Position numbers and translations under genes: made by a program. A DNA stretch of 64,000 nucleotides from Patescibacteria group bacterium (lineage in GTDB: Bacteria; Patescibacteriota; Minisyncoccia; Phycocordibacterales; UBA918), in the NCBI GenBank assembly GCA_019745315.1, contig JAIETH010000002.1, positions 32,654 to 96,653 of the forward strand, in the 5' to 3' direction. Below, one piece after another: positions 1 through 64,000 of the stretch (positions are counted from its first letter, which is position 1; each line of letters begins with the position of its first letter). The notes below the pieces were generated by a model that was given only the letters and a program-made list of their open reading frames with translations, was not told where the DNA came from and searched no databases.

Positions 1-282
1 TAGATGAGTACTTATTGCCTTCTACAGAGGCAGTGTGCGTTGAGGATATTTGAACTTGTGATCACGAGTCGCTAAGCAAAATACTTCGTATTTATGCTAA
101 GCGCTCGCGACCCCGGCTCGATTGTTTTTCTTTCAGAAAAACATATCTCCACATGGCACCAAGGACTCGTCTCTTACAGAGACAGTACCCGTTGAGGATA
201 TTTTTATCGCTAAAGCTCAAAAATATCTCGCAACGGTTTCGACCCCTAGTCGAAAGCAATCCCATTGCTTTCTTGCGCGCAC

Positions 283-310
283 AAAAAAACTGCCGTACGG
301 CAGTTTTTTT
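283..310. terminator. Perfect hairpin aaaaaaactgccGTACggcagttttttt with an A-run and a T-run on either side, so a bidirectional intrinsic terminator.
   Basis: Read directly: 12-bp stem around a GTAC loop, flanked by A7 and T7. It sits inside a larger palindrome built from tRNA-Ile 3'-end fragments. Confidence 0.6.
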
Positions 311-313
311 CTT

Positions 314-341
314 TGGTGCGCGCACTAGGGGTCGAACCTAG
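314..341 (-). repeat. Partial direct copy of the tRNA-Ile 3' end: T-arm, acceptor 3' strand and an encoded CCA.
   Basis: The reverse complement reads CTAGGTTCGACCCCTAGTGCGCGCACCA. It matches the 3' 28 nt of the intact tRNA at 518-590 and adds CCA. Confidence 0.6.
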
Positions 342-517
342 ATCATTACATGATCAGTACAGGTTTCTGATATTTTGATTCGCATAGCTCTCAAAATATC
401 TAGTAACCTTCTCTAACAGTTCACAGAACTATTAGAGCCTTTCGAGTGAGAAAGTGCGGGGCACTTTTGCAAGACTTTCTATGGCAAATTATTCTTTTTA
501 TTTTGTTGTGTACTTTG

Positions 518-590
518 TGCGCGCACTAGGGGTCGAACCTAGGACCTTTCGAGTATCAGTCGAATGCTCTACCAACTGAGCTATGCGCGC
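518..590 (-). tRNA. tRNA-Ile, anticodon GAU.
   Basis: The reverse complement folds as a canonical 73-nt cloverleaf: GCGCGCA acceptor, GCUC/GAGC D-arm, UUCGA/UCGAA anticodon stem with loop CUGAUAC giving anticodon GAU, and T-arm CUAGG-UUCGACC-CCUAG. CCA is not encoded. Confidence 0.85.
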
Positions 591-925
591 ACAAAACCTA
601 CAACTTTAAAATAAAAGGACAATTTGCCTAGAAAGTATACAGCTTCCGTAGGAAGTCAGTCGAATATTCCCCCAACCCTATTGCCGGCCCCCTAGGGCAT
701 CGGCAATTTCCTCCTATGGTCGGAACCGGATTCAAAGCAAAACTGTTTACTTTGAATAGCCAGCGCGCATTTTCGAAATACAATCCTTGAATAAATGGAT
801 GAGTATTGCTTCGAGATAGTATCAAAAATAGTACTTTATCGCAATGAAATTGTGATTTTGTATAGAAATCATAAAGGGCCGAAACGAATGTTCCGGCCCC
901 CTTCCATCTGCTCGCTTGCTGGCCA

Positions 926-1165
926 TCACTTCCTGATCGTATTCCTGAAGCCGATCAGAGCAAGGCCTGCCAGCATCATTCCCCCGATCGTCATGAAGGC
1001 CTGAAGCCCCATATGATCGACATCTCGAAACGCGATCCACATCGCGCCGAAGACCGAGACGAGAAGTCCCACTGCCTTCAGCTTCTGCAGACTCGACAGC
1101 GATCGAGATCTGCGATTGGTGGTACGTATTGCGCCACCAACGAACAACCTATCGGAGTGAATCAT
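926..1165 (-). CDS. Hypothetical small membrane protein of 79 aa. Its GC content is higher than that of its neighbours.
   Basis: ORF with two hydrophobic segments. The upstream sequence reads GAAGGGGG-N11-ATG. Downstream on the minus strand there is a GGCCG...CGGCC hairpin followed by T-rich sequence at about 878-905. The local GC is elevated. Confidence 0.3.
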   Translation of the reverse strand: MIHSDRLFVGGAIRTTNRRSRSLSSLQKLKAVGLLVSVFGAMWIAFRDVDHMGLQAFMTIGGMMLAGLALIGFRNTIRK

Positions 1166-1281
1166 AGTTTTTATGTCCCCCTTCTCTGTTTGAACCTGAA
1201 TATATTATATCACGCACATATATATTGTCAAATACCCCACTGTGTATATCGTTTGCACCTTTGGCTGCGGTATACTGTTTA

Positions 1282-1666
1282 CATGAAAAAATCACACATT
1301 CTTACAACATTCCTAGCCCTCGGACTCCTCTCCGTGCCAGCTCTAAGCCATGCTCAAACAGTGACATTGGCAACATATATTGGTGTAGCAATCAGCTTCA
1401 TCAATGACTATCTCATCCCTCTTATTGCTGCTATTGCATTTCTCTTTTTTATCTGGGGAATGGTCAAGTATTTTATTATCGGGGCAACCAATGAATCGAG
1501 TCGCGAAAGCGGGAGTCGTCTTGCGATATGGGGCATAGCCACTTTTGTCGTTATCGTGAGTGCGTGGGGACTTGTGAATATGCTCATTACAGGATTTGGT
1601 GTAGAAAATCCATCAACTCTTCCCTGTCCTGATTACGGACGCGACCGCAACCCTAATTGTATATAG
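1282..1666 (+). CDS. Small secreted or membrane protein with a signal peptide and two transmembrane helices. It is pilin-like, possibly of the TrbC/VirB2 family that is common in CPR genomes.
   Basis: Translation from the internal ATG at 1282 gives MKKSHILTTFLALGLLSVPALSHAQ, a signal peptide, followed by two hydrophobic helices. The listed ORF from 1013 has an implausible N-terminus. The ORF is followed by an intrinsic terminator. Confidence 0.45.
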
Positions 1667-1683
1667 AGAGACCGTGAGGAAAA

Positions 1684-1717
1684 CAAAAAAACGCGACGTA
1701 TATGTCGCGCTTTTTTG
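1684..1717. terminator. Intrinsic terminator (cgcgac-gtatat-gtcgcg followed by a T-run, with an A-run upstream). It is bidirectional and sits between the plus-strand ORF and the 16S 3' end.
   Basis: Read directly from the sequence. Confidence 0.6.
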
Positions 1718-1926
1718 TTTGTGTAATATAGAAAGAAATTTCATCTGTACACACGTCACTTTTATAGAGAAATACGTATCTTCTTTTGCCTTACCCTTGA
1801 ACCTAGTCTTTCCCAGTGTCGCATAGATTTTGAGACCATACCATGATAAGTCTATTTCGGTGCTCAATTGAGGCACCGAATATCGACCGGTAAGGTAAAG
1901 AGCATGAAAGCTCAGTACCATTTCCG

Positions 1927-3385
1927 ATTGGAATTAATCCACGACCAGCTTCCGCTAGCCGTGCCTTGTTACGACTTAGTCCCTGTCATCGAGTTTACCG
2001 TAAGCCTACACGAGGTAGGATTTCGGGCACTCCCGACTCCCTTGACTTGACGGGCGGTGAGTACAAGGCTCGGGAACGTATTCACCCCGGCGTTGCTGAT
2101 CCGGGATTACTAGCGATTCCGACTTCATGAGGGCGAGTTGCAGCCCTCAATCCGAACTGGGGGTACTTTTATAAGGATTTGCTCCACCTTACGGTATTGC
2201 GTCCTGTTGTGGTACCCATTGTATCACGAGTGCAGCCCAAGGCATCAAGGGACATGCGGACCTGGCGTCATCCTCACCTTCCTCCCCCGTGAGGGGGCAG
2301 TCTCGCCTGACAAATATAACAGGCAACGAGGGTTGCGTTCGTTTCCCCACTTAAGGGAACAACTCAAGCCACGAACTGACGACGGCCATGCATCACCTGC
2401 CATACACCCTCGAAGGCTTCCCCGGTTTCTCGGGGCGTGCAGTATGGTTTCTAGCCTTGGTAAGGTTCCTCGCTTAGCGACGAATTAAGCCTCATGATCC
2501 ACCGCTTGTGCGAGCCCCCGTCTATTCCTTTGAGTTTTAATCTTGCGATCGTACTTCCCAGGCGGCCCGCTTAACGCGTTAGCTTCGCCTCAGAGAGGGT
2601 CGATACTCCCTAAAGCTAGCGGGCAACGTTTAGGGCGTGGACTACCGGGGTATCTAATCCCGTTCGCTACCCACGCTTTCGTGTTTCAGTGTCAGGAATA
2701 CGCCAGTAAAGTGCCTTCGCATTTGGTGTTCCCCATGATATCAACGGATTTCACCCCTACACCATGAGTTCCCTTTACCTCTCGTATCCTCGAGCGTAGC
2801 CGTTTCCTCCGCGATTACCGGGTTAAGCCCGGTGATTTAACGGAAGACTAACTACGCCACCTACACACCCTTTACGCCCAGTAAATCCGGATAATGCTCG
2901 GGGCCTCTGTATTACCGCTCCTGCTGGCACAGAGTTAGGAGCCCCTTATTCATGAGGTAACGTCAAAATTTCCTCCCTCATAAAAGATGTTTACGTCCCT
3001 AAGGACTTCATCCATCACGCGGCGTCGCTCCGTCAGGCTTGCGCCCATTGCGGAAGATTCTCGACTGCAGCCTCCCGTAGGAGTATGGCCCGTGTCGCAG
3101 TGCCATCGGTGGGGGTCAGCCTCTCAGCTCCCCTACGCGTCGTAGCCTTGGTGAGCCATTACCTCACCAACTAGCTGATACGTCGCAGGCTGTTCCCAGA
3201 GCGATAAATCTTTACTCTCTCGAGACCATCACGTATTATCTCGCCTTTCGACGAGTTATTCGTGACTCTGGGGTACATACCTACGTGTTACTACCTCGTC
3301 TGCCATGGGTCTAAACCCATTCGACTTGCATGCCTCATCCACGCCGCCAGCATTCATCCTGAGCTAGGATCAAACTCTAATTTAA
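1927..3385 (-). rRNA. rrs: 16S ribosomal RNA, about 1.46 kb, with no large insertion.
   Basis: On the reverse complement there are universal landmarks: a 5' end ...AGAGTTTGATCCTAGCTCAG at about 3359-3378; a 515F-region variant TTACCGCTCCTGCTGGCAC; a 1492R-region GCCTTGTTACGACTT; and helix 45 with a GGAA tetraloop. The 3' tail reads GGAUUAAUUCCAAU rather than GGAUCACCUCCUUA. Confidence 0.9.
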
Positions 3386-3854
3386 GACGATGGTGCAGCT
3401 TACGCTGCGATCATCGATTTTGTCCAAGGATAAGGCAGAAGAAAATACCTATTATTTTTTCTGCCCTCCTACTTATTTTCTATTGTGTGCTGAATGTATG
3501 TAGGCTCCTGGCTTACATACATTCAATTTCGTGTTGTACATATGAAATTGTATGGAGACCATACAACTCTTGTTCATCAGAATACTAAAAATATACGTGC
3601 ATATGATTAGCACTTTTGACTCCCAAGATCTTTCAAAAAACAATTCCCTGCGCACCCAATCCACTGGTCTTTTTCAAGGCCATTTCGGTATTTGAAGGAA
3701 TGAAAAACGCCTTCAAAAGGCAGTGGAAGCATTATACGGATTTGAGGCGTGCCGTCAAGCAAATGCCCTATGGGGATAGAGGGACGCCTCACCAAGCGGC
3801 CGTATACATAAAAAAGACAAGCATTTCTGCTCGTCTTTGGGGGCTCTCGGGCGA

Positions 3855-4058
3855 CTAGAGGTCAACCCGGAACCGTGGATCGCTGCGCGCATAGAGGTCA
3901 AAAGGATCACCCTTCTCAGGAACCTTCGGCAGCTCCTCCAGAGACAGATCCATGGTCGCCTCGTCTGCTCGAGGTGTTTCTGCCTCGGCCCCCCGCACCT
4001 CTTGTGCGAGCTCGATTTCGAGCGGCGCATTCGCTCGCGGACCCGCAAAACTCGTCAT
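3855..4058 (-). CDS. Hypothetical acidic protein of 67 aa, encoded in a GC-rich patch.
   Basis: The ORF has an AAGGAG Shine-Dalgarno motif 7 nt upstream of its ATG. Local GC is much higher than the flanks. No function was recognised. Confidence 0.3.
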   Translation of the reverse strand: MTSFAGPRANAPLEIELAQEVRGAEAETPRADEATMDLSLEELPKVPEKGDPFDLYARSDPRFRVDL

Positions 4059-4401
4059 AACGGCTCTCCTTATGCCTCGAAGATCACATCCTCGTCGGAA
4101 CGAAAAACATCTTACAGATGCTGTACACCATACCGGGTATTTTGTTTCGGCACTGCCTCACAAAATGCCTGGTATGGTCGATTTTTTTGTTCTAGCATGC
4201 CCCCGGCATACTCGAACAAAAAATCCCCCGCAAGGGGTTCCGCTTCGACGTATGTTTTTGTTTTTAGAAACTTACGCAATCACAGAACCCCTCTCCGGAG
4301 AGAAGTAGCTAAACCATGTAAACACGGTTGTCTGTGATTGCATTCGTTCCATATAAAAAGAATATGTCCTTACCCACATTTGGTCAAGCGCCCTACTGTA
4401 A

Positions 4402-5144
4402 CTATTCTTTTACTATTCGCTCAATAAATTTAGGAATTATTGATGACGCTTCAATAGATGGCTTGGCTATCGATTCGACAGACACACCCTGAGGAAGATA
4501 CCCAGGTGAGTTTTGTAATTTCCATGCAATATCTTTCTGTGTTAATTCAGGATGAAATTGAGTGGTATACACATGATTCCCGTAGCGGAGTGCGCTAAAC
4601 CGACACTGCGCACTCTCTGCAAGTACCACTGCCCCAGGAGGAAGCGCAGAGACACTATCTTTATGCCCATACTGCGCCATAAATATCTCTGGGAGATCTG
4701 AGAAAATAGCGTCGCTTTTTCCTGCATCTGTGAGAGCAACGGGGAATGTCCCTACCTTCTTTTGACTCGCGTCATGCAGAACAGGTACACCAAGAACCTC
4801 AGAGATAATTTGGTGCCCATAGCAAATACCTAAAAGTGGGATATCTTTTTCAAGAATATACAAAATTAAAGGTCGAATGCGCGCAACTATATGAGAAGAA
4901 GTTATGCGCGCTGAGTCATCAACTGACCGACCACCATCAAAGTCAAACTCCCCTGAACCACCCAACATGACAGCATCATATCCCGCGAGCATATGCGGAG
5001 GAGTATTCCATTCCAAACTTTCATTCAAGGACGATATAAAATCAGTGTGCGCCGCAGATCCTATTGCTCGAGTATATTCTCCCTGCTCGGCGTGAAGCAT
5101 TTCCGGTCGCGCACGCGATTGAATAATCAAAATCTTTTTCATAT
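4402..5144 (-). CDS. Class I glutamine amidotransferase-like protein (GATase1 fold).
   Basis: The sequence shows the GICYGHQ nucleophile-elbow cysteine and a downstream HPE. The start was chosen at MKKILIIQ, an internal Met of the listed ORF. Confidence 0.6.
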
Positions 5145-5230
5145 GCAATATCGAAATAGTATCAGGGTTTTGTATAAAATAAAAAAGCCGGCACACAAGG
5201 CACCGACTACTCAACTGAACCTACAGAGGT

Positions 5231-6184
5231 TCAGCCATCAAAAACCAAAGCTCCCACAACGGCATCATTCTGACCGTGAACCAACAGTGATTCCCGCGCC
5301 ATCCACATGCCGCCCATCGGCTCAAACTCGCCGCTTCGCGTGTTCAAACCAAAGAACATCCGATAGATCATGTTGCGCGCCCCGAGAGCATCGCGTCGCG
5401 TCGGCATGATGAGCGGCTGCGCAAATGCCGGACCAGACCGACGAAGACGACTTTCAACCTCCCCTGGCGAAAGGCGCTCATTGCGCTTCACCCCATAGAG
5501 AGGAGCTTCTTTGGCTGCGTCATGGAGATACACGGCAACCATGTTGCATCGAGTGCCCCGCAAGGGACGCAGAACGCACGATCGATCGAGCGGCGGCGAC
5601 ACGTAGCCACCTGCCTGCTCACTCGGATCTGTCAGCCACTCGATGCGACGCCAGAGATTCATCCGCTCTCCGTAATGCTTATCACCCTCGTGCCGCACAG
5701 AGCTGATGGCTCGATGCTCGAGAGGGTGATAGTCACGATCTTCTGGGCGAGAGCGCACCAAGAGCGCGCCCGCATGACGAAATGCCTGCTCGAGAGAAAG
5801 ACCTTCTCCCAATGCCAGCGCATCGTCAGTGATCCTGTGAGGAGAGCTGACCCACCGAAATTCAGGCCACATACCCAGCATCTCGCTGAGCCTGCTTTCG
5901 AATTGTGGCACGAGGACTTTCGCCACCCCAATACCACACGGACGCTCCTCCACCTCAAAGAGATGGAGCTTTTCCTCAGGATCAACCACGCAGTCGAGCC
6001 GAACAATGAGCGAAGGACTGCCGTAGTCTCGACCCACGAGGGTATCACCCTTCGGATAGATACCGCGCCACTCCTTGAGCAGCGCCAGAGCTTGGTCGAT
6101 CGCCCCTGTCGAAAAAACCTCGACATGGTCGGACACGTTGAGCGTCCAACCATTTGGCAAAACTTTCTGTTCGAACGAAGCCAT
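5231..6184 (-). CDS. Hypothetical protein of 317 aa, encoded in a GC-rich island of about 58% GC.
   Basis: Long ORF with a strong AGGAGG Shine-Dalgarno motif 8 nt upstream of its ATG. Its base composition is strikingly different from neighbouring genes. No confident family assignment was possible. Confidence 0.55.
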   Translation of the reverse strand: MASFEQKVLPNGWTLNVSDHVEVFSTGAIDQALALLKEWRGIYPKGDTLVGRDYGSPSLIVRLDCVVDPEEKLHLFEVEERPCGIGVAKVLVPQFESRLSEMLGMWPEFRWVSSPHRITDDALALGEGLSLEQAFRHAGALLVRSRPEDRDYHPLEHRAISSVRHEGDKHYGERMNLWRRIEWLTDPSEQAGGYVSPPLDRSCVLRPLRGTRCNMVAVYLHDAAKEAPLYGVKRNERLSPGEVESRLRRSGPAFAQPLIMPTRRDALGARNMIYRMFFGLNTRSGEFEPMGGMWMARESLLVHGQNDAVVGALVFDG

Positions 6185-6734
6185 TGGCTTTTGCCTCCTA
6201 CATGTGTGACGAACTCAGGAATGTCTCCTAAAAACAAAACGACCCCATGCGGGGCCTTGCTTGTCTCTAGATTCCTGTCGGAACTACGCACTCGCAAGAC
6301 CCCTCTGTTTCCAGAGAAGAATAGCGAGGAGGACGAATCCAATGCGATGTTCCATATTTCTACCTTATCAAACCAAAAGTATGTGTCAAGAAAAATCTTT
6401 ACGTTCCACTGCGCACAAAAAAAAAGACGCATGAGCGTCTCAGGAAAGAACGGATGGCGACGAGTAGGATACACGGAATCGGTGCCAGCCTATCCGCATA
6501 AATAGGAGAGGTGAGCCCCGCAACTTCCACGAAGAGGGCTTTTCTTCCTATGAGGCATAGCCTCATCCGCAGACTATTCAGCACGGCGTGCTATCCGCAC
6601 AGAAGTCATATTTGCGCTTTTCACCAAACCTGGCCGGGAGTGCCCAGCATGCGCAAACCTCGCCGCCACCTCAAATATCATACACGCCCCATACAGATAC
6701 GCAAGAAACGACTCTCTGTGCTACACTATTCCGG

Positions 6735-7424
6735 ATGCATTCTGAAACAGTCATAATCTCAGTCGGCGGTTCTCTTATCGTCCCAGATCAGATCGACACA
6801 GACTTTCTCTCCTCTTTGAAGACTCTTGTTGCCACAGAAATTGCTGCAGGCAAGCATTTTATAATCATCACCGGTGGCGGAAAAACAGCACGGAGATATC
6901 AAGACGCAGCGAGTGGTGTAACGAATCTCTCTTCTGAGGACGTTGACTGGATTGGCATCCACGCAACGCGCCTAAATGGACACCTCCTTCGCACTATTTT
7001 TCGAGACATTGCTCACCCTGTCATGATCACAAATCCTGATGATGTACTTGATATCCCGAAAGATGTTCCTCTGATCATCGCATCAGGATATCGCCCTGGA
7101 TCTTCTACCGACCTACGTGCCATTCAGATAGCCGAGCGACGTGGCGCTACAAAAGTAGTTAATCTTTCAAATATTGACTACGTCTATACTGCAGACCCGC
7201 GCACCAATCCTGATGCACAGAAAATAGAATCTATTTCATGGGCAGATTTTAGAAAACTCATACCGTCGGAATGGGATCCCGGACTCTCTTCCCCATTTGA
7301 TCCTGTTGCCGCCCGCGAAGCTGAGCGACTCGGACTTGAGGTAGCGGTTATAAATGGAGGAAATCTTCAAGAACTCCAGAAATATCTTGAAGGAAATCCT
7401 TTTGTAGGGACAGTTATAAAATAA
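6735..7424 (+). CDS. pyrH: UMP kinase of the archaeal type (amino-acid kinase family).
   Basis: Motifs IISVGGSL, GGGKTARRY and YVYTADPRTNP align with archaeal-type uridylate kinases. The start was chosen at MHSETV, an internal Met of the listed ORF. Confidence 0.7.
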   Translation: MHSETVIISVGGSLIVPDQIDTDFLSSLKTLVATEIAAGKHFIIITGGGKTARRYQDAASGVTNLSSEDVDWIGIHATRLNGHLLRTIFRDIAHPVMITNPDDVLDIPKDVPLIIASGYRPGSSTDLRAIQIAERRGATKVVNLSNIDYVYTADPRTNPDAQKIESISWADFRKLIPSEWDPGLSSPFDPVAAREAERLGLEVAVINGGNLQELQKYLEGNPFVGTVIK

Positions 7425-7455
7425 AAAAGAGACCCTTGCGGGGTCTCTTTTTTAT
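7424..7455. terminator. Bidirectional intrinsic terminator (aaaaaagagaccc-ttgc-gggtctctttttt) between the convergent pyrH and the kinase gene.
   Basis: Read directly from the sequence. Confidence 0.65.
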
Positions 7456-7997
7456 TTTTCCATTTCTTCGAGGACGTGAGCCACGCTTTCCTTCAATTCT
7501 TCGAGAGAACCATTATTTTCAATACGAAAATCTGCTGTCTCCATTACCGCACGTGTATTTTGTTTTGAAGGATCATCTGAGTGAAGTTCTTTTTGCTGCT
7601 GCGCTATAAAATCTTCTTTGGTAACAAAATCTGTCTCACTCATGCGACCTTTGATGCGTTCATATCTAATTTCGGGATCAGCATCAACTGCGAGCACCAC
7701 TCCGCCCCTTTTTCGCAGAGCCTCTACTTCACCAAGTGTATAAATAGATTCAATGATCACATTGTCAGAAGAGGTGTGACGTGCAAGATACGTATCAACA
7801 ACATATGAGACACCGTGCTCTGCTCTGAGTTCATTGGCCAAGGCGCTAATGGAAGCTCGATCAAGTGGACTATTTCGCTCTTTAAGAATCTCTAAAAAAA
7901 GCTCGCGTGCTGAGCAATGGATAAAACCGTGCTCTTTGAGGAGGTCAACGACCGCTCCTTTCCCTGCCCCATGAGTACCTGCAATTCCTATGAGCAT
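7452..7997 (-). CDS. P-loop nucleoside or nucleotide kinase family protein.
   Basis: N-terminal Walker A motif GIAGTHGAGKG and the size and pattern of small NMP or dephospho-CoA-kinase-like proteins. Confidence 0.5.
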   Translation of the reverse strand: MLIGIAGTHGAGKGAVVDLLKEHGFIHCSARELFLEILKERNSPLDRASISALANELRAEHGVSYVVDTYLARHTSSDNVIIESIYTLGEVEALRKRGGVVLAVDADPEIRYERIKGRMSETDFVTKEDFIAQQQKELHSDDPSKQNTRAVMETADFRIENNGSLEELKESVAHVLEEMEK

Positions 7998-8021
7998 AGA
8001 ATAGTAGAGTTAGAAATATAT

Positions 8022-8930
8022 TTATGCTACTTCTTCTCGTTTCTGCCATCGCTCAATCATCACAAGGAGGGGCGCAGCAAGACAGATAGAAGAGTATGTT
8101 CCTGCAATCATACCGACCATGAGGGTAAGAGAGAAATTTTTAGTAGGCTCTGGACCAAGTATGTAGAGCGATACGAGCATGATGATAACAGTGATCGAAG
8201 TATTAAGAGAACGAGTAAGTGTCTGCATAATACTTCGTCCCACAACCTCTCCAAAACCTTCTTTAATATTTTTATCAATATTGATTTTGAGATTTTCTCG
8301 AACGCGGTCAAATACTACAATAGTATCGTTTACCGAAATACCAAGAATAGTAAGAAGTGCCACAATAAAGAGTGAATCTACTTCTGCGCCATACATGTAC
8401 CCAAGGTACGCAAAGAGTCCTGCGGGGATCAAAATATCATGAAGTAGTGTCACGATAATAACGATTCCATACTTCCACGAGGCGACGGGCTTTGAAACAT
8501 GACGAAATGCAAATGCGATAAAAGCAATGATGCTCAAAACTACCAAGGCAATTGCCCACCACGCCTTTTTCAAGAGCTCTGCACCAATTGAAGGACCGAT
8601 GGAGTTAAACTGCACCTCGCTTGCTTTACCGAGCGTCTGGAGAGATGACATAAGCTCAATCTTTTCCTCAGGCAACAGCTCGCGTTGACGCAAGATATAA
8701 TCCTTTTCCCCTGAAGGCTGTACGAGCACTTCACCAAGCTCGAGAGGCCTAACTACCGCATGTACTGCCTCAGCGTCTGGACGCACTTCTTCATATGAAA
8801 CCTGCAATAAGGAACCTCCCTTAAGATCAATACCTGGCTTAAGCCCCCACACAAAAAGAGCAACTAACGACGCCACCGAGAGGAGGACTGGAATTGCAAA
8901 GAAATATTTTTGATATCGAATAAAAAGCAT
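8022..8930 (-). CDS. secF: Protein-export membrane protein SecF.
   Basis: Shows the SecF topology and the LKPGIDLKGGSLL motif, and is adjacent to secD. Confidence 0.8.
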   Translation of the reverse strand: MLFIRYQKYFFAIPVLLSVASLVALFVWGLKPGIDLKGGSLLQVSYEEVRPDAEAVHAVVRPLELGEVLVQPSGEKDYILRQRELLPEEKIELMSSLQTLGKASEVQFNSIGPSIGAELLKKAWWAIALVVLSIIAFIAFAFRHVSKPVASWKYGIVIIVTLLHDILIPAGLFAYLGYMYGAEVDSLFIVALLTILGISVNDTIVVFDRVRENLKINIDKNIKEGFGEVVGRSIMQTLTRSLNTSITVIIMLVSLYILGPEPTKNFSLTLMVGMIAGTYSSICLAAPLLVMIERWQKREEVA

Positions 8931-8939
8931 AGGAAGTGA

Positions 8940-10355
8940 TTAGAATCTAAAACCTGAACCCATAAAGAAACGTCCAACTTTTTTAACAGCATCAATGCGC
9001 AGTGCCAAAAGCAGTGTGCGTGAAATACTGATAGCTGAAAGCATTGAGACAAATACTCCCACCGATAGCACGAGCGCAAATCCTTTAATAAGAGACGTGC
9101 CAAACCAAAACAGAATAATTCCTGCTATAAGATGAGCAATGTTTGAATCGCGAATCGCAAGCCACGCACGAGAGAATCCTTCTTGTATTGCGTCTTCCGT
9201 ATCTTTCCCTGCTTTAAGCTCCTCCTTCATACGCTCCGCAATCAATACGTTTGCATCAACTGCAAGACCCACAGAAAGAATGAATCCTGCAATACCCGCA
9301 GCCGTCAAAACCACTGGCATAAGCTTAAACAGTGCCAACATTATCGCAACATACACAAGCAATGCGAGAACAGCCACCAAGCCCGGCAAACGATACCAGA
9401 GTATAAGGAAGATAGAGAGGATAATGAAACCAACTACTCCTGCTCGCACTCCCGCCTTAAACGCATCTTCTCCGAGAGACGCACCAATTGTTTGTGTACT
9501 CAAAAGTTCGATAGGTACCGGCAGTGCACCAAAGTTAAGATTGCGAACAAGTTCGCGACCCTCGTCAGGAGTGAAGTCTCCGGTAATCACCGCAGAACCT
9601 CCCGATATTGCCTCGTTGATCATTGGCTCTGACATCACAACGCCATCAAGAAAGATAGCGAGCCTCTTGCCCACATTATCCCGCGTGATTTGTTCAAAAA
9701 GCCGCGCTCCTTCTTCGTCAAAAGTAATTGCAACAACAGGCGCATTCGCAAGCTGTCCTTGAGAACCACTTCCAAACTCAAGCGTCGCGCGCTCGAGATA
9801 CCGCCCAGTAAGACCTGTAGCAATATACAACTCACCAGCTGCTTCTGTGGCAAGTATTTCTTCGATAACGACACCCTCTTCACCTTGTGTGCTTATAGCA
9901 TTTTGTATCGTAGCAAATGCCTCCTCATTGACGAGCTTAAACTCAAGTGATGGCGTCTGTCCAATTTGTCGAATTGCTTCATTTACATCAGTCACTCCAG
10001 GCAATTCAACCACCAAGCGTTGCATACGCTCACCCGCTACCGCACTCGATTGTTCAACCTGCACAATTGGTTCAGACACACCGAATACATTTGTGCGTCT
10101 CTCAATAACATCACGGAGAGATGCCATTGCATTTTGTACCTCCTCCGGAGCAATCGCCGAAACGTCAGCCTTGTATACAAGATGACTTCCCCCTGCAAGA
10201 TCAAGGCCGAGCTTAAATGGGAATTTCGAATCTGGATTAACGGTCGTTGTATACACAAAGTACGCAATGATTCCTGCGAACACACAGACCACAAAAGCAC
10301 GAAATATTCGTACAGATGCACTTACAGGAACGACGACTTGTTCAGGCTTTTTCAT
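8940..10355 (-). CDS. secD: Protein-export membrane protein SecD.
   Basis: Motif LGLDLAGGSHLVY, a periplasmic domain and a C-terminal 6-TM bundle. Confidence 0.8.
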   Translation of the reverse strand: MKKPEQVVVPVSASVRIFRAFVVCVFAGIIAYFVYTTTVNPDSKFPFKLGLDLAGGSHLVYKADVSAIAPEEVQNAMASLRDVIERRTNVFGVSEPIVQVEQSSAVAGERMQRLVVELPGVTDVNEAIRQIGQTPSLEFKLVNEEAFATIQNAISTQGEEGVVIEEILATEAAGELYIATGLTGRYLERATLEFGSGSQGQLANAPVVAITFDEEGARLFEQITRDNVGKRLAIFLDGVVMSEPMINEAISGGSAVITGDFTPDEGRELVRNLNFGALPVPIELLSTQTIGASLGEDAFKAGVRAGVVGFIILSIFLILWYRLPGLVAVLALLVYVAIMLALFKLMPVVLTAAGIAGFILSVGLAVDANVLIAERMKEELKAGKDTEDAIQEGFSRAWLAIRDSNIAHLIAGIILFWFGTSLIKGFALVLSVGVFVSMLSAISISRTLLLALRIDAVKKVGRFFMGSGFRF

Positions 10356-10413
10356 ACAGAACAGTTATATCAGCTTACACGACCTGCGTCCATGTTGTTT
10401 TTTTGACATATTT

Positions 10414-11244
10414 TTATACAAAGTCAAACTTTAGTTTCAGCATATTTTCAAAAAGAAAGGCAACTGCAAGCGGCCCAATACCTCCAGGCACTGGTGTTGT
10501 GAGATACGCGAACTCGGAGCACGCAGGATCGGCGTCCCCCACTAACCGCCCCCCTTCTTCAGACGTTCCTGCATCAAATATACTCACGCTTTTGTTGAGG
10601 GAAATCATATCAGGAGTCAGAAGCGAAGGAGATCCTGCACCTAAAACAATAATGTCAGCAGTATGTGTATACTCTTTTATATCACCAGAATCTTTTGTAA
10701 GACGCACCACATCCGCACCAGACTGTTCAAACCAGCGTGCGGCAGGCACACCGACGAGTCGTCCTTGTCCTACAACCACAACCTTCTTATCTTTCGGAGA
10801 AACATCATATTCTGTACATATCGCGCGAATTGCAGCAACAACCGGAGGCAGCACTACATGCCTATTCTCATCCAACAACTGCGTCGCCTCGTGCCCCATA
10901 CAATCAGGGTCACATTCTGAAGGAAGGACTGAAAGCAGGTTGTCGATATCAATATGCGGCGGAAATGGAATTTGTATTACAACTCCGTCTGAAGTAGCAG
11001 CGACCTCTTTTACAATTTCAACAACGCGATCATGCGTTGTATGGAGAGGAATCTCTACTATATTCATAGACACACCACAGTCGCGCGCTATTTTTTGTTT
11101 TATACGTAAAAACTGTTGTGTGGCAGCGTTTGGATTCATGGTAAGAGCAGTGAGTTTTGGCTCTAACTGCTGAGACACGACAAAATCACGCATTCGTAGA
11201 ATGCGCGCATGCGCCATACCTTTACCATCAATAATACCTACCAT
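10414..11244 (-). CDS. folD: Bifunctional methylenetetrahydrofolate dehydrogenase/cyclohydrolase FolD.
   Basis: Contains GRLVGVP and TPVPGGIGP motifs. The start was chosen at MVGIIDGKG. Confidence 0.75.
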   Translation of the reverse strand: MVGIIDGKGMAHARILRMRDFVVSQQLEPKLTALTMNPNAATQQFLRIKQKIARDCGVSMNIVEIPLHTTHDRVVEIVKEVAATSDGVVIQIPFPPHIDIDNLLSVLPSECDPDCMGHEATQLLDENRHVVLPPVVAAIRAICTEYDVSPKDKKVVVVGQGRLVGVPAARWFEQSGADVVRLTKDSGDIKEYTHTADIIVLGAGSPSLLTPDMISLNKSVSIFDAGTSEEGGRLVGDADPACSEFAYLTTPVPGGIGPLAVAFLFENMLKLKFDFV

Positions 11245-11245
11245 G

Positions 11246-12319
11246 TTATTTTTTATGTCGTCGGGAAGTCTCGGGGACATAGGACTCATACTCTCCTTCA
11301 GTAAACCGAAAGGCGTCTCCTGAAAGATACTTATAGGTATACCCGTACACTTTAGTGAGCAGCGTACCATCCATAACAATTGGATAACAATAGAATCGCC
11401 AGCCGCCTTTTGATGTAGGGATTCTTCCTCGTGTTACATGCCAGAAGAAAAAGAACGCGATACGTGCCATCCATGGCTGTATGTGGAGTACGCGCTTCCC
11501 AACTGCATCCGCCATCTCAGGAGCCAATACAGGAGAGCCTGGTGGAGTGATATTGAAAACTTGGTACGTGTCAGCGTGATCAGTAAATGCGAGAGTTTCC
11601 ACAATGTTAACGACATCATCTTCATGAATAAATTGTCGACACCACAATGGAGTAGCTGGAACCCATGATACGAGAAGTGACACAATACGATGAATAAACG
11701 AGCCCTTGAGTTGCCCAGAGAGAGCTGCTTGCAACCCAAACCGTACGCGCATAAAGCGACCTCGCGGACCAGTAATTGCAGCGGGGCGCACAACGCGAAC
11801 CATCACCCGCGACCCACTTTGTACTGCCGCTTCGTATTTCTTAAGAAGATGTTCTTCAGCAACCTTCTTTTCAACAGCATACAAGTATTCTTCATCACGA
11901 AAACCTTCATCTTCTTTAAAATAATGCGAGAGTGTATTTGATGTATACGCTCCGTAGGAAGACGCCGTTGAAAAATGAATGAGCTTTACCACACCTGGCG
12001 TACTGAATGCGAAATCAAATACTGCATCTGACCCTTCAACATTCCATTTCCATTGCATTTTTTGTTTCCCATACATCTCTCGAATTTGCCACGCAGTATG
12101 CACAACCACAGTTGGCATATAGTCTTGTGCGTGTTTCTGCCATGAGCCATCAGAAAGATTCGCGGTAATCCACTCAAGCTTCGGAATGTTCGCAAGAAAT
12201 TCCGGCATACTCTCTTTATCGATACCCACAATACGAACAACGTCCCCGCGCGCAGCAAAACGGCGACACAACATAGCCCCCACATATCCCGCTGCTCCTG
12301 TTATAAGTACTGTATGCAT
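11246..12319 (-). CDS. NAD-dependent epimerase/dehydratase (extended SDR).
   Basis: Shows the TGAAGYVG Rossmann motif. The start was chosen at MHTVLITG. Confidence 0.65.
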   Translation of the reverse strand: MHTVLITGAAGYVGAMLCRRFAARGDVVRIVGIDKESMPEFLANIPKLEWITANLSDGSWQKHAQDYMPTVVVHTAWQIREMYGKQKMQWKWNVEGSDAVFDFAFSTPGVVKLIHFSTASSYGAYTSNTLSHYFKEDEGFRDEEYLYAVEKKVAEEHLLKKYEAAVQSGSRVMVRVVRPAAITGPRGRFMRVRFGLQAALSGQLKGSFIHRIVSLLVSWVPATPLWCRQFIHEDDVVNIVETLAFTDHADTYQVFNITPPGSPVLAPEMADAVGKRVLHIQPWMARIAFFFFWHVTRGRIPTSKGGWRFYCYPIVMDGTLLTKVYGYTYKYLSGDAFRFTEGEYESYVPETSRRHKK

Positions 12320-12323
12320 ATAA

Positions 12324-13703
12324 TTATCGTAATCGAATAGTAACACCGAAGCGACCAAGAAGCGTCTTGAATGTGCGGAGTGCGATATTTATATCCAGCA
12401 AGAGTGATCGATGCTTGATATAAAATAAATCGTATGCCAAGCGCATATGCGTCTCCTCAACAGACTGCGGACTAATATGCCCCGGAGTGTATTGTTGATG
12501 GGTTTGAGCCCATCCTGTAATACCTGGCTTAATAATAGTGCGTATTGCGTAAAATGGTATCTCCTCTCCGAGACGGAGGGCAAGACCTTCAATATCATTG
12601 CGCGGACCAATGAGCGACATCTCGCCTTTTAAAATAGTAAGCACCTGAGGCAGCTCATCAATACTTGTCTTGCGAAGAAGTGCTCCTACTTTCGTCACTC
12701 TATTTTTTGACTCACCGAGCCATACACCGTTTTCATTTGAGCTCATTGTGCGAAACTTGTATACGGTGATAACAGTTCCTGCAATCCCCATCCTTCGTTG
12801 CGCAATAAAGAGCGGACCTTTATCTTCAATACGAATCGCACACCACACTAATGGAATAATACACAGAAGAACAATGCCCAAAAGCGATGCGCCAACAATA
12901 TCAATAATTCGTTTCAAGAAACTATATACCGGCTGAGCTGACCGAGTTACGTGTGCCAAAAACCACTCGTAATGCAGCATCGAAACAGGTACTCGATCGA
13001 ATATTTCTTCGTACATCGCATGAAAGTCAATAAACCGCATACTTTTGTCTGAAAACGTAAGTGTGAACAAGAGAGGTACAAGCTTTGTAATTTCAGGATT
13101 CCGCGTATCACCGACAATGATAGAAATGTTTTCTTTTTCTACCAGGAGCCGGACTTTGTTTTCAAGATCGCGCGTCTCAGAAAGCATCTCGGCGTTGAGG
13201 ATACGCACAAATGTTATGCCGTATCGTGAATTTGAATTAACCTCTCTCACCAAATCTTCAATCTCTTCTCCTTCCCCCACCAACAATGCTTTACGGCGTG
13301 TTTTTGGCATCAAATATTCAACCAATAGCAATCGCCACACGAGAAGTGCGGCTGACGAAATAACAAAATAGATGAGCAGATTTGTTTTAGGCGTAATGCC
13401 GAAGTACGGTATAAAAAAGAAAAATAACGCAGCGAGAGCTGCATTTACCATTTGTGCATTAGTGATGGTGCTCAGCATTCCTCGCTTCACAAACTCTGTA
13501 TGCTTGTCATAGAGACCAGCTATAAAAAACACCACAACCCACGCAATTGAGAGAATAAGAAACGGTGCAAAGTGAGCGCCAAAAAGCTCTGAGTCTGGAA
13601 AACCCCAATAGCGCACACAAAGGGTGACCCACAGGGCTAGAAAAAAGATACCAATATCTCCCAAGAGAAGGAGTAGTGACTCTCTTTTATTGTGATAACT
13701 CAT
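12324..13703 (-). CDS. Polyprenyl glycosylphosphotransferase (bacterial sugar transferase, WbaP/CpsE-like).
   Basis: N-terminal TM helices and a C-terminal YKFRTM...LIGPR sugar-transferase signature. The start was chosen at MSYHNK. Confidence 0.7.
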   Translation of the reverse strand: MSYHNKRESLLLLLGDIGIFFLALWVTLCVRYWGFPDSELFGAHFAPFLILSIAWVVVFFIAGLYDKHTEFVKRGMLSTITNAQMVNAALAALFFFFIPYFGITPKTNLLIYFVISSAALLVWRLLLVEYLMPKTRRKALLVGEGEEIEDLVREVNSNSRYGITFVRILNAEMLSETRDLENKVRLLVEKENISIIVGDTRNPEITKLVPLLFTLTFSDKSMRFIDFHAMYEEIFDRVPVSMLHYEWFLAHVTRSAQPVYSFLKRIIDIVGASLLGIVLLCIIPLVWCAIRIEDKGPLFIAQRRMGIAGTVITVYKFRTMSSNENGVWLGESKNRVTKVGALLRKTSIDELPQVLTILKGEMSLIGPRNDIEGLALRLGEEIPFYAIRTIIKPGITGWAQTHQQYTPGHISPQSVEETHMRLAYDLFYIKHRSLLLDINIALRTFKTLLGRFGVTIRLR

Positions 13704-13808
13704 AGAGGGTAAAACCAAGAATATGCTTATATTACAACAAAAAAACAAGGAAACAAGTTACTTTAAGCCGACTTTTAAAGTGATATACTTAGGAAAATAG
13801 CCTCCAAT

Positions 13809-13866
13809 ATGAGCAATAAAACCAAAAAGAAAATACTATTCCTGATTACCAAGAGCAACTGCGGGC
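13809..13866 (+). pseudogene. Remnant duplicate of the N-terminus of the downstream GT4 glycosyltransferase.
   Basis: The stretch ATGAGCAATAAAACCAAAAAGAAAATACTATTCCTGATTACCAAGAGCAACTG parallels the real gene start (MNNPPNRKKILFLITKSNWGG versus MSNKTKKKILFLITKSNCG), then truncates. Confidence 0.45.
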
Positions 13867-13895
13867 TTTCAAAGCAACGGGGTTGCTTTGAAAGA
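13867..13895. other. Perfect 13-bp stem hairpin (ctttcaaagcaac-ggg-gttgctttgaaag) directly after the gene fragment.
   Basis: Read directly from the sequence. Confidence 0.5.
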
Positions 13896-13933
13896 AAAAC
13901 AACCGCCCCAATTCACCAGCTACAAACCAAAGC

Positions 13934-15094
13934 ATGAACAACCCTCCCAATCGAAAAAAAATATTGTTCCTGATTACAAAGTCTAACTGGGGCGGCGCCC
14001 AACGCTACGTCTTTGACCTTGCAACATCTCTTCAAAACTCTTTTGATGTTGCGGTAGCCCTTGGAGGCAACGGCAAGCTTGCTGAAGTGCTTCAGACACG
14101 GAACATCAAAACACTCCCCATAGCCGACCTTAAGCGAGACGTATCTCTCACGCATGAATGGAAAGCGTTTTTAAATCTCTATCGACTACTGCGTACAGAG
14201 CGGCCAGACATCCTTCACCTCAATAGCTCTAAGGCGGGCGTACTTGGCGCACTTGCAGGACGTCTCGCACGCGTACCACACATTATATTTACCGCTCACG
14301 GCTGGGCATGGAATGAAAATCGTTCTCTTGTTTCAAAAATATGTATTGCCGCTCTTCACTGGATAACAGTGATACTTTCAGATCGCACCATAGCGGTGTC
14401 TCATAACATATATGACCAAATGGCACGTTTCCCTTTTACCCGAAGACGTATGCGGGTAATTCATCTCGGAATTACACCTCTTCCCAATCTCTCGCGTGAG
14501 CAAGCGCGCCAAAACATACTGGAAATAATTCCAGGATTAAAAGAAGATAGAGACGGGCTATGGGTAAGCACTATCGCAGAACTTCATCCCATCAAAGGTT
14601 TTTTTCATGCGCTTCCCGCGATACAAGAAGCTCAAAAAAAGTATCCTGGTTTACGCTATATCATATTCGGCGAAGGAGAAGAACGGCTCAAAATTGAAGA
14701 CTACATACAGAAGAATGATCTTACGGAAACAGTATGTCTGGCTGGATATGTACATGATGCCTCAGCGCTCCTTCCTGCTTTTGACCTTTTTATACTCCCC
14801 TCATTCTCTGAATCATTTGGATACGTACTCGTAGAAGCTGGAGCAGTAGAAGTACCCATCATAGCAACCAATGTCGGAGGTATCCCCGAAATAGTTGAGG
14901 AAAATGCCGGTGTATTAGTGGAGCCTGGCAATACAGAAGCACTTGCTCATGCCATCGTAGACGCCTTAGGAAATACAAAAAAGATGCGCGCCTCAGCTCG
15001 CACCTTGAAGCAGCGCGTACTCACCCACTTTACAAAAGAACGTATGTCTGAAGAAACAGCAGATATCTATACCGATCTCCTTACTAAAAGATAA
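13934..15094 (+). CDS. Glycosyltransferase family 4 (GT1-fold).
   Basis: Contains the SESFGYVLVEAGA...PIIATNVGGIPE signature of GT4 enzymes. Confidence 0.75.
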   Translation: MNNPPNRKKILFLITKSNWGGAQRYVFDLATSLQNSFDVAVALGGNGKLAEVLQTRNIKTLPIADLKRDVSLTHEWKAFLNLYRLLRTERPDILHLNSSKAGVLGALAGRLARVPHIIFTAHGWAWNENRSLVSKICIAALHWITVILSDRTIAVSHNIYDQMARFPFTRRRMRVIHLGITPLPNLSREQARQNILEIIPGLKEDRDGLWVSTIAELHPIKGFFHALPAIQEAQKKYPGLRYIIFGEGEERLKIEDYIQKNDLTETVCLAGYVHDASALLPAFDLFILPSFSESFGYVLVEAGAVEVPIIATNVGGIPEIVEENAGVLVEPGNTEALAHAIVDALGNTKKMRASARTLKQRVLTHFTKERMSEETADIYTDLLTKR

Positions 15095-16204
15095 CTATTG
15101 ATCGTGCTCAATAATGACTCGCTTTTTGCGCTTTGTCATACCAATAAGCATTCCAATACCGATACACTCCGTAATGAGGTGAGACCCCCCATAACTTAAA
15201 AATGGCACCGTTGTCCCCGTTACTGGCAAGAGTCCTATGTTCATACCTATATGCACAAAGAAGTGCGTGGTGATGAGTATGGCGAGCCCAGTGCCAAATA
15301 ATCGCTCAAAGTTTGTTTCTCCATCAAGTGCACGAAATAGTATCTTCCACACCAAGAGCGCAAAAAGGAGAAAAACGAGCAGCGCTCCTATAAACCCCCA
15401 CTCCTCAGCAAAGGCAGCAAAAATAAAGTCTGTTTCATATTCTGGCAAAAACTCGAGCTTCGATTGTGTACCATATCCAATACCCTTACCCAACAACTCT
15501 CCCGAGCCGACGGCGATCGTCGATTGGTATGCATTGTATCCAGTACCCTGAATATCAGCGAGCGGATGAAGAAATGTTCTAATGCGATCTTTTTGGTATT
15601 CCTGGAAACCAAAAAACCACAATCCACTAAATGAAAGGACACCGAGGAGAAAAACAGCGCCTACGTGTCGCCACGAAATTCCTGCAACCAATACGAGGCC
15701 AAACCATACAGAAAAAAGAATTATGGCGCTCCCGAAGTCAGGCTGAATGAATACAAGCGCGAAGATAAAAAATGCATAGAGACCCGAAATAATAATATGT
15801 CGAATATCTGCAATTTCTACATGTCGCTTTGAAAAGTATTTCGCCAATACCATAATCAAAACGAGCTTTGCGGGGTCTGACGGCTGAAGTGCAAAGAAAC
15901 CGAAATCAAACCGACTCTGAGCACCCTTTACCACTGTTCCAAATACCAACACTGCAGCAAGCACTGCAATTGTTGCCATGTATATATAAAAGACTGCATT
16001 TCCCGTTCTTAAAAAACGGTAATCGGGAATAGCTGCTATAACAAGAAAGAAAAAAGAAACACCAATCCATATAACCTGTCGCTCAAAATAGAGATTGTCT
16101 CCCAGGTACGAATACATCGTCATAAGGCCGAGCAGACTCAAGACGAGCGCAGTGCCAAAAAGCCACATATCAAAGCCTGCAAATAGCGCTTTTAGTGCTC
16201 GCAT
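15095..16204 (-). CDS. SEDS family peptidoglycan polymerase (FtsW/RodA).
   Basis: A 10-TM protein with the conserved FAAFAEEWGFIG and PFLSYGGS regions. Confidence 0.75.
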   Translation of the reverse strand: MRALKALFAGFDMWLFGTALVLSLLGLMTMYSYLGDNLYFERQVIWIGVSFFFLVIAAIPDYRFLRTGNAVFYIYMATIAVLAAVLVFGTVVKGAQSRFDFGFFALQPSDPAKLVLIMVLAKYFSKRHVEIADIRHIIISGLYAFFIFALVFIQPDFGSAIILFSVWFGLVLVAGISWRHVGAVFLLGVLSFSGLWFFGFQEYQKDRIRTFLHPLADIQGTGYNAYQSTIAVGSGELLGKGIGYGTQSKLEFLPEYETDFIFAAFAEEWGFIGALLVFLLFALLVWKILFRALDGETNFERLFGTGLAILITTHFFVHIGMNIGLLPVTGTTVPFLSYGGSHLITECIGIGMLIGMTKRKKRVIIEHDQ

Positions 16205-16215
16205 GGAAATACTAC

Positions 16216-17598
16216 TTACGGACGCTCTTGGTTGTCATTGAGCTCCCCGATCACCTTTGGCACGATATCAATCACCGCAGCCCCATCCTCGCAGAGTGAA
16301 GTAGTTATTGAGCGATAGATACCGTCGAGAGAGGCTTTATCTAAAGCGCGATATTTTTGCGCGGGGTCAGACGCTATCGAGGTTAAGAAACTGTCTTCAA
16401 CACCTTCGCCAAGTCCAATAGTGATAATAGTGATTCCTTGGTCTTTTGCTCGTTGCGCTGCCGCAATTGCATATGCTTCAGGGTCAGGATCAGGTTCGTT
16501 TGTTTTTCCATCAGTAAATACAATCAATACTTTGCGTGCATCAGGATTATGTCGAGACGACTCAAATTCTTCCGTGGCAACAAGAATTGCATCTCCCACA
16601 TTGGTTCCTCCTGACTGCTCTTTAGGATCAATAGTGAGTCCTTGTACCAACGTACCTACTCCCATCGTATCGCCGGTCAGCGATCGAGAAAGAGTTCCCC
16701 CAGTTGCAAAGGTTGCTATTCCTATTTGATCTTTGCTCCGTAGTCGTTCTACGAACCCAGATGCCGATCGGAGTACAGAGGTAATCGGCTCAGGCGGTGT
16801 ACCACCCTCAGAGTCCATACTTCCAGAAAGGTCAATTGCCATAATTACATCAGTAGGAATCTCACAACTCGTGATAGTTTTTGCTATCGGTTCAGGCCAG
16901 GTAAATGTGACCACTTTCTCAGTTCGTCCTTCAAAGAGAGGGACCACGGTGCGTGAAGCAGTGAGGGCATTTCCTTTTGCATTAAAAATAGTCGCGATAA
17001 TCTCTACGCTTCGAGCATCGTTAAGGGACGTGTTTGTGAGAGATGCTTCAAGTCGTGGCTTCGTGTCCGCATCAACAAGTGCTCGCGAATTAACCGTGAA
17101 CTGGGCGCGATTATCTGTAAAGACCTCCCACCGTGTTACAGGTGCAAGCGTAATGGTGGTTTGAGCAGGAACTTTATTTCCTGTACTGATGCGTCCTTCA
17201 AAAATAGGATACTCACTATCTGGTGGCAAAAATGTTGTCCCTGTTTTTTCAGCTATTTTGGAACCATCAGCCGCAAAGAGTGTAAACGTGTATGAGAGCT
17301 CTCGCGTACCAACATCAAGATTTTTATTTTCTACATACGCCACCGCATTGTAAACGCCATCTGAAACCTTAAGCGCACGACTCCACGCGACTGTCGGCTC
17401 GAGCACATCAAATGGGCATACGAGCACGCACGAACCACCGCAATCAATACCACGCTCATCACCATTTTGGCGATCATCAAAACATGTTGGCTCATTTCGT
17501 ATGAAAAAGAAATAAATTAGCGTGAAAACCACTGCAAAAAAAAGCACTATGCCAATGACATATTGCACCCTTCTCCAAAAAGCCCACGGTCTATACAT
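16216..17598 (-). CDS. Membrane-anchored von Willebrand factor type A domain protein.
   Basis: N-terminal TM, an AIDLSGSMDSEGG MIDAS-like motif and downstream VWA features. Confidence 0.6.
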   Translation of the reverse strand: MYRPWAFWRRVQYVIGIVLFFAVVFTLIYFFFIRNEPTCFDDRQNGDERGIDCGGSCVLVCPFDVLEPTVAWSRALKVSDGVYNAVAYVENKNLDVGTRELSYTFTLFAADGSKIAEKTGTTFLPPDSEYPIFEGRISTGNKVPAQTTITLAPVTRWEVFTDNRAQFTVNSRALVDADTKPRLEASLTNTSLNDARSVEIIATIFNAKGNALTASRTVVPLFEGRTEKVVTFTWPEPIAKTITSCEIPTDVIMAIDLSGSMDSEGGTPPEPITSVLRSASGFVERLRSKDQIGIATFATGGTLSRSLTGDTMGVGTLVQGLTIDPKEQSGGTNVGDAILVATEEFESSRHNPDARKVLIVFTDGKTNEPDPDPEAYAIAAAQRAKDQGITIITIGLGEGVEDSFLTSIASDPAQKYRALDKASLDGIYRSITTSLCEDGAAVIDIVPKVIGELNDNQERP

Positions 17599-17651
17599 AC
17601 ATGTATTGTAACAGAGAGCTGAGCATAAGAAAAAAGTATCTACTAGAAAAC

Positions 17652-17679
17652 AAAAAAACGACCAGTGGTCGTTTTTTTG
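17652..17679. terminator. Intrinsic terminator (acgacca-gt-ggtcgt followed by T7) immediately downstream of the 5S region on the minus strand.
   Basis: Read directly from the sequence. Confidence 0.65.
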
Positions 17680-17694
17680 TAATTAAATATTTAA

Positions 17695-17768
17695 ATCTGG
17701 CGGCTACCTACTCTCCCTCTTGCGAAGTACCATCGGCGCTAGAAGGCTTAACTTCCGTGTTCGGAATG
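17695..17768 (-). repeat. Partial 5S rRNA copy, identical to the 3' 74 nt of the intact 5S gene.
   Basis: A 74/74 nt direct repeat of 17840-17913. It is followed by non-5S sequence. Confidence 0.7.
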
Positions 17769-17839
17769 TTACCGTCTTGCCCAAGAGCAAAGCGATTGGA
17801 TGCAAGACGCAATCCCATACTTTTGAATCAAAAACTATA

Positions 17840-17948
17840 ATCTGGCGGCTACCTACTCTCCCTCTTGCGAAGTACCATCGGCGCTAGAAGGCTTAACTTC
17901 CGTGTTCGGAATGAGAACGGGTGTGACCCTTCCGCCAAACCACCAGAT
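17840..17948 (-). rRNA. rrf: 5S ribosomal RNA, 109 nt.
   Basis: The reverse complement AUCUGGUGGUUUGGCGGAAGGGUCACACCCGUUCUCAUUCCGAACACGGAAGUUAAGCCUUCUAGCGCCGAUGGUACUUCGCAAGAGGGAGAGUAGGUAGCCGCCAGAU aligns to the 5S consensus, including the CCGAAC and GUAC loop E regions and helix I. Confidence 0.85.
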
Positions 17949-18012
17949 TATAATGTTCGATTGTCAAAAGTATGGGGCGAACGGCGTAAAATAGTGCCCC
18001 ACACTATTTTAC

Positions 18013-18034
18013 CCCTTCCGCCAAACCACCAGAT
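18013..18034 (-). repeat. Partial 5S rRNA copy covering the first 22 nt of the 5S gene.
   Basis: A direct repeat of the 5S 5' end at 17927-17948. It is preceded by an 11-bp hairpin at about 17985-18010. Confidence 0.6.
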
Positions 18035-18293
18035 TTAAATATTTAATCTGTTGGAATTTAATATCAAGTGTAGTATTTTTGCAACTCAAAATCAAAACCT
18101 AAGCAACTCTATGAATGCATAGTATTCCTTGTCTTGAATCCTGAAATCGAAATTTGCATGACGATGTTCAGCATTCCTTACAGGAAATACATTCTATTAG
18201 TACACCTCGGCTCCGCATATTTCTATGCTTCCACCTGGTGCCTATCAACCTGATAATCTCTCAGGGAATTTAATGATTCCTCATCTTAGAACT

Positions 18294-18326
<33 letters not shown>

Positions 18327-18452
18327 ATTCCGAACGTAGCTACAGGGCAATGCCGCTGGCGCGACAGCCCTCAGACCAGAGGTTCGTTCATCCCGGTCCT
18401 CTCGTACTAGGGACAAATTTCCTCAAGAATCGACGCCTGCAGTAGATAGGAG

Positions 18453-18486
<34 letters not shown>

Positions 18487-18561
18487 GCGTAACTTTTTAA
18501 TTGGCGAACAGCCAAACCCTTGGGACCTGCTCCAGCCCCAGGATAAGTTGAGCCGACATCG

Positions 18562-18927
18562 CTGTCATTTTTCCCACATTACTGTGAGGATCGGACTATA
18601 TCTTCATCCATACGTAATTTCGCATGGAGATCGGCGTGTAGTCTCTACGGGATCATGTACCAATATGCTTTCGGAATGAAATTAATCTGAAATTGATACT
18701 GACTTCCCACGGTATTGTCCACCTTCTCATTCTCTCTTACGAGAGCGGCTGATGTGGAGTTCACCGTTATAGCCAATTTGTTTTTGTACGGCATTACTGC
18801 CATAGGCACCCCGATGTATTTCGTTTGTTCTATATGGACTTTCGTCCATACAATCTTCGCTCACTCGGTCATGCAAAAGTAAACTTTTGCGCGACGCTCA
18901 TTCGCTTGATTGTAACTACATAAGTTA
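18562..18927 (-). ncRNA. Group I intron of 366 nt in 23S domain V, inserted after the U equivalent to E. coli U2500. It carries no ORF.
   Basis: Exon continuity GGCACCU|...|CGAUGUCGG. The 5' exon ends in U and the intron ends in G. The core sequences GUAGAGACUACACGCC and AAGAUAUAGUCCGAUCC resemble group I P7/J8-7. Confidence 0.65.
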
Positions 18928-19495
18928 AGGTGCCGAACCGTGCCGTCGCTATGGACGCTTGGGCACGACTAGCCTGTTATCCCCAGGGTAACTTTTATCG
19001 GGTAATCTCCGGCCGCATCTAACGCGTACCATCGGTTCACTATGCTCCGCTTTCGCGTCTGCTTGGCATCTACGCCTTACAGTCAAGCTGGCTTATGCCA
19101 TTACACTATCGGCACGGTTTCCATTCGCGCCTAGCCAACCTTGAGACCCCTCCGTTACTTTTTAGGAGGGTAGCGCCCCACTAAAACTGCCTACCACGCA
19201 CTGTCTCAGCATGATTTTTTCATGCTGGTTAGAAACTGCCCGAGTAAAGAATGGTATTTCACTGACGAGTCCACACTTCCCAAAAGAAATGCTTCAACCT
19301 CTCCCATCTATTCTACGCATCACAAGAACAGCCTCAATACGAAGCTACAGTAAAGCTCCTGGGGTCTTTTCGTCTAACTGCAGGTACCCGGCATCTTCAC
19401 CGGGATTGTATTTTCACCGAGCAAGTCCTTGAGACAGTTCCCCAGTCATTACGCCATTCGTGCACGTCGGAACTTACCCGACAAGGAATTGCGCT

Positions 19496-19722
19496 CTTCT
19501 ATTCCTCAAAGAAGGACTCTGTCTTCGTCCGTCCGCATAGGCGACTAAGGACGCGTGACATCTGGTCTCTTTGTGGTCACGTTTTGACTAAGCGTACATC
19601 TCTGTACGCAAGGTAGCTTTTTGAATGATCATCTACGTATCTCTCATAGATGAATTTGCGTCCATTTACCAATCCATAATCGTTCCAGTCATTCGGTTCA
19701 CTTCATTACTGAAATGAACCGA
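19496..19722 (-). ncRNA. Insertion of 227 nt in 23S domain IV at the L1931-equivalent site. It is a candidate small group I intron or intervening sequence.
   Basis: Helix 69 is intact (AGCGAUAACUAUAAUCGUU). The exon reads CUAAGGU|...|AGCGCAAUUCC. The insert begins with U-exon, ends with G, and contains CCUUAG, which is complementary to the 5' exon. Confidence 0.5.
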
Positions 19723-22106
19723 ACCTTAGAACGATTATAGTTATCGCTGACATTGACCGGGGCTTACATAGCCCAGCAGTACAGATTGCTCCATACCACC
19801 TTCCATGTTTAACCTTCCGGCATTGGTCAGGCGTCACCCCCTATACATCCACTTACGTGTTCGCAGGGAGCTGTGTTTTTGGTAAACAGTTGCCAGGGAA
19901 TCTTTCGCTGCGGCCTCTCACCTTGCGGCGAGGAGGCAGGCCTTATCCCGAAGTTACGGCCGCTTTTTTGCCGAGTTCCTTAAGGACCTCTCACTCGTTC
20001 GCCTTGGTCTACTCGACCTGATCACCTGTGTCGGTTTGCGGTACGGAACCGTTTTGTGTAACGTAGAAGTTTTTCTTGGAAGCGTGCTCCCACAATTGAC
20101 GTGTCCGAAGACACATCTTCAGGTTCAACTCGGATGTGCATTAAAGCAGAAGTGCGGATTTACCTACACCTCACCCTCGAAGCACCAACGAAAATCCAGT
20201 AATTCGTTTGAAGTACAACCCTCCGTCCCTCCATAGAAACAAAACGGTGTTATGGAATATTAACCATATGTCCATCGCCTCCCCCGTTCGGGATCGGCTT
20301 AGGCCCGACTAACCCTTGGCTGATCACCATCGCCAAGGAAACCTTGATCTTTCGGCGGGAGGGGCTCTCACCCTCCTTGCGGTTACTTGTGCCGGCATTC
20401 TCACTTCCATACGCTCCAAGTCGGGTCTCCCCTCCTCTTCATCGCAGAATGGAACGCTCTCCTACCACTTACTCTGTACGAATACAGAGCAAATCCGCAG
20501 TTTCGGTACTATGCTTGAGCCCCGATCATCTTCGGCGCAGAAACTCTCGACGAGTGAGCTGTTACGCTATCTTTAAAGGATGGCTGCTTCTAAGCCAACC
20601 TCCTCGCTGTCAATGAATTTCCACCTCCTCAAGTTGCACTGAGCATAGATTTAGGGACCTTAACTGGCGATCTGGGCTGTTTCCCTTTTGACCAATGGAG
20701 CTTATCCCCCATAGTCTAACTGCCGTGTTTTTAATCCTTGGTATTCGGAGTTTGATAGGTCCCACGAGATTTCTCCCTGTTGGGACCTTCCAGTGCTCTA
20801 CCCCCAAGGGGAACACACGACGCCAACCCAAAAGCTGTTTCGGAGAGAACCAGCTATTACGGAATTCGATTAGCTTTTCACTCCTTACCACAAGTCATCC
20901 GATGGTTTTGTACGGCCAACCGGTTCGGGCCTCCCCTTATCTTTCGATAAGGTTCACCCTGCTCATGGCAAGCTCATCCCGCTTCGGGTCGCATTCTATC
21001 CCTTATAATTTCGCGCTATTAACACTCGCTTTCGCTCTGCCTCCGGGGGTCGTCCCCTTAGACGAAGGAATACAATGCACTCGCCGGCTCATTCTTCAAT
21101 AGGCACGCGGTCACCAGACTTACGTCCAGCTCCCACTCTTTGTAGGCATACGGTTTCAGATCTATTTCACTGTCCTCACCGGACTGTTTTTCACCTTTCC
21201 CTCACGGTACTCGTTCACTATCGGTCTCTTAAAATATTTAGCCTTAGGAGTTAGTGCTCCCAGATTCATTCGAGCTATTCATGTCTCGAACTACTCAGGA
21301 ACGACAACAAGAAAGTAGTATTGATTTCGTATACGGGACTATTACCCACTGGGGTCACGCTTTCCAGCGTGTTCTACTACCAATACTTTTTGTAACTTTC
21401 CTCAACTAAATGAAGTTGCCGCCCTACAACCCCGACTATGTAAACACAATCGGTTTGGGCTGATCCCGTTTCGCTCGCCGCTACTAAGGGAATCGCAAGT
21501 GTCTTCTTCCTGACTATAATGGCTCCGCCAGTTGGCAGAATTTAGCCAGAAAGAAAACACCTTGTATTGCTTTCTTTTCCTCCAGGTACTGAGATGTTTC
21601 ACTTCCCTGGGTATGCAAATGTCTTACGACAAATCTCTATCGTAGATAGAGGGGTTTCCCCATTCGGAGATCCTCGGTTATAACGATTGCTTGGCATCTT
21701 ACCGAGGCTTATCGCAGCCATGCCACGTCCTTCTTCGCTTTTAAGAGCCTAGGCATCCACCGTACGCCCTTCATTCCTGTAAGGAATGCTAGACACCGTT
21801 TAAGGCACTTTCCATTCCATTACATGAATACTAAACACCGCTGTTTAGATTTTGATTTTTGTTGTTGTTCGCATGACACACACTCTGACGAAAAGACCCT
21901 CTTTAAAGACATGTGTGCACCATGCGTCACGTGTATGCAACAAAACATACACGATTGCTCGATACTTCCTACATGATATTAAATTTTCAACGAGCGAGTG
22001 TCCCGTATAAGGACTAAAAAAACCGCTTTGAGCGGAGAGAGAAACCCACAGAGAGTCCAACTTCCGCTTACAGGTTTTTATAGTTACTCATAGACACGTA
22101 GCCGCC

Positions 22107-22134
22107 ATTATATAGGAAAGTAAAATGGCGTCAA
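22107..22134 (-). promoter_or_regulatory. Candidate sigma70-type promoter for the 23S-5S unit: TTGACG-N16-TATAAT.
   Basis: A near-consensus -35/-10 pair read on the minus strand, about 320 nt upstream of the 23S 5' end. Confidence 0.5.
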
Positions 22135-22163
22135 CCCCTTGCTGAGGAATGAGGAAATTACAC

Positions 22164-22200
22164 AAAAAAGAGCCTAATTCCTTTGGAATTAGGCTCTTTT
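22164..22200. terminator. Intrinsic terminator (aaaaaagagcctaattcc-tttg-gaattaggctctttt) downstream of the 22248-22871 gene.
   Basis: Read directly from the sequence. Confidence 0.65.
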
Positions 22201-22247
22201 AGAAGGGTACAGAATTACCCAAAAAAGCGGCATTTTGGAGAAATGCC

Positions 22248-22871
22248 TTACTTTCGCAAAGCGTCACGTGTTCCTATCTTGTCTACGAGAATCTGATGTG
22301 GGTAATCAAATACATCGCGCGTCAATTTGTCATACATTCCCAACCGATAGAGAAAGTCTTCTGTGCTAAATACCGCAAAGCGGATTTCAATACCGAGCTC
22401 TGCCTCAAGCGTACGTACCGCAGCCTCAATTTTTCCTTGCTGAACTTTTTTTGCCGCAAGAATCAGATCGAGTCGTCCATCAAATGAACGTGTAAAAATT
22501 CCTGAAGTCACAACAAGATCAAGCTTCCCCGCTTTTCGCATATGACGAAAAACTGTTTTGCTTTCAAGTGGTGCGGTCTCAAACAGAAATGTCTGGAGTG
22601 GAGCAAGTTTTGGAAACTTATGATTCAGCGCATATCCTTGCACACGGCGCTTCTTGCCATTTGGGCCGAGTACTTGAATTTGTTTTTTCTGAATAATAAG
22701 CGCACGTTCAAGCGAAGAAAGCTCAGCCCGCGCAGTATGTCGCACAAGACGCGCGCGCCGCAATATATCGTCAACACTAAAGACAGCAGAGGGATTGAAG
22801 AGGAAAAGACGAAGCAGCTTAACGGTTGCGAGGTTTCCAAAAAGAATTGAGAGCCAGTCAGTATGTTTCAT
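22248..22871 (-). CDS. Hypothetical protein of 207 aa.
   Basis: A long ORF with a native-like composition. No family was recognised. Confidence 0.5.
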   Translation of the reverse strand: MKHTDWLSILFGNLATVKLLRLFLFNPSAVFSVDDILRRARLVRHTARAELSSLERALIIQKKQIQVLGPNGKKRRVQGYALNHKFPKLAPLQTFLFETAPLESKTVFRHMRKAGKLDLVVTSGIFTRSFDGRLDLILAAKKVQQGKIEAAVRTLEAELGIEIRFAVFSTEDFLYRLGMYDKLTRDVFDYPHQILVDKIGTRDALRK

Positions 22872-22934
22872 ATAATTCGTGTTAGCCGAGGGATTATAGC
22901 ATAATCGATTCGGCGGCAGCTACAAAACAAAAAA

Positions 22935-23609
22935 TCAATCGGGAACCCTTGCGGAACTCTTCTTGCTATTCTTGTAACTATGCACTGCAGCATCGACCAA
23001 TTCTTGAACAGTTCTTCTCTCCACTAAAGGGGCCCAAGAATCATATATCGTTTTTATTGCCGAATAATAATCTTCACTTTGTATTCGCCTTAAGAGCATA
23101 TTGTGAGCAAATTCTTCAACCAGCTGTACGAAGACTTCATGTACAGCATACAACGCTCTACTATCTATGGTCTTATACAAAATCACTTGCCACGAAAATT
23201 CCTCCATCTCGTTCAAGAGATTGGTTGAACTTTTGTTCAAATTCTGATCTTCTTCCAAATTTCCCTGTTTTAAACAGATTTCTCTCCTCTGATCGTATAA
23301 CCAACCATATGTAAACTCCTCAATATAACCAACTCTAGGAAATACAAATTTTGAATCTTTCGCCTGCATCTCTGTAAGCATTTTTGAGTAGCGATTCATG
23401 ATTTCGGTTCTAAAAAATCGTAACTGTTGAAGAGTCACGCGCACATCTTCTTGTTCCACTCTATTTCTGTGGTCTACATATGCAACGATCACAGCCAGTA
23501 CAGCAATCACTGTCGCTATATTTGCTAGGCTTTCTAACCAATCAAGATCACTTAGTGAGATAGCCAAAGGGATTGTCAGGCCAAGTAAAAAAGCAATAAA
23601 ATACTTCAT
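22935..23609 (-). CDS. Hypothetical membrane protein of 224 aa.
   Basis: Two N-terminal TM segments and then a soluble domain. No family was recognised. Confidence 0.5.
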   Translation of the reverse strand: MKYFIAFLLGLTIPLAISLSDLDWLESLANIATVIAVLAVIVAYVDHRNRVEQEDVRVTLQQLRFFRTEIMNRYSKMLTEMQAKDSKFVFPRVGYIEEFTYGWLYDQRREICLKQGNLEEDQNLNKSSTNLLNEMEEFSWQVILYKTIDSRALYAVHEVFVQLVEEFAHNMLLRRIQSEDYYSAIKTIYDSWAPLVERRTVQELVDAAVHSYKNSKKSSARVPD

Positions 23610-23651
23610 ATGTGTTTATTAAAAAAATTAAGCACCATCACAAGTTGCTAA

Positions 23652-23700
23652 ATAAAATGCTCCAAGTATTCGCATTTATACTAAGCACTCGCGATCCAGC
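23652..23700 (+). repeat. Conserved non-coding element of about 50 bp, the second copy of the motif at 84-122.
   Basis: The stretch ATTCGCATTTATACTAAGCACTCGCGATCCAGCCTCAGCC aligns with CTTCGTATTTATGCTAAGCGCTCGCGACCCCGGCTCG near the window start, at about 80% identity. Confidence 0.4.
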
Positions 23701-23765
23701 CTCAGCCCTTTCTCGTCCCCTGTACGCGGGCTTCCGGCCCTGGCGTAAAGTCACCTACTCAACAC

Positions 23766-23800
23766 AAAAAGAAAGAGCCCCGAAGGGCTCTTTCTTTTTC
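23766..23800. terminator. Intrinsic terminator after rplL (aaaaagaaagagcccc-gaa-ggggctctttcttttt).
   Basis: Read directly from the sequence. Confidence 0.7.
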
Positions 23801-24208
23801 TTATTTGAGTGTGACTTTTGCGCCAGCCTCTTCCAATTTTGCTTTGAGTGCATCTGCATCTTCCTTCTTGAGACCTTCCTTCATTACTGATGGAGCGGCG
23901 TCAACCAAGTCCTTAGCCTCCTTAAGACCGAGACCAAGTACCTCCTTAACAACCTTGATTACTGCAATCTTCTGCGCACCAGCGTCAGTCAATTCAACAG
24001 CAAATGTGCTCTGTGCTTCCTCTCCACCTCCTGCTGCAGGAGCTGCAACTGCTACAGCTGAAGCAGATACTCCAAACTTCTTTTCAAAAACCTTCACAAG
24101 CTCATGGAGCTCGAGAACGCTCATTTCTTCGATAGCTGCAACGATTGTCTTGAACTTTTCTGGAACAACAACTTCTTCAGTTGTTGTTACTTCTGTTGTT
24201 TCATCCAT
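23801..24208 (-). CDS. rplL: 50S ribosomal protein L7/L12.
   Basis: An Ala-rich hinge and the C-terminal KEAKDLVD...[20 protein letters not shown] region. Confidence 0.85.
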
Positions 24209-24226
24209 ACGAATAGTATTAACTGA

Positions 24227-24712
24227 TTAAGATTTCTTTTCTGCAATAGCATTGAGAGCCAACACCAATCCTTGTATAGGTGAGTTGATTACGTTTACAA
24301 ACATTCCACGAAGCACTGGGAGTGCTGGGATTGATGCAATGGTAACCATCTCCTCCTTATTTTTGTACGCTCCTGCAAATACTCCTCCCACAATCGCAAC
24401 AGCTCCTTTGAATTTCTTTTCAAATTCACCAATGCTTTGTGCTGGCGCAATTGCGTCTGTGCTGTGCACAAATGCAACTTCTCCAGGAAGCTCAGGCATC
24501 GTACCTGTGTATCCTCCTTCATCGAGAGCACGTGCCATCAATGTCTTCTTTGCAACGATATACCCAACGCCTCGAGCGCGAAGCTCACGACGCATTTCGG
24601 TTGTATCTTTACCGGTGAGCCCTGTAAATTTTGCAAAAACGACTGTCTCTGCACCTTTACGCGCAGAACTCAAGCGCGATAGAATTTCTTGCTTTTTCCC
24701 TTTCGAGATCAT
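24227..24712 (-). CDS. rplJ: 50S ribosomal protein L10.
   Basis: L10-like sequence MISKGKKQEILSRL... immediately upstream of rplL. The start was chosen at an internal Met. Confidence 0.7.
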   Translation of the reverse strand: MISKGKKQEILSRLSSARKGAETVVFAKFTGLTGKDTTEMRRELRARGVGYIVAKKTLMARALDEGGYTGTMPELPGEVAFVHSTDAIAPAQSIGEFEKKFKGAVAIVGGVFAGAYKNKEEMVTIASIPALPVLRGMFVNVINSPIQGLVLALNAIAEKKS

Positions 24713-24949
24713 ATGTATGTGGCTTAAAGTTGTGACGAGACCGCGGAATGCGTTCGACCTTCCCAAAGCCCTCGTTATATAAAATGAGGAGTGGGACCTC
24801 GGCAGGGTACGTGATGCGTGTTTAATTAGAGACTCTCGCCTCTAGCCCTACTGTCTTTGGTCTGTCGGGAAATACCATACCATACAAAAGCGCTTATATG
24901 CAATATAAAAAGACCCGTGATACGGATCTTGAAACTCACCTCAAAACTA
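24713..24949 (-). promoter_or_regulatory. Untranslated leader of about 240 nt upstream of rplJ, possibly an L10 autoregulatory leader.
   Basis: Position only; the structure was not verified. Confidence 0.25.
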
Positions 24950-25588
24950 CTATGCCCACAGCCGCCTGATCCCATCGACCGAACGAAAAACACGAACAAT
25001 GGTCGGGAAACTCTGAACCTGCCTCCGAAACCATGCGGGAAACGTATACTCGACCGCGCTTACAATTGTCAGCACGGTCGCGATCCCGAGCATCGTGGCC
25101 GAAGAGATGGAAAGCAACAGGCTCTCTATCGGAAAACCGTAGAGGGTAAGAGCCACCATTTGAGCGGCAGCCTTCCATTTCCCCACAGAACTCGAAGCGA
25201 GTCGTTCACCCTTACGCGCACTCATCCACCGCATGGCGTCCACATAGAATTCACGAAGACCAATGACGCCGAAGCATATGATGTCCACAACCCCCACAGG
25301 CGCGTGCGCCACGAGAAATACGATGAACGAGAGCACGAGAATTTTGTCCGCAATAGGGTCGAGTATCGCCCCTATTTTTGTATGGAGCGCATACTTGCGC
25401 GCAAGATATCCATCCAAAAAGTCAGTGATAGACCCAACAACAAACAGACTGAGCGCTGTCCATTCTCCGAAAAAATCGCTCGAAGCAGCACACCATAGTA
25501 TGGTAGCCGCGCAGAGAAATCGTATTCCCGTGAGAATATTCGGCACATGCCGCACATACCCACGTTTTTGCGAAACATGTATCGACAT
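24950..25588 (-). CDS. pgsA: CDP-alcohol phosphatidyltransferase (PgsA-like).
   Basis: Carries the DG-x2-AR...G-x3-D-x3-D motif (DFLDGYLARKY...GAILDPIADK) and is a multi-TM protein. Confidence 0.7.
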   Translation of the reverse strand: MSIHVSQKRGYVRHVPNILTGIRFLCAATILWCAASSDFFGEWTALSLFVVGSITDFLDGYLARKYALHTKIGAILDPIADKILVLSFIVFLVAHAPVGVVDIICFGVIGLREFYVDAMRWMSARKGERLASSSVGKWKAAAQMVALTLYGFPIESLLLSISSATMLGIATVLTIVSAVEYTFPAWFRRQVQSFPTIVRVFRSVDGIRRLWA

Positions 25589-25892
25589 AGCCCCCTCCTC
25601 ATAGATCCACATCAAGCCTACCTTACGTATACAAAAACGCAATCAACAAGATTTCCACATTGATATCCCCATGTTATCAACATACCCATCAAACCATTTC
25701 TATATGGGTGACATACCTCTCAGATACCAGTCAGATACCAGACACAAAGCTTTTCCAAGCGTATCCCTTTACGACATACCCTTCCGCTACCTGCAAAACG
25801 ACCTCCCTTCAAGGTATGTCGTAAAGGGAGATGCGCAGACTTTTCAACAAACTATCCCTAACCTCTCCACATACTTATCCACATATTTCAAA

Positions 25893-26387
25893 CTACCCTT
25901 CAACCTCATCCTTAAGCTGCTCAGCTTTCCAGCCCACCATATTTGAGAATATTTGAAGCATACTTGCAGCTCCTGCAATTGCGCAGAACAAAATTGGATA
26001 GAGCGCGTATGAAGTGAGGTAATAGAAAAACACCACCGTTGCACCCGACCACATACCTACACACCAGGGACATGAGAGGAGGTCAGCGATAGTTCTTCGA
26101 GGCCCATTATCTGGCTTTTCTAGCGTACGCTTTCCTCGTTTCTCCACAACATCATAAAACTGATCTCTAAAAAAAGAAGTAATTTTATCGTATACAAACA
26201 GTCGTGTTATGCGGAGCGCAGCAAGTGTGAGTATGAAAAACTCCATGAGTGTTGGAATATTCTGGGGAAGCGCATTGAATGCCTCCAGTATCATTCCTCC
26301 CGATATAACAAAGGATGCAAAAAGGAGTGAGAAAAAAACATTCCATACGTATTGATCATTGATGTGCATATTATATATCGCTACCAA
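25893..26387 (-). CDS. DUF1360-like membrane protein with a CPWC motif.
   Basis: Four TM helices and a CPWCVGMW motif. Confidence 0.45.
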   Translation of the reverse strand: MVAIYNMHINDQYVWNVFFSLLFASFVISGGMILEAFNALPQNIPTLMEFFILTLAALRITRLFVYDKITSFFRDQFYDVVEKRGKRTLEKPDNGPRRTIADLLSCPWCVGMWSGATVVFFYYLTSYALYPILFCAIAGAASMLQIFSNMVGWKAEQLKDEVEG

Positions 26388-26661
26388 CTATAAAAATAAT
26401 AAAAAGTGTTACTGCAATAACTCCTAAGAAGCTTACAAAAAATGTATAGAATGTTTTATTAAATAACTTCATACACACAGTATACAAGCAGTGTCTCTAT
26501 AACTAAAAAGATTTAATTGAATATCAATCTACAACCATAGCCTTATAAAAATAAGACGAATCGATTACTAAAAAGATTTTAGCAGACACGCAAAAAGCCC
26601 CCGAAGGGGCTTTTTGCTAACAGTTCTTAACTCACTGTGAGCTAAGTTACTCCACTATGTA

Positions 26662-28614
26662 TTAGATAGTGTTTACAGATACTGTATCTGAGAGGAAGTC
26701 TGTAAGGTTTGAAGTGTAGATCTGGTTTGCAGATGAATCACTTGAACCTGAAGTTCCCCACTTGATACCAGTAACTTTCTGCTGGATGATTCCGTCAATA
26801 CCTGCTTCAGACACAATTGTCATTGTGAATCGGCGAGTATCGCTTTCATCAATACTATATGCATGAGTAGTGTCGCTGCTGTCAGTGTCTGAAGCAGTTG
26901 TTACTGATGAGATAGTAGTTGTTCCAGTAGAAGCAAGTGATGTAGTCGCAAATGCGTTTCCATCAGTTCCTGTTGTTGGGCTTGCTGCAAAGATTGTATC
27001 TTTGTCAACGAAGATTTCTGAACCAAACGCCTTTACATCAAATACGAATGTAAATGTAGCCTGATCCTTCTCTCCAGTGTCATCAGCTGTGAATGACTTT
27101 GTAGCAGTCTTGCTTACAAATGTAACAGCGATACCATCTGAGTAAAATGCATGTGCATCACTTGAAGCAGCTCCTGTCTTGTCAGCAGCATCAAGATCCT
27201 CACCTTCTGCATCTTCAGCATCCCATGCAGCATCGTCTGGGTTCACGTCAGCAGCAAGAGTTGCTCCTGCAACGAATCCAGCTTCGAGATCGTTAACATC
27301 AACGCTCACGATAACTTCTACAGTCTCTCCAGCCTCAACTGTCCAGTCAAGACTATCGAAAGTAATAGTTCGTGTTGTTGCTGTTGTTGAAGAGATTGAT
27401 TCTGAACCAACCACTTCTCCATCAACGATCAATTCTGCTGTGTTAGCAATTTCACCAACTCCAGCACCTACTGATGTGAAGTCTACTGAAAGATCATCGA
27501 TAGTTACGTCTGAAGTTCCTTCGATTTCAACTTCGAAAGAGAGAATTTCAACTCCGTCTGTATCGTTGCTGTCGTCAACTTCGATAGTGCGGCCATCGTT
27601 GATTTCATCATCTCCCTTTGAAACCTTAAGCTCAAGATCAGATGCTGTTGCAAATGCCTCAAAGCTGAAAGTACGTCCAGATCCATCATTGATGTCTCCA
27701 GTTGAAGAATCAGAAATTACTGCGTTCTGTGCATCACGGAAGCGAACGCTCTCGAACTCTACAGTCCAAGTGTCACCTTCGTCGTCAGAATCGAGGTTTC
27801 CGATACCTGTGATAGCTACAGTAAGCTCTCCAACATCTCCAGCCTTGATAACAGCTCCACCGTCAAGTGATACTGTCTTATCGTAGTTGTCGTCGTCTGA
27901 GAACTCATCTGCGTCTACACGAGCAAACTCTTCTCCATCAAGCATGATAGATACTTCTTCGGCAACGTCGTCGAAGTCAGCATCTGATGTTCCGCGTGAG
28001 AAGTTAAGATTTACTGCTGTGATCTCAATGTCTGAAGAATCGTCAGCCTCGATTTCGAGACCAGCAACTTCTACATCCTCATCTCCCTCTCCAACTTCTT
28101 CGTTAGAAAGTTGTGACATGTAGTCTGCATCTTCAAGAGAACCAGCTCCTCCCTTAAGTCCACCTGTTGTTGTAGTAGTTGTTCCACCACCTGTTGTAGT
28201 AGTAGTTGTTCCACTAAGCTTAGCGCGGCTGATTGGACCAAAGTATCCAGCTGCTGGGCTAATACCTACTGCTGCCTGCCACTTTGCAAGAGCTGCCTGT
28301 GTCTGAGCACCGAAGTATCCAGTTGCACCTGCTGCAATTGCGTATCCGTTCTTGATCAAAACATTCTGAAGTGCTGTTACGTCAGCTCCTGATGAACCGA
28401 GAGTAAGATCACGTGTAAATGTTGTTGATGTTGTTGTTGTCGTTGTTGATCCTCCCTTAAGTGCAGCGAGTTCTGCAGTAAGTTTTGCGATCATTGCCTC
28501 CATCTCAGCAGTCGTCATAGCCTTTGCAGGCGCAAATGAAAGACTGAAGATCATAGAAGCAGTTACAAAGCCCACTACGAGCTTTGCTGCAATATTTTCT
28601 TTAGTAAAAGTCAT
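26662..28614 (-). CDS. Large secreted or surface protein with a signal peptide, a peptidoglycan-binding (PG_binding_1-like) domain, Thr-rich linkers and a long D/E-rich beta-rich region.
   Basis: N-terminal signal and TM, then ALQNVLIKNGY...GYFGAQTQAALAKWQ...GYFGPIS, poly-Thr tracts, and a 450-aa acidic low-complexity domain. Confidence 0.6.
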   Translation of the reverse strand: MTFTKENIAAKLVVGFVTASMIFSLSFAPAKAMTTAEMEAMIAKLTAELAALKGGSTTTTTTSTTFTRDLTLGSSGADVTALQNVLIKNGYAIAAGATGYFGAQTQAALAKWQAAVGISPAAGYFGPISRAKLSGTTTTTTGGGTTTTTTGGLKGGAGSLEDADYMSQLSNEEVGEGDEDVEVAGLEIEADDSSDIEITAVNLNFSRGTSDADFDDVAEEVSIMLDGEEFARVDADEFSDDDNYDKTVSLDGGAVIKAGDVGELTVAITGIGNLDSDDEGDTWTVEFESVRFRDAQNAVISDSSTGDINDGSGRTFSFEAFATASDLELKVSKGDDEINDGRTIEVDDSNDTDGVEILSFEVEIEGTSDVTIDDLSVDFTSVGAGVGEIANTAELIVDGEVVGSESISSTTATTRTITFDSLDWTVEAGETVEVIVSVDVNDLEAGFVAGATLAADVNPDDAAWDAEDAEGEDLDAADKTGAASSDAHAFYSDGIAVTFVSKTATKSFTADDTGEKDQATFTFVFDVKAFGSEIFVDKDTIFAASPTTGTDGNAFATTSLASTGTTTISSVTTASDTDSSDTTHAYSIDESDTRRFTMTIVSEAGIDGIIQQKVTGIKWGTSGSSDSSANQIYTSNLTDFLSDTVSVNTI

Positions 28615-29307
28615 ATCTATAAAACTACTTGTAAATTTAACCTAATAATACGAATTAATTCATATTTGCGAATCGAGCACTCTCTTTTAATGAAAGCACT
28701 CGACTCACCACCCACTAACCCTTATACGCATTGAATCGACATGTATATAAGGAATAGCTGCGAAAAGAATACGTCGCGTGTCTGCCATACTTACCGTAAC
28801 GGGAATATGTCATGCGGAATTTCACACACCTATATATAAGTGTGTGTGTCTATGGAGTTTTCAAAGAACTGCTTTGAGTATTTTTATGTAGTAACCCTCT
28901 ACGAAAAAAGGTGCTCAAAGGCACACATGTAGTATATCGTACTCACATACAACAACTACATATGAGCGCTGTGGATAGATTGATAGTACGGTTGAATTTT
29001 TCTAAACTTCAAAACACAGAGTGTAATGAGAGCGAAAACAACGCGCACCAACTACCACACCGGCGCTTAGAGAATACGTTTTCGGACTACTAAAGTCAAC
29101 GAATACGCTTTCTCTATCTGTATATGTAGACGAGGGAGTCTCATACTTTCTTACCTACACAAATGTAAAAAACCTATGTTTTTATAGCTTTTTTAGCATT
29201 TTGTCAAAAAAGCCTACCTGATCTTCTATGCGACATTACTTTACAGCACAATACATTAAACAACTTTAGTAAAGCGCTGCATTTTTATTATAGTTACAAA
29301 ATATGTC

Positions 29308-30141
29308 TTATATAGAAATATCTTTTTTTAAGCTATATTTGCTCCATCTTCGGTCGCCTTCTTTGTGAATGACTCCGTCTTTTATCATATCTATAAGATC
29401 TCTTTGAATTGTCTTTTCTCCGTAGTCCTTTATAGCACCTGAAATGTCTTTTATACTTACAACACCCTTCTCTTTGAGAATATCTATAATCGCGTCTTTT
29501 CTCGTACGTACAGATGTACCAACCTCACTCTCAAGTGGCCTCGGAGCGCGTGGCGCCCTACTCTCTACACTCATATTTTTAGAACGCCGTTTCTCTACCT
29601 GAATATACTGAGGGGACTCGAGCGTGGGATCAATCATATTTTCTGCAGACCTCCGTGTACTCAAGACATGCACACTATAGAGCACGCCATCAATCTCTCG
29701 CAGAAGTACATCAACCAAATCAGAACGGAGGGTTCGGCTACTTGCCGCAAGTGTAAGAAGACTTCGAAGAAGGCTTGCATGTCGAACAGTGGCACGAACC
29801 ATTGCATCATTGCCCGCGCTCACATCAGACGACAACAGGTCGATAACCGATCGAAGCATGTCCTTTGTAACGCCTCGCAACTCGAGTACGGATTCTTGTG
29901 TATTTGAATTGTCTTTTTTAATGTCTGTTATAACAAAAATTGCAGAAGCTATCTTTTCTGTCTTTTTGTATATATTTATGTAGTTATCGCTCTTAAAAAG
30001 AGCTATGTCTAAAGGATCCCTGTCCGATAGTATGTCTTTTATATTCATGGCTATGTCTTTTATATAGAAAGTGTCTTTTATTAGTACTAATGGTACCTCA
30101 AAAAGACACTGTCGCATACTATACAGCGACCGTTTTTTCAT
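29308..30141 (-). CDS. Putative transcriptional regulator with a C-terminal DeoR-type winged HTH.
   Basis: The C-terminal 60 aa resemble a DeoR-type HTH (VSIKDISGAI...TIQRDLIDMIKDGVI). The N-terminal part is of unknown function. Confidence 0.4.
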   Translation of the reverse strand: MKKRSLYSMRQCLFEVPLVLIKDTFYIKDIAMNIKDILSDRDPLDIALFKSDNYINIYKKTEKIASAIFVITDIKKDNSNTQESVLELRGVTKDMLRSVIDLLSSDVSAGNDAMVRATVRHASLLRSLLTLAASSRTLRSDLVDVLLREIDGVLYSVHVLSTRRSAENMIDPTLESPQYIQVEKRRSKNMSVESRAPRAPRPLESEVGTSVRTRKDAIIDILKEKGVVSIKDISGAIKDYGEKTIQRDLIDMIKDGVIHKEGDRRWSKYSLKKDISI

Positions 30142-30245
30142 GTCTCAATCCTATAAAAACTCATGGGCGGACAGATGTTTTTCTGTGAGTTACAGCCCTA
30201 ATAGATGGCTTATTCATGCTATTATTTCAGCGTTACCTCTACCAT

Positions 30246-32399
30246 ATGGCTACAAAGAAGAAAAAAGAAAAAGAGCCATTTTTCGACGATCTGGCACCTC
30301 ACACAAAGCAAGCTATTGGAGCAATAGGGTTTGGTGTCCTTGGTATATTCTTTGTACTCTCGTCTCTCCATACCGCGGGTTCAGCTGGAAATATCACACA
30401 CACCGTTATCTCCTACCTCTTTGGAGTCGGCTTTGTTCTTGCCCCTCTTGCATGTCTATTATATGTCGTCGTACTTCTCCGACCTCGCGAAAATGGTCGC
30501 ACGAGCATGTCTAAGATGCTCGGCGTTACACTTCTCACCTTCTCAGTACTTGGCCTCATTGCGCTCTATAACCCCGAAGACGGCGGCATGATCGGTCGCA
30601 TACTCATGGTTCCACTCACCTACCTTTTTGGAACACTTACAACCGGCATAGTACTCGGAGGCACCACCCTCATCGCCCTCCTTCTCACGCTCAACACCGG
30701 CATCAAGCTCCCGTCACTCTTTAAGCATAGAGAAGTGACTTTAAGTGAAACTCCTGACGTAGCAATTAAAAATCCTATCCCTCCTGAACTTCTCGAAGAA
30801 GAGGACACTGAAGAATCTGACGAGTCAGAGAAGCCTGAGCGAAAAACCCTTAAAGAGCGTGTTCTTGGGAAGCCCGAGTTTTTTGTGGAGCACTTCCGTG
30901 GACCCTATGCCCCACCACCCCTCTCTCTTGTAGAACGAGATAAAGGGAAAGCACGCGTGGGCGACGTTAAGGCGAGTGCAAATATCATCAAACGAACACT
31001 TGAGAAGTTCGGTATTCTTGTAGAAATGGATGAGGTATCTATTGGACCCTCTGTCACACGATACGCACTCAAGCCCGCTGAAGGCGTGCGTGTATCTAAG
31101 ATCGTAAGTCTTCAGAGCAATCTCGAACTTGCTCTCGCTGCAAGTCCTGTGCGCATCGAGGCACCTATTCCAGGTAAGTCCTTGGTAGGTATTGAGGTAC
31201 CAAATACACAAAAGTCTATGGTGGGTATGGGATCCCTTCTTTCTTCAGCAGAGTTTACCGACTCACCAAAGCCGCTTCTTGTTGCTCTTGGAAAAGACAT
31301 TGCAGGCGTCAGTCACTTTAAGGACGTCGCTAAAATGCCGCACCTCTTGATCGCAGGAACAACAGGATCTGGAAAATCAGCAACAATTCATGCGCTCATC
31401 ACATCGCTACTCTTCCGCAACTCTCCTGAGCAGCTCCGATTCATCATGGTTGACCCAAAGCGAGTTGAGTTGACGCTCTATAACGGCATTCCTCACCTCC
31501 TCACTCCGGTAATAACTGATGCTAAAAAATCTATCCTCTCTCTTAAGTGGGCAGCCAAAGAAATGGAACGACGCTATGAAATCCTTCAAACCGAAAAGGT
31601 TCGTGATATCGGTTCATACCACGACACTATTTATAAGCCAGCACTTAAAAAGTTTGACGCCAAGAAAGCCTCAAAAGGTGGAGTAACCCCTGAGGATGAA
31701 AAAGAGCTTCCTGTTGCACTTCCCTATATCGTGATTATCGTTGACGAGCTTGCTGACATTATGCAGACCTACCCACGCGAACTTGAAGCATCTATCGTTC
31801 GCCTCGCTCAGATGTCACGTGCTGTCGGTATCCACCTCATCCTTTCAACACAGAGACCAGAAGTGAAGGTTATTACAGGACTCATCAAAGCAAACGTTCC
31901 GGGTCGCATTGCACTCAAGGTAAACTCACAGATTGACTCACGCGTTATCATCGACTCACCTGGAGCTGAAAAACTCCTTGGACAAGGAGACATGCTCTAT
32001 CTCTCGGGAGAAGTTTCAAAGCCGCTTCGTATCCAGTCAGCATATATTTCTGAAGGAGAGGTAAAGGCTGTCGTTGAATACCTCAAAGGACAAAGTGACG
32101 CTCACAGCCTTGACTCTATTGATCTTGAAGGAGGTGCGGGAGAGCATAGCGATGCCCTCTTTGAATCCATGGTTGACGATGATAATGAAGACGATGAACT
32201 CTATGAGGAGGCAAAGAGTATTGTTATCAAAGATAAAAAAGCCTCAACATCATACCTTCAGCGACGTCTTCGCGTGGGATATTCACGAGCCGCCCGCCTT
32301 ATCGATATCCTTGAAGAGCGTGGAGTCATAGGAGCGCAAGATGGCGCACGTCCCCGCGAAATATTCGGTTCTCCTGAATCAGAAGAACGTCCTTTATAA
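30246..32399 (+). CDS. ftsK: DNA translocase FtsK/SpoIIIE.
   Basis: N-terminal TM helices, Walker A AGTTGSGKS, Walker B IVIIVDELAD and a gamma domain. Confidence 0.85.
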   Translation: MATKKKKEKEPFFDDLAPHTKQAIGAIGFGVLGIFFVLSSLHTAGSAGNITHTVISYLFGVGFVLAPLACLLYVVVLLRPRENGRTSMSKMLGVTLLTFSVLGLIALYNPEDGGMIGRILMVPLTYLFGTLTTGIVLGGTTLIALLLTLNTGIKLPSLFKHREVTLSETPDVAIKNPIPPELLEEEDTEESDESEKPERKTLKERVLGKPEFFVEHFRGPYAPPPLSLVERDKGKARVGDVKASANIIKRTLEKFGILVEMDEVSIGPSVTRYALKPAEGVRVSKIVSLQSNLELALAASPVRIEAPIPGKSLVGIEVPNTQKSMVGMGSLLSSAEFTDSPKPLLVALGKDIAGVSHFKDVAKMPHLLIAGTTGSGKSATIHALITSLLFRNSPEQLRFIMVDPKRVELTLYNGIPHLLTPVITDAKKSILSLKWAAKEMERRYEILQTEKVRDIGSYHDTIYKPALKKFDAKKASKGGVTPEDEKELPVALPYIVIIVDELADIMQTYPRELEASIVRLAQMSRAVGIHLILSTQRPEVKVITGLIKANVPGRIALKVNSQIDSRVIIDSPGAEKLLGQGDMLYLSGEVSKPLRIQSAYISEGEVKAVVEYLKGQSDAHSLDSIDLEGGAGEHSDALFESMVDDDNEDDELYEEAKSIVIKDKKASTSYLQRRLRVGYSRAARLIDILEERGVIGAQDGARPREIFGSPESEERPL

Positions 32400-32403
32400 C
32401 ACC

Positions 32404-32766
32404 ATGCCTATCCTCTTCCATCGTCACTTCTCTCTCGGCACAGTCCTCTATTTTGCAATTGTTATCGCCGTTGTTGGTGGAGTAGTTGCATACGGCATAT
32501 TTCAAGCTCGACACCTCATTGAGGGGCCAGTTATTACCCTTACTGAGGAACCTGCCTACGCCCAGCCTGACGCCGCCATAGAGATCAAAGGCAATGCCCA
32601 GAATATAATCTCTATCTCGATCAATGACCGTCAAATCTTCACGGACGACAGTGGAAACTTTACTGAGACCCTCGTACTTCCTAAAGGATATACTATAATG
32701 ACACTGACGGCAGAAGACCGATATGGTCGAGTGCGCACAGTCGAACGAACATACGTACGAAGTTAA
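32404..32766 (+). CDS. Hypothetical membrane-anchored protein.
   Basis: A single TM followed by about 90 aa. The start was chosen at MPILF. Confidence 0.35.
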
Positions 32767-32783
32767 TAATTATCTCTACCCTT

Positions 32784-33812
32784 ATGGCATTCGCGAAAAA
32801 AGCAAAAAAAAGTCCTTCAATACCCGCAGCCCGCGGCATCGAAGACATTAAACAAGCACTTCAAAGTATTAAGACTAAGTTTGGTGACGATTCTATTATG
32901 ATGCTCGGGGAGCGTCCTAAGGTTAATGTCGATGCTATTCCCTCAGGCTCAATCGGACTTGATTACGCTCTCGGTATCGGTGGATATCCTCGTGGACGTA
33001 TCATAGAAGTATATGGTCCTGAGTCTTCAGGAAAGACAACCCTATCTCTCCATGCTATCGCAGAAGCACAGAAGACTGGTGGTGTATGCGCATTCATTGA
33101 CGCAGAGCATGCGCTTGACCCTGAGTACGCACAACGGCTTGGTGTGAAGATTGAGGATCTTCTCATTTCACAACCTGATACAGGTGAACAGGCGCTCGAA
33201 ATCGTTGAGTCTCTCGTGCGCACTGGGAAGATCGATATCATCGTCGTTGACTCAGTTGCAGCACTCACCCCAAAGGATGAAATCGAAGGAGAAATGGGTC
33301 AGCAGCATGTAGGGCGACAAGCGCGTCTCATGAGTCAAGCACTTCGTAAGCTCACTGCAATTGTTTCTAAATCAAAGACCATCATTATCTTTATCAATCA
33401 GATTCGCATGCAGATAGGTGTGATGTTTGGCAATCCTGAGACAACGACTGGAGGAAAGGCTCTTAAGTTTTACACTTCTGTTCGTTTGGATATTCGTCGC
33501 ATAGCTCAGATCAAAAAAGGAGAAGAGGTTGTGGGAGGCCGGCACCGCATCAAGGTTGTAAAAAATAAGGTTGCTGCTCCCTTCCGTACTACGGAATTTG
33601 ATCTTCTCTATAACGAAGGAATATCAAAGGAGGGCGAGCTTCTTGCTCTTGGAGAGCGATTCGGTATTGTTCAGAAATCAGGAGCTTCGTACTCATATGG
33701 CGAAGCGAAGCTGGGTCGAGGATATGACGCAGCACGCACTGCCCTTCGCGAAGATCCGAAACTTCAGGATGAGCTCCTTAAAGAAGTACGTGCAAAGCTT
33801 CAAGAAACGTAA
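32784..33812 (+). CDS. recA: Recombinase RecA.
   Basis: Motifs GPESSGKTT and [14 protein letters not shown]. Confidence 0.9.
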
Positions 33813-33875
33813 ACCGTATACGAAAACAAAAAAACACCATACTGGTGTTTTTTTGTACTTCTCAACATAAACTAC

Positions 33876-34205
33876 TTAGGCACGCATATGTCGATCAGAC
33901 ATATTCAAACTCATAACTCCAGTATCGCCTTTCAAGAAAGCATGAAATGCGTATGCAAATACTGCAAGTACGAGCAGTGTCCATATTTCTGTACCGGTTA
34001 CGGCTCCCAGAATAAACGCTCCAACATCTCCTACGGTAACCATAGAGAGGTTTTGCGCAACATCAAGAATTGATACGTATTGAACGAATGCATACGCACA
34101 AAATGCCATAACAATCGTATGTCGAGCTCGGGTACCTCCGAGGACTCGCATCGCGTATGCCGTATAAATGCGTCGCATTATTTTTTTGTGTAATTGTGTG
34201 TGCAT
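33876..34205 (-). CDS. Small membrane protein downstream of the ECF sigma factor, a candidate anti-sigma factor.
   Basis: Gene context and three TM helices; there is no sequence signature. Confidence 0.3.
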   Translation of the reverse strand: MHTQLHKKIMRRIYTAYAMRVLGGTRARHTIVMAFCAYAFVQYVSILDVAQNLSMVTVGDVGAFILGAVTGTEIWTLLVLAVFAYAFHAFLKGDTGVMSLNMSDRHMRA

Positions 34206-34249
34206 ATGTGGGCTCTATGAATTGTTCGTACTCTCTATAACGACGTTTT

Positions 34250-34861
34250 CTACTTATTAGTTTCACCACCAATCGAATCACGCCCCATACCTCCCTCTTC
34301 GTATTCTTTTTTAAATACCGCTTTTGCTCTGTGAATACGCGTCTTTACCGCAGCAACACTAATTCCTAAGTGATGCGCTATATCTTTATGAGACCATCGC
34401 TCAAGGTAGTGAAAACGGAGTACTGCTGCAAAATGTCCTGGTATTTTTTCTAACATGCGCACAATCTCATCCTCCTCCTCTTTATTAAGAGCGTGCTCTG
34501 TGACATCGCGCACCTGCTGCTCATACTCTGGATCAAGAGCGCTTACGCGACTACCCTCTCGCTTTTTCTTCATATACCTCGTGAGAGCAGTATTTACCAC
34601 AATGGTATATGCCCATGAGGAAAACTTCGCTCCTTCACGAACCTCAAAACGATCCATATTGAGATAAATCTTGGTAAAAGCATCTTGCACCACCTCTTCT
34701 GAATCAAGTCTGCTATGCAGAATGGACTCCGCTTTTCTCATAAACGCTTCTTCGTATCTCTCAAGGAGCATGGCAAAGAGCCACGGCTCGCTACGGGAGC
34801 GAGCCAAAAGCTCTTCGTCAGAGAGTGCGGGTGTTGATGAATCTCCTAGAAATCTAAACAT
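34250..34861 (-). CDS. ECF-type sigma-70 family RNA polymerase sigma factor.
   Basis: Region 2 (AFMRKAESILHS...EDAFTKIYLN...FSSWAYTIVVN) and region 4 (DIAHHLGISVAAVKTRIHRA). Confidence 0.75.
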   Translation of the reverse strand: MFRFLGDSSTPALSDEELLARSRSEPWLFAMLLERYEEAFMRKAESILHSRLDSEEVVQDAFTKIYLNMDRFEVREGAKFSSWAYTIVVNTALTRYMKKKREGSRVSALDPEYEQQVRDVTEHALNKEEEDEIVRMLEKIPGHFAAVLRFHYLERWSHKDIAHHLGISVAAVKTRIHRAKAVFKKEYEEGGMGRDSIGGETNK

Positions 34862-34986
34862 ACAATATAGAGAACAATACTATAGATTCTCGTACTTTAC
34901 AGGGTTGATTCATTTCTGGCTTTTTGTGAAAGTAGCGGGTATACTCTGGCTTGTATTATAACTAATCAAATACCCACTCCGTTTCT

Positions 34987-35562
34987 ATGGCAACTCTTGC
35001 ATATAATGAAATTCTTCCGAAAACAGTCATCGTCATGAACGGTGAACCCTTTCTCGTTCTCGATGCTCACGTATTCCGCAAACAACAGCGTAAGCCAGTA
35101 AACCAGACAAAGATCAAGTCACTCAAAACAGGGCGTGTAATTGAACAGACATTCCATCAAAATGAAAATGCTGTTGAAGCTGATCTCGAGAGGAAGATGA
35201 TTGAATTTATCTACGAAAATCGTGGTATCTATTGGTTTTGTGAGGCAGGAAAGCCACAAACCCGCTTTGAATTAGGTGAAGCTGTTGTCGGAGAAGCTAT
35301 TAAGTTTATAAAGCCGAAATCAGAAGTTGAAGCGCTTGTATTTGATGAAGAAATCATCGGCGTTAAGGTGCCTATCAAGGTAGAGCTTGCAGTCAAAGAG
35401 GCTGCTCCTGCAATTAAAGGAAATACCGTACAAGGTGGCAGCAAAGAAGTCATACTTGAAACGGGAGCAAAAATCCAAGTCCCTATGTTTATCAATGAAG
35501 GCGACGTCGTGCGCATAAATACCGAGTCAGGAGAGTACACTGAACGCGTAAGTAAGGCGTAG
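34987..35562 (+). CDS. efp: Elongation factor P.
   Basis: EF-P length and three-domain pattern (VIVMNGEPFLVLDAH...KIQVPMFINEGDVVRINTE). Confidence 0.75.
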   Translation: MATLAYNEILPKTVIVMNGEPFLVLDAHVFRKQQRKPVNQTKIKSLKTGRVIEQTFHQNENAVEADLERKMIEFIYENRGIYWFCEAGKPQTRFELGEAVVGEAIKFIKPKSEVEALVFDEEIIGVKVPIKVELAVKEAAPAIKGNTVQGGSKEVILETGAKIQVPMFINEGDVVRINTESGEYTERVSKA

Positions 35563-35566
35563 GGTA

Positions 35567-35604
35567 ACCAACAAAAAAACACCCGTACGGGTGTTTTTTT
35601 GTTG
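35567..35604. terminator. Bidirectional intrinsic terminator (ccaacaaaaaaacacccg-tac-gggtgtttttttgttgg).
   Basis: Read directly from the sequence. Confidence 0.7.
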
Positions 35605-35611
35605 GTCTGAT

Positions 35612-35839
35612 TTAACGAGCCACAAACGGCATCAATGCCATGAATCGTGCGCGCTTCATAGCTTGCGCAAGAAGTCGCTGCTCACGGCCAGTCAACTGTG
35701 TACGTCGACGTCCGTGGATACGAGAGTGCTGATTAACATATCGCTCAAGAAGCGCTGTGTTCTTGTAGTCGAAATGCAGCGCTCCAGTACGAGCACGCCC
35801 CTCTTCTTTCATGTCTTTATTTTTTGGTGTTTTGTCCAT
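35612..35839 (-). CDS. rpsR: 30S ribosomal protein S18.
   Basis: The FDYKNTALLERYV...RRTQLTGREQRLLAQAMKRAR signature. Confidence 0.85.
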   Translation of the reverse strand: MDKTPKNKDMKEEGRARTGALHFDYKNTALLERYVNQHSRIHGRRRTQLTGREQRLLAQAMKRARFMALMPFVAR

Positions 35840-35849
35840 ATGCTAATTC

Positions 35850-36290
35850 TTAAAATGGGATATCGTCAGGATTAATCTCTTCTTCAGGGTATTCCATACT
35901 TTCTGGCATAGAGTCTTTTGGTGCCTTATCTTCTCCCGCCTGTGAAGAAGCTCCTCCTCCCATGCCGCCTTTCGGTCCAAACTGCATTCTGTCAGCAACG
36001 ATTTCTGTTCGATACTGCTTTGCGCCATCTTTGTCCCAACTTCGAGTTTGAAGTCTTCCTTCAACCATTACTCCGCTTCCTTTTTTCAAATACTGAGCGC
36101 TCAGTTCTGCCTGCTTACCAAACAATACAATGTTGTGGTAATCGACTGACTCCTGCTTTCTTCCCTCACGATCTTTGTATACTCGATTGGTAGCAAGTGA
36201 AAATGAACACACCTGAATACCTGATGGCAACGCGCGCATCTCCGGATCTCGTGTGAGATTTCCGTAGATTATTGCTTTATTAAGATACAT
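35850..36290 (-). CDS. ssb: Single-stranded DNA-binding protein.
   Basis: An OB-fold (NKAIIYGNLTRDPEMR...HNIVLFGKQAE...VEGRLQTRSW) and an acidic C-terminal tail DDIPF. Confidence 0.85.
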   Translation of the reverse strand: MYLNKAIIYGNLTRDPEMRALPSGIQVCSFSLATNRVYKDREGRKQESVDYHNIVLFGKQAELSAQYLKKGSGVMVEGRLQTRSWDKDGAKQYRTEIVADRMQFGPKGGMGGGASSQAGEDKAPKDSMPESMEYPEEEINPDDIPF

Positions 36291-36294
36291 ATAA

Positions 36295-36795
36295 TTATGA
36301 TGTTATTCCTTCAAGCGACTTGTTGAGGTCGTCATCAGAAATATCAGCCACCTCTCCCGACGCGTCCTCACTATCTACTACTGTAGCAGATTCCTGCTTC
36401 CCTACGAATACACGGTGAGGATGAGCTGCCTCTTCACGAGTAAGACGTACGAGCAAGTGACGGAGCACTTCGCCGCGGTGAACAATTTCAGTTGTTACGC
36501 TTTCGAGATCACTTCGCATAAGTGAAAAACGAATCCATCCGTACCACGAGTTGGTAAAGCGAAGTGAACGCCCTTCAACAGCCTTCCGTATCTCATACGC
36601 AAGGGTAAAACGCTGAGGATTCTCTTCTTCAAGAATCTCCCCATTGTGAGTCGTGATAATAGCTTTTAGGGCTGCAATAACCCCAGAGACTTCCCCATCG
36701 GCAACCGTTGGAAGTAGGTGGAAAGCGAGTTCATACTGGTCACGCTCGTCGTGATTTTGTGTCGCTTCGACTGCCGGCATTGTTGTTTCGTCCAT
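36295..36795 (-). CDS. rpsF: 30S ribosomal protein S6, with a C-terminal acidic extension.
   Basis: YELAFHLLP...IRFSLM is S6-like, and the gene sits in an rpsF-ssb-rpsR cluster. Confidence 0.7.
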   Translation of the reverse strand: MDETTMPAVEATQNHDERDQYELAFHLLPTVADGEVSGVIAALKAIITTHNGEILEEENPQRFTLAYEIRKAVEGRSLRFTNSWYGWIRFSLMRSDLESVTTEIVHRGEVLRHLLVRLTREEAAHPHRVFVGKQESATVVDSEDASGEVADISDDDLNKSLEGITS

Positions 36796-36890
36796 ATTTT
36801 TTCTCTATTAGTAATGGCGATAACGTACCACAAAAAAGGCCTGTTCGCAAGAAGGGCTCGCGCCCTCTCGGAAATGATATACTAGCTCTA

Positions 36891-37793
36891 ATGAGCAAGA
36901 ACACGGCGCTTTATATCCTTATATCGATACTTATAGGGACAATCTCTTTCGGCGTATTTTGGCATATGCGCCTTTCCAACACTATTACCATGCTCGCAGA
37001 AGATAAAGAGGTACTGCGCACAGAAATCGCTGAATTGAAGACACAGACCGATCAAACAATTGCTGACCTCGGAAGCACAATAGATACCCTGACAAAAGAC
37101 AGAGACGGGTTAAAAGAATCTCTCGAAGAAGCACGCGAAGAAAATGAGTCAGTGGAAAAGAAAGTTTCAACTGCCCTCAAAACTGTCGAGACACTCAGCA
37201 AGCTTGCGGCAACAGATCCCGAACTTCTCCAGAAGTACTCAAAAGTATACTTTCTTAATGAGCACTACGCTCCCCCACAAACAAAAGCTATAGATAAAAA
37301 ATATCTCTATACCGAGACTGATGTTGAATATCTCCATGCAGAGGTAATGCCATTCTTTAAAGACATGGTTGAAGACGCGCTCGACGACGGCATTGAACTG
37401 TATGTAGTATCAGCATTCAGATCCTTTGATCAACAGAAGTCACTCAAAAGTGCCTACAGCGTGACGTATGGTACTGGGGCAAATACGTTTTCAGCAGACC
37501 AGGGATATTCTGAACATCAGCTCGGCACCACAGTTGACTTCACCACCACTGGCATCAATGGAGGACTTACAGGATTTGATACCACCCCTGCATATACATG
37601 GCTTACCAAAAATGCATACCGATACGGCTTCGTTCTCTCCTATCCAAAAAACAATCAGTACTATATTTTTGAACCGTGGCACTGGAGATTTGTTGGCACC
37701 GACTTAGCTCGAGATCTTCATAATGATAAAAAATACTTCTACGACCTCGATCAACGAGAGATAGAAGAATATCGAGCTACGATGTTTGATTAA
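36891..37793 (+). CDS. Membrane-anchored D-Ala-D-Ala carboxypeptidase (peptidase M15, VanY/LAS family).
   Basis: N-terminal TM and coiled coil. The C-terminal YVVSAFRSFDQQ...GYSEHQLGTTVDF carries the zinc ligands. Confidence 0.65.
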   Translation: MSKNTALYILISILIGTISFGVFWHMRLSNTITMLAEDKEVLRTEIAELKTQTDQTIADLGSTIDTLTKDRDGLKESLEEAREENESVEKKVSTALKTVETLSKLAATDPELLQKYSKVYFLNEHYAPPQTKAIDKKYLYTETDVEYLHAEVMPFFKDMVEDALDDGIELYVVSAFRSFDQQKSLKSAYSVTYGTGANTFSADQGYSEHQLGTTVDFTTTGINGGLTGFDTTPAYTWLTKNAYRYGFVLSYPKNNQYYIFEPWHWRFVGTDLARDLHNDKKYFYDLDQREIEEYRATMFD

Positions 37794-37851
37794 GGTTGAC
37801 TCAAGAAGATATGCTGTAGTAGGGTATTCCTGGATCAAGGAGAATCCCCGT

Positions 37852-38091
37852 ATGAGTGGCTCAATCAGAGCAATGACAGGAACAATCGCTCAGGCTGCGA
37901 GCCCTGCAGCGATTGTCAAAGCGCGGGTGACTGGAAAGTGCCCGTCATGCGAAGCCCGCCTCACAGGGCGAGCACTATGGGATGCGGGCACCCTGGTGAA
38001 ATACGTCATCCCCGACCACTACGACGCACGCAACCCCGCCAAGCTGACCTGCACGGGTGCCGGCACCACCATTCCGCAGAAGGAGACCTGA
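37852..38091 (+). CDS. Hypothetical small CxxC protein of 79 aa, encoded in a GC-rich cassette.
   Basis: An AAGGAG Shine-Dalgarno motif 9 nt upstream of the ATG, a CPSC motif, and a downstream terminator hairpin at about 38088-38123. Local GC is well above the flanks. Confidence 0.4.
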   Translation: MSGSIRAMTGTIAQAASPAAIVKARVTGKCPSCEARLTGRALWDAGTLVKYVIPDHYDARNPAKLTCTGAGTTIPQKET

Positions 38092-38117
38092 GACCTTATC
38101 TTACACATAAGGTCTTT

Positions 38118-38954
38118 TTATATTCCAAACATCCGACGAGCATTTTCTCGTAGCGCACTAGCTACAGCCTCTTCATTCTCTCCTCTAATTTCTGCTATTT
38201 TTTTAACTACCTCTATCACAAAGAGTGGCTCGTTTCGTTTTCCTCTATGCGGCACAGGTGTGACATACGGCGCATCAGTTTCTGCATGAAGCATCGAAAG
38301 CGGAGCATTTTTTATAATCTCATCATAGTCTCTCGCAAATGTGATAACTCCTGTAAATGAAGTGGTGTACCCTATATCCCAAAACATCTTTGCCTCTTCA
38401 TATGTTCCTGCAAAAAAATGTACATTTCCTAACACTTTTGTATGAGATCGGAGGATGTCGTACGCGTCCTGGTATGCGTTGTCGCTCTCTCCAGAACGCA
38501 CATGAAGCATCAAGGGTTTCCCCACTGCATTTGCCAATTCAATTTGTTCAATAAATGCTTTTTTTTGAAGCTCTTTGGTCCCCTCTTCTAATCGCACATA
38601 GTCGAGCCCACATTCACCTATTGCAACAACCTTCGGATCTGCAGCCAATTTTGTATAGAGCGCTGCATCAAACACCTCTCCGCGAGACGTAAATCCTTTT
38701 TCGACATCAGTAAATTCTTTTGGATCGTGATACGAACGAGATGTATGAACCGGATGAAGGCCCGCTATGGCATACACTCCTTGTTCGTATTCATGCGCTA
38801 TTTCGATAGCCCGCTCTGTAGTATCACGCTGTGTTCCAACATTAATACACCCCACCCCCGCCTCGAGCATTCTGTCTGTGACTTCTTTCCAGTCAAGGGA
38901 AAAAGCCGCAAGGTTTACGTGAGTATGGATATCTATGTATGCAATATCTTTCAT
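38118..38954 (-). CDS. tatD: TatD family metal-dependent hydrolase.
   Basis: Motifs YIDIHTH, GECGLDY and the AHAETD pattern. Confidence 0.8.
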   Translation of the reverse strand: MKDIAYIDIHTHVNLAAFSLDWKEVTDRMLEAGVGCINVGTQRDTTERAIEIAHEYEQGVYAIAGLHPVHTSRSYHDPKEFTDVEKGFTSRGEVFDAALYTKLAADPKVVAIGECGLDYVRLEEGTKELQKKAFIEQIELANAVGKPLMLHVRSGESDNAYQDAYDILRSHTKVLGNVHFFAGTYEEAKMFWDIGYTTSFTGVITFARDYDEIIKNAPLSMLHAETDAPYVTPVPHRGKRNEPLFVIEVVKKIAEIRGENEEAVASALRENARRMFGI

Positions 38955-39084
38955 ATTAAAAAAGTAACAATCTCACATACGCATTTATATGCAGGTAGAC
39001 GCATGGCGAGACCACGAGTCATGACGTGCATGATAGGCGATCAAGCTGACGAGGTCGTGAGCACAAAATGCGTATGTCAGACTC

Positions 39085-39747
39085 CTACCAATGACTATTG
39101 ATAGTAAGTATAAGTCGTTCACCAGATTCTATAGGCTCTACTCCATGGAATGTACGATCTCCAAAGAAAAGACAGAGATCATTCGGACGCGAGCGCGCAA
39201 TAATATGAGGGACGACACGCCGAAGAAATGGGACATGTCGCAATGCGCGTGAAAACAGCTTGATCAAAAAAGCATTCTTACTGGTACGCAGGTTTGGAAA
39301 TGCTATCAACTCCCCGCCTGTCTCTGGCATTTTGAGAGCCAAGGTTGCATTCGCGTACGCTCCGTCATAATGATACTCCGTTTCTTCTGTACGCTTACCG
39401 TCGCGAGCATCTTTATACGGAAAACCAATCATCTGTCGTTCAGGCTGAAGCGGCACAAAATCTTTCCCTTCTTTTTCGGCGCGAATCTTGTGAAGTCCGT
39501 TAAAAAGCGCCATAAATTCCTCGCTGTGCGCAAGACGATCTGCAATAGATCCCTGAAGTTCAATTGTTTTTTTATTTGCGAGTCGCTCGCCAGTAGCCCT
39601 GAGTTCAGAAAATGCGTCAGGAGTTAGGAAATCTGACAACATGACATACCCCTGTTTCCACATAGACTCAACGAGCTCCCTATGCCAGCTCTGATCCGTA
39701 ATTTTTGAAATATAGAGTGGATTGATCATATGTACGTAATTATACAT
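39085..39747 (-). CDS. Putative 2OG-Fe(II) oxygenase superfamily protein.
   Basis: H-x-D...H arrangement (YHYDGAY ... FHGVEP). Weak. Confidence 0.35.
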   Translation of the reverse strand: MYNYVHMINPLYISKITDQSWHRELVESMWKQGYVMLSDFLTPDAFSELRATGERLANKKTIELQGSIADRLAHSEEFMALFNGLHKIRAEKEGKDFVPLQPERQMIGFPYKDARDGKRTEETEYHYDGAYANATLALKMPETGGELIAFPNLRTSKNAFLIKLFSRALRHVPFLRRVVPHIIARSRPNDLCLFFGDRTFHGVEPIESGERLILTINSHW

Positions 39748-39748
39748 C

Positions 39749-41185
39749 TCACTCCTTCCTAACAAAAAGGGACTCGGGCATTTTATTTTCTTTAATTGCC
39801 GCAAGAATTTTTTCGCTCGTTTCTGACATAAAAGGTTTTAGAGAGACAGCAATATCATACAAGGAGGAGACAAGATACGTGATATCTTTTATTCCTTTCT
39901 CTCGATCTGTTTTTATAACCTTGAATGGTTGCTCTGTTTGAATAAACAAATCAAGAGATCCTATTTTCTGCCAAATACTATCGAGTGCCTCCCCCACATT
40001 AAATTTTTCAAAGCTATTAGCATATGCCGCCAAGGCATCCGTATCGTCTTTTATATCAACAGGTTCTTGAAGATGTGTTTCTGCCATCTTCATAATGCGG
40101 GCAGCTAAATTGCCCAATCCATTTGCAAGGTTAGCGTTATACCACTCGGTCAACTTCTCAAACGTTATGTCAGTATCCTCAAATGGGTGAACATGACGCA
40201 GGAGTAAATACCGCGTAGCCTCTGTTCCATATCGCTCCACAAGCTCAAAAGGACTAATGACATTTCCGAGCGACTTACTCATCTTCTGCCCTCCCGAAGT
40301 AATAAAGCCGTGATATACAACTTTTTTAGTCTCACTAAGACCTGCAGATTTGAGCATTGCTTGCCACATAATAGACTGAAAACGTATCTGATCTTTACCA
40401 GCCACTTGTACAGGGAAACCATTTTCCCAAAAGTTTTTATAGTTCCCGTCTGTATCTTCTGGCCACCCAAGCGTTGAAATGTAATTAGTAAGGGCGTCAA
40501 ACCATACATACATAACGTGCCCTGCATCCCCCGGCACCGGAATACCCCAGTCCATACGAGACACCTCTCTCGAGATACTAAAATCTTCGAGTCCCTGCTC
40601 TAAAAATTTCAACGCTTCAAGTCTTCGCCACTCTGGCACAATAATGCCCTCACGCGAAAGATACCCTTCTAAATACTTCTGGTAGTTACTCAGTCTAAAA
40701 AAATAGTTTTCTTCTTCAATCTCTTGTAGTTCAAGATTAGGATGGTTCGGGCACCGACCATCTACCAACTCACTCTCCTTCATGAACATCTCATCCCCCA
40801 CGCAATACAGGCCTTTGTATTTCTTTTTATAAATATCACCTGCTTTTTCACAGCGACGCCAGAGCTCTTGTGCTGCACGCACATGAGCTTCATCTGTTGT
40901 TCGAATAAAATGAATATCGGAGAGGATACCGAGTGTTGGAATTAGTTTTTTAAATTCCGCAGCATAGTGATCGACATAGTCTTGTCGAGACTTCCCCGCT
41001 TCGTCTGCTTTTTCTGCAATCTTCTGACCATGCTCATCAGTACCTGTGCTAAAAAACACCTCTCGACCACTAAGCTTAAAGTAGCGAGCAACGGCGTCCG
41101 CCTGCACAAGCTCAAGGGCGAAACCAATATGTGGGTCGCTGTTTACGTACGGCAATGTTGTCGTAAGATAAAATTTTTCTGACAT
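39749..41185 (-). CDS. metG: Methionine--tRNA ligase.
   Basis: Class I HIGH (PHIGFAL) and KMSKS motifs and a MetRS-like arrangement. Confidence 0.85.
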   Translation of the reverse strand: MSEKFYLTTTLPYVNSDPHIGFALELVQADAVARYFKLSGREVFFSTGTDEHGQKIAEKADEAGKSRQDYVDHYAAEFKKLIPTLGILSDIHFIRTTDEAHVRAAQELWRRCEKAGDIYKKKYKGLYCVGDEMFMKESELVDGRCPNHPNLELQEIEEENYFFRLSNYQKYLEGYLSREGIIVPEWRRLEALKFLEQGLEDFSISREVSRMDWGIPVPGDAGHVMYVWFDALTNYISTLGWPEDTDGNYKNFWENGFPVQVAGKDQIRFQSIMWQAMLKSAGLSETKKVVYHGFITSGGQKMSKSLGNVISPFELVERYGTEATRYLLLRHVHPFEDTDITFEKLTEWYNANLANGLGNLAARIMKMAETHLQEPVDIKDDTDALAAYANSFEKFNVGEALDSIWQKIGSLDLFIQTEQPFKVIKTDREKGIKDITYLVSSLYDIAVSLKPFMSETSEKILAAIKENKMPESLFVRKE

Positions 41186-41197
41186 GGTGTGTCGTAA

Positions 41198-42571
41198 TTA
41201 TTTTAAGGCTGCCATCAAATCTGCTATGGCAACACGCTTCTGCTCCCCTGTATCGCGATCACGTACGGTCACTGTATTATCTTCGAGCGTTTCAAAATCA
41301 ATAGTCACACACGCTGGAGTTCCAATCTCATCTTGTCTTCGGTATCGCTTACCAATATTTCCGTTATCATCCCATTCACACATCATTTCCTCTTTGAGCA
41401 TAGAGAATACCTCGCGCGCTTTCGCAACGAGCTCTGGCTTATTTTTCAAAAGAGGAAAGACAGCCACCTTGATAGGAGCAAGTTCGCGAGAAAGCTTGAG
41501 TACGGTACGCGGCTCACCGTTAAGCTCATCTTCTGTATATGCATCAGAGATGAATGCAAGGAACATACGCCCGAGACCAACTGACGTTTCCAATATCCAT
41601 GGAATATATTTCTCTCCAGTAAAAGGATCTGTGTAATTAAGATCAGTTCCTGAATGCTTCATATGCTGAGTGAGATCGTAGTCAGTACGATCATGAATAC
41701 CTTCCAATTCATCAAAGCCATATGACGGAAAATTGTACTCAATGTCCCATGCGTCCTTTGCATAAAAGACAAGATTTTCGTGCTGCTTCCACTTGAGATT
41801 TTCTTCACGAATTCCCATTTTGAGATACCACGCCCATCGCTCTTCCTTGATGCGATCATACGCCTCTTTATTTTCATGCGGCTTCACAAAAAACTGTGTA
41901 TCTGCCTGCTCAAGCTCGCGTGTGCGAAAAAGGAAGTTGCGAGGAGATATCTCGTTACGAAATGCCTTACCAATCTGTACGATACCAAACGGTACTTTTA
42001 CACGCGTCGTATCTACAACATTTTTAAAGTTTAAATAGATACCCTGACACGCTTCTCCAGGAAGATATACAGGCTCTTCGTTAGTACCCGTGAAGTCTCC
42101 CATATTTGTTTTGACCAACAAATTGAATGCGCGCACTGGAGTAAAGTCATGTGCGCCACATTTCGGACACTTTATTTTTGCTTTATGTTCATCAAACAAT
42201 GCATTGAGATCGCTCTCAGACATCTTTTCGTCTGCAGTGACACCTATTTTCCCCAATTCTTTGTCTACACGAATACGTGTATTGCACTTTCGACATTCTG
42301 AGAGTGGATCAGAAAAACCACCAGTATGTCCGGACGCCTCCCAAACACGAGGATCTTTAAACATCGCCGAATCAAGACCTACGTAGTTGTCACGTCTTTG
42401 TACATACTCTTTCCACCACTCTTTCTTGAGATTATTCAAAAGCTCAACCCCATACGGACCGAAATCATACATCCCAGCCATGCCACCATAAATCTCAGAG
42501 CCAGGGTAAATAAAACCCTTGCGTTTAGCGAAAGAAATGATCTTCTCCATCAATGCAGCATCTTTTTCCAT
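41198..42571 (-). CDS. glyQS: Glycine--tRNA ligase (dimeric class II type).
   Basis: N-terminal GFIYPGSEIYGG...YDFGPYG and a C-terminal anticodon-binding domain. Confidence 0.85.
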   Translation of the reverse strand: MEKDAALMEKIISFAKRKGFIYPGSEIYGGMAGMYDFGPYGVELLNNLKKEWWKEYVQRRDNYVGLDSAMFKDPRVWEASGHTGGFSDPLSECRKCNTRIRVDKELGKIGVTADEKMSESDLNALFDEHKAKIKCPKCGAHDFTPVRAFNLLVKTNMGDFTGTNEEPVYLPGEACQGIYLNFKNVVDTTRVKVPFGIVQIGKAFRNEISPRNFLFRTRELEQADTQFFVKPHENKEAYDRIKEERWAWYLKMGIREENLKWKQHENLVFYAKDAWDIEYNFPSYGFDELEGIHDRTDYDLTQHMKHSGTDLNYTDPFTGEKYIPWILETSVGLGRMFLAFISDAYTEDELNGEPRTVLKLSRELAPIKVAVFPLLKNKPELVAKAREVFSMLKEEMMCEWDDNGNIGKRYRRQDEIGTPACVTIDFETLEDNTVTVRDRDTGEQKRVAIADLMAALK

Positions 42572-42609
42572 ATATCCACGTTATACCATATTTGACCCTG
42601 GCTGCGTAC

Positions 42610-44559
42610 TTAGTCTCTCTTTGGCTCTACCTGCCCCTCTTCATTCGCGTACTTCGGATCAAGTGAGAGTTTTGTGGTCAGTGCTGGAGCCTCAGAGCGA
42701 AGTGTTGTGCCTGTGAAGCGATCAGTCGCCCTGAAGCGCTGCTCTTCAAGGAGAGTGAGGCTTTGCCCAACCTGGTTTGTGCTTGGTTTGAGAGATATTT
42801 GAAGCGAAGCTTCCTTTGTCCCCCGCGCAGCAATGCTTCCTACGTCCCATGTCACTTCGCGCGTTGATGGATTATAGGTAAACGCGTCAGATGGAGATGA
42901 TATATCAAGCCATGTCACGTATTGAGGAAGGCGCGCAGTCACAACACCATCGGTAACAGCATTGGTACCATTTTGTACACTCATACGAAGTGTAAACGTA
43001 GACACCGACTCAGCACGCGGAGGCACAGGACCCGTATTGGTGAAAGCTCCTATGCTATAGAGAGCAGCTGAAGAAACGGATGCAACGCTCTCTACTTTGA
43101 TACTCCGCTCTACCGTACCAGAGAGCCGCTCTGATACATTTCCTTCAGATACTCGATTCCCCAAAGCACTCACCTTGAATGTAATTTGGGGAGTTCGATC
43201 GTCTTGTGATTGTGGACTCAAAGAAAAACGCACTGTGCTCGAATCTCCTGGCTGCAATGCATTCAATGAATCAGTATCTGCGCTCGTCCACTTAATAGTA
43301 TTTTGTGATGAATCATAATATCCATCGCTTACACTGATCTCAGAACGTCCAAGTCCGCTTCCCGACAAATCAACAGTGATGACTCCATCATAGAGCGTTG
43401 TCGAAAGTGTATTTTCTAGGTCAATAACCACCTGCGCGGTAGCACCCGGAGCAATAGCAACTTCAGCTGAATCAGAACCATTTATATCTACCGACATATC
43501 AAGGAATGGTTCCTCAATTTGTATCTCTTCTTTTTGAACACTAAATACAGACGCCATGCTCCATATATCTCGCTCATTCGGTACTCCTACTGAGAAGGTA
43601 AATACTTTTGTTTCGTCTTGCGCTCCAATGAGAGAACCTTTTATAGAAATTACTTGCTTTTCCTGAGGCTTAAGGTTGCTGATACCCCAGGTATCCCGGC
43701 CAGAAGCTGGGCTTGGTTTTGACTCAATAAAATCAAACCCTTGCGGAGACTCCATCTTAAGAAGCGCTCTTTCAATCTCACTTGGAGAATTTGAAGTCAC
43801 TGTCACTTCAAATTCTACATCTTGTCCGGACGCGCTTTTTGAAACCTGCTCTACAGAGAGGACTATAGGAGACGAACTAATAGTAAAGCGATATGGAGGA
43901 TCAACTTCTTTATAGAACGTTGCATTCGATCCCTCAACGCGATACTCCATAGATATAAGCACTTTCTTTTCTTCGTTTTCTTCCCCAAAGACACGAGCGG
44001 AGAGTGGAATATTAGTAACCTCTCCAGGCTTCAATGGTGCAAGCGGTTTTCGATCGCGAGTAAGTTCTTTTCCACCTTCTTCGGCCGACTGCGTTCCGTA
44101 TGGATACTCAACAATAAGAGTCGCTGATTCAATGGTAACAGCGTTTTTATTTGAGATAGTAACTTGAAAATCTAATTCCTCTCCACCACCCACAACCGAG
44201 GGACCATTTACTTCAATGTCAATATTCTTTCCTGATATCTCATTCTTGCCAAAAAGCAAAAATGAGCCTGAAAGAAGGAGTGCAACACAGAAGAATATTA
44301 ATCCTCCAACAATAATCTTTATGCGATACGATCGTTTATTTTTTTTCATAGATAAAGAAAGATCTTGAAAAGCAGCAACGGGTGCTGGTGGCGTGTATTC
44401 CACCGGCATATCCATTCGCCACTCCGCTGCTACCTCATGAGGTTCGTCTTTCAGCTCTTTTCTGACCTGTGATTCTGGAGGTCGAGTTCGTGAATATAAC
44501 CGCTCGCGCAACTCGCGCAAACGCTCTTCGTGACCTCCCTCAACCTCTTTTTCTTTCAT
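42610..44559 (-). CDS. Large membrane-anchored protein with a beta-rich extracytoplasmic region; function unknown.
   Basis: A cytoplasmic N-terminus of about 75 aa, one TM (IIVGGLIFFCVALLLSGSF), and then about 550 aa of repetitive beta-like sequence. Confidence 0.5.
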   Translation of the reverse strand: MKEKEVEGGHEERLRELRERLYSRTRPPESQVRKELKDEPHEVAAEWRMDMPVEYTPPAPVAAFQDLSLSMKKNKRSYRIKIIVGGLIFFCVALLLSGSFLLFGKNEISGKNIDIEVNGPSVVGGGEELDFQVTISNKNAVTIESATLIVEYPYGTQSAEEGGKELTRDRKPLAPLKPGEVTNIPLSARVFGEENEEKKVLISMEYRVEGSNATFYKEVDPPYRFTISSSPIVLSVEQVSKSASGQDVEFEVTVTSNSPSEIERALLKMESPQGFDFIESKPSPASGRDTWGISNLKPQEKQVISIKGSLIGAQDETKVFTFSVGVPNERDIWSMASVFSVQKEEIQIEEPFLDMSVDINGSDSAEVAIAPGATAQVVIDLENTLSTTLYDGVITVDLSGSGLGRSEISVSDGYYDSSQNTIKWTSADTDSLNALQPGDSSTVRFSLSPQSQDDRTPQITFKVSALGNRVSEGNVSERLSGTVERSIKVESVASVSSAALYSIGAFTNTGPVPPRAESVSTFTLRMSVQNGTNAVTDGVVTARLPQYVTWLDISSPSDAFTYNPSTREVTWDVGSIAARGTKEASLQISLKPSTNQVGQSLTLLEEQRFRATDRFTGTTLRSEAPALTTKLSLDPKYANEEGQVEPKRD

Positions 44560-44587
44560 GCCTATAAGTATATCACTGATGTTCTCC

Positions 44588-45172
44588 TTACAAGTGGCTC
44601 AACGTCAACGCATTTTCGATAGTTTTCTCGAGTACTGGTACAGAAAAATCTTCACTTTGCACACAAATACATGCTTCCTCGAATGTAGCCGCCGAAAGAA
44701 GCCGTGCGTACGAAGCGTGTGGCGATACATATCCCAAGTGACTCAAAAGTCGTAGCAAGAAAACGCGTTCACCAAGAGGATGCTCCGCCGCCCCCAATAC
44801 GTACATACCATCAACGACCTCAGTAAATAACTCAGGGTGACGACCGCCTCCCTGAACAAAGCGAGATAGTGAGCGTGTACCAGCCAGTACGGCAGCCCGA
44901 GCGGCGCGAGTACGCGCTTTATAATAAAAATTATCAAGGGCAACGGCGCCGATCACTCGCCACTCAGATCTCCCTCGAACCAATGTCACTTTGGCATATG
45001 AAAAATCCTGAAGACCATATCTCAGTTTTGAAATATGCGCTCGCGTCCCGCCTGCGCGCGCATAGAGCATTCCTCCCTCTTTTGTAAAAAGACGGAGCGT
45101 ACGATCGTGCTCTTTGTCAGAAAATGATCCGCAAACAATTGCTTCTGTGGTATATGTCTCAAAGGTGGCCAT
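44588..45172 (-). CDS. recO: DNA repair protein RecO, short form.
   Basis: An N-terminal OB-like region with the G...A.A.G.R....K.R...LQ.F pattern. Moderate similarity. Confidence 0.5.
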   Translation of the reverse strand: MATFETYTTEAIVCGSFSDKEHDRTLRLFTKEGGMLYARAGGTRAHISKLRYGLQDFSYAKVTLVRGRSEWRVIGAVALDNFYYKARTRAARAAVLAGTRSLSRFVQGGGRHPELFTEVVDGMYVLGAAEHPLGERVFLLRLLSHLGYVSPHASYARLLSAATFEEACICVQSEDFSVPVLEKTIENALTLSHL

Positions 45173-45183
45173 GACGCCCTCTA

Positions 45184-48100
45184 TTATACCAAGGTCACTC
45201 GATATGTTCGTTGATCAAGAGTGAGGGCTTCTCCGTCAGAAGAATCAAAACGAATATCTGTAGCATTCACCGTACGTGCAATCATATCTCTATACTCTGC
45301 CACTATGCTCTGACCCTCTCCATCAGTGTCTACAACAAGAACAATACCGTCTTGTGGCGCGTACCCTGACTGCTTTCGTAATTCTTGAATATGGCGCATA
45401 AGATCTCGCACCTCCCCTTCACGCGCGAGTTCTGGTGTGATCTCTGAATCAAGGGCAACCTCGCTTAATAGGGACTGGTCTTCTACGATCTGTTTTACAT
45501 TCACCTCTTCCTTGATCAATATGAGAAGATCTTCTGTATTTAAATACTCAGCACTCTTGATGCGAAGTGTTTGAAGAGGCTGACGAACTTTTACTCCCAC
45601 CTCATTACGAGCCTCAAGCGCCAAAGATACAACATCTCGTACTTTTTGCATTGCGCGCAAATCTTCTTCTTTTGGAGAAATTGAAATTGAAGGCCATGAT
45701 GCAAGGTGCACACTTATAGGATCAGCTTCTTCGCGCACAACTTGGAATAGGTGCTCAGCAAAAAACGGCATCGCCGGAGCCATCACAAGTGATAGCGTTT
45801 TAAGAATATAACGAAGCGTTGCAAGTGTTGCTCGTTGATCTTCCTCTCCCCCATACTTCAATCGCTCACGTGAGCGTCGCAAATACCACACCGAGAGATC
45901 GTCAATAAAGCCAGTAATTGGTCGCGTTGCTCGATCAAGCTCATACTCTTCCATACCGAGAGTTACATCCGCGACCACCTCTGACATCCGCATCAATATC
46001 CACGTATCAAGTACATGTGTTGAACCAAGCGCTTCTCCTGCTGGCACATCAGACTCTTTATACAACTCATAGAATGAAAGCACATTAGCCAAACGACCAA
46101 TGTTTTTGCGCCCAAGCTCAGCAAGACTTTTTTCAGAAAAGTTAAGATCTTCACCTCGAATGATTGGAGACGAGAGTAGATAAAAACGAAGTGTGTCTGC
46201 GCCATAGACATCAACAACATCCATGGGATCAGGATAGTTTTTTAGCTTCTTTGACATCTTGCGCCCGTCTTCAGCTAACACCAATCCGTTCACAATAACG
46301 TTCTTATATGGCGATCTTCCAAAAAGAGCTGTTCCAAGTACGATAAGAGAATAAAACCACCCACGAGTTTGATCTACTCCTTCCGCAATAAAATCAGCAG
46401 GATACCCTATTTCTTTCTCTGGGTTAAAACGATCAGTATTTTCAAATGGATAATGCTGTTCTCCATATGGCATCGAGCCCGATTCAAACCAACAGTCAAA
46501 TACATCTGGTACGCGTACGAGTGTTTCTCCATCAGTATCTAGAAGTTTAATTTCATCAATATACGGGCGGTGATAATCAAGTTCGTAATTTCGATTATGC
46601 GGCAATGGTACAAACTGAAGCTCTCGCACCTCTGCATTTGTAAAATACTCGCCTGAGTTACGCATCAGTTCGGTCTTATCTATATCTGCACCGAGAGCCA
46701 CCGACTCAAGTCCAAAGAGAGGCCCTGCGTGACTAATGATAAGGATATTCTTGCCCTTAAACTTCGCATCAATATCATAGAGAAATTCACCCACCCTTTT
46801 CTGTACATCCCGACGATTTTCAAGATTCCCAATTTTTGTGAGATATCGTGATTTCCAATCAGGAAAAAGTGCACTGTGTTCTGCCCATGTCTTCCCTTCA
46901 AAATCAGGACCGATCTGCATTTCACCAATTCGATCGTCTTCAATCATCGCTGAATCAGGAAGGTTAAAATGTTTCTGCAAAATTTCTGCAGTTTGTTTTG
47001 TGCGCTCGTAACCAGAGTGGATGATGAGATCGATTTTTTTATCTTTGTACTCTCCCGCAACCTTCTCTACCTGCTCTATCCCTTTTTGTGTCAAAGGATT
47101 GTGAGCCTCCTTTTTGGTACTTACTACGTCAGCCGCATTGCTTTCAGCTTCGCCGTGACGCATGAGGAAATACTGATTACCAGACTTTGGCACATGTGAC
47201 GCAAGCTCCTCGAGTGAGCCAAATACTTTATAGGTATTTGCTTTTTTGTTTTTCCATACCGGAAGCGGTGCTCCCCAATACCGCTGACGAGAGACCGCCC
47301 AATCACGTGCGCCCTCAAGCCAATTTCCAAAACGAGCTGAACCAATATGTTCTGGCACCCATCCAACTTTCGAATTTTCTTCTACGAGCTTATCTTTAAA
47401 ATCGGTAACCCGCACAAACCATGAAGACGTTGCATAGTTAAGAAGTGGTGTCTCACAACGCCAACAGTGCGGATAGCTGTGCACAATGTTTTCTTTTCCA
47501 AAAAGGCGTCCGCGCTCTTTAAGCATCTTTAAGATCAAAACATCTGCATCGGTATGAAGAATGCTCTTCTCAGAATCATCTTTCGGCTTCACAGGGCGCC
47601 CAGAGAGATCAGTAATATGCGACATGAAGTTCCCTTCTGTATCTACATGATGTACTACTGGAATTTCTTCCTTTTGTGCAAGAACAAGATCTTCTTCTCC
47701 GTATGCAGGAGCCAAATGCACTGCGCCTGTTCCGCTTTCAAGTGTTACATAATCAGCATGATAAATTTTCCATGCATTTGTTTTATTCTCTATATCGCGA
47801 TCAGCATAATATTCAAATGGAGGTATGTATGATTTTCCAACTAACTCTGAACCCTTAAACTCTTCCACTATTGAATAGTCTTCAGTCCCGAGCTGAGAAA
47901 TTCGCTCTTTCGCAAGAATAACAAAATCTTTTTTCCCTTCTAGAGAAACTTCAACCTTTACATACTCGTGGTCATTATGAACGGCAGCTGCCATATTGCC
48001 TGGAAGCGTCCACGGTGTAGTTGTCCACACAAGAAGAGACGTATCAGTCACCTCGCGAGCCTCATCCAGAAGCGGAAGCTTCACAGTAACCGCAATATCT

Positions 48101-48735
48101 TTTATATCTTTATAGCCCTGGTTTACTTCAAAGTTTGAAAGTGTGGTGCCGCAACGGGGGCAGAAGTGCATGGACTTAAATCCTTCGTATACCAACCCTT
48201 TTTTATTAAGCTCAGAAAAAACCCACCACACACTTTCAGTGTATGACGCATCCATTGTCTTATAGTCATCGTCCATATCAGCCCAACGACCGAGGCGCGG
48301 AATGATACGCTTCCAATCATCCGCATACTCCATCACAGTATCAGCACATGCTTGATTGAATTTCTCTACCCCAAGCTCTTCAATATCTCTTTTAGTAGCA
48401 AGTCCGAGCTTTTTCTCGATGATGTTTTCAAGAGGGAGTCCGTGACAGTCCCATCCCCACTTACGAGTGACATGATATCCGCGCATCGTTCTATAGCGTG
48501 GAATGGTGTCCTTAATAGTTCCTGCAAGAATATGTCCGTGATGCGGAAGCCCAGTTGCAAACGGTGGCCCGTCATAAAAAACGTATTCACCAAGCGGAGA
48601 TTCTTTTTCTAATGACTTTTCAAAAATCTTTTCTGTATTCCAAAACGCAAGAACAGCTTCCTCACGCAAAGCGACATCACTCACCTTTTTTTCTGTTGTA
48701 GTATCTGGTGTTTTTTCCATAACAAATCCCCCCAC
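45184..48735 (-). CDS. ileS: Isoleucine--tRNA ligase (type 2) with an inserted histidine-phosphatase (PGAM-like) domain.
   Basis: Shows HIGH (PHHGHIL), the editing domain, WCISR-like RDWAVSRQRYWG, KMSKK and the C-terminal domains. About 195 extra residues with LMRHGEAESN and ILIISHAGPL motifs are inserted between PLPVW and YHRPYIDE. The likely true start is MEKTP at 48720. Confidence 0.85.
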   Translation of the reverse strand: MGGFVMEKTPDTTTEKKVSDVALREEAVLAFWNTEKIFEKSLEKESPLGEYVFYDGPPFATGLPHHGHILAGTIKDTIPRYRTMRGYHVTRKWGWDCHGLPLENIIEKKLGLATKRDIEELGVEKFNQACADTVMEYADDWKRIIPRLGRWADMDDDYKTMDASYTESVWWVFSELNKKGLVYEGFKSMHFCPRCGTTLSNFEVNQGYKDIKDIAVTVKLPLLDEAREVTDTSLLVWTTTPWTLPGNMAAAVHNDHEYVKVEVSLEGKKDFVILAKERISQLGTEDYSIVEEFKGSELVGKSYIPPFEYYADRDIENKTNAWKIYHADYVTLESGTGAVHLAPAYGEEDLVLAQKEEIPVVHHVDTEGNFMSHITDLSGRPVKPKDDSEKSILHTDADVLILKMLKERGRLFGKENIVHSYPHCWRCETPLLNYATSSWFVRVTDFKDKLVEENSKVGWVPEHIGSARFGNWLEGARDWAVSRQRYWGAPLPVWKNKKANTYKVFGSLEELASHVPKSGNQYFLMRHGEAESNAADVVSTKKEAHNPLTQKGIEQVEKVAGEYKDKKIDLIIHSGYERTKQTAEILQKHFNLPDSAMIEDDRIGEMQIGPDFEGKTWAEHSALFPDWKSRYLTKIGNLENRRDVQKRVGEFLYDIDAKFKGKNILIISHAGPLFGLESVALGADIDKTELMRNSGEYFTNAEVRELQFVPLPHNRNYELDYHRPYIDEIKLLDTDGETLVRVPDVFDCWFESGSMPYGEQHYPFENTDRFNPEKEIGYPADFIAEGVDQTRGWFYSLIVLGTALFGRSPYKNVIVNGLVLAEDGRKMSKKLKNYPDPMDVVDVYGADTLRFYLLSSPIIRGEDLNFSEKSLAELGRKNIGRLANVLSFYELYKESDVPAGEALGSTHVLDTWILMRMSEVVADVTLGMEEYELDRATRPITGFIDDLSVWYLRRSRERLKYGGEEDQRATLATLRYILKTLSLVMAPAMPFFAEHLFQVVREEADPISVHLASWPSISISPKEEDLRAMQKVRDVVSLALEARNEVGVKVRQPLQTLRIKSAEYLNTEDLLILIKEEVNVKQIVEDQSLLSEVALDSEITPELAREGEVRDLMRHIQELRKQSGYAPQDGIVLVVDTDGEGQSIVAEYRDMIARTVNATDIRFDSSDGEALTLDQRTYRVTLV

Positions 48736-48788
48736 CTCCCTAGGCTTTTCATAGTACCACTATCTCAGGAAGGCATCAAAAATGACGC

Positions 48789-49877
48789 TTATTTCACGAG
48801 GGTTATAAGCGGACGCTTTGTGGCTTCTGTCACAATGGTAAACGTCTCGCTCCCAAGTATCTGCCTCCGCTCAGTCTCTACAATACAGCGCCACAAACCA
48901 TCATGAACATTGGTTACATACGTATATCCTCTATATCCTCGCTCATTTCCTCCTGAAATAGTAAATGGGATTCTGCTTTGAGTGACCCACTCGCCACTCG
49001 TCTCATTAAAGTACTGCCAGTGATGAAATATTCTGAGTGAAAATGAGGTCGGCGCAAATACAGAGGTGAAGCAGTGAACCTCATCCCCCTTTGTGTATCG
49101 ATACGTTGTGTCAGCATCGCGCCAAAACTTATACCACGGAGCTTCCTCGTATGTAAGACGATAACTTCCGTCTTCAATTTTTTCAACCTGATGATAGATG
49201 TCTATATTTTTAAGTGAAAGCGGAATAGGCGGAATAATGTTTCCAAAATATAAAAAATTAAGAACAGCAAAAATGATGCCGAGGGAAAATATAATATTGC
49301 GGATATGAAGCTCAATAAAATTTGGGACAATAAGACGTAAGAGTCGTAGGTACAAAAATATAACAATGAGCGCCAATGTCCCGCTTCCTACAAAAACCCA
49401 TGGCCCCATTTTCTTAACAAGAACTGGTACAAACAAAATACAGTATGAAAAAATACCTAAGAAAAATATTGAAAGATTGAGGAGCAACCTCTCCGCTCGA
49501 TCACGCACCATCTCATTCCCTATCATCACACCAAGAACAAGTACGAGAAATGGCCACGAAACCGACCATGAGCCACTTTGGCTATAAAAAACAAGTGTTC
49601 CTGAAAGAAGTGAACCGAAACTAAATTGCACCAAAAGTGGCGCGTACCGCAATACAAAGGCTCGCATTTTTTCTCCTAACTTATCTGCAGTAGCGGCATA
49701 GAGAAGCGCTAAATTAGTGCCGGCATTCAATATATGCGCGAGCAAAATTCCCATTGCAAAAAACTGATCGACGCGTCCGAGCGTTAAAATATCGACAACA
49801 AAACCTCCAACAAAGGCAATGGTGAGCCACCACTGTTTTAGTTTTTGCGCTTTATCGTAATACGAACGAAATACCAT
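48789..49877 (-). CDS. Multi-pass membrane protein with a C-terminal soluble domain; function unknown.
   Basis: About 8 TM helices and a 130-aa C-terminal domain. Confidence 0.5.
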   Translation of the reverse strand: MVFRSYYDKAQKLKQWWLTIAFVGGFVVDILTLGRVDQFFAMGILLAHILNAGTNLALLYAATADKLGEKMRAFVLRYAPLLVQFSFGSLLSGTLVFYSQSGSWSVSWPFLVLVLGVMIGNEMVRDRAERLLLNLSIFFLGIFSYCILFVPVLVKKMGPWVFVGSGTLALIVIFLYLRLLRLIVPNFIELHIRNIIFSLGIIFAVLNFLYFGNIIPPIPLSLKNIDIYHQVEKIEDGSYRLTYEEAPWYKFWRDADTTYRYTKGDEVHCFTSVFAPTSFSLRIFHHWQYFNETSGEWVTQSRIPFTISGGNERGYRGYTYVTNVHDGLWRCIVETERRQILGSETFTIVTEATKRPLITLVK

Positions 49878-49940
49878 TTCTTCTATTGTATGACCAAAGC
49901 CTCGCGTTACAAACAGACTTTTAGAATAGAAAAAGAACGG

Positions 49941-49972
49941 CGTATGTGCCGTCCTTGGAATTGATGCCAGGG
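49941..49972 (-). terminator. Intrinsic terminator (ggacggc-acatac-gccgttc followed by a T-run) after the small basic protein gene.
   Basis: Read directly on the minus strand. Confidence 0.5.
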
Positions 49973-49973
49973 C

Positions 49974-50099
49974 CTACTTGTCGCGGCGCGGGCGACCGCC
50001 GCCGCACTTGCGACGCGTGCCGACGACGCGATGCGGGTTGGTCAGATTGCCGAACACCTGCCTGCCACGATTGCGGAACTTCTTGCCCTTGATGGTCAT
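49974..50099 (-). CDS. Small basic protein of 41 aa (MTIKGKKFRNRGRQVFGNLTNPHRVVGTRRKCGGGRPRRDK), possibly a ribosomal or nucleic-acid-binding protein.
   Basis: A GC-rich ORF that is not in the supplied track (under 60 aa). It is preceded by GGGAGG-N6-ATG and a TTGACA-N17-TATAAA promoter, and followed by a terminator. The overlapping plus-strand ORF 49978-50220 looks spurious. Confidence 0.45.
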   Translation of the reverse strand: MTIKGKKFRNRGRQVFGNLTNPHRVVGTRRKCGGGRPRRDK

Positions 50100-50144
50100 C
50101 AGTAGCCTCCCATACCCAACCCCGTCATGGAATTGGATCGTATT

Positions 50145-50173
50145 TTTATACTTCTATAAGCTCCAAGTGTCAA
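50145..50173 (-). promoter_or_regulatory. Near-consensus sigma70 promoter TTGACA-N17-TATAAA upstream of the small basic protein gene.
   Basis: Read directly on the minus strand. Confidence 0.45.
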
Positions 50174-50207
50174 TGGTACGTACGTGCGTATATCTCACCT
50201 ATATCAA

Positions 50208-50247
50208 AAACACGCAATGAGCACCTGGACTCATTGCGTGTTTTTAA
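50208..50247. terminator. Intrinsic terminator after glyA (aaaaacacgcaatgag-cacctgga-ctcattgcgtgttttt).
   Basis: Read directly from the sequence. Confidence 0.65.
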
Positions 50248-50259
50248 ATAATTACTTAG

Positions 50260-51558
50260 CTAGTTAATGAAAGAATCTGGAACTGGATGCGCAAGACAAA
50301 TTTCTTTGATCTCACTTTTTATCTCTGCTTTTTTATTCGCATCATCTTTATTTCGAAGTGTTTCTATCATCAATTCCGCAACACGTGTCGCTTCTTTTTC
50401 TTTCATATTACGCGTTGTCATCGCAGGAGTTCCAAAGCGAATTCCAGAGGGATCCATAGGACTGCGTGTATCGTCTGCTATTGAATTCATATTGAGCGAA
50501 AGCCCTACTTCGTCAAGCACTGCCTGAGACTCTTTCCCTCCTACACCAAGAGATCCATACACATCTGCAAGAATTAAATGATTTGAAGTTCCTCCACCAA
50601 TCATACGCACCCCCTCTCTGCGGAACACGTCTTCCATTGCTTTTGCGTTTTTAAGAATCTGTTGTGTGTATTTCTGGAATTGTGGGGTTGCTGCCTCCTT
50701 AAACGCAATCGCCTTACCTGCAATCAAGTGCATGTGAGGACCACCTTGGAGCCCTGGGAATACCGACTTATCAATCTTTTTGGCATACTCTTCATTTTCG
50801 CGCGTCAAAATCATACCTCCGCGTGGCCCCCGGAGCGTCTTGTGAGTGGTGGTGGTAATAACATCGAAGCCATCATCAAATGGGTTACGAGCAACCTTAC
50901 CCGCAATCAAGCCTGCAATGTGTGCCATGTCAGCCACTGTGATAGCTCCCACCTCTCGTGCAATTTCTACAAATTTTGCATACTCAAGCTCTCGACTATA
51001 GGCAGAGAAACCAACTAAAATCATTTTTGGCTTCTCACGAAGCGCTGTGGCGCGAAGCTCATCAAAATCAATCTCACCCGTTTCTATATTCTTCATCTTG
51101 TATCGCACAAAACGGAAAATTTTTGCAAGCGCTGTAACTGGATGTCCATGCGTTAAGTGTCCTCCGTGCGAAAGATCCATACCCAATATAGTGTCTCCTG
51201 GCTCAAGGAGCGCGAAGTACATAGCAACATTTGCCGGAGCCCCCGAAAGCGGCTGCACATTTGCATATTCACAATTAAAAAGAGTCTTGGCGCGCGCTAT
51301 CGCAATGCGCTCAACAGCATCGGTAAAATCCTGACCGCCATAGTAGCGCTTCCCTGGATATCCTTCTGAATACTTATTCGTGAACACCGAACCATTTGCT
51401 TCCCGCACCGCGCGAGACACATAGTTTTCACTCGGCACCAATTCAAGACCCTCCTCTTCTCGACGCTCTTCTCCAATAAGGGTATTGAAAACTTCAATAT
51501 CTTCTTTTTCTATCCACGGATAGAGCGACTCTTTTAATTCATGTTCAGACATACGCAT
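50260..51558 (-). CDS. glyA: Serine hydroxymethyltransferase.
   Basis: The PLP site TTTTHKTLRGPRGG and overall SHMT similarity. Confidence 0.9.
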   Translation of the reverse strand: MRMSEHELKESLYPWIEKEDIEVFNTLIGEERREEEGLELVPSENYVSRAVREANGSVFTNKYSEGYPGKRYYGGQDFTDAVERIAIARAKTLFNCEYANVQPLSGAPANVAMYFALLEPGDTILGMDLSHGGHLTHGHPVTALAKIFRFVRYKMKNIETGEIDFDELRATALREKPKMILVGFSAYSRELEYAKFVEIAREVGAITVADMAHIAGLIAGKVARNPFDDGFDVITTTTHKTLRGPRGGMILTRENEEYAKKIDKSVFPGLQGGPHMHLIAGKAIAFKEAATPQFQKYTQQILKNAKAMEDVFRREGVRMIGGGTSNHLILADVYGSLGVGGKESQAVLDEVGLSLNMNSIADDTRSPMDPSGIRFGTPAMTTRNMKEKEATRVAELMIETLRNKDDANKKAEIKSEIKEICLAHPVPDSFIN

Positions 51559-51626
51559 ATAGTTACATTAATAAAACTTTTGTAGCGTACGTCAGATCAT
51601 AGTTTTATAAAAATTACTTTTTTAAA

Positions 51627-51956
51627 TTATCGAACATCTCCATTGCCAACAATCGCCCCACGCTCTTTTCGTGACGCAAGCTTTTCTATATTTTCCTGCG
51701 CAAGCACACCAAGATCAAGCTTGAGTTCAGTTGCGAGACATGCGAGATACCACAATACATCTCCCATCTCAGCACCAACGGTTGCGCGTACTTCGTCAGT
51801 TATAACTCCACCATAGTCTCGTTCAATTTTTTTGACTTTGTTTGCAACTTCTCCCGCTTCACCCGCAAGTCCTAAGGTTGGATACAAATAATTACTGCCT
51901 GCATTTGGATGCATTGCAGTTGTCCATGCCTGCTTCTGATATTCGCTAAAATTCAT
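51627..51956 (-). CDS. MazG-like nucleoside triphosphate pyrophosphohydrolase.
   Basis: The EAGEVANKV...EMGDVLWYL all-alpha NTP-PPase motifs. Confidence 0.65.
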   Translation of the reverse strand: MNFSEYQKQAWTTAMHPNAGSNYLYPTLGLAGEAGEVANKVKKIERDYGGVITDEVRATVGAEMGDVLWYLACLATELKLDLGVLAQENIEKLASRKERGAIVGNGDVR

Positions 51957-52018
51957 ACAAATCTATAGTGTGACACCATTCTACCATGATGTATTTATTT
52001 GGAGAAAACGACGTTCGA

Positions 52019-53530
52019 TCACGCAAAACCAGGGAAAAAGTCCGTACGAATATTGGAGGTTGGCACCCCACTCTTCTGTAGTATCCCTTCAAATGCAGTA
52101 ACCATCCCATGAGAACCTGAGATATAAAATACTCTTTCTTTCAGATCTCCGACCTCTCGTCTCAAGATATCTTCTGTCAGAAATCCCTTATACCCCGACC
52201 ACTGCGAAGAAGCTTCATTTACCACATACACCATCCGAATACCGAGCCCTCTCGCCTCCTCAAAAAGCTCCTTGTATGCAATTTCGTCCTCGCTTCTATT
52301 TGCATAGAAAAATACAATATCCCGGCGCTCTCCTGTATCTAAAAGACACTTGACCATGCTTCGAAATGGAGTGACTCCAATTCCTCCTGCAATAAAGACG
52401 AGTTTTTTCTGTGTATCGGCTGGTAGGACAAAATCCCCCGCTAAACTTGATGCCGCAACAATATCACCCTGCCCTAATTCCATAAGCGCTTTTTTAAAGC
52501 TACTTGATCTGGTCTCCTCAATACGCACTCCGAGTCGAATATCGTCTTCTGTTGGAGACGATGCAATAGTGAAGTAACGGCGCATACCACGCTGATCCGC
52601 ATTTTTATGAGGGAGTGTCCATTCGAAATATTGCCCGGGCGAAAAAGATACTTTTTCGTTGGTAGAAAATACAAACTCAAAAAGATTTTTAGCAAGCTTT
52701 GTTTTTTCTTTTAAAAGTAATTTTAATCGATACTTTGGACTTACAGCATAGGCATATATGTTCCCCACAAAGAGCGCAATTTCAGGAGAAGAATAGAGCG
52801 TCCCAAAAGAAAACTGAGAACCAAAGAGAAGTCCGACCAGTGCTCCATACACAATCTGATGCGTACGTCCCGGAGGTGTCGTCAAAGGCTCAGTCAACAT
52901 GATACTCGCAAAAAACAGCGCTGGCCCTGAAAGGAAAAAAGTAAGTGCTATATCTGAAAGTGTAAATTCGTTATATATACCAAATGTAATACTGGTAACG
53001 AGAGCTGTCCCTAAAAATACCGCCGGAAGCGCGTACCTTCGAAGCTTGCGTACCACCAAAAGTCCAAATGCGAGAACTACGGGAAACAATGCCGCACTCC
53101 CAATCCACCATATTGCTTCGCCACTTCCAAAAAGAGCAAGAGCAACTAATCCAAATACCGCAGGATTAATGAGATGCTTATGCTTATATGCCACCACATA
53201 TTTTGATGCAATGGCGAGAGCTGCTGCTGCCGCAAGTAACATATATTCAGTAGCGGTTTGAGCCGGAAATAAAATAAAGAACAGTATAAATGCAGTTATA
53301 AACGAAGACTCGCTATTGCTTGGAGCATGAAATAATCTCGAACATACTTCGTTAACAATCACTGACACGACAAGAAGTACGATGAGGGAGGTGACAAGTG
53401 GTACCAGTCCAAACGAAAGAAAGCCTAACGCCGACAAAACGCAGGCATGGACGAGAAGTGCTACAAGACCATACAACACCAGTCGGTACATGGTGATCCT
53501 GTTAAGAAAAGCATCAATGAATGTAATCAT
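52019..53530 (-). CDS. Polytopic membrane protein fused to a C-terminal ferredoxin-NADP-reductase-like FAD/NAD(P)-binding domain.
   Basis: About 8 N-terminal TM helices. The C-terminus carries RRYFTIAS (RxYS FAD motif) and GGIGVTP (NAD(P) motif). Confidence 0.6.
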   Translation of the reverse strand: MITFIDAFLNRITMYRLVLYGLVALLVHACVLSALGFLSFGLVPLVTSLIVLLVVSVIVNEVCSRLFHAPSNSESSFITAFILFFILFPAQTATEYMLLAAAAALAIASKYVVAYKHKHLINPAVFGLVALALFGSGEAIWWIGSAALFPVVLAFGLLVVRKLRRYALPAVFLGTALVTSITFGIYNEFTLSDIALTFFLSGPALFFASIMLTEPLTTPPGRTHQIVYGALVGLLFGSQFSFGTLYSSPEIALFVGNIYAYAVSPKYRLKLLLKEKTKLAKNLFEFVFSTNEKVSFSPGQYFEWTLPHKNADQRGMRRYFTIASSPTEDDIRLGVRIEETRSSSFKKALMELGQGDIVAASSLAGDFVLPADTQKKLVFIAGGIGVTPFRSMVKCLLDTGERRDIVFFYANRSEDEIAYKELFEEARGLGIRMVYVVNEASSQWSGYKGFLTEDILRREVGDLKERVFYISGSHGMVTAFEGILQKSGVPTSNIRTDFFPGFA

Positions 53531-53574
53531 TGGAGTATTCTACCAGATCCTTTTTGTTCCATTAAAATACAGCA

Positions 53575-54456
53575 TCATCCTGCGCTAAAAAATTCTCCAG
53601 GAAATTGTGGTGAGTATCTCATGTTCATACCATCCTCCAGAAGGGCCCATTCGAAAGAAAAATGTTGACTCAGTGTCTCGGGAGAGACAAAAAATAATGC
53701 CGTGGTGAGCATATCTGCAAGAAATGTTGTGTCAGCAACAACCCACACAGCTACAATGTGTTTTGGAGAAAGGAGTAATACAGGGTCAATAATATGGTGA
53801 AAGTCTCCCCATGACCTTCGCGATCCAGCTGAACCGCAGATACTTTTGTTTACAATATGGGCTACACCCACCACCTCGGTGAGATTAAGAGGGTTTTCTA
53901 GCCCTACCTTGAGAGGTGTTGATTCACTAGAGCGCACTCGTATATCACCCCCGGCGTCAACCACATATGACGCAACGCCATAATCCTCGATCACCGCACT
54001 AACCAAATCTATGAGATGTCCTTTTCCAGCCGCACCAACATCAATCATAGTGGGTCTGTGAACGGTAAGCACGCTGTCTTTATACGAAAGAACTTCATCC
54101 CATAGATATGCAGGAGTTAACGGTTCTTTTTGTGTAAGAGAATACTCAGCATCGTAGCCCGCTGCCACAAGCACGTCCCCTATTAAAGGAGTGACCTTAC
54201 CTTCTGTGATGTCATATATTTTTTTATACAACGAAAACAACTCTTCTGAATCCTGAGGAAGTACGTAACTACCCGCCTCTTTTGAAGCATGAGTAACAAT
54301 AGAGTCAGGCCGAAAACGAGAGTATGCTCGATCGTATGCACTAATACGAGCACAAATTTTTTCTAATAAAGAATCTTCGTGCTCTACGGAAAGGCTGTCG
54401 CGTATATCAATACGCCACTTCGTTCCTATCGCATCAAAGGCGAATGATGCTGCCAT
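53575..54456 (-). CDS. apbE: FAD:protein FMN transferase (ApbE family).
   Basis: ApbE-like length and motifs (DAIGTKWRIDI, LIDLVSAVIEDYGV...VDAGGDIRV). Confidence 0.7.
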   Translation of the reverse strand: MAASFAFDAIGTKWRIDIRDSLSVEHEDSLLEKICARISAYDRAYSRFRPDSIVTHASKEAGSYVLPQDSEELFSLYKKIYDITEGKVTPLIGDVLVAAGYDAEYSLTQKEPLTPAYLWDEVLSYKDSVLTVHRPTMIDVGAAGKGHLIDLVSAVIEDYGVASYVVDAGGDIRVRSSESTPLKVGLENPLNLTEVVGVAHIVNKSICGSAGSRRSWGDFHHIIDPVLLLSPKHIVAVWVVADTTFLADMLTTALFFVSPETLSQHFSFEWALLEDGMNMRYSPQFPGEFFSAG

Positions 54457-54461
54457 ACAGC

Positions 54462-55013
54462 TTACGCTTTTGCGTCTGCTTGGATTTTCAATACTGCATC
54501 GTTAAACCCTTTTGGTGTAAGAGACGATCCAGAAACCTTATCAAGAGAAACTTCAGAGAGCTTTTTCCCTACAACCTGTACTCCAAAGCCAGCAACAAAC
54601 TGTGTCTGAAACTTCTGAGACGCTGCATTCGTTGCCAACACCTCACCTGTCGCTGCAACGATTACATCATCCTTAATAGTAAGAGTAATACCAACTGTTT
54701 CTTTTCCAGCAGGAGATGTATACGCACCCTGTGTCGTATACATACCGTCCTTAAACACAGACGCCTTTACAGTAGCTGTTTCAACCTGCTCTTTGGTAAC
54801 AGGTGTCGGTGTCGGCTGTGGACTGGTTGGAGCTGTAGAATCATTTTCTTTTGTAGAAGTGGTTGGAGTCGAGGTCGATGCTGTAATAGGAGCATCGACC
54901 TTTTTAAAGTATGCAAAGCCACCCACTGCAACAATCAGAGCTGCGGCGAGCGCCAGACCAAAAAACTTTGTATTCGAAGGAGTACCTGATACTGATGTAT
55001 TTTTTTCATCCAT
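54462..55013 (-). CDS. Membrane-anchored FMN-binding domain protein, a likely ApbE flavinylation substrate.
   Basis: N-terminal TM, a Thr/Pro-rich linker, and an FMN_bind-like domain with a DKVSGSSLT flavinylation-type motif. Confidence 0.55.
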   Translation of the reverse strand: MDEKNTSVSGTPSNTKFFGLALAAALIVAVGGFAYFKKVDAPITASTSTPTTSTKENDSTAPTSPQPTPTPVTKEQVETATVKASVFKDGMYTTQGAYTSPAGKETVGITLTIKDDVIVAATGEVLATNAASQKFQTQFVAGFGVQVVGKKLSEVSLDKVSGSSLTPKGFNDAVLKIQADAKA

Positions 55014-55092
55014 ATATTTATATTGTTATTACAATGCCTGTTTCATCTTCATTTTTAATACGCCCTATCACCAGCAAAATTTCACAGACAAA

Positions 55093-55296
55093 CTATATCA
55101 GACCCTCGAGAGATGCGGTATAGCTACTGAGAAATGCGGGAAGCGCAAAGACAAGGCCTATCGCTGGCAATACTACGAGAGCCACTGTTACCCACATAAC
55201 AACAAGAAAGTACTTTCGTGTTTTTTCAACAGACTCATAGATGGCCTCTATTTTTGCTTCCTGTGCTTTTAGTCTCTCTAAGATTTCATTTTCCAT
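55093..55296 (-). CDS. Small membrane protein of 67 aa.
   Basis: An ORF with a coiled N-terminus and one TM helix. Confidence 0.3.
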   Translation of the reverse strand: MENEILERLKAQEAKIEAIYESVEKTRKYFLVVMWVTVALVVLPAIGLVFALPAFLSSYTASLEGLI

Positions 55297-55310
55297 ATAC
55301 CCTCACAAAG

Positions 55311-56012
55311 TTAGTGTTTTTCTAAACCTTCAAGCAGTTCTTTGGTTGTGCGCAATAATTCTTCTTCATACATCGGGAGCTTAAACGAGTGATCTGCGCC
55401 TTCTATAACCCTCAATACACCTCCGGTCGCAGAAGCAATAATTTTTTCTGAGTTAGCAAGCGGAATCACTGAATCAGTAGTTCCGTGGATAATGGCAATG
55501 AGAGCATCGTCTGTTTGTATATCCTCAAAGCTCATTTGAATATCGAGGAGATTTTTTATTTCTTTGAGCTGTGTAGTAAGAAGAGACGAGATATTTTCCT
55601 TTTCACTCACCCCAATTGCAGGGGCCCACATGATTTTTCCAGTAATGTGCGGATGCTCATATGCGAGAACCAAACCTCCACCAAAGCTTTTTCCAATAAG
55701 CACTATTTCTTCAAAGCCATTGTGGAGCAAGTATTCTACTGACGCCTCCATTTCTGAGTAGAGCTGTTTCAATGTCTTGGTCTGCACATCCGCCTCCCCC
55801 TCCCATGCGTGCATACGTACAGACGTATGACCCAGACCAGTTATTATCTGGGCCAAAGGAGCAAACCGATCACTCAACGCTCCACCACTAATACCAGGCA
55901 GAAATAGAACAGCTACATCACCTGCAAACTCTCCTTGTTCCAGTAAAAGGGTCGAACTCCCAACACTAATCTCTTTTCTCATGTTCGTAGTATACCAAGG
56001 AGTATCGCTCAA
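55311..56012 (-). CDS. Alpha/beta hydrolase fold protein.
   Basis: The GKSFGGG nucleophile elbow and a downstream His. Confidence 0.6.
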   Translation of the reverse strand: MSDTPWYTTNMRKEISVGSSTLLLEQGEFAGDVAVLFLPGISGGALSDRFAPLAQIITGLGHTSVRMHAWEGEADVQTKTLKQLYSEMEASVEYLLHNGFEEIVLIGKSFGGGLVLAYEHPHITGKIMWAPAIGVSEKENISSLLTTQLKEIKNLLDIQMSFEDIQTDDALIAIIHGTTDSVIPLANSEKIIASATGGVLRVIEGADHSFKLPMYEEELLRTTKELLEGLEKH

Positions 56013-56046
56013 AGTGATATTGGCAGAGCAATTTCTCTAGGGTATT

Positions 56047-56940
56047 ATGAAGCCAATGAAACCCTACACAGAGCGAACTCCTGACGAACAGTACAAAAAT
56101 CTTCTCCGAAGCATTCTCGAAAAAGGCACCCGTGTAGAAAGTCAGCAGGGTCCTGACGCACTCACCTTCATAGGACCAACCCCACTTCATTTCAAATTTG
56201 AAAATGGTTTTCCCATGATCACTGAGCGGAGCGTAAAAGGGTTTTGGAAACAAGCTATTGGAGAAATTTGTGGCTTCATAAACGGAGCTCGAACACTCAC
56301 AGAACTTGAATCATTTGGATGTAATTTCTGGACACCGTGGGGCACTCCCGAAAAATGTGCGAAGCGCGGACTTGAAACAGGAGACCTTGGACCCGGCTCA
56401 TACGGAGCTGCTTTTCATGACTTCCCTACAAGTGAAGGCGTTCCATACAATCAATTTCAAAACATTATCGAGCAAATAAAAGAATTTCCTCATTTGCGCA
56501 CACACTTTATTTCTCCGTGGATTCCACAATATACAATTCGAGGCACTGGTAAACAGCAAAAAGTAGTGGTCTGTCCGTGTCACGGCTGGATTCATATTCG
56601 AATACTCAACAACAAGTTGACGCTCCACATGTTTCAGAGATCAGCCGACGTTCCCGTAGGTGTTCCTTCAAATATGATTCAGTACGCAGCATTAACCATG
56701 ATGATTGCGCAAGCAACAGGATTTGAGGCATACGAATATGTACACAGTTTTTCTGATGCGCATATTTATGTAGACCAAATACCTATGGTTGAAGAATTGA
56801 TTGCACGAGAAACAAAACCGTTCCCTACCGTAACATTAACAAATCCAACAAACGATCTTTTTGCATTCCGCAAAGATGATTTTGAACTTGCCGACTATAC
56901 TGCAGGAGAATCGATGCGAGGAATACCCGTCGCTGTATAA
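56047..56940 (+). CDS. thyA: Thymidylate synthase.
   Basis: ThyA signatures, including the PCH catalytic cysteine region. Confidence 0.85.
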   Translation: MKPMKPYTERTPDEQYKNLLRSILEKGTRVESQQGPDALTFIGPTPLHFKFENGFPMITERSVKGFWKQAIGEICGFINGARTLTELESFGCNFWTPWGTPEKCAKRGLETGDLGPGSYGAAFHDFPTSEGVPYNQFQNIIEQIKEFPHLRTHFISPWIPQYTIRGTGKQQKVVVCPCHGWIHIRILNNKLTLHMFQRSADVPVGVPSNMIQYAALTMMIAQATGFEAYEYVHSFSDAHIYVDQIPMVEELIARETKPFPTVTLTNPTNDLFAFRKDDFELADYTAGESMRGIPVAV

Positions 56941-56944
56941 AAAT

Positions 56945-57397
56945 ATGCCTCACGAATCTAAAGTTGGTCTTAACCACAGAAACGCTCGAACCGAGGAACA
57001 AAAAGCTCTCATGGCAAAGATAGAAGCTGACGGTGTATGTCCTTTTTGTGCAGAGCATTTTAAAAAATATCATCCCAAGCCCATTCTGCGAGAAACTGAC
57101 TATTGGTTTGTTACAACAAATATGAGTCCGTATGAAGGAACGCAGCATCATTTCCTGCTCGTATATAAGCCATTCCACGCAACCCTTCCCGAACAAGTTG
57201 TCAGAGAAGCACAAACAGATCTTTTTGCATCCATTGAATGGATAATGAAAACACACCACATTATGGGAGGATCTTTTTTTATGCGCTTCGGTGATATGAA
57301 ATACACCGGCAGCAGTGTGGAGCATCTTCATGCACACCTCATCGTAGGCGACGTTGATGCGCCAGACCATCAACCTGTAAAAGTACGTCTTGGCTAA
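56945..57397 (+). CDS. HIT-family protein with an N-terminal CPFC motif.
   Basis: Histidine triad HLHAHLI. The start was chosen at MPHESK. Confidence 0.55.
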   Translation: MPHESKVGLNHRNARTEEQKALMAKIEADGVCPFCAEHFKKYHPKPILRETDYWFVTTNMSPYEGTQHHFLLVYKPFHATLPEQVVREAQTDLFASIEWIMKTHHIMGGSFFMRFGDMKYTGSSVEHLHAHLIVGDVDAPDHQPVKVRLG

Positions 57398-57476
57398 ACC
57401 TTAACAGGTTTTTTAAAAGGTTGACTTTTTTTGTTTTTTATTGCACTCTCAATCTTGGATTCAAAAGGAGGACCCG

Positions 57477-58019
57477 ATGCCCGCATGTGACGCCCCCACC
57501 CTGCTCACCCCCGAACAACTGTTCTGCCTCTGCGGATGCCGCAGCTATAAGCAGTACTACGAGATGCGGAAAGGCTTCGAGTCTGGAGCTTGTGCTTTCT
57601 GCCAGATCGACAAGGGGCTCAACCAAGTGCTTTTCGAGAACGATTTTTGGCTGATCTGGGAGGTTCCCTCGCAATTTCTGCGTAAGGAACTTGCCCTCCA
57701 TCTGATGATCGTCCCGAAGCAACACGTTCGGTTCCCTTGGGAACTTCCTGCAGAAGCTACGCGCGCGAAGTACGCGTGCTGGGAGTGGATCGAGGAACAC
57801 TACGCTGACCGGATCGAGGGCGGCATAATTGCTACCCGCATTGGAGACATGCGGCTCAATGCCGGCACGGTGCCGCACATGCACACCAACGTGTATGTGC
57901 CGAAGGGTACCGCTGAATTTCGGATTCCTGTTTTTAAGGATCCGAGTGACGCCGCGGAGAACGCTCTGCGTGCCGCAGAATTTTCGACACGATACGAAGC
58001 AGGTGAAGTGCCCGCCTAA
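57477..58019 (+). CDS. HIT-like paralog of the preceding gene, encoded in a GC-rich cassette of about 57% GC.
   Basis: Shares the CAFC, RIGDM and PHMHTNV pattern with the 56945-57397 product. It has a perfect AGGAGG Shine-Dalgarno motif 5 nt upstream of its ATG and its own downstream terminator. Confidence 0.55.
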   Translation: MPACDAPTLLTPEQLFCLCGCRSYKQYYEMRKGFESGACAFCQIDKGLNQVLFENDFWLIWEVPSQFLRKELALHLMIVPKQHVRFPWELPAEATRAKYACWEWIEEHYADRIEGGIIATRIGDMRLNAGTVPHMHTNVYVPKGTAEFRIPVFKDPSDAAENALRAAEFSTRYEAGEVPA

Positions 58020-58034
58020 CGCGAGGCACATCTG

Positions 58035-58062
58035 GACAGGATTACTCCTGTCCTTTTTTTAT
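58035..58062. terminator. Intrinsic terminator (ggacaggattactcctgtcc followed by T7).
   Basis: Read directly from the sequence. Confidence 0.6.
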
Positions 58063-58914
58063 ATCAACAAAAACAAGTTCTACTCCTGCCTCTTTCAAAA
58101 ACACATCTCCCTCTAAGACTGCATATCCTTTACTAAACAGAACTTTTTTAATTCCCGCTTTTACGATAAGGCGCGCGCAGTATGGACATGGAAAATCTGT
58201 GACATAGAGCTCGGCTCCTTCAGTCGACACCCCTCTCCGAGCCGCCTCCCCGATAGCTGCCACCTCCGCATGTGCTGAAGTTACATAATTAATATGTACT
58301 CCTTTTTTAAATAACGCACGTGTATCCCCGAGTATATTTGGCATCTGCGCTTCTGGCATATGCTCATTATGCGTAACCACAATAACCTCGCCATCCTTTA
58401 CAAGTGCAGCACCAACCTGACGCCACCAATCAAAGCTCTTTGTTGATTCAGAAATAACTTCCCCGAATATTTTTTGCTCAAGATCTGAAAGTTGAACCGT
58501 TTCTTGATGAAGTGGAACAACATCTTCCCCTATATTGTCTTTATTCCATCGCAAGAAAATATCACAGTACTCTATATTCTTTTGAGGAAAATATGTCGTA
58601 GCAATAAAATGACTTATGTCTTCGTTTGGCATCATAATACCAACCTCTTCTTTTTGAAGCTCTTCTATGGTTTTAGAATCCAAGATCTCCATCCTAAACG
58701 AGCGCATGCTCGATATAGCAGCCACAATGGAAGCGCTCGGCAACGCACGAATTCGATCTTTTCGATTAATATAATCGAGCTCGGTGTGTGATTCTAAGAC
58801 TTCATCTGAAACTATGTAGAGCTCTGCAACTCCTTGCTTTGAGAGTTCATTAAAAAAATCGATATACCCTTTGTGGAGTACGGGTACATATGCGACACCA
58901 ACAATCCTGCTCAT
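58042..58914 (-). CDS. Deoxycytidylate/cytidine deaminase-family protein with an N-terminal extension of about 170 aa.
   Basis: The C-terminal HAEVAAI...PCPYCARLI zinc-binding CDA fold motifs. The N-terminal domain is of unknown function. Confidence 0.6.
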   Translation of the reverse strand: MSRIVGVAYVPVLHKGYIDFFNELSKQGVAELYIVSDEVLESHTELDYINRKDRIRALPSASIVAAISSMRSFRMEILDSKTIEELQKEEVGIMMPNEDISHFIATTYFPQKNIEYCDIFLRWNKDNIGEDVVPLHQETVQLSDLEQKIFGEVISESTKSFDWWRQVGAALVKDGEVIVVTHNEHMPEAQMPNILGDTRALFKKGVHINYVTSAHAEVAAIGEAARRGVSTEGAELYVTDFPCPYCARLIVKAGIKKVLFSKGYAVLEGDVFLKEAGVELVFVDIKKGQE

Positions 58915-59441
58915 GAGCCGTCTTTACTAATTTGTATCAAACGTATTTTTGCACTTGTTGAAGTAGACGATTGAGGTTCAAGTACTATGATTTCCCCACA
59001 ATACTCGCGCTTATCATCAACCTCTTCATCATCATGCTTCGTAGATTTTGACACTACTAAAATATCGGGTCGTACAAGTTTAATGAGGTGATTTTTTGGA
59101 TCAGATGCTTTTTTAAGTGTCAGCACATCAGCATGTCGCACGTGTGAAATAATAGCTACTCGCTCATCTTCTGGAACGATTGGTCTCCCTGGACCTTTTC
59201 GCTCCCTCACCTTTTCATCACTATCAACTCCCACAATAAGTAAATCTCCGAGACTCTTTGCTTTTTCAAGATACTGAGCATGACCCACATGAAAGAGATC
59301 GAATGTTCCTGAGGTAAGGACGATACGGAGTCCGAGCTTTTTCCAGTAGACCACAAGCTCTGCGAGACGATCATGATCAGCGATAAAGCGGTGTTCAAAG
59401 CTTGTAGTATCTCCAAAAATTCCTGTATTAATTGCCATATG
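58911..59441 (-). CDS. Cytidylyltransferase-family nucleotidyltransferase (TagD/RfaE domain II-like).
   Basis: The TSGTFDLFHVGH (HxGH) motif and a TagD-like length. The start was chosen at MAINTG. Confidence 0.6.
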   Translation of the reverse strand, partial: HMAINTGIFGDTTSFEHRFIADHDRLAELVVYWKKLGLRIVLTSGTFDLFHVGHAQYLEKAKSLGDLLIVGVDSDEKVRERKGPGRPIVPEDERVAIISHVRHADVLTLKKASDPKNHLIKLVRPDILVVSKSTKHDDEEVDDKREYCGEIIVLEPQSSTSTSAKIRLIQISKDGS

Positions 59442-59526
59442 CGTTTTTATAGGAGCAGTATAGCGTGAATTATTTTGATTCAGAAGCCAGGACAAAGACA
59501 GATCATTGTGTCATAATCATTCCTAT

Positions 59527-60015
59527 ATGAAACCTCGTGTGAGTATTATTGCTGCTATTGGAAGAAATCGAGAGCTTGGCAAAAGCGGCGATCTTATTTG
59601 GCGCATACCAGCTGACCTCAAGCACGTGAAAGACCTCACGATGGGTCACCCACTCATCATGGGACGAAAAACGTATGAATCCATTGGACGACCTCTGCCA
59701 GGGAGAACCATGATTGTCGTTACCAGAAACGCCATGGAAATTGAAGGGTGTATCGTAAAAAACTCACTTGAGGACGCTCTCACAGAAGCAAAAAATATTG
59801 ATCCAAAAGAGGTTTTTATTTTTGGGGGAGCACAACTGTATGAACAGGCCTTAGCAATAACTGATCGCCTATACCTAACACGTATTGATACAGAAGATTC
59901 CGAAGCAGATACCTTCTTCCCTCCCTATAAAGACACATTCATAAAAGTCATGGAGTCAGAAACGCATACAGAAAACGGACTCACGTACGAATGGATAATT
60001 CTTGAGAGAAACTAA
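59527..60015 (+). CDS. folA: Dihydrofolate reductase.
   Basis: The VSIIAAIGRNRELG...LIMGRKTYESIG...FIFGGAQLY motifs. Confidence 0.85.
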   Translation: MKPRVSIIAAIGRNRELGKSGDLIWRIPADLKHVKDLTMGHPLIMGRKTYESIGRPLPGRTMIVVTRNAMEIEGCIVKNSLEDALTEAKNIDPKEVFIFGGAQLYEQALAITDRLYLTRIDTEDSEADTFFPPYKDTFIKVMESETHTENGLTYEWIILERN

Positions 60016-60016
60016 C

Positions 60017-60048
60017 AAAAAACCGCGCCTCATCGGCGCGGTTTTTTG
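60017..60048. terminator. Intrinsic terminator after folA (aaaaaaccgcgcc-tcat-cggcgcggtttttt).
   Basis: Read directly from the sequence. Confidence 0.7.
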
Positions 60049-60156
60049 TTAGTTAATTATTTTACTTCCACCCTCTACGAGGGCAGTTCGGGTTGTATGA
60101 CAAAATTAAAACCGCCCAAAGGCGGATCTAATTTGTCGACAACCCCGTTGAAGTAA

Positions 60157-60579
60157 TTATTTTACTTCAACGCCCATTGAACGTGCAGTACCTTCAATAA
60201 TACGCATTGCAGCTTCTACTGATCCGGCATTGAGATCTGCCATCTTCTCTTCAGCAATTGCCTGAACCTGCGCCTTTGAAAGCGTTCCTACCTTAGACGA
60301 AAGATTCTTTCCTGAACCACTCTCCTTTCCAATCGCCTTAAGAATAAGACGAGATGCTGGAGAAACCTTTGTTATGAAATCAAACGTACGGTCATCATAT
60401 ACGGAAATTTCAACTGGGATAATTGAACCCATTTTATCGCGTGTACGCTCGTTAAATTGATTTACGAACTCACCGATATTAACTCCAGCCTGACCAAGAG
60501 CAGGACCTACAGGAGGCGCTGGAGTTGCCTTTCCGCCAGCGATCTGGAGCTTAAGCTTTTTTACTATTTTTTTCGCCAT
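60157..60579 (-). CDS. rplK: 50S ribosomal protein L11.
   Basis: The N-terminus [25 protein letters not shown]. Confidence 0.9.
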
Positions 60580-60631
60580 ATTTATTGTGGTGTTACTATA
60601 CTGATTTTTTGAAATTGAGCAAGGACGCCTC

Positions 60632-61177
60632 TTATGCGCGCTTTACCTGAAGGAAATCAAGCTCAACTGGAGTTTCACGACCAAACATTGAAACCAGAAC
60701 CTTTACCTTGCCCCGCTCCTCATCAATTTCCCCAACCTTACCTTCAAGTTCACGGAATGGTCCGTCCACAATGGTTACAAGATCATGGATTGAAAGGTCA
60801 ACTTTGTGCTTAACAACTTCCGTCTGCATACGTCCCATAAGAGCATCGAGCTCATCTTTTTGAAGAGGTACTGGCTGCGTACCGCTTCCCACAAACCCTG
60901 TTACGCGAGGCGTGTTACGAACCACATACCATGACTCGTCATTTACCACCATGTCTACGAGAACATATCCCGGATATACTCGCTCTTCTTCAACGATACG
61001 CTTTCCTCCTTTCACGCGGATCTTTTTTTCTACAGGAACCAATACTTCAAAGATTTGATTCTGCATTCCCAAAGATTCAATGCGCTGCTTCAAGTTTCGA
61101 GCAACTGCATTTTCATATCCTGAGTACGTATGAATCGCGTACCAGTGTCGCTCATTATCACCGAGTTGTTTTGCCAT
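60632..61177 (-). CDS. nusG: Transcription termination/antitermination factor NusG.
   Basis: An NGN domain ([11 protein letters not shown]) and a C-terminal KOW ([28 protein letters not shown]). Confidence 0.85.
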
Positions 61178-61189
61178 GATATATATTCG

Positions 61190-61372
61190 TTAGTTACTGA
61201 TAAACCAATCAAGTCCTCGAGAAAAAATAAAATCTGCAAAACCAAGAATCACCGCTACAACAAGAGAAAAAGCAACAATGAGCCCCGTAAATACGATCGC
61301 TTGACGCTGCGTTGGCCATGAGACATGGCGCATTTCTGCTTTTGTATCCCTCAAATATTCAACGAGACTCAT
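61190..61372 (-). CDS. secE: Preprotein translocase subunit SecE.
   Basis: A 60-aa single-TM protein immediately upstream of nusG. Confidence 0.7.
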   Translation of the reverse strand: MSLVEYLRDTKAEMRHVSWPTQRQAIVFTGLIVAFSLVVAVILGFADFIFSRGLDWFISN

Positions 61373-61538
61373 ACTGATATATGTTATGCGATTGTGTAAT
61401 ACAAAATCTTGCCAAAATTAAAACGCCCTGAGGGCGAATTTCTTATAGAGTACCAAGAAGAAACCAATCCGTCAAATACAGAAAAAACGCACATATGTGC
61501 GCTTTTTCTGTATTTGTACTCTTTATTTTTCTTTTGAT

Positions 61539-62327
61539 TTAGTGAATTTTGTATGTAAGTGACACAGAAGCACTAATCTTACTTTCCCCTGCACTCACCT
61601 GTGGAGCACTGTAGGCATCAGCCTTCATCATACCTCCCATGCCCATATTTGACTCATAGTATGATGACATTGGTTCGTTGTCATAGAATGACTGAAGATC
61701 TCCAAGGCGTACACCGAGACTCTTGGCAAGAACACGTGCTTTTTCCTTTGCGTCAGCAATTGCTTCAGCTTGTACTTGAGCCTTCGCCTCGTCAGTATCG
61801 TCAACGGTAAACGCAAGGCTGCTTACATTTGTTGCACCCTTTGATCCAACTCCTGCAATAAGCTCGCCCGCCTTTTCGAGCGCTCGCACCTTCACCGTAA
61901 CCGTTTCCTCTGCTGTGTAGCCTACAAGAACCTGGTTTTGATTTGTCGATGGATACATCATAGAGTCATACGGAGCCGCTGCTGCCCATTCGTACTTCGG
62001 CATCAAATTGTAATATGTTGTTTTGATGTCTTTTTCTTCAACTCCCATCTCCTTGAGATATGCCTTTACTGCATTACTTTTTTCTGCAGATTTTCCTTGT
62101 GCTGCAGTTGCGTCCTTCTCCTCAGCCATTACCGAGAAGGTGAACTCTGCAATATCTGGCTTTACAAACATTTCTGAAACTCCTACAACTGAAATAGTTT
62201 GATACTCAGCTGAGTCTCCTTGCTTGTATGCAAGGCGTGCATAGGCTACAAGCGCCACTATGGCAAAAACTAAAAACCCAAATACAAGAGCCTTGAATAC
62301 TTTATTTTGACCCCATTCTTGAAGCAT
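61539..62327 (-). CDS. SIMPL/DUF541 domain protein, membrane-anchored.
   Basis: N-terminal TM and the SIMPL-like pattern (ISVVGVSEMFVKPDIAEFTFSV...). Confidence 0.5.
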   Translation of the reverse strand: MLQEWGQNKVFKALVFGFLVFAIVALVAYARLAYKQGDSAEYQTISVVGVSEMFVKPDIAEFTFSVMAEEKDATAAQGKSAEKSNAVKAYLKEMGVEEKDIKTTYYNLMPKYEWAAAAPYDSMMYPSTNQNQVLVGYTAEETVTVKVRALEKAGELIAGVGSKGATNVSSLAFTVDDTDEAKAQVQAEAIADAKEKARVLAKSLGVRLGDLQSFYDNEPMSSYYESNMGMGGMMKADAYSAPQVSAGESKISASVSLTYKIH

Positions 62328-62389
62328 AACGTTAGTATATTTATCGCTAATAAGTACTTAAGTGTACCACCAGAGTTGTACAACACCAA

Positions 62390-63295
62390 TTACTCCCCAC
62401 AGACCCGATTATACTCGGCAATATCAAACGAAGAGAGAGCGAATCCTGAAAAAGCCCCTTCCATCACGTCGTGCATTATAGACGCAGCACCTTCAACATG
62501 ATCAAGAGAAAGTGCGTGCCCGAGTTCATGCGCTAAAACCTTTTTCAATTCGGTCATATCATCAAATTGATAAATAGAAATTGCATCTCCATGATATTCG
62601 CCTTGTGTAAACTCTCGCTCTGTCGCAAACATAGTGTTGTACCATGCAACATCTTTGTTATAGTCCTCGACAACTTGATTACCCTTAAAACTGAGCTCAT
62701 TTAACGCCTCGGTAAAATCATTTAATTTCTGAGCACGCTCATTAAGTTCTTTACTTTCACTCTCCAAAGCACGCTCACGGGACGCAAGATCTCTATATGC
62801 ATCCTCAGGAGCACCACCCTTGCTATTCCACTCAGAGACTTCTGCATTATATGCAGCAAGATTTTCTTCGTATCGTGCTACACGGGCTTCATATGAGGCC
62901 TTAAGATCCTCATACTCTTCCTGCATGCGTGCATATTTTGTATATATTTCTTCACTTATATTTTGCTTTGAATCAAGAACAGTTTGCGCCTCATGACTTT
63001 CATCAGTTACATCCTGTCGTTCATCGTAGACAAAATTTACTTTAAAGGGTGTGCCGGGTGTGTAGGTAAACAAATTTTTACCTGTTGCATCTTCCCATAG
63101 CGATTCCGCGGTAGACAGAGCATCTCGCACTTCATCTTTAGAAATATTGAAACGAGGATCTATATCACCTATGTCATAAAGCACAGGAACCCTGCACTTT
63201 GATTCAGCGAAACGATACCAATACACCCCTCCAAAAATGAGGGTCACACAGAGCACGTACAGAAAGACTTTACGCATACCATAATGATAGCGCAT
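62390..63295 (-). CDS. Membrane-anchored zinc metalloprotease (metzincin/matrixin-like HExxHxxxxxH).
   Basis: N-terminal TM, a coiled-coil region, and a C-terminal HELGHALSLDH motif. Confidence 0.55.
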   Translation of the reverse strand: MRYHYGMRKVFLYVLCVTLIFGGVYWYRFAESKCRVPVLYDIGDIDPRFNISKDEVRDALSTAESLWEDATGKNLFTYTPGTPFKVNFVYDERQDVTDESHEAQTVLDSKQNISEEIYTKYARMQEEYEDLKASYEARVARYEENLAAYNAEVSEWNSKGGAPEDAYRDLASRERALESESKELNERAQKLNDFTEALNELSFKGNQVVEDYNKDVAWYNTMFATEREFTQGEYHGDAISIYQFDDMTELKKVLAHELGHALSLDHVEGAASIMHDVMEGAFSGFALSSFDIAEYNRVCGE

Positions 63296-63400
63296 AAATA
63301 GAAAGACTCACAAAATGGCTTTAAATAAAGCGGATTGAACGTGTCACAAAAGAAAAAACGAGCACAGAGTGCCCGTTTTTTCTTTTGTTGTGCTTACTTT

Positions 63401-64000
63401 TTACCACTGCAATGCTCCTCCTGTTTTGTATTCGGTTACGCGAGTTTCAAAGAAATTCTTTTCTTTCGGCATATCCATAATCTCACTCATCCATGGAAGT
63501 GGATTTTTTGTATTGTATTGACGAGGAAGACGGAGACGCTCAAGTCTACGGTCAGCAATATATTCTACATAGTCTTGTACTGTTCCCGCATTAAGTCCAA
63601 GAATACCGTTTGGTAGTGCGTCAGCCGCATATGCCTTCTCAAGCTCAACCGCTTTCTTGATGTTTTCAATAATCACATTCTGAAATTCAGGAGTCCATAT
63701 ATCTGGATTCTCATCAACAATTGCATTGATGAGATCGACACCAAACGCAAGGTGGACTGACTCATCACGCAATATGTACTGGAACTGCTCTCCTACCCCC
63801 ACCATCTTGTTGTGACGGAGCAGCGAAAGCATCATCACAAATCCTGCATAGAAGAAGATGCCTTCCATGATTGCATAGTATCCAATGAGATCATGCACAA
63901 ACTTCTGTGTGTTTTCTGTCCCTACAGTTGAGAAGTGAGGATCAAGAACTGATTTTGTAATGGAAACTACAAATTCATCTTTTGCCTTGATCGAAGGGAT
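63401..64000 (-). CDS. nrdB: Ribonucleotide reductase small (beta) subunit, C-terminal part. The gene runs off the window edge.
   Basis: Ferritin-like di-iron motifs in the visible part (EGIFFYAGF...[11 protein letters not shown]). The N-terminal part lies beyond coordinate 64000. Confidence 0.65.

Follow-up and report, generated by a model that had tools for sequence, protein, structure and literature searches.

Integrative elements that target tRNA genes duplicate the tRNA 3′ end as attL and attR, and non-autonomous derivatives are known, for example the CIMEs (cis-mobilizable elements) of Streptococcus. Small structured repeats of bacteria include REP/BIME, BOX, RUP, Correia and the Rickettsia palindromic elements, and the movement of most of them is unexplained. 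Split and multi-intron tRNA genes occur in Archaea (Nanoarchaeum, Thermoproteales), with intron "transposition" among tRNA positions. The usual place of tRNA-Ile(GAU) is in the spacer of an rRNA operon, and the leader–trailer stems of rRNA are RNase III substrates. GOLLD and ROOL are large ornate RNAs that lie beside tRNAs or enclose them. Some tRNA genes of Patescibacteria carry group I introns, which split the anticodon loop at 35/36 (PMC13011429).

The window analyzed here is a stretch of 64,000 nucleotides (64 kb) from a Patescibacteria group bacterium, and its left end carries a tRNA-Ile(GAU) gene among partial copies of itself and hairpins. We consider it most likely, with about an even chance of being right, that the locus harbors a locally proliferating, non-autonomous structured repeat derived from a pre-tRNA-Ile scaffold, with a putative function and a putative mechanism of mobility. 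The features of positions 1–844 are as follows, read along the tRNA strand.

816–844, minus strand: likely promoter of the tRNA-Ile transcription unit by sequence reading, with −35 TTGCGA (844–839), a 17-nt spacer and TG-extended −10 TACTAT (821–816).
656–769, minus strand: 5′ part of an older ("outer") tRNA-Ile, with GCGCGC (769–764), two inserted hairpins and tRNA positions ~15–35 ending AUUCGACUGA (665–656); BLAST 81% at 676–656.
591–655, minus strand: leader X, with hairpin H1 (655–643, loop UAC), CUGUAUAC (642–635) and the 5′ strand of a ~45-bp leader–trailer helix; minimum free energy folds and duplex with the trailer.
518–590, minus strand (590→518; lower coordinate 517 or 518): intact tRNA-Ile(GAU); ARAGORN, and Rfam tRNA model at 74.2 bits.
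448–517, minus strand: trailer Y, the 3′ strand of the leader–trailer helix followed by hairpin AAAGUGC-CCC-GCACUUU (467–451); folds.
438–447, minus strand: outer tRNA-Ile positions 37–46 (ACUCGAAAGG), start of the outer 3′ half; direct repeat, and BLAST match of positions 37–51 at 447–433, 87%.
342–437, minus strand: partial hairpin module C at the variable-loop position of the outer tRNA; fold and covariance-model match 339–415(−), 40.6 bits, E 2e-8, model positions 41–116. Its parts in plus-strand coordinates are H1 341–355, AGTAC 356–360, long hairpin H2 361–409 and an extra hairpin 411–437.
314–341, minus strand: 3′ end of the outer tRNA-Ile, with the entire T-arm, the 3′ side of the acceptor stem, discriminator A and encoded CCA; repeats and BLAST.
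283–310, both strands: bidirectional intrinsic-terminator-like hairpin of A7, a 7-bp GC-rich stem and T7; repeats and folds.
149–282, putatively minus strand: type 1 structured element, copy B; covariance-model match, 124.1 bits at E 5e-31. Its parts along the tRNA strand are GUGCGCGCA (282–274), H3 (272–252), CUAGGGGUCGAA (249–238), long hairpin H2 (236–189), GUACU (188–184), H1 (183–169, loop GUA) and a degenerate tRNA-like 3′ end (168–149).
55–159, minus strand: type 2 element (CTTGTGATCAC ... CGCGACCCCGGCTCG ... hairpin ... CATGGCAC), which adjoins type 1 B and is fused onto its end; recurrence beside tRNA-Ile.
1–51, minus strand: partial module A, cut by the window start, with H1 17–31 and part of H2 40–51; direct repeats.

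A first-pass annotation of the same DNA had placed the intact tRNA-Ile at 518–590, where ARAGORN and Rfam also put it, on the minus strand. The gene does not encode CCA, is the only tRNA-like call made by ARAGORN or the Rfam tRNA clan, and is unlinked to rRNA genes. Repeats at this locus exceed what chance would give. The exact 28-nt copy plus CCA described earlier at 314–341 belongs to a 29-nt direct repeat (313–341 versus 514–542, 28/29 identical), in which the "encoded CCA" is the single mismatch (TTG versus TTT) and nothing additional is inserted. BLAST against the whole window recovered tRNA positions 49–73 exactly at 341–317 (E 3e-9), and weaker similarity (84%) extended the copy to 358, which is tRNA position 31. 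Three more pieces had been overlooked, at 656–676 (tRNA positions 15–35), 433–447 (positions 37–51) and 381–390 (positions 4–13, exact, plus strand). The "inverted copy" of 232–281 is the part of type 1 B at 232–282. Its 13 nt at 238–250 (TTCGACCCCTAGT) are indeed the exact reverse complement of 324–336 and of 525–537 (T-loop and T-stem), but its acceptor part at 274–282 is equally a direct copy because GTGCGCGCAC is a perfect palindrome.

The terminator hairpin at 283–310 is perfect (14+14), as had been stated. The ~110-bp palindrome around it also folds strongly (205–360; −69.4 kcal/mol on the plus strand and −72.4 on the minus strand; z = −9.5 and −8.6), but it is the conserved start of a ~135-nt element and not a scar; the start of type 1 is complementary to the tRNA 3′ end, and the palindrome across the bidirectional terminator follows from this. 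The supposed degenerate T-arm at 108–120 (CGACCCCGGCTCG) turned out to be part of type 2, which recurs after tRNA-Ile in at least 8 other loci (L009, L012, L013, L018, L024 and L025, and also L059 and L067).

The duplicated 3′ end had been read as a possible att scar of the classical kind, in which an integrase-bearing island or prophage entered the tRNA-Ile 3′ end, decayed and left attL and attR. Such an event would fit a tRNA 3′ end that is directly repeated over 29 nt and brackets an insert with the intact tRNA at one end, an identity that breaks inside the T-loop or the anticodon loop (crossover sites of tRNA-targeting integrases), and an element that is present in some genomes and absent from others. 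However, a Pfam search of 40 of the window's 58 largest ORFs found no integrase, transposase or reverse transcriptase, in agreement with the earlier remark that no integrase is visible. Neither ORF translations nor Pfam gene tables showed an integrase-like gene beside the element in 11 other loci, where the neighbors include MurD-like and NUDIX-like genes. The upstream search proposed with the scar was run on locus L059, whose flanks are 98–99% identical to the window: the 2.4 kb left of the window contain no integrase, the called genes being MurD and an EVE-domain protein with none between. A small lipoprotein-like ORF was read by eye in this flank. Pattern scans and blastn against viral contigs and GenBank phages gave no real phage match, and two viral pattern matches had neither a covariance-model match nor a tRNA. 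Moreover, the 172 bp between the repeats are themselves a conserved structured unit, and the module has been found between pieces of differing tRNAs and in either orientation. The scar is further weakened by a 5′ tRNA half upstream of the intact gene, since such a half is not a product of integration. We regard the att scar as largely refuted and very improbable. The other suggestion made at the time, a small non-autonomous element, stands, since a gene-less element that is polymorphic between near-identical strains is involved.

About 45 Patescibacteria tRNA-Ile loci were compared, most of them picked for a shared tRNA 3′ end and therefore a biased sample. Type 1 is a conserved element of ~135 nt with three hairpins, found at the same position beside the tRNA-Ile genes of many Patescibacteria; a conserved structured RNA in relatives was the very outcome that the first-pass annotation had named as speaking against its att scar. 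At E < 1e-6, a covariance model trained on 11 type 1 copies detected 16 copies, spread over 13 sources (12 loci plus the window); it found more in L059 and L064. No Rfam family matched type 1 at the gathering threshold in the entire window. With Rfam 15 on positions 1–900 at E ≤ 10, only tRNA exceeded its gathering score; all other matches fell far beneath theirs, most with E ≥ 0.1, the exception being Plastid-ycf2 (E 2.9e-5) on the tRNA antisense strand.

In the type 1 alignment, 93.8% of the cells were paired, and both sides changed in 24 of the 32 pairs (21/32 in an independent RNAalifold run). The covariation score was 0.611, compared with 0.167 for shuffles (0/500 reached it) and 0.07–0.141 for slid controls, indicating a generic structured RNA or single-stranded DNA element with compensatory pairs beyond both controls. 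Covarying pairs were found in all three hairpins (H3 9/9, H2 7/7 and H1 5/5), and no covariation was found for a pseudoknot between the H1 loop and the linker. Type 1 has no D-arm and no anticodon arm. All covariance-model matches in the 64-kb window were confined to 1–660, and every copy seen lay no more than roughly 1 kb from tRNA-Ile or tRNA-Leu, a distribution unlike that of dispersed mobile elements. Module A gave a weak match at 17–86(−), has equivalents in L059 (2459–2512) and L067 (7727–7795), and shares a direct-repeat family with the other copies (23–51, 175–203 and 347–375).

An architecture conserved and covarying across lineages is also what would be expected if type 1 were a free-standing functional small RNA that mimics tRNA-Ile, with a candidate role that relies on tRNA-binding enzymes or on base pairing to the 3′ end of the tRNA. 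Helix P1, which is outermost and acceptor-like, would copy the acceptor stem and stack on the extended, T-stem-like helix P2; the ends reproduce the local tRNA-Ile, in some cases including CCA, and RNase P together with 3′ processing could release the RNA from read-through transcripts. The type 1 ends follow the sequence of the local tRNA: L064 has the acceptor GCGCGUU/AACGCGC, the ends of both its type 1 copies match it, and P1 and P2 change with it. In L020 and L030 the element ends ...GCGCGCACCA and is followed by its own terminator. By minimum free energy, 9 of 11 copies fold better on the tRNA strand. G.U pairs exceed A.C pairs on the tRNA strand, although only mildly (12 versus 4 outside P1, 6 versus 4 inside the three hairpins), and duplex energies showed no strand asymmetry in the active leader–trailer helices; taken together, these three measures suggest a weak strand signal. 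Against a mimic, only about 5 of the 11 copies retain an intact acceptor-like strand at the end far from the tRNA, and in copy B this strand is degenerate; a terminator lies between the element and the tRNA, and inspection of either strand revealed no obvious promoter for most copies. In addition, type 1 is present in about a quarter of the genomes sharing an identical tRNA and absent from the close strains L059 (copy B) and L067, and the homologous helix operates on the opposite strand in L008. A tRNA mimic is in our view rather unlikely.

The homology of that helix leads to the organization of the tRNA gene itself. In the window, L059, L008, L069 and L031, the intact tRNA is predicted to lie at the tip of a leader–trailer helix of 28–44 Watson–Crick pairs. 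These helices vary in sequence among lineages and are unrelated in sequence in the window, L008, L069 and L031, with pairing retained as in a processing stem. The duplex in the window has 43 Watson–Crick and 4 G.U pairs (z = −5.8). The layout of leader X, which is overlapped by a sigma-70-like site (663–634), recurs with differing sequences in L008, L069 and L031, and the position of the trailer-Y hairpin is occupied by hairpins of other stem sequence in L008, L022 and L031. In L008, arms TTGGATATTTTGT and ACAAAATATCTCAA bracket the entire tRNA-Ile on the tRNA strand, and the same arms stand 11 nt apart, on the opposite strand, in the type 1 element of L029. By this sequence comparison, the long hairpin of type 1 is the tRNA-enclosing helix of L008, inverted and emptied, and the unit's full and empty forms are homologous. 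H2 of module C still carries an exact 10-nt remnant of the tRNA 5′ end (CGCATAGCTC, 381–390).

Partial tRNA-Ile copies accompany the intact gene in 10 of the 45 intact-tRNA loci scanned, a count that includes L010, whose sole match (297 nt downstream) may be chance. An upstream partial 5′ copy ending AUUCGACUGA was found in the window (676–656), L059, L008 and L069/L071, and a more diverged one (GGGCGACUGA) in L031. The break of the outer tRNA directly past the anticodon also occurs in L008, L022 and L031. Positions 314–341 are the displaced 3′ end of an older tRNA-Ile interrupted by inserted DNA, and the halves at 769–656 and 447–314 enclose the intact tRNA. This end is that of the ancestral gene, because L055 has a single tRNA-Ile with an encoded CCA, then a terminator and then type 1, in the order of the window. 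Most other loci have a hairpin of another sequence between tRNA-Ile and type 1, with L004 and L033 showing a weak one or none. Nesting of a tRNA within a tRNA recurs in L008, L031 and L069.

The promoter block 850–813 is 84% identical to L055 792–829 and alignable with the equivalent blocks of L069 and L059, and similar blocks are readable upstream of tRNA-Ile in L064 and L067. The site at 816–844 scored under the threshold in a consensus promoter scan and is therefore regarded as a putative promoter only. The start of 656–769 lies about as far from it as the real tRNA does in L055, L064 and L067. Between the window and L069, most columns of 656–769 are conserved over about 115 nt, with compensatory changes in the hairpins; the MurD proteins of these two loci are each only 66% identical to that of the near-identical strain L059. 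The GCGCGC match at 769–764 is weak evidence by itself because the hexamer is palindromic.

That outer 5′ part is far better conserved between the window and L069 than the adjacent spacer, its hairpins change in a compensatory manner, in the window, L022 and L031 the outer halves have stayed identical to the inner tRNA, and the outer acceptor halves close the fold of the entire 493-nt unit (z = −11.1). It could accordingly be asked whether 5′ half, leader, tRNA, trailer and 3′ half form one selected ornate precursor, whose shell has a putative role of its own after excision, for instance as a two-piece tRNA-like RNA. We consider such a precursor quite unlikely. In many relatives the tRNA-Ile gene is a plain one (L055, L064 and L067, and also most of L001–L038), L069 is without the outer 3′ half, and the outer T-arm of L008 has diverged. 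When the outer pieces of the window are joined, U36 is missing, the D-stem is broken and the D-arm is degenerate, so that they make no working tRNA.

The locus also differs between strains. In L059, which was reached through a 99% identical pilin-like protein, type 1 B is absent and an 85-nt module is inserted in the trailer-Y hairpin at window 461–463; the insertion replaces 3 nt and has neither terminal inverted repeats nor a target duplication, and a search for its source copy found none. The module in L008 sits inside the tRNA-Ile 5′ half between positions 24 and 26, with 1 nt of the tRNA replaced, and that of L012 adjoins tRNA-Leu and is flanked by a 27-nt direct repeat. The comparison revealed neither terminal inverted repeats nor a regular target duplication. 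Tandem copies occur in L030 and L064. An exact-protein search with the two genes nearest the locus returned only one Logan contig of 944 nt. Scanning metagenomes with the pattern TTCGACCCCTAGN{18,45}GCGCGCAC gave 16 loci, 3 of them real (L049, L052 and L055) and the other 13 being high-GC chance matches or unrelated soil sequence. By the differences seen in L059, L008, L012, L030 and L064, turnover of the locus is recent, with the hairpin module gained or lost even between near-identical strains, and the strain differences could reflect allele replacement by homologous recombination instead of transposition.

Such differences, together with long and perfect palindromes, terminators duplicated in tandem copies, elements fused at common GUGC ends (for example type 1 B and type 2 in the window) and stems that are almost wholly Watson–Crick with little strand asymmetry, would also be produced by neutral debris. 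The GTGCGCGCAC palindrome, the symmetric T-arm and the long palindromic terminators would then provoke template switching and unequal crossing-over, and the products would be functionless. Yet the three hairpins survive complete sequence turnover in lineages whose MurD is only 62–78% identical to that of L059, one idiosyncratic architecture is kept in at least 13 genomes, and streamlined genomes would be expected to delete such debris. Neutral debris is judged unlikely.

In the structured repeat that we prefer, the unit is made up of the short hairpin H1, a C(A/U)GUAC motif, the long helix H2, which is AU-rich, a linker and hairpin H3. In the full form (window 655–447, L008, L069 and L031), H2 is the leader–trailer stem of pre-tRNA-Ile and carries the tRNA at its tip; in the empty form (type 1 and free ~90-nt modules), the tRNA has been lost, leaving about 10 nt of its 5′ end in the H2 loop. 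What was seen at the start of the window would be the point where two copies of a non-coding, structured repeat meet, a repeat of the tRNA-Ile(GAU) locus in a clade of Patescibacteria. The ancestor resembled L055, with a promoter, a tRNA-Ile with CCA, a terminator and an inverted empty unit. A full unit has since interrupted the outer anticodon loop and a partial module the variable loop, leaving the old gene as halves (769–656 and 447–314) around the new working tRNA, and the old 3′ end (314–341) still adjoins the old terminator (283–310) and the old type 1 (282–149). The unit would be transcribed from the promoter at 844–816 through to the terminator, and the tRNA would be freed by RNase P and RNase Z, perhaps following an RNase III cut of the long helix. 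Empty units may move or be rearranged within the locus, either by recombination at the GTGCGCGCAC-type ends that they share or through a putative hairpin-requiring trans-acting enzyme, and the latter would explain why hairpins are retained by compensatory change.

Several observations serve as counterpoints: the outer 5′ acceptor match is a palindromic hexamer only, copies are lacking elsewhere in the 64-kb window, and transcription, the expressed strand and processing are all inferred. A bolder version is offered tentatively, as possible but on the doubtful side: an undescribed small, gene-less, hairpin-defined unit built from the pre-tRNA-Ile scaffold, whose full form inserts an entire tRNA-Ile into the resident tRNA-Ile gene at its anticodon loop ("tRNA gene nested in tRNA gene"), whose empty form of ~90–135 nt keeps moving in the locus, and whose hairpins selection would keep for propagation or for tRNA-Ile maturation. 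No description of the element was found in the literature.

If the structured repeat is real, an essential single-copy tRNA gene of minimal genomes sits in a fast-changing nest of its own fragments and a structured repeat, tRNA 3′ fragments in these genomes are not to be taken as borders of prophages or islands, and tRNA-Ile may mature from a long, rRNA-like processing helix. A non-coding module apparently enters tRNA loops with no recombinase found nearby. The covariance model describes a motif, of RNA or DNA, that Rfam lacks and is applicable to all Patescibacteria genomes.

Several other classes were considered. A group I intron did not fit, as there was no Intron_gpI match in 1–900 at E ≤ 10, the 5′ piece ends ...CUGA and the insert ends ...UUCUC; the study of Patescibacteria tRNA introns (PMC13011429) concerns those introns and not type 1. 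A MITE or other small transposon-derived repeat was disfavored by the lack of terminal inverted repeats and regular target-site duplication, the modules of L059 and L008 replacing 3 nt and 1 nt and that of L012 having its 27-nt repeat instead. A tmRNA or permuted tmRNA was discarded, since the first three acceptor pairs are all G-C/C-G, with no G.U there, and ARAGORN was negative. Hammerhead, twister and other ribozyme cores were absent from the sequence, and no partner gene for a T-box, a retron or an IscB-type guide RNA was seen nearby. TTAC and TCAA motifs of IS200/IS605-type ends are present in an unfit geometry, the complementarity suggestive of a retroviral-type primer-binding site is accounted for by the inverted duplication, and the unit size and layout do not fit TIGR arrays. 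An archaeal-type split or multi-intron tRNA was set aside on the missing U36 and broken D-stem of the joined outer pieces.

Compared with tRNA-targeting integrative elements, the locus shares the direct duplication of the tRNA 3′ end, the displaced original end beyond the insert, the breaks in the T-loop or anticodon loop and a gene-less insert. Unlike them, it has no integrase found nearby, its insert of ~170–210 bp contains a whole replacement tRNA in a processing helix, a 5′ half is left upstream, and the module occurs at several tRNA positions in both orientations. Like REP/BIME, BOX, RUP, Correia and Rickettsia repeats, the unit is about 90–135 nt long, non-coding, modular, hairpin-rich and variable in copy number, and is inserted within other elements, including RNA genes. 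In contrast to these repeats, it is confined to the tRNA-Ile (tRNA-Leu) locus, has no terminal inverted repeats or target duplication, has stems that are fully different by lineage yet paired, and is homologous to a pre-tRNA helix.

The group I introns of PMC13011429 occur in the same phylum, and the outer tRNA-Ile is likewise broken at about 35–37, but here the 5′ exon would end in A, not U, and the core of the insert is a tRNA. Archaeal split tRNAs resemble the locus in being interrupted past the anticodon, at the junction of the D-arm and anticodon arm, in the variable loop and in the T-loop, with related inserts at different positions and complementary flanks that join the pieces; here, the host is a bacterium, the copy that is interrupted has degenerated (U36 missing, D-stem broken), and the working tRNA is a separate, intact one. 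With GOLLD and ROOL it shares a highly structured non-coding RNA locus linked to a tRNA and in places embedding it, whereas the element is much smaller, has no such Rfam match and has no phage context. As in rRNA leader–trailer stems, the mature RNA would sit at the tip of a long helix whose sequence varies while its pairing is kept; unlike those stems, the helix here surrounds a single tRNA outside an rRNA operon, and empty copies of it persist and multiply.

The tRNA-Ile(GAU) gene on the minus strand (590 to 518), the sole tRNA in the window, is accompanied by repeats of its 3′ end, which the first-pass annotation had read as a possible integrase att scar or palindromic element. The direct copy of the tRNA 3′ end was confirmed: 313–341 and 514–542, in the same orientation, agree at all but one of 29 nt. 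That single mismatch creates the encoded CCA at 314–341. Fainter tRNA similarity extends up to position 358, and additional tRNA-Ile pieces lie at 656–676, 433–447 and 381–390. The terminator hairpin (283–310) is a perfect 14+14, and RNA folding of the palindrome region (205–360) gave z about −9 on each strand. Within the proposed inverted copy (232–282), TTCGACCCCTAGT at 238–250 is the exact inverted T-loop/T-stem sequence; the orientation of the acceptor part (274–282) is ambiguous because GTGCGCGCAC is itself palindromic. The inverted sequence exists, not as a scar but as the start of a conserved structured element, named type 1, and the complementarity of this start to the tRNA 3′ end across the terminator produces the palindrome.

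No integrase, transposase or reverse transcriptase was found by Pfam in 40 of the 58 largest window ORFs, and phage and viral sequence searches were empty. Left of the window start, checked in the near-identical strain contig L059 (98–99% identical flanks, 2.46 kb further left), the called genes are an EVE-domain gene and murD, with a small lipoprotein-like ORF read by eye. MurD-like and NUDIX-like genes are among those adjoining type 1 at 11 loci, where reading of ORF translations and later of Pfam gene tables showed no integrase-like gene. A classical att scar, for which the duplicated 3′ end had spoken, is highly improbable. Separately, MurD of L059 is 99% identical to that of L061/L062 and the neighbourhoods are unlike: EVE directly adjoins murD and the tRNA-Ile locus in L059, and the order in L061/L062 is YcaO, nitroreductase, EVE, NUDIX, murD without tRNA-Ile. 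From these gene orders, the murD region appears recombinationally active.

Type 1 was defined in a comparison of 38 genome loci with the same tRNA 3′ end, a sample skewed to one tRNA sequence; about 10 of them carry a ~135-nt element like window 149–282 just past the tRNA and its hairpin terminator. On the tRNA strand its architecture is GUGCGCGCA, hairpin H3, CUAGGGGUCGAA, a long AU-rich hairpin H2, GUACUG and hairpin H1 (GUA loop), followed in about half of the copies by GACCCCUAGUGCGCGCAC, sometimes with CCA. RNAalifold identified compensatory changes at 20/28 pairs of the plus-strand alignment and 21/32 pairs of the tRNA-strand alignment. The type 1 covariance model, R1, retrieved 16 copies at E < 1e-6; in its alignment, 93.8% of cells pair, 24/32 pairs change on both sides, and the covariation score is 0.611 versus 0.167 for shuffles and ≤0.141 for slid controls. 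Covariation was observed at every pair of H3, H2 and H1. Rfam 15 holds no family for type 1, and no paper with a description of it was found. In L064, the tRNA-Ile has a distinct acceptor stem (GCGCGUU/AACGCGC) with matching ends on both tandem type 1 copies, indicating that type 1 termini follow changes in the neighbouring tRNA. That type 1 is a free-standing RNA mimicking tRNA-Ile is a possibility we regard as unlikely; a visible promoter is absent for most copies. Neutral debris driven by the palindrome is, beside this covariation, quite unlikely.

L055, the closest relative for type 1, runs simply from a promoter through a tRNA-Ile whose CCA is encoded to a terminator and then type 1. In the window the same block (850–813), a likely promoter, stands ~220 nt ahead of the intact tRNA, compared with ~45 nt in L055. 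The window layout is as follows.

769–764, minus strand: GCGCGC, where the L055 tRNA starts
To 656, minus strand: after GCGCGC, two hairpins, then tRNA positions ~15–35 ending in AUUCGACUGA
655–591, minus strand: leader, 65 nt
590–518, minus strand: intact tRNA
517–448, minus strand: trailer, 70 nt
447–438, minus strand: ACUCGAAAGG, tRNA positions 37–46
437–342, minus strand: partial hairpin module
341–314, minus strand: T-arm, acceptor strand and CCA, then the terminator

Read against L055, this layout makes 314–341 the 3′ terminus of a former tRNA-Ile gene, now split into two halves on either side of the working gene. Lacking U36 and with a disrupted D-stem, the outer copy cannot function. 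Equivalent nesting was observed in L008 and L031, and on the 5′ side only in L069/L071; in L022 the 3′ side was seen and the contig stops before the 5′ side. Partial tRNA-Ile copies stand beside the intact gene in 10/45 intact-tRNA loci, counting L010, where the sole match lies 297 nt downstream and may be fortuitous. Between the window and L069, whose MurD proteins are each 66% identical to that of L059, most columns of the outer 5′ part are conserved over ~115 nt, with compensatory hairpin changes. Two further tRNA-like arrangements were noted. In L031, a 3′ fragment of window-type tRNA-Ile (GTGCGCGCACTAGGGGTCGAACCTAGGACCTTTC; 2744–2769, minus strand) abuts a gene start and may be foreign; L031's own tRNA-Ile has another acceptor stem, CACGCGC. 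Soil metagenome contigs L044, L046, L048 and L050 carry TTCGACCCCTAG, a ~42-nt GC-rich stretch that is likely a hairpin, then TGCGCGCAC; the insert sits at the same T-stem/acceptor junction as H3, in a context that is not Patescibacteria-like, and the pattern could be chance or unrelated tRNA-like sequence.

The tRNA caps a helix of leader and trailer (28–44 Watson-Crick pairs) in the window and in L059, L008, L069 and L031, and the helix sequences differ across lineages. In the predicted fold of 775–283 (minus strand, 493 nt; −193.5 kcal/mol, z = −11.1), the outer acceptor halves pair to close the structure. A precursor selected for this ornate form, a tRNA in a tRNA shell, would suit such a fold; we consider it decidedly improbable. 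In L008 the helix arms, TTGGATATTTTGT and ACAAAATATCTCAA, lie on either side of the tRNA and share its strand; in L029 these arms make up H2 of type 1, 11 nt apart and on the opposite strand from the tRNA. Type 1 H2 loops still hold a piece of the tRNA 5′ end (window 381–390, exact CGCATAGCTC). Full and empty forms are homologous in this way, and the shared arms and remnant identify type 1 as an inverted, tRNA-less copy of the scaffold that carries the tRNA elsewhere.

The two strains differ: L059 has no type 1 copy at 149–282 and another terminator, and carries a complete 85-nt H3-H2-H1 module within the trailer hairpin, where the window has 3 nt (461–463). Other lineages keep a hairpin at this site with other stem sequences, so the uninterrupted hairpin is read as ancestral. 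The difference could reflect allele replacement, not transposition. Type 1 is absent from L067 and tandem in L030 and L064, and L008 has a free module inside a tRNA-Ile 5′ half. In L012 (5100–5260), a ~95-nt H3-H2-H1 module adjoins tRNA-Leu(CAG), flanked by a 27-nt direct repeat including the tRNA 3′ end; its H3 has about the same sequence as that of the L059 insert.

A second conserved element, type 2 (CTTGTGRTCAC ... CGCGACCCCGGCTCG ... hairpin ... CATGGCWCC...GCAC), lies after tRNA-Ile in many genomes and is duplicated in some: window 55–159, L009, L012, L013, L018, L024 and L025, also L059 2533–2665 and L067 ~7640–7745. Its GGUCRS/SYGACC pairing includes G.U when read on the tRNA strand.

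The window has a GC content of 44.8% and derives from a genome of Patescibacteria type; all 38 of 38 genome contigs with the same tRNA 3′ end are from Patescibacteria MAGs. Its rRNA genes are unlinked, with 14.8 kb between the 16S gene (1927–3385, minus strand) and the 23S-5S pair (17840–21783) and housekeeping Pfam matches in most scanned ORFs between them. The 23S gene measures 3609 nt versus the 2925-nt model with a single group I intron call (18572–18823), so additional insertions are likely. At 45184–48735 (minus strand), an apparently IleRS-like class I aminoacyl-tRNA synthetase of 1183 aa, which bears Anticodon_1 and DUF5915 domains, has a His_Phos_1 histidine-phosphatase domain inserted at residues 523–692 between two stretches matching the catalytic-domain model. 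A perfect sigma-70 promoter (1231–1204, minus strand; TTGACA, 16 nt, TG-TATAAT) precedes gene 1165–926, whose 79-aa product looks hydrophobic and is a probable membrane protein; gene 1283–1666, in divergent orientation, is T4SS-pilin-like. In L059 this pair is likewise syntenic with the tRNA-Ile locus, and in L064, L067 and L069 the locus is accompanied by a pilin-like gene with a small ORF.

We favour, at about even confidence, a non-autonomous structured repeat that arose from the pre-tRNA-Ile scaffold and proliferates locally. Transcription would run from 844–816 to the terminator, the tRNA would be released by RNase P and RNase Z, perhaps with RNase III, and the way in which the units spread is likewise something we infer. 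Such a repeat has likenesses to tRNA att duplications, to small structured repeats, to archaeal tRNAs that are split or carry introns, and to processing stems of the rRNA type, each without a full fit.

Follow-up and report, generated by a model that had tools for sequence, protein, structure and literature searches.

Loss of the anti-Shine-Dalgarno sequence from the 16S rRNA of a Paceibacteria member, with promoter-like −10 boxes at leaderless spacing ahead of many genes

Structure of the 16S rRNA locus

The window, by which we mean the whole 64-kb stretch of DNA analysed here, carries a full-length 16S rRNA gene on its minus strand. The gene, the end of its RNA and its flanks contain the following features.

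1927–3385, minus strand: 16S rRNA gene, full length (Rfam RF00177, SSU_rRNA_bacteria, 1392 bits, model positions 1–1533)
1940–1963, minus strand: helix 45, CACGGCUAGC-GGAA-GCUGGUCGUG, with 10/10 pairs formed and a GGAA loop (covariance-model alignment)
1927–1939, minus strand: 16S 3' tail, GAUUAAUUCCAAU, homologous to E. coli 1530–1542, GAUCACCUCCUUA (covariance-model alignment)
1922–1933, minus strand: candidate mini-hairpin UUCC-AAUC-GGAA, the 5' arm at the former anti-Shine-Dalgarno (anti-SD) position and the 3' arm in the trailer (arm covariation in relatives)
1779–1799, minus strand: trailer arm of a putative pre-16S processing stem, CAAGGGUAAGGCAAAAGAAGA (pairing with the leader, RNAduplex)
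3424–3442, minus strand: leader arm of the same putative stem, UCUUCUGCCUUAUCCUUGG (RNAduplex)
1685–1716, minus strand: intrinsic-terminator-like hairpin with a U run, about 210 nt past the 16S 3' end (sequence)

The region 1800–2250, which contains the 3' end, was re-scanned with the covariance model, and the posterior probability was maximal ('*') throughout. The alignment bore out two claims of an earlier sequence-only reading of this DNA, namely that helix 45 is intact with its GGAA loop and that the core CCUCC of the tail is replaced by AUUCC. The 13-nt tail is GAUUAAUUCCAAU, and the model consensus at the same place is GAUcACCUCCUUu, also written GAUCACCUCCUUU. The tail string given in that reading was correct in sequence, but it was called 13 nt and has 14 letters, the closing G of helix 45 being included. 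No CCTCC was present in the 230 nt 3' of the 16S, a stretch that includes the trailer arm of the putative processing stem and reaches the terminator, and the mature 3' end used here is a predicted position. The leader and trailer arms could form 6 + 12 bp around a bulge (RNAduplex), which resembles an RNase III processing stem. Because this putative stem and the terminator flank the gene, the 16S looks like a complete, self-contained and independent transcription unit; the 23S and 5S genes lie at 17.8–21.8 kb, and the 16S is not linked to them.

The source organism is an uncultured, ultra-small member of the Paceibacteria (Parcubacteria, CPR/Patescibacteria). Its RecA (32784–33812) is 100% identical to an NCBI protein labelled 'Patescibacteria group bacterium', and the relatives of this protein are annotated as Paceibacterota, Parcubacteria and Adlerbacteria. 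At the 16S level, identity is 87.7% with MAG UBA918 and about 78% with Minisyncoccus archaeiphilus, and the helix-45 type of the window is common to named Paceibacteria MAGs.

Distribution of the loss among relatives

A scan of GTDB with one genome per species and the pattern AAGTCGTAACAAGGCA-N8-GGAA-N8-TGGAT returned at least 120 loci. Among the matches listed, CCUCC was absent in 53 of 120 species loci; 44 of these 53 have the helix-45 type of the window, CACGG[C/G]TAGC, and 5 have the related CAC..TAGG type. The CCUCC-less loci listed include Kaiser-, Nomura-, Ryan-, Jorgensen-, Taylor-, Lloyd-, Lipton-, Staskawicz- and Nealsonbacteria as well as the cultured Minisyncoccus archaeiphilus, whose 16S tail is GGAUCAUUUAUUU, and 16S identity among the anti-SD-less loci goes down to about 75–78%. 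Their tails include GGATTAATTCCAATTGGA, GGATTAACTCAAATTGAG, GGATTAATTCAATGTGAA, GGATCAATTAAAC and GGATCATTTATTT, and the tail type of the window was also found in L006, L018 (Kaiserbacteria), L041, L059, L112 and L115. Loci with a CAT-type helix 45 (Magasanik-, Uhr-, Falkow-, Moran-, Kerfeldbacteria and relatives) keep GGATCACCTCCTTTCT. The anti-SD is also kept in Yanofskybacteria (L021, L060), which have a close CAA variant of helix 45, and in a few loci of the window's own helix-45 type, six with the CAC..TAGC form among the matches listed.

A metagenome scan on the exact helix 45 of the window gave 120 contigs, of which 119 lack CCUCC and one has CCTCC. Stepwise intermediates of the tail were seen in these data (CACCUUC, CACUUCC, CAAUUCC), and the intermediate tails of the contigs include GGATCACCTTC, GGATCACTTCC and GGATCAATTCCAATCGGAA, the last being nearly identical to the tail of the window; the exact 36-nt tail sequence of the window had no match in the metagenome collection. 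Because CCUCC-less tails recur after the same helix 45 in independent genomes and metagenome contigs, an assembly error or a pseudogene cannot account for the tail, and the comparison with the 16S of relatives, which the sequence-only reading had named as a check, supports a real loss of the anti-SD. That reading had also called such a loss rare. It is rare across bacteria (15 organisms in Lim 2012, PMC3457768; 128 taxids in Amin 2018, PMC6107228; 96 more bacteria in a 2024 study), but it is ordinary within this clade, for which it has already been published (PMC9297842). The differences in tail from genus to genus speak against a new, conserved anti-SD.

SD signal at gene starts

In the textbook account, bacterial translation starts with pairing between the SD motif and the anti-SD, and a complete loss of this interaction is rare. 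Open reading frames of at least 90 aa were picked mechanically with the first ATG as the start, and internal ATGs were used as controls. SD 4-mers at −16 to −7 were found in 46% of genes versus 5% of controls in 50 kb of E. coli DNA run through the same pipeline, in 8.6% versus 14% for the 58 ORFs of the window and in 10% versus 11% for 290 ORFs of the 53 anti-SD-less loci. Duplexes with ACCUCCUUA at or below −4.5 kcal/mol gave the same picture, with 64% versus 17% in E. coli, 17% versus 26% in the window and 19% versus 23% in the anti-SD-less loci. So no SD enrichment was found at any gene class in the window (58 ORFs), and the E. coli positive control did show SD. The G content at −14 to −7 was 10–18% in the window, versus the 37–49% reached in E. 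coli. An unbiased k-mer test returned GGAG and AGGA as enriched in E. coli, and TATA, TAAT, ATAAT and TATAA on top in the window plus the anti-SD-less loci. SD is likewise missing from internal cistrons (recA, ssb, metG and a 128-aa gene), which begin 2–20 nt past the upstream stop codon.

The real tail of the window showed no sign of a substitute motif. Its duplex energy with the upstream regions was not enriched (17% of ORFs versus 21% of controls), its complement GGAA occurred upstream of 2 of the 58 window ORFs versus 6.9% in the control, and upstream of the same ORFs GGAAT and GAATT were each found a single time and AATTAA and TGGAA were absent. The earlier claim that the gene starts lack SD motifs thus holds over the 58 ORFs, where SD is at or below background, but not for every gene: G-rich, GGAGG-like stretches lie upstream of a CDP-alcohol phosphatidyltransferase gene (start 25588) and of ileS (start 48720), and these two are unexplained. 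SD-independent initiation, which had been proposed genome-wide, is supported within the 64-kb window and the relatives, where SD is at or below background and a tail-complementary motif is missing.

In 261 ORFs of ABY1-type CPR loci whose anti-SD is intact, SD was at 14% by 4-mers and 20% by duplex energy, which is near background, and the few non-CPR and Saccharibacteria loci had an SD signal of 33–43%.

A −10 box close to the start codon

The regions upstream of the genes are not featureless, and carry promoter-like −10 boxes at leaderless spacing. TANNNT starting at −13/−12 was present in 25.9% of the window ORFs versus 2.0% of controls. Among hexamers with at least 4 of 6 matches to TATAAT, those spaced 6 nt from the start stood out in a sharp peak, at 10.3% versus about 0.8–0.9% in the control, and this peak was also 10.3% in the anti-SD-less loci. 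We considered that the −12 peak might be an artefact of the in-frame TAA or TAG that bounds an ORF, and rejected this, as the peak survived both the removal of stop-containing hexamers from the count and a comparison with shadow ORFs whose starts were chosen in the same way as those of the genes. Against shadow ORFs, a −10 box at 6–7 nt spacing was found in 17.9% versus 2.4% for the window (p = 6e-4) and in 15.7% versus 1.3% for the 53 anti-SD-less loci (p = 7e-14).

TGn stood ahead of 6 of 11 such hexamers in the window and 31 of 75 in the relatives, versus 2–10% in controls, and T was found at −1 in 56% of the window ORFs versus 20% in E. coli. With the A of ATG this T makes a pyrimidine(−1)/purine(+1) start dinucleotide in which A would be +1. 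T(−1)A(+1) is the preferred transcription-start dinucleotide, and TGn is a feature of sigma-70 extended −10 promoters.

The close −10 box is limited to about 18–30% of ORFs, with starts picked mechanically. When the genes of the window were curated, 16 of 54 had a −10 box 4–10 nt upstream, and 7 of these 16 sit just 4–28 nt behind the preceding gene on the same strand. Among the 40 'first' genes of the window, 14 have no recognisable −10 box and 17 have one 11–39 nt upstream, which would imply leadered mRNAs without SD for these 17. The RecA of the window had no exact match in the assembly index, and the comparison was made with three relatives that share synteny and have public gene calls of independent origin (P0005, P0006, P0020; RecA identity 86–93%); in this comparison the called start was ATG in 57 of 58. 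The −10 box is kept in the syntenic relatives ahead of glyS, the VanY-like gene and a 214-aa gene. In the window and all three relatives, ftsK, efp and rpsF share conserved leaders of 15–35 nt with no SD. Candidate promoters in the window are listed here.

17599–17623, minus strand: candidate leaderless-type promoter cTGtTACAATacatgt-ATG, gene start 17598 (extended −10 box 6 nt before ATG)
53531–53555, minus strand: candidate leaderless-type promoter cTGgTAGAATactcca-ATG, gene start 53530 (sequence)
55983–56007, minus strand: candidate leaderless-type promoter tTGgTATACTacgaac-ATG, gene start 55982 (sequence)
36866–36890, plus strand: candidate promoter aTGaTATACTagctcta-ATG of the VanY-like gene, start 36891 (box kept in L126 and L122 at 9–10 nt)
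42572–42596, minus strand: candidate promoter aTGgTATAACgtggatat-ATG of glyS, start 42571 (TGnTATAAc kept in L126, L124 and L122, 6–11 nt from ATG)
44560–44584, minus strand: candidate promoter gTGaTATACTtataggc-ATG, gene start 44559, the gene's own and 28 nt behind the upstream same-strand gene

An extended −10 box TGnTAnAAT placed 6–7 nt before ATG with T at −1 is, as far as sequence can tell, the signature of leaderless mRNAs. A Pribnow box 6–8 nt from gene starts is the published leaderless signature and defines the leaderless 'group C' genomes of GeneMarkS-2 (PMC6028130), and because of this we infer that a large share of the mRNAs start at the start codon and are translated leaderless. 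The ABY1-type CPR loci that keep the anti-SD have a weaker leaderless peak (16%). Since these CPR show the same trends in weaker form, the leaderless habit is not specific to anti-SD loss.

A hairpin between the tail and the trailer

The UUCC that remains in the tail of the window can pair with a GGAA in the trailer, and across the subclade a change in one arm is matched in the other: TTCC/GGAA, TTCA/TGAA, CTCA/TGAG, GTCA/TGAC and TCCT/AGGA. For a covariation test the 5' arm was fixed in register, and each tail was paired either with its own trailer or with trailers taken from sequences whose arm differs. Among the genomes, 15 of 25 tails were 4/4 Watson-Crick paired with their own trailer versus 2.5% when cross-paired, and 0 of 5000 permutations reached the observed mean, a result inflated by sequence relatedness. 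Among the metagenome contigs, 33 of 74 unique tails were 4/4 paired versus 7% when cross-paired, and again 0 of 5000 permutations reached the observed value, with the same inflation by relatedness. When the tails of all anti-SD-less loci were compared with shuffled sequences in a generic hairpin test, the difference was not significant (mean stem 4.75 versus 4.67). Because the fixed-register covariation is significant and the generic test is not, we take the mini-hairpin to be a feature of a subclade (GGAU(U/C)A..UUC).

In CPR that keep the anti-SD, the tail also pairs with the immediate trailer (CUCCUU-ucu-AGGGAG), and the mean stem is 5.5 bp versus 4.1 bp after shuffling. The mini-hairpin probably descends from this CUCCUU/AGGGAG hairpin and probably has a role in pre-rRNA structure or processing. 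The residual UUCC would be best explained by its pairing with the GGAA of the trailer and not with mRNA, and the arm covariation points to a pre-rRNA structure that may have stayed under selection after the mRNA-pairing role was lost.

Explanation and alternatives

The loss of the anti-SD in the 16S of the window is old and real. Our overall explanation, to which we give a probability of roughly 0.7, combines this old loss with leaderless expression of many genes and a UUCC that is kept by the hairpin. The anti-SD decayed long ago in this lineage of the Paceibacteria, from CCUCC to an A/U-rich sequence that is AUUCC here, so that SD:anti-SD pairing can no longer place the ribosome. Transcription of a large share of the genes would start from extended −10 promoters (TGnTAnAAT) 6–7 nt before the ATG, the 5' end of the mRNA would lie at the start codon or within a few nt of it, and the 5'-terminal AUG would be recognised by the ribosome with fMet-tRNA, which is leaderless translation. 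Even tightly packed genes on the same strand would often have a close promoter of their own. The other genes would have short SD-less leaders or starts 2–20 nt past an upstream stop, and presumably use SD-independent initiation or re-initiation. As to the order of events, the tail intermediates and the weak use of SD in anti-SD-keeping CPR suggest that SD use weakened before the anti-SD decayed in the Paceibacteria, under relaxed selection.

The loss could also have been followed by another mode of initiation, in which the mRNAs are mainly leadered and SD-less as in Bacteroidetes or cyanobacteria, with A/U-rich unstructured leaders and ribosomal protein S1, and the TAnAAT hexamers are part of an A/U-rich leader or a non-SD ribosome-binding motif instead of promoters. 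We think this unlikely, though it deserves to be taken seriously. It would account for the 31 of 40 'first' genes in which the best −10 match lies 11–39 nt upstream or is missing, for the conserved 15–35 nt leaders of ftsK, efp and rpsF in the window and the three relatives, and for upstream regions that are A/T-rich in general. But a general A/U richness fits poorly with a hexamer signal that is sharply position-specific with its spacing peak at 6 nt, is preceded by TGn in 41–55% of cases versus 2–10% in controls and is accompanied by T(−1)A(+1), and the motif fits TATAAT and not an A-run.

The two remaining alternatives concern the tail itself. If it had been re-coded, a new anti-SD such as UUCC or AAUUCC would be matched by a co-evolved SD (GGAA, GGAAUU), and the UUCC kept in the window and in many relatives might be read in this way. 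We find this hardly credible, as GGAA is at 2/58 versus 6.9% in the control, real-tail duplexes are not enriched (17% versus 21%) and G is depleted to 10–18% at −14 to −7. The tails also differ among related genera (UUCC, UUCA, CUCA, GUCA, AUUAAA, UUUAUUU) with the trailer arm following them, and Amin et al. found no variant anti-SD with a matching variant SD (PMC6107228). Very improbable, too, is an assembly error or a decaying rRNA pseudogene with a canonical 16S copy elsewhere in the genome, for which one could say that 64 kb of the genome are visible and that the exact 36-nt sequence is unmatched in the metagenome collection. The 16S is nevertheless full-length and high-scoring and is flanked by a putative processing stem and a terminator, and in dozens of independent assemblies a tail of this class comes after the same helix 45, among them the near-identical GGATCAATTCCAATCGGAAACG. 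The absence of SD agrees with the tail, and the loss has been published for this clade (PMC9297842). The tail is therefore neither a re-coded anti-SD nor an artefact, and we keep to an old anti-SD loss with leaderless expression of many genes.

A wider version of our explanation would be that the Paceibacteria as a whole abandoned SD initiation, that most of their genes, even same-strand neighbours a few nucleotides apart, are each transcribed from an extended −10 promoter of their own that fires at the A of ATG, and that the anti-SD position is kept just as an arm of a pre-rRNA hairpin. This is tentative, and we give it somewhat less than an even chance; if true, it would be the first large bacterial lineage with complete anti-SD loss and leaderless mRNAs as the main mode of initiation.

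Comparison with known systems

The group C genomes (Mycobacterium, Streptomyces, Deinococcus; PMC6028130) share with the window a −10 box at leaderless spacing, which is seen here from sequence alone. But they keep the canonical anti-SD and have SD at leadered and internal genes, whereas in the window the anti-SD is gone and SD is enriched at no gene class; in addition, the candidate promoters of the window belong to the extended −10 (TGn) class, and genes that lie close together on one strand often have one between them as well. In Bacteroidetes (PMC7797042) SD motifs are likewise nearly absent genome-wide, but their CCUCC is kept and occluded by ribosomal proteins, whereas in the window the CCUCC sequence itself is lost. 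The sporadic losses in endosymbionts, Mollicutes and some Flavobacteriia (PMC3457768, PMC6107228, PMC10783764) are alike in that CCUCC and SD are lost with no compensating SD, and a matching variant SD was found in none of Lim 2012, Amin 2018 and the 2024 study. However, those losses concern scattered genera with very reduced or AT-rich genomes, and the loss described here belongs to a class-level environmental radiation.

The anti-SD loss in this clade is already published and not new. Tsurumaki et al. 2022 (RNA 28:1041, PMC9297842), the sole paper on anti-SD loss in Patescibacteria that we found, reported it for a uL1-lacking subgroup of Parcubacteria: CCTCCT was detected in 48% of Parcubacteria, with overlap with the uL1-lacking group, and the authors stated that SD helices are probably not formed and proposed no alternative mechanism. 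Their work gives the detection rate of the motif only, with no gene-start analysis and without the word 'leaderless', and the study of the window adds the −10 spacing and the hairpin covariation. Our literature search found no paper linking CPR, Parcubacteria, Paceibacteria, Saccharibacteria or Minisyncoccus to leaderless mRNAs. What this analysis adds is the promoter signature of leaderless genes, the covarying hairpin of tail and trailer, the series of intermediate tails and a cultured relative that shares the trait.

The anti-SD loss is typical of a very large and abundant environmental lineage, whose ribosomes must select start codons in some other way. Programs that rely on SD sites to call genes will put start codons of these genomes in the wrong place. 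A promoter signature at the start codon gives a concrete and testable hypothesis, and Minisyncoccus archaeiphilus is in co-culture.

The window resembles the subgroup of PMC9297842 in belonging to the same clade, in having lost CCUCC(U) after an intact helix 45 and, within these 64 kb, in the absence of rplA from its usual place after rplK.

60157–61177, minus strand: nusG–rplK pair; rplA (uL1) does not follow rplK, and folA, on the opposite strand, comes next (Pfam)

The rplJ–rplL genes are located away from this pair within the 64-kb window. As judged within the window, this arrangement would fit the uL1-lacking group (PMC9297842), and the ribosomes of this lineage appear to be without uL1.

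Shine-Dalgarno signals in CPR with and without the anti-SD

The CPR that keep CCUCC were represented by loci with the ABY1-type helix 45 (46 loci, 261 ORFs) among the matches listed from the helix-45 pattern scan (L001-L120, one genome per GTDB species). In these 261 ORFs among the matches listed, SD enrichment was nearly nil, and the leaderless-type -10 peak, that is, promoter -10 boxes at a short fixed spacing before ATG, was clear at 16%. Because CPR that still have the anti-SD show almost no SD enrichment together with this peak, weakened SD use seems to be older than the loss of the anti-SD. The 16S tail of Minisyncoccus archaeiphilus PMX.108 (NZ_AP038758.1), GGATCATTTATTTATATTTTG, has no CCUCC. 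This organism, the type species of its phylum, has been cultured, and the hypotheses of anti-SD loss and leaderless initiation are therefore open to experiment.

SD-like runs were seen before two genes of the window although the organism has no anti-SD:

25589-25610, G-rich run GAGGAGGGGG upstream of the gene for CDP-alcohol phosphatidyltransferase, which starts at 25588
48721-48750, G-rich run AGGGAGGTGGGGGG upstream of ileS (start 48720)

The first of them is kept in the syntenic relatives L126 (GGGAGGGG) and L122 (GAGGGGG).

rRNA genes and their surroundings

The 16S rRNA gene (1927-3385) and the 23S-5S genes (17840-21783) are unlinked: protein-coding genes take up the roughly 14.8 kb between them. 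A terminator and a pilin-like gene lie between the 16S rRNA gene and tRNA-Ile(GAU).

517-590, tRNA-Ile(GAU), 1.3 kb downstream of the 16S rRNA gene
1283-1666, plus strand, T4SS-pilin-like gene
18175-21783, minus strand, 23S rRNA gene, 3609 nt against a model of 2925 positions
18572-18823, group I intron inside the 23S rRNA gene (Rfam RF00028, 63 bits)

The 23S rRNA gene has further insertions, for example one of about 70 nt close to model position 230. The 3' half of tRNA-Ile is present twice (313-341 and 514-542; 29 nt, 97% identical, 201 nt apart), and a unit of about 29 nt occurs three times, at 23-51, 175-203 and 347-375, with a spacing of about 150-170 nt. These repeats could be the scar of an integration site or tRNA-derived repeats.

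Protein-coding genes

60157-61177, minus strand, nusG-rplK, with rplA not next after rplK
23801-24712, rplJ-rplL, 36 kb from nusG-rplK
5231-6184, minus strand, long candidate ORF
5522-6505, plus strand, long candidate ORF overlapping the preceding one on the opposite strand
45184-48720, minus strand, isoleucyl-tRNA synthetase gene (ileS)

The absence of an adjoining rplA (encoding uL1) and the remote rplJ-rplL are consistent with the uL1-lacking Paceibacteria (PMC9297842, PMC12641178). Of all protein-coding stretches in the window, the one with the candidate ORF pair (5231-6505) is the richest in GC, at about 0.52; neither ORF had a Pfam match. In the isoleucyl-tRNA synthetase, a histidine-phosphatase domain (Pfam His_Phos_1, E = 1.7e-29) is inserted at residues 518-687 and splits the catalytic domain.

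Follow-up and report, generated by a model that had tools for sequence, protein, structure and literature searches.

Insertions in 5S rRNA genes have been described in the form of expanded 5S rRNAs, in which inserts of 13–109 nt were found at 17 sites (Stepanov & Fox 2021, RNA 27:133; PMC7812874). The inserts fold as self-contained helices, the core need not be disturbed, and positions 34–37 in loop C represent the least obstructed site; furthermore, expanded and normal copies can coexist (PMC7812874). The hosts of expanded 5S rRNAs comprise Clostridia, Halanaerobiales, Alteromonadales, and Halobacteria (PMC7812874). The same study reported insert-bearing 5S remnants 3' of a normal 5S at operon ends in Peptococcaceae and Pseudoalteromonas, and homologous recombination was proposed between such remnants and live genes as well as for spread. 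Since sequences with internal duplication were discarded in that work (PMC7812874), a 5S gene nested within another one would have been filtered out.

In CPR bacteria, insertions were found in 48% of 16S and 82% of 23S rRNA genes, and an insertion of at least 100 bp was present in 0 of 645 5S rRNA genes (Tsurumaki et al. 2024; PMC11270868). The search method employed there reports the intact inner copy, so that a nested feature would be invisible to it. Besides systems of the types described in these two studies, nothing was found in the literature on nested or duplicated 5S genes in Patescibacteria.

Here, we describe a locus from a 64,000-nt stretch of DNA (hereafter, the window) that, as far as the searched literature shows, holds the first reported insertion in a CPR 5S rRNA gene; none was found among the 645 surveyed genes since covariance-model searches report the intact inner copy alone. 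It corrects the published negative result on CPR 5S insertions and is also the first case found of an rRNA gene nested within a copy of itself.

Organization of the nested 5S rRNA locus

The window originates from a Kaiserbacteria-like Patescibacterium. A gene encoding a VWA-domain protein adjoins the terminator of the 23S-5S unit; the exact sequence of this protein is MBX9906659.1, and its homologs are labelled Kaiserbacteria. The gene order 23S (with a group I intron)-5S-VWA-RodA-glycosyltransferase is kept in relatives, which are referred to below by locus numbers. In some of them, an ORF intervenes between 5S and VWA (195 aa in L001, 225 aa in L011, and a methyltransferase-like ORF of 295 aa in L007). 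No mobility function was found for the intervening ORFs, and the neighbors of the 5S locus include no mobility or recombinase genes.

The 5S region forms the last part of the 23S transcription unit and shares its strand (Table 1). A first-pass annotation of this DNA had described an intact 5S gene of 109 nt accompanied by partial copies of its own two ends, and this layout was confirmed: RF00001 matched the intact gene at 17840–17947 with 85.6 bits (gathering score 38), covering model positions 1–120, and the upstream and downstream pieces proved to be exact copies of its nt 1–22 and nt 36–109, respectively. The spacer between the complete gene and the 3' copy, given there as 76 nt, measures 71 nt. 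Since exact repeats of 22 and 74 nt lie inside 340 nt, chance is excluded as their origin. The sole part of the 5S without a second copy at the locus is nt 23–35 (TCACACCCGTTCT, 13 nt).

Thus, a complete 5S (the inner 5S) is located between two fragments of another copy (the outer 5S), separated from them by the segments X and Y. The inner 5S lies 3' of the 23S rRNA gene within one transcription unit, bears an extended helix I precursor stem, and, judging by its sequence, is presumed to be functional. The outer 3' fragment comprises the 3' part of loop C, the 3' strands of helices III and II, helices IV-V, and the 3' strand of helix I. Together with the adjacent part of Y, it reached 24.7 bits (E = 0.011), which is under the RF00001 gathering score, and the outer 5' fragment gave no RF00001 match in the Rfam scan. 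A permissive Rfam scan of 17500–18200 (E <= 10) returned nothing besides 5S above noise, and no ORF of at least 90 aa was listed within 17600–18175.

Table 1. Features of the nested 5S rRNA locus. Positions are counted from the first nucleotide of the window; fold-based entries are predictions.
Feature	Position	Strand	Basis
23S rRNA gene (context), 3609 nt	21783→18175	minus	Rfam LSU_rRNA_bacteria, 2278 bits
Group I intron in the neighboring 23S rRNA gene	18572–18823		Rfam Intron_gpI, 63.1 bits
Spacer from 23S to outer 5' flank, 127 nt		minus	
Outer 5S 5' flank, GATTAAATATTTAA	18035–18048	minus	Inverted repeat I1; paired in MFE fold; also in L097
Outer 5S 5' fragment, exact 5S nt 1–22 (5' strands of helices I and II)	18013–18034	minus	Repeat D2, script-confirmed
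X, 64 nt between outer 5' fragment and complete 5S	18012→17949	minus	
27-nt hairpin at start of X, outer loop B position, GTAAAATAGTG-TGGGG-CACTATTTTAC	17986–18012	minus	Predicted folds; homolog in L005
GCCGTTCGC, possible diverged 5' strand of outer helix III (5S nt ~28–35)	17977–17985	minus	CCGTTC shared with 5S
Inner stem 5' strand, private 5' flank of inner 5S, CCCATACTTTTGACAATCGAACATTATA	17949–17976	minus	Inverted repeats I7 and I3; MFE fold
Inner complete canonical 5S, 109 nt, presumed functional	17840–17948	minus	RF00001, 85.6 bits
Inner stem 3' strand, TATAGTTTTTGATTCAAAAGTATGGG	17814–17839	minus	Inverted repeats I7 and I3; MFE fold
Y, 71 nt between complete 5S and outer 3' fragment	17839→17769	minus	
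Rest of Y, hairpin CGTCTTGC...GCAAGACG without T-run	17769–17813	minus	Predicted fold
Outer 5S 3' fragment, exact 5S nt 36–109, 74 nt	17695–17768	minus	Repeat D1, script-confirmed
Outer 5S 3' flank, 3' strand of outer extended helix I, TTAAATATTTAATT	17681–17694	minus	Inverted repeat I1; fold; also in L097
Intrinsic terminator of the 23S-5S unit	17680→17650	minus	14-bp stem with 5 G-C pairs, then T-run; also 3' of the L097 5S

Transcription and predicted folding

The terminator scan identified the intrinsic terminator in Table 1, which starts 14 nt past the outer 3' fragment, as the sole site. As no terminator separates the inner 5S from the outer 3' fragment, the whole nested unit should be co-transcribed. 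A separate promoter of the inner 5S is unsupported, as the promoter scan returned 1 site compared to 1.8 expected by chance.

The outermost flanks form an inverted repeat that extends helix I, as the first-pass annotation had noted: it spans 22 nt with 95% complementarity, and a stem of ~25 bp is predicted. In addition, the inverted repeats I7 and I3 make the 3' end of X complementary to the 5' terminus of Y, which places the inner 5S on its own long stem of ~27 bp beyond helix I. The predicted fold is accordingly nested, consisting of the outer stem, the X hairpin, and the inner stem with the complete 5S, and its energy of -163.9 kcal/mol is far below that of shuffled sequences (-103 ± 5 kcal/mol; z = -12).

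Within X, the CCGTTC segment of GCCGTTCGC may, judging by its sequence, be a partial remnant of the 13 nt that are supposedly missing from the outer copy. Using this segment, all 22 of 22 canonical pairs of outer helices I–III are possible, but the resulting fold is ~14 kcal/mol less stable than an alternative one, in which the helix II strand lengthens the X hairpin; in the MFE fold, the partner of GCCGTTCGC is the helix II strand of the outer 5' fragment (inverted repeat I4). The sequence of loop B and of the 5' half of loop C is not conserved in the outer copy.

RNase III excises intervening sequences from bacterial 23S and 16S rRNA, for example from Salmonella 23S rRNA. Like these sequences, the window insert has a long double-stranded stem at its base (~27 bp plus helix I) and would be a substrate for excision without re-ligation. 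However, the part to be excised here would be the functional product, and the host RNA would be the waste.

Comparison with described rRNA insertions and remnants

In the cmscan alignment, one interruption of the outer copy follows nt 22 (loop B) and the other lies at nt 35/36 (loop C, approximately E. coli 37/38), and both points fall within the region that carries the inserts of expanded 5S rRNAs. In contrast to those RNAs, the window insert is larger (244 nt) and holds a complete 5S gene, its host is a CPR bacterium, and the interrupted copy is probably non-functional. Loops B and C of 5S rRNA are hereby marked as sites that tolerate very large inserts.

The outer fragments also share the characteristics of operon-end remnants, as they represent partial 5S cores that adjoin a normal 5S where an rRNA operon ends. 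Such remnants are similar to the 3' fragment of the window and to those of the relatives L016, L012, L026, L008, and L094, sometimes in several copies. However, in the window an extra 5' piece is located upstream of the normal gene, rendering the arrangement nested instead of tandem; its 3' fragment is not preceded by a terminator and should be co-transcribed; and both fragments match the live gene with 100% identity. Remnants that lie downstream of the normal gene behind a terminator-like hairpin, and are likely not transcribed, occur in L016, L026, L012, and L008, but not in the window. With the tandem remnants in L016, L012, and other loci, operon-end remnants now also include CPR bacteria; the window and the related locus L005 add nesting, with the live gene located inside the insert.

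With the insertions in CPR 16S and 23S rRNA genes, the locus shares the organism group and the presence of a large non-rRNA insert in an rRNA gene, and the neighboring 23S rRNA gene of the window itself harbors a group I intron. With the related locus L097 as the reference, the 244 nt that separate nt 22 from nt 36 in the outer 5S exceed the 100 bp from which insertions were counted (PMC11270868). Unlike the 16S and 23S insertions, however, the window insert carries a copy of the interrupted gene. A group I or group II intron or a homing-endonuclease element was considered as well and rejected, since the insert contains neither an intron signature nor an endonuclease ORF.

A close relative carries the empty-site allele

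The first-pass annotation had proposed a comparison with related genomes as a check, and this comparison yielded an empty-site allele in a close relative (L097) and a second nested layout in a more distant one (L005). L097, a metagenome contig of 2551 bp from ENA, encodes a VWA protein of the same 90% cluster as that of the window. In BLAST comparisons, it matched window positions 18450–18013 with 98.6% identity (6 mismatches in 438 nt) and continued directly with positions 17768–15670 at 91% identity, the two blocks being joined by the 13 nt TCACACCCGTTCT. L097 therefore has a single uninterrupted 5S together with the outer flanks and the terminator of the window, and the window corresponds to the L097 allele with 244 nt (X-5S-Y) replacing 13 nt. 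The junctions were taken from the BLAST coordinates, as a MAFFT global alignment misplaced the gap owing to the repeats.

The empty site in L097 backs one of two origins that had been offered in the first-pass annotation, namely an insertion containing a second 5S into a 5S gene. The other one, a tandem duplication with an internal deletion, is not in line with the flanks: those of the inner 5S are unrelated to the outer ones, and the outer fragments share one complementary flank pair. It is true that tandem arrays do occur in relatives (L016, L012, L094, and L011), and that a second, weak likeness to 5S nt ~28–35 at the end of Y (GACGGTAA, cmscan) would result in overlapping fragments. However, if the 5S unit had been duplicated or triplicated and then trimmed by internal deletions, at least 3 copies and two deletions would be required. 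Moreover, the 5S bodies are identical in spite of the unrelated flanks, the flanks on the far sides of the two outer fragments (5' of the upstream one, 3' of the downstream one) are paired as in one split gene, and it is precisely these fragments that are joined in the empty-site allele. We therefore regard an origin by tandem duplication as very improbable.

A third allele is represented by L001, which is 98.2% identical to the window over the downstream genes and has a single 5S with different flanks, followed by the extra ORF of 195 aa. The inner 5S of the window is identical to the single 5S of both L001 and L097. In the comparisons with these two loci, identity to the window shifts abruptly on either side of the 5S, which indicates that the locus is shuffled by recombination among strains.

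Nested and fragmentary 5S copies in distant relatives

The 461.7-kb contig L005, which stems from another sample, encodes a VWA protein 63% identical to that of the window and has the same gene order (23S-5S-VWA-RodA). On its 5' side, a flank (GAATGTTCTC) is followed by a 23-nt copy of the 5' end of its own 5S (1 mismatch) and by a 27-nt hairpin (7202–7228), which equals the window hairpin in length and in position relative to the 5S. Located 3' of the hairpin, CCACGTTCTCAGCCGATC resembles 5S helix III and loop C, with CGTTCTCA..CCGA.C as the counterpart of GCCGTTCGC in the window. A complete 5S (82.2 bits) on a long A/T-rich stem follows, and on its 3' side there are pieces corresponding to 5S nt 52–90 and nt 88–109 with an insert of ~90 nt between them. 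The locus ends with a flank (TAGAGCATTC) complementary to GAATGTTCTC and a terminator. The outer stem comprises ~26 bp, and the predicted fold is nested like that of the window (-219 kcal/mol; z = -11).

The X regions of the window and L005 align with a score of 27, compared to 14.9 ± 3.0 for shuffled sequences (4 of 1000 shuffles reach 27), and the Y regions exhibit no significant similarity. Within the hairpin, 4 of the 10 shared pairs are changed on both sides and none is broken. Furthermore, the outer stems are intact in both loci, although their flank sequences differ completely. A 5' fragment was also identified in L092 (GCA_039740975.1; VWA 62% identical), where it comprises 20 nt and is located 20 nt upstream of the 5S, whose 5' flank is homologous to the inner 5' flank of the window (z = 7.2).

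Altogether, 5S fragments or duplicated 5S flanks beside the 5S were found in ~12 of ~20 distinct related loci. These include downstream fragments of the respective own 5S, often interrupted by inserts (L016, L026/L033, L032, L012, L029, L008, L095, and L004), and duplicated 5S 3' flanks with a second terminator (L011, L094, L028, and L014). In the tandem arrays of L016, L012, L094, and L011, degenerate copies with a separate terminator each lie 3' of a complete 5S, and in L016, L026, L012, and L008 a terminator-like hairpin lies between the real 5S and the fragments. Simple single-5S loci are represented by L001, L097, L007, L013, L017, and L025. In the VWA tree, the window, L005, and L092 belong to one clade, the members of which display all of these states.

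Since the junction between the 5' fragment and the hairpin is common to long-diverged lineages, the nested layout is old and represents neither a fresh mutation of this genome nor, in all likelihood, an assembly accident. In line with this, the VWA proteins of the lineages sharing the nested allele are just 62–63% identical, from which we infer that this allele is old; on the level of sequence comparison, the arrangement is thus lineage-wide instead of a one-off accident.

An assembly artifact, i.e., a chimeric or collapsed path through the 5S repeats of mixed strains at a locus that truly holds a single 5S, was weighed in particular, because contigs of related metagenomes often break here (L001, L004, L006, L032, L093, and L095), a simple allele exists in related strains, and a second assembly of the nested allele of the window was not found. 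However, X and Y are unique and must derive from real DNA. Since the 22-nt repeat is shorter than usual assembly k-mers, graph collapse would not make either allele from the other, and the path from the flank through the fragment into X would need real reads at the usual final k-mers. Moreover, the fragment-to-hairpin junction recurs in L005, the Logan contig L006 reproduces the outer 3' part of L005, and a 5' fragment is present in L092 as well. An artifact is therefore highly unlikely, and partial 5S matches beside a CPR 5S should be annotated with caution, as real features instead of assembly errors.

The recurrence of the 5' junction at nt 20–23 in three lineages (window, L005, and L092), the homology of the 5' end hairpin between the window and L005 and of the inner flank between the window and L092, the sharp boundaries and 100% identity of the repeats, and the empty-site allele in L097 would also be expected if X-5S-Y was a site-specific mobile cassette that inserted recently, repeatedly targets 5S nt 20–23 and 35–36, and is tolerated by means of the replacement gene that it brings. 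Yet the insert is devoid of an ORF, an intron signature, and a target-site duplication, with 13 nt being replaced instead, and mobility genes are absent nearby. A BLAST search with the 244-nt cassette against plasmids and phages matched the 5S body but never X or Y, the hairpin pattern GGGTANNNTAGNNNGGGGNNCTANNNTAC was absent from viral contigs and matched L005 alone among the fetched loci, and no further copy of X or Y is present within the 64-kb window. In addition, the 5S of the putative cassette is identical to that of the host species (109/109), so that any donor would be conspecific, and ordinary homologous recombination between nested and simple alleles gives the same pattern without a dedicated mechanism. 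Consequently, we consider a mobile cassette improbable. An integrase/att model, which was examined because many relatives repeat the 5S 3' end together with its flank, was rejected, as no recombinase was found and the repeat units measure 100–350 nt; in the window, the repeats bracket 64 and 71 nt only, and X and Y pair together, in contrast to an integrative element.

Beyond the related loci, GTDB species genomes were scanned for exact matches to a 37-nt 5S motif, which returned 2 unrelated 5S genes alone (L002 and L003); a corresponding scan of JGI metagenomes, for which a lineage-specific 5S motif of 33 nt was used, returned no match. Evidently, the GTDB representatives of the lineage lack this 5S sequence or the gene.

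Concerted evolution of the inner and outer copies

The outer fragments of L005, L092, L016, and L032 share with the inner 5S of the same locus those bases that are specific to the lineage, e.g., at positions 9, 14, and 19 in L005 and L092 compared to the window, or in the helix II 3' strand of L005 and L032. Both copies therefore evolve in concert. Most simply, this would be accounted for by recombination or gene conversion, either from copy to copy or from nested to simple alleles and vice versa, at every homologous tract of sufficient length. In the window, by contrast, the 9 nt between the hairpin and the inner stem have diverged (GCCGTTCGC vs. CCCGTTCTC of the 5S), presumably because this segment between the two insertions is too short for conversion. 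A point against this account is that gene conversion over a tract of 22 nt is itself at the lower limit of known RecA-type recombination.

With moderate confidence, we favor the explanation that a working inner 5S resides within an older 5S that was split into pieces of 22 and 74 nt, that the alleles are exchanged by recombination, and that the outer pieces are by-products. The older copy would have been interrupted at its loop B and loop C positions, and transcription would proceed from the 23S promoter through the nested unit to the lone terminator. The transcript would then fold in the manner of a Russian doll, with the outer stem of ~25 bp enclosing the X hairpin and the inner stem of ~27 bp plus helix I. 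Double-stranded stems such as the extended helix I of 5S are substrates of rRNA-processing nucleases, e.g., RNase III. An extended helix I of 11–17 bp was found in every clade member examined, nested or single. Double-strand-specific processing in the inner stem could free the pre-5S just as from the extended helix I of the single-5S relatives, and the outer pieces would be discarded thereafter. If the pre-5S is released in this way, an essential gene present in a single copy could be interrupted without harm, and this probably explains why an insertion of this particular kind is seen at all. Most likely, the nested insertion is a harmless, tolerated relic that is maintained and shuffled by recombination.

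The nested allele is polymorphic among close relatives and would move between alleles by homologous recombination, for which the 5S sequence or the neighboring genes could serve as homology arms. Recombination between the direct repeats would collapse a nested allele back to a single 5S: the window allele could become the L097 allele through two recombination events between direct repeats or through a single conversion by a sister copy, and in the reverse case a simple allele would recombine with a nested donor. Either direction is possible for the window and L097. The perfect identity of the 22-nt and 74-nt repeats could likewise have resulted from recombination, from gene conversion, or from a recent transfer into a simple allele. 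The locus thereby illustrates how an essential RNA gene with only one copy can tolerate an interruption and still function, and how such alleles may come and go by recombination.

Possible constraint on the outer copy

The inserts in the outer 3' fragments of L005, L095, and L032 constitute a structured module, in which 12 of 29 pairs covary among the 3 sequences. Together with the X hairpin, the pairs of which are kept through 4 double substitutions, this covariation suggests, on the basis of the sequences compared, a constraint on elements specific to the outer copy.

We therefore also considered that the outer copy is functional, either as a precursor scaffold for the folding or processing of the inner 5S or as a two-piece or expanded 5S-like RNA, the loop C expansion site of which would be taken up by the inner 5S. 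Besides the compensatory changes in the hairpin and the covarying module, this is consistent with insertion points in the known insert region of expanded 5S rRNAs, with the possibility of forming all 22 canonical pairs of helices I–III, with outer stems that remain intact in the window and L005 in spite of unrelated flanks, and with the persistence of the parts over deep divergence. However, the 5S-like outer fold is the less stable one by ~14 kcal/mol, and in L005 the outer copy has a break (GAGAG|AGTAGG) that falls within the conserved strand of loop E as well as a decayed 3' strand of helix III, so that it cannot be a working 5S there. Furthermore, L097, L001, and several other lineages live without an outer copy, and the terminator-like hairpins of L016, L026, L012, and L008 precede the fragments. 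A functional outer copy is therefore rather unlikely, and a working inner 5S within a split relic remains our preferred reading.

On the other hand, exact 74-nt direct repeats at a distance of 71 nt should vanish fast, and their persistence in several lineages may therefore mean selection rather than neutrality. It is conceivable, though doubtful, that nesting represents a selected architecture of this clade of Patescibacteria, with the outer copy acting as a scaffold for 5S maturation or giving rise to a second, split or expanded 5S-like RNA. Such a scaffold would consist of the long outer stem, the conserved G-loop hairpin, and, in relatives, the covarying module, in hosts that have lost many ribosome-biogenesis factors, and, if functional, it would bear on the maturation of 5S rRNA in genome-reduced bacteria.

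Mosaic strain relationships at the 5S rRNA locus

The comparison of window positions 13296-18450 with two contigs of close relatives that carry a single 5S gene, L097 and L001, revealed a mosaic pattern of identity. Upstream of the 5S gene, L097 shares 98.6% identity with the window, a value that falls to 91% downstream; L001 is 98.2% identical downstream, with unrelated 5S flanks and an unrelated promoter region of the VWA gene, the protein gene next to the 5S terminator. This mosaic pattern suggests that co-existing strains have recombined, with breakpoints at the 5S locus. In L001 (98% identical downstream), a 195-aa ORF that resembles a helix-turn-helix only weakly (sigma-70 region 4, E = 0.007) lies between the 5S and VWA genes; it has no counterpart in the window or L097.

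Repeat arrays and a structured module in related 5S loci

In many relatives, small recurring units are arrayed on the 3' side of the 5S gene. Each unit finishes with a copy of either the 3' end of the 5S or its flank, often together with a terminator copy. One recurring motif of these arrays is AATAGTCGCTACGCTC, and a different unit looks like a 5S in miniature (TTGGCGCC...CCGTTCGACAGT-hairpin...ACAGTT). L016 harbors at least 3 5S copies, whose degeneracy increases copy by copy.

Furthermore, a conserved structured module of approximately 90 nt interrupts the 3' fragment of the outer, split 5S copy at GAGAG|AGTAGG in 3 relatives, including L005, a distant relative with a nested 5S layout. Its predicted fold comprises 3 hairpins with 29 pairs, 12 of which show compensatory changes across just 3 sequences. 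Like the X hairpin of the window (27 nt, between the outer 5' fragment and the complete inner 5S gene), the first of these hairpins carries a G-rich loop. An apparent reverse complement of the module was also observed in 3 loci.

Positions of features in the window and in related 5S loci (L numbers)
Feature	Position	Strand
23S rRNA gene	window 18175-21783	-
Group I intron	window 18572-18823	
23S region	L005 3007-6909	
23S stretch CTATGTTCGGAATG	window 18326-18335; L005 6746-6759; L007 4513-4530; L025 3038-3051; L026 2602-2615	
16S rRNA gene	window 3385->1927	
tRNA-Ile	window 590->517	
T4SS-pilin-like ORF	window 1013-1666	+
195-aa ORF	L001 206-793	
Structured module	L005 7536-7652; L095 1-108; L032 262-372	
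Apparent reverse complement of module	L016 479-570; L014 about 2790-2880; L028 about 655-733	
Arrays downstream of 5S	L012 780-1080; L028 470-830; L029 3060-3560; L016 240-1230; L008 1750-1890; L011 5110-5230; L094 1680-1760	
Stem-enclosed spacer inserts	L026 2965-3110; L008 1320-1545; L028 190-285; L014 2385-2520	

Organization of the rRNA genes

The rRNA genes of the window are unlinked and unusually ordered on one strand (517-3385 (-) relative to 17650-21783), with 23S-5S followed by 14 kb of protein genes and then 16S. On its upstream side, the 23S gene is preceded by 42 kb that contain no 16S. tRNA-Ile is located 1.3 kb past 16S, from which it is separated by a T4SS-pilin-like ORF. The 23S gene spans 3609 nt, compared to 2925 positions in the model, and contains a group I intron (63 bits) as well as approximately 400 nt of further extra sequence. 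An intron match was also obtained in the corresponding 3' region of the L005 23S, and LAGLIDADG ORFs were observed within the 23S genes of L007 and of L092, a relative with a 5' fragment upstream of its 5S.

Within the 23S 3' region, the conserved stretch CTATGTTCGGAATG is complementary to 5S loop C/helix III (CATTCCGAACA), which may be due to chance or may represent a known conserved 23S motif. In the 23S-5S spacers of several relatives, inserts are enclosed by long perfect stems, and part of the L026 insert is similar to a tRNA T-arm plus acceptor end (GGTCCGAATCC...CACCGACCA).

Follow-up and report, generated by a model that had tools for sequence, protein, structure and literature searches.

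How can a functional 23S rRNA arise from a gene whose peptidyl-transferase loop is split by several hundred nucleotides of inserted sequence? The question is raised by the only 23S rRNA gene in the window, the whole 64-kb stretch of DNA analysed here. The gene is read on the minus strand together with its insert (18175..21783); it matches the Rfam model RF02541 with 2278 bits, comprises 3609 nt compared with the 2925 positions of the model, and scores as a normal full-length rRNA. The insert (18562..18927, minus strand, 366 nt after U2500) can be assigned from its sequence, from alignment with E. coli 23S rRNA and from an Rfam match to RF00028 of 63.1 bits. We regard it, with a probability of about 0.9, as a genuine, splicing-competent group I intron without an endonuclease gene, placed between U2500 and C2501 of the 23S rRNA of a CPR bacterium.

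Position of the Insert and Its Host

The 5′ exon, ...GGUUCGGCACCU, closes with the letters GGCACCU, its final base being the U at 18928. The insert extends from 18927 to 18562, exactly 366 nt, beginning with UAACUU (first nucleotide U, 18927) and ending with GACAG, such that the terminal guanosine, ωG, is intron position 366 (18562). From 18561 onwards the 3′ exon resumes as CGAUGUCGGCUC, with the opening letters CGAUGUCGG. The original prediction had described this arrangement, 366 nt after GGCACCU with an exon U before and a G last, and every letter of it holds; the strand had been left unstated and is the minus strand. In a MAFFT alignment with E. coli 23S rRNA, a single 366-nt insertion stands between CCU and CGAUG. 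Because position 2501 of the E. coli reference copy (2905 nt) is the canonical U2500, and because the CGA after the insert represents C2501-G2502-A2503, the insertion site is U2500/C2501 (L2500), as had been proposed. L2500 belongs to the central loop of the peptidyl-transferase centre, and the insert lies in a single-stranded part of it, adjoining A2503-U2506. Since the loop is split beside these residues and the window holds only this 23S gene, removal of the insert with ligation of the exons should be essential; given this position, retention should be incompatible with 23S function.

Synteny of the flanking genes links the window to contigs named Paceibacteria, Paceibacterota or Patescibacteria; the neighbouring VWA protein has an identical NCBI counterpart from 'Patescibacteria group bacterium', and its named homologues are from Kaiserbacteria. 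To judge by these neighbours the host is a Paceibacteria/Kaiserbacteria-like CPR bacterium, in agreement with the CPR origin claimed earlier. Relatives were sampled through the VWA gene, that is, regardless of the intron, which gave nine syntenic species. L2500 is uninterrupted in eight of them, and L133 alone has an intron, of 347 nt; the contigs L125 and L128, which encode the closest VWA homologues, end at the rRNA and lie outside this site comparison. The empty site in 8/9 relatives thus represents a sporadic pattern, typical of a mobile intron family.

Fold of the Intron and Its Homologues

The Rfam model Intron_gpI (RF00028) matched from 18823 to 18572 with 63.1 bits (E 1.2e-13 for the whole window; model positions 1-253 of 253), above its curated gathering score of 50 bits; the scan that the original prediction had named as its check was therefore positive. 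The match leaves the first ~104 nt of the intron uncovered. The model is confined to 18572-18823 because the first ~110 nt of the intron are an expanded P1 loop, a feature that was missed in the prediction, although its group I reading stands. The Rfam score is moderate and the Rfam alignment mis-assigns the 5′ hairpin; the MFE z-score of the intron is −6.25. Both core strings quoted earlier are present, GUAGAGACUACACGCC at intron positions 280-295 and AAGAUAUAGUCCGAUCC at 323-339, and the Rfam consensus gAAGAUAUAGUC matches the stretch that had been compared with the Tetrahymena intron, in which J8/7 has the sequence AAGAUAUAGUC.

In the MFE fold, the exon strand GGCACCU (18928..18934; all coordinates of the fold refer to the minus strand) pairs with GGGUGCC at intron positions 117-123 to give a P1 of 7 bp, with the splice-site U (18928) in a U·G wobble. 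The six nucleotides directly 5′ of this intron strand, ACAUCG (intron 111-116), can pair with CGAUGU of the 3′ exon. The resulting 13-nt internal guide ACAUCGGGGUGCC (ACAUCG|GGGUGCC, 18805..18817; P10 strand 18817-18812, P1 strand 18811-18805) pairs 13/13 with the ligated junction GGCACCU|CGAUGU without a gap. It is conserved in the family; such a guide occurred in 7/20000 intron shuffles, and neither strand of the 64-kb window has another. The P1 loop, L1, measures 110 nt (18818..18927), compared with 21-53 nt in relatives that lack the module described below. The P2 hairpin UAUGGCA-GUAA-UGCCGUA (18787..18804) has a GNRA loop, and 5/5 of its inner pairs covary. P3 (18777-18772 with 18635-18630; element 18630..18777) encloses P4 (18766-18762/18714-18710), P5 (18758-18754/18722-18718), P5a with a GUAA loop (18745-18732) and P6-P6a-P6b (18708-18649), with P4, P5 and P6-P6a-P6b taken from the derived fold. 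The P7 5′ strand G-A(bulge)-GACUA (18639..18645), with the presumed guanosine-binding G-C pair beside the bulged A, pairs with UAGUCC in the classical guanosine-binding arrangement; between P7 and the P3 3′ strand the window copy has only CAC and is without P7.1/P7.2. P8, UCCAUGCG-AAAUUA-CGUAUGGA (18607..18628), is given by the Rfam alignment and the derived fold. J8/7 (UGAAGAUA), identical to the Rfam consensus, and the P7 3′ strand (UAGUCC) together occupy 18593..18606, match the consensus GAAGAUAUAGUC and are invariant in the family. The P9 hairpin CUCACA-GUAA-UGUGGG (18573..18588) again carries a GNRA loop, with 6/6 pairs covarying, and the 3′ exon strand of P10, CGAUGU (C2501-U2506, 18556..18561), is paired in 95.6% of the family.

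Homologues were sought by scanning a genome collection for the conserved 23S pattern up to U2500 followed by any base except C. Among the at least 120 loci listed, about 95 were chance matches in GC-rich genomes, which were filtered out by their 23S context; at least 25 loci have a true 23S context and an insert after U2500, and 18 of those listed are complete. This count is a lower bound, the window's own genome being absent among the matches listed. The hosts among these matches are mostly CPR (Daviesbacteria, Roizmanbacteria, Paceibacteria, Zambryskibacteria, Campbellbacteria, Yonathbacteria, Saccharibacteria), and all L2500 inserts listed align as one family. Outside CPR, members were observed in a tick's Coxiella endosymbiont and two Gammaproteobacteria MAGs (L091 6863-7694; L025 2254-3108; L050 1636-1974). 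In four cases the intron ends in A rather than G before CGAUGUCGG (L051 3257-3559, L053 593-905, L041 5764-6096, L050 1636-1974), and these members are thus without the canonical ωG; an intron end A instead of ωG has been reported for one Coxiella 23S intron. An insert of 25-60 nt between P7 and the P3 3′ strand, resembling P7.1/P7.2, occurs in 13 of the 18 complete relatives listed, which is consistent with a family of the IA type. The window copy would then be a reduced member of an IA-type family, to which no subgroup is given since P7.1/P7.2 are absent.

In an alignment of 19 L2500 introns, the derived P1-P10 fold is paired in 84% of cells, compared with 33-45% when the 3′ partners are slid; 42/75 pairs show changes on both sides, and 0/500 shuffles were as good. 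The splice-site U·G is invariant in 19/19 homologues. In P7 the inner five pairs are invariant, while at the outer pair 13 introns have G-C and 6 have A-U; P3 is paired in 65% only, because some alignment rows are shifted by one column (1 nt). At every invariant and nearly invariant family column the window copy has the consensus base. The earlier group I reading is hence supported by the Rfam match, by every sequence-level hallmark and by covariation of the fold in 19 homologues.

This architecture also bears on the reading of the insert as an unspliced intervening sequence (IVS) or expansion segment, which would either be retained in the mature 23S rRNA or be excised by RNase III without ligation, leaving a fragmented 23S rRNA. 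Bacterial 23S IVSs do exist, the accessible text of a survey of CPR rRNA genes records many non-intron insertions in 23S (PMC11270868), and there are other small inserts in the 23S gene of the window. Nevertheless, such an origin is highly improbable for the 366 nt, as known IVSs are extended stem-loops that replace helix tips (H25 or H45) and not a strand of the peptidyl-transferase central loop, whereas the insert lies at U2500/C2501 and has group I architecture, with a complete core, guide, U·G, ωG and covariation. Furthermore, conservation of P10 would be purposeless unless the exons are ligated.

Proposed Splicing Mechanism

The pairings described above, together with the chemistry of the group I family, suggest the following course of events. 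After transcription, P1 would form between the guide ACAUCGGGGUGCC and GGCACCU at the end of the 5′ exon, placing the splice-site U in the U·G wobble, while the core P3-P9 would fold with a P3/P7 pseudoknot. An exogenous guanosine, bound at the P7 G-C pair beside the bulged A, would attack the 5′ splice site, and the terminal G366 would then replace it in the same P7 pocket. With the 5′ half of the guide holding the 3′ exon CGAUGU in P10, the freed 3′-OH of exon U2500 could attack, ligating the exons and restoring GGCACCU-CGAUGU.

The 110-nt P1 loop is unusual and could slow the formation of P1 or make splicing protein-dependent. Along these lines, one may consider a group I intron that is unable to self-splice and needs a host or trans-acting maturase or chaperone, or a dead relic in a non-functional rRNA copy. 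The large loop would fit such a picture, as would the lack of the endonuclease/maturase gene found in the closest relatives listed and the absence of the P7.1/P7.2 peripheral elements present in many relatives. A 23S group I intron can indeed stay unspliced, as documented for Simkania (Everett et al. 1999, cited in the accessible text of PMC11270868). On the other hand, all family-invariant core positions are intact in the window copy, three GNRA loops for tertiary contacts are kept, the surrounding gene has a normal full-length score and is the only 23S in the window, and ORF-less L2500 members of 299-369 nt are common among the matches listed. Impaired splicing of this kind is therefore considered improbable, and an intact, splicing-competent intron remains the preferred reading.

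The Endonuclease Gene

No ORF of at least 60 aa was found in the intron on either strand, the longest having 55 aa, and the frame equivalent to the LAGLIDADG_2 ORF of the relatives is open for only 25 codons; the claim that the intron has no ORF, and so no homing endonuclease, was thus correct. By comparison, in the long members of the family, which measure 803-861 nt, the P6 loop harbours an ORF of 190-216 aa that encodes a single-domain LAGLIDADG_2 protein (E about 1e-40). In L012, L054, L070, L060 and L024, the AUG of this ORF lies inside the P5 3′ strand (AUGGACAAUACCGUGGGAAG) and the stop codon in the P6 3′ strand, such that the first ~10 codons (MDNTVGSLTQ) double as ribozyme core, an overlap of coding and catalytic RNA. 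In the Coxiella endosymbiont of Ornithodoros amblus, the LAGLIDADG ORF of the intron is broken by a stop after 23 codons.

The six closest cores among the matches listed (74-86% identity to the window) all carry the LAGLIDADG_2 gene, which argues for loss of the gene in the lineage of the window; most likely the window copy has lost its endonuclease gene and is now inherited vertically. Two possible traces of the lost gene were rejected. The P6 loop does not keep both ends of a deleted ORF, its 27-nt P6b loop being no closer to the ORFs than shuffles, and the N-terminal similarity (DNTVGS...) is no ORF remnant but is encoded by the shared ribozyme core.

A Tandem-G·A Module in the P1 Loop

The P1 loops of the relatives contain one small hairpin in 21-53 nt; those of the window (110 nt) and of L046 (120 nt) both carry, in addition, a module of ~87 nt, located in the window at 18827..18913 (minus strand) and defined by homologous copies and covariation. 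It consists of two hairpins. The first, CAAUC AA GC GA AU GA G..GUCG ... UGAC C GA GU GA GC GAA GAUUG, is long and is built of 2-bp steps alternating with symmetric 5′GA/3′AG loops; it is followed by the second, UAUGGAC-GAAA-GUCCAUA. Between copies, the 2-bp steps show compensatory changes. In an alignment of 12 copies, which was fitted to the model, the module fold is 89% paired, compared with ≤51% when slid, and 23/26 pairs are changed on both sides. Readings as a K-turn, loop E or 11-nt receptor were set aside on inspection by eye, the loops appearing as symmetric tandem G·A without a 3-nt bulge and UAUGG as normally paired.

Rfam contains no match to the module: a search of window positions 18540-18950 at E≤1 gave the intron and one chance match only, and none was found for the copies in L123 and L124 at E≤0.5. 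Similarly, a blastn search with the extra P1-loop segment detected no further copy, either in the window or among the first 122 loci, and its interpretation as a dispersed repeat was rejected for this reason; no description of the module was found in the searchable literature. A metagenome scan with a 20-base module signature, however, led to two contigs related to the window by synteny, L123 and L124. On each of them the module is located in the 23S leader rather than in an intron, ~350-400 nt before the mature 5′ end and downstream of a sigma-70-like promoter and a boxA-like box. Covariance model searches extended the list to the 23S leaders of L131, L132, L126 and L127, the 23S-5S spacer of L129 and, in divergent form, the rplJ leader of L130; in unrelated control loci, about 500 kb in total, they gave no match. 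The 23S leaders of the window and of L046 are without the module, and neither L133 nor the complete L136 locus has it anywhere, so that 'one module per 23S transcription unit' was rejected as a strict rule.

Two further occurrences were observed. The 23S leader of L131 has, immediately behind its first copy, a second, partial one (2547-2618). A variant of the module also occurs in the 16S leader of the window itself (3632->3545, minus strand, ~160-250 nt upstream of 16S); it comes after a boxA-like UUGUUUUUUGAAAG and shows the exact hairpin UUGUAUGG...CCAUACAA (UUGUAUGGUCUCCAUACAA), with one match found and none expected.

The module in the intron would be a secondary insertion: a structured RNA element present in transcribed rRNA spacers of relatives would have entered the P1 loop, where it would fold on its own and leave P1 and P10 intact. 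As a low-confidence guess, it may be a protein-binding or processing element of pre-rRNA that can work anywhere in sequence later discarded. Put more specifically, and tentatively, the module could be a functional cis-element of CPR pre-rRNA, e.g., the site of an assembly, antitermination or processing factor, which is intron-borne here and in L046, where the leader copy is missing.

Alternatively, the module could have no role as RNA and be a mobile hairpin of the selfish, REP-like kind, which would spread as DNA into non-coding sequence (e.g., by a Y1/RAYT-type transposase). Its occurrence at different non-coding sites among relatives (leader, spacer, rplJ leader, intron loop), its absence from the complete loci L133 and L136, a Y1_Tnp gene near rplJ in L133 and ACAA repeats bounding the module all point in this direction; so does its distribution, which does not follow intron relatedness, since the core of the L046 intron is only 70% identical to that of the window. 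Yet every copy lies in sense within the rRNA or r-protein transcript to which it belongs, the surveyed stretches of ~20-64 kb contain no more than one or two copies each, and none lies in the ordinary intergenic DNA of the window. Moreover, compensatory changes affect the base pairs that flank the G·A/A·G loops, but the loops themselves are conserved, and this argues for selection on a folded single strand. Mobility at the DNA level is thus a doubtful explanation as well, and the possible readings are ranked with the cis-acting pre-rRNA element first, the REP-like selfish hairpin second, and a peripheral stabiliser of P1 last.

Further Features of the rRNA Loci

According to Rfam, the 23S gene (21783->18175), the 5S gene (17947->17840) and the 16S gene (3385->1927) all share the minus strand. 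They do not form a linked operon, as ~14.4 kb with protein genes separates the 23S-5S unit from 16S. Promoter-like sites precede the 23S-5S unit (TTGACG...TATATAAT, ~22134-22107) and 16S (TTGACG...TATAAT, ~3757-3730). The 23S leader (21876-22035, minus strand) contains a terminator-like hairpin with a U-run, CCGCUCAAAGCGGUUUUUUU (22035->22016), ~80 nt after the promoter, and a boxA/boxC-like GGGUCUUUUCGUC...GUGUGUGU at 21899->21876 (minus strand). Both the hairpin and the box recur in the leaders of L123, L124, L131 and L132.

The 23S gene has a second large insert of 227 nt after U1931 (19496-19722, minus strand), which ends in G and contains a J8/7-P7-like GAAGACAGAGUCC. No match to Intron_gpI was obtained for it even at E≤10. 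An insert of 183-414 nt is present at L1931 in 7/7 relatives in which the search pattern found the site, and RNAalifold predicted 52 pairs for seven such inserts, 31 of the pairs with compensatory changes. The L1931 insert is probably a compact, divergent group-I-like intron fixed in the lineage of the window. Compared with E. coli, there are also smaller insertions of 68 nt after position ~227 (21499-21566, minus strand) and of 54 nt after ~289 (21383-21436, minus strand), likely expansion or IVS-type elements in domain I. Elsewhere in the window, an isoleucyl-tRNA-synthetase-like ORF (45184-48735, minus strand, 1183 aa) has a histidine-phosphatase domain (His_Phos_1, residues 523-692) between the halves of its catalytic domain.

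Relation to Known Introns and Implications

The mechanistic archetype for such elements is the Tetrahymena LSU intron (L1925), of subgroup IC1 with P5abc, P2.1 and P9.1/9.2. It shares with the window intron the U·G at the 5′ splice site, a guide forming P1/P10, the guanosine-binding pair of P7 by a bulged A, the J8/7 sequence AAGAUAUAGUC, and ωG; in contrast, the window intron is without P5abc, P2.1 and P9.1/9.2 and has the expanded P1 loop instead.

Closer counterparts exist in CPR bacteria. According to the accessible text of Tsurumaki et al. (2024, PMC11270868), 82% of CPR 23S genes have insertions, and 433 of 968 such insertions are group I introns, 222 of the 433 being ORF-less; they cluster around the peptidyl-transferase centre, at some sites that are new for bacteria. 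The original prediction had called rRNA introns a CPR hallmark that is rarely annotated; the first part agrees with these figures, while the rarity is overstated in view of 433 published group I introns in that account. Host group, gene, detection as group I by Rfam and the stretch towards the 3′ end are common to those introns and the present one. The sites named in the accessible text are 1917, 1931, 1952, 2593, 2604 and 2657, not 2500, which may be among 23IS9-11. LAGLIDADG_1 is the family named there at 23S sites, whereas the relatives of the window intron carry LAGLIDADG_2, and the P1-loop module of the window intron has no counterpart described in that part of the paper.

With regard to the site itself, a literature search for L2500 returned only unrelated genome-assembly papers, but introns of subgroup IA3 (IA3.2 and IA3.3) are known at LSU/2500 in archaea (Nawrocki et al. 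2018, PMC6125680). Compared by description, they have the same site and broad subgroup but belong to another domain of life; at ~800 nt they are more than twice as long as the window copy, which is ORF-less and without P7.1/P7.2. The bacterial 23S group I introns outside CPR listed in the accessible text of PMC11270868 are those of Thermotoga (L1931), Coxiella (L1917 and L1951) and Simkania (L1931). Like the window intron they are group I elements of domain IV/V, often with LAGLIDADG genes, but they occupy different sites; following the same text, self-splicing is experimental for the Thermotoga and Coxiella introns, whereas for the window intron it is deduced from sequence. Since both group I introns in CPR 23S genes and IA3 introns at LSU/2500 have already been published, the window intron is an ordinary, documented kind of element.

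What had appeared as an unannotated 366-nt interruption of the peptidyl-transferase centre is, on this reading, a standard ORF-less group I intron, the recognition of which aids rRNA annotation and shows the gene to be intact. The L2500 introns represent one family across many CPR lineages, with a few members in Gammaproteobacteria and Coxiella endosymbionts, and the endonuclease gene, present, decayed and absent side by side within it, is distributed as expected from a cycle of gain, decay and loss. The conserved ~227-nt insert at L1931, which escapes the Rfam group I model, offers a lead for a new RNA family of CPR rRNA operons; another is provided by the covariation-supported module, which is absent from Rfam, is found repeatedly in the leaders and spacers of rRNA genes and was also copied into the loop of an intron. 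If the pre-rRNA reading of this module is true, a host pre-rRNA signal, needed somewhere in the discarded transcript, would have come to be carried by a self-splicing intron.
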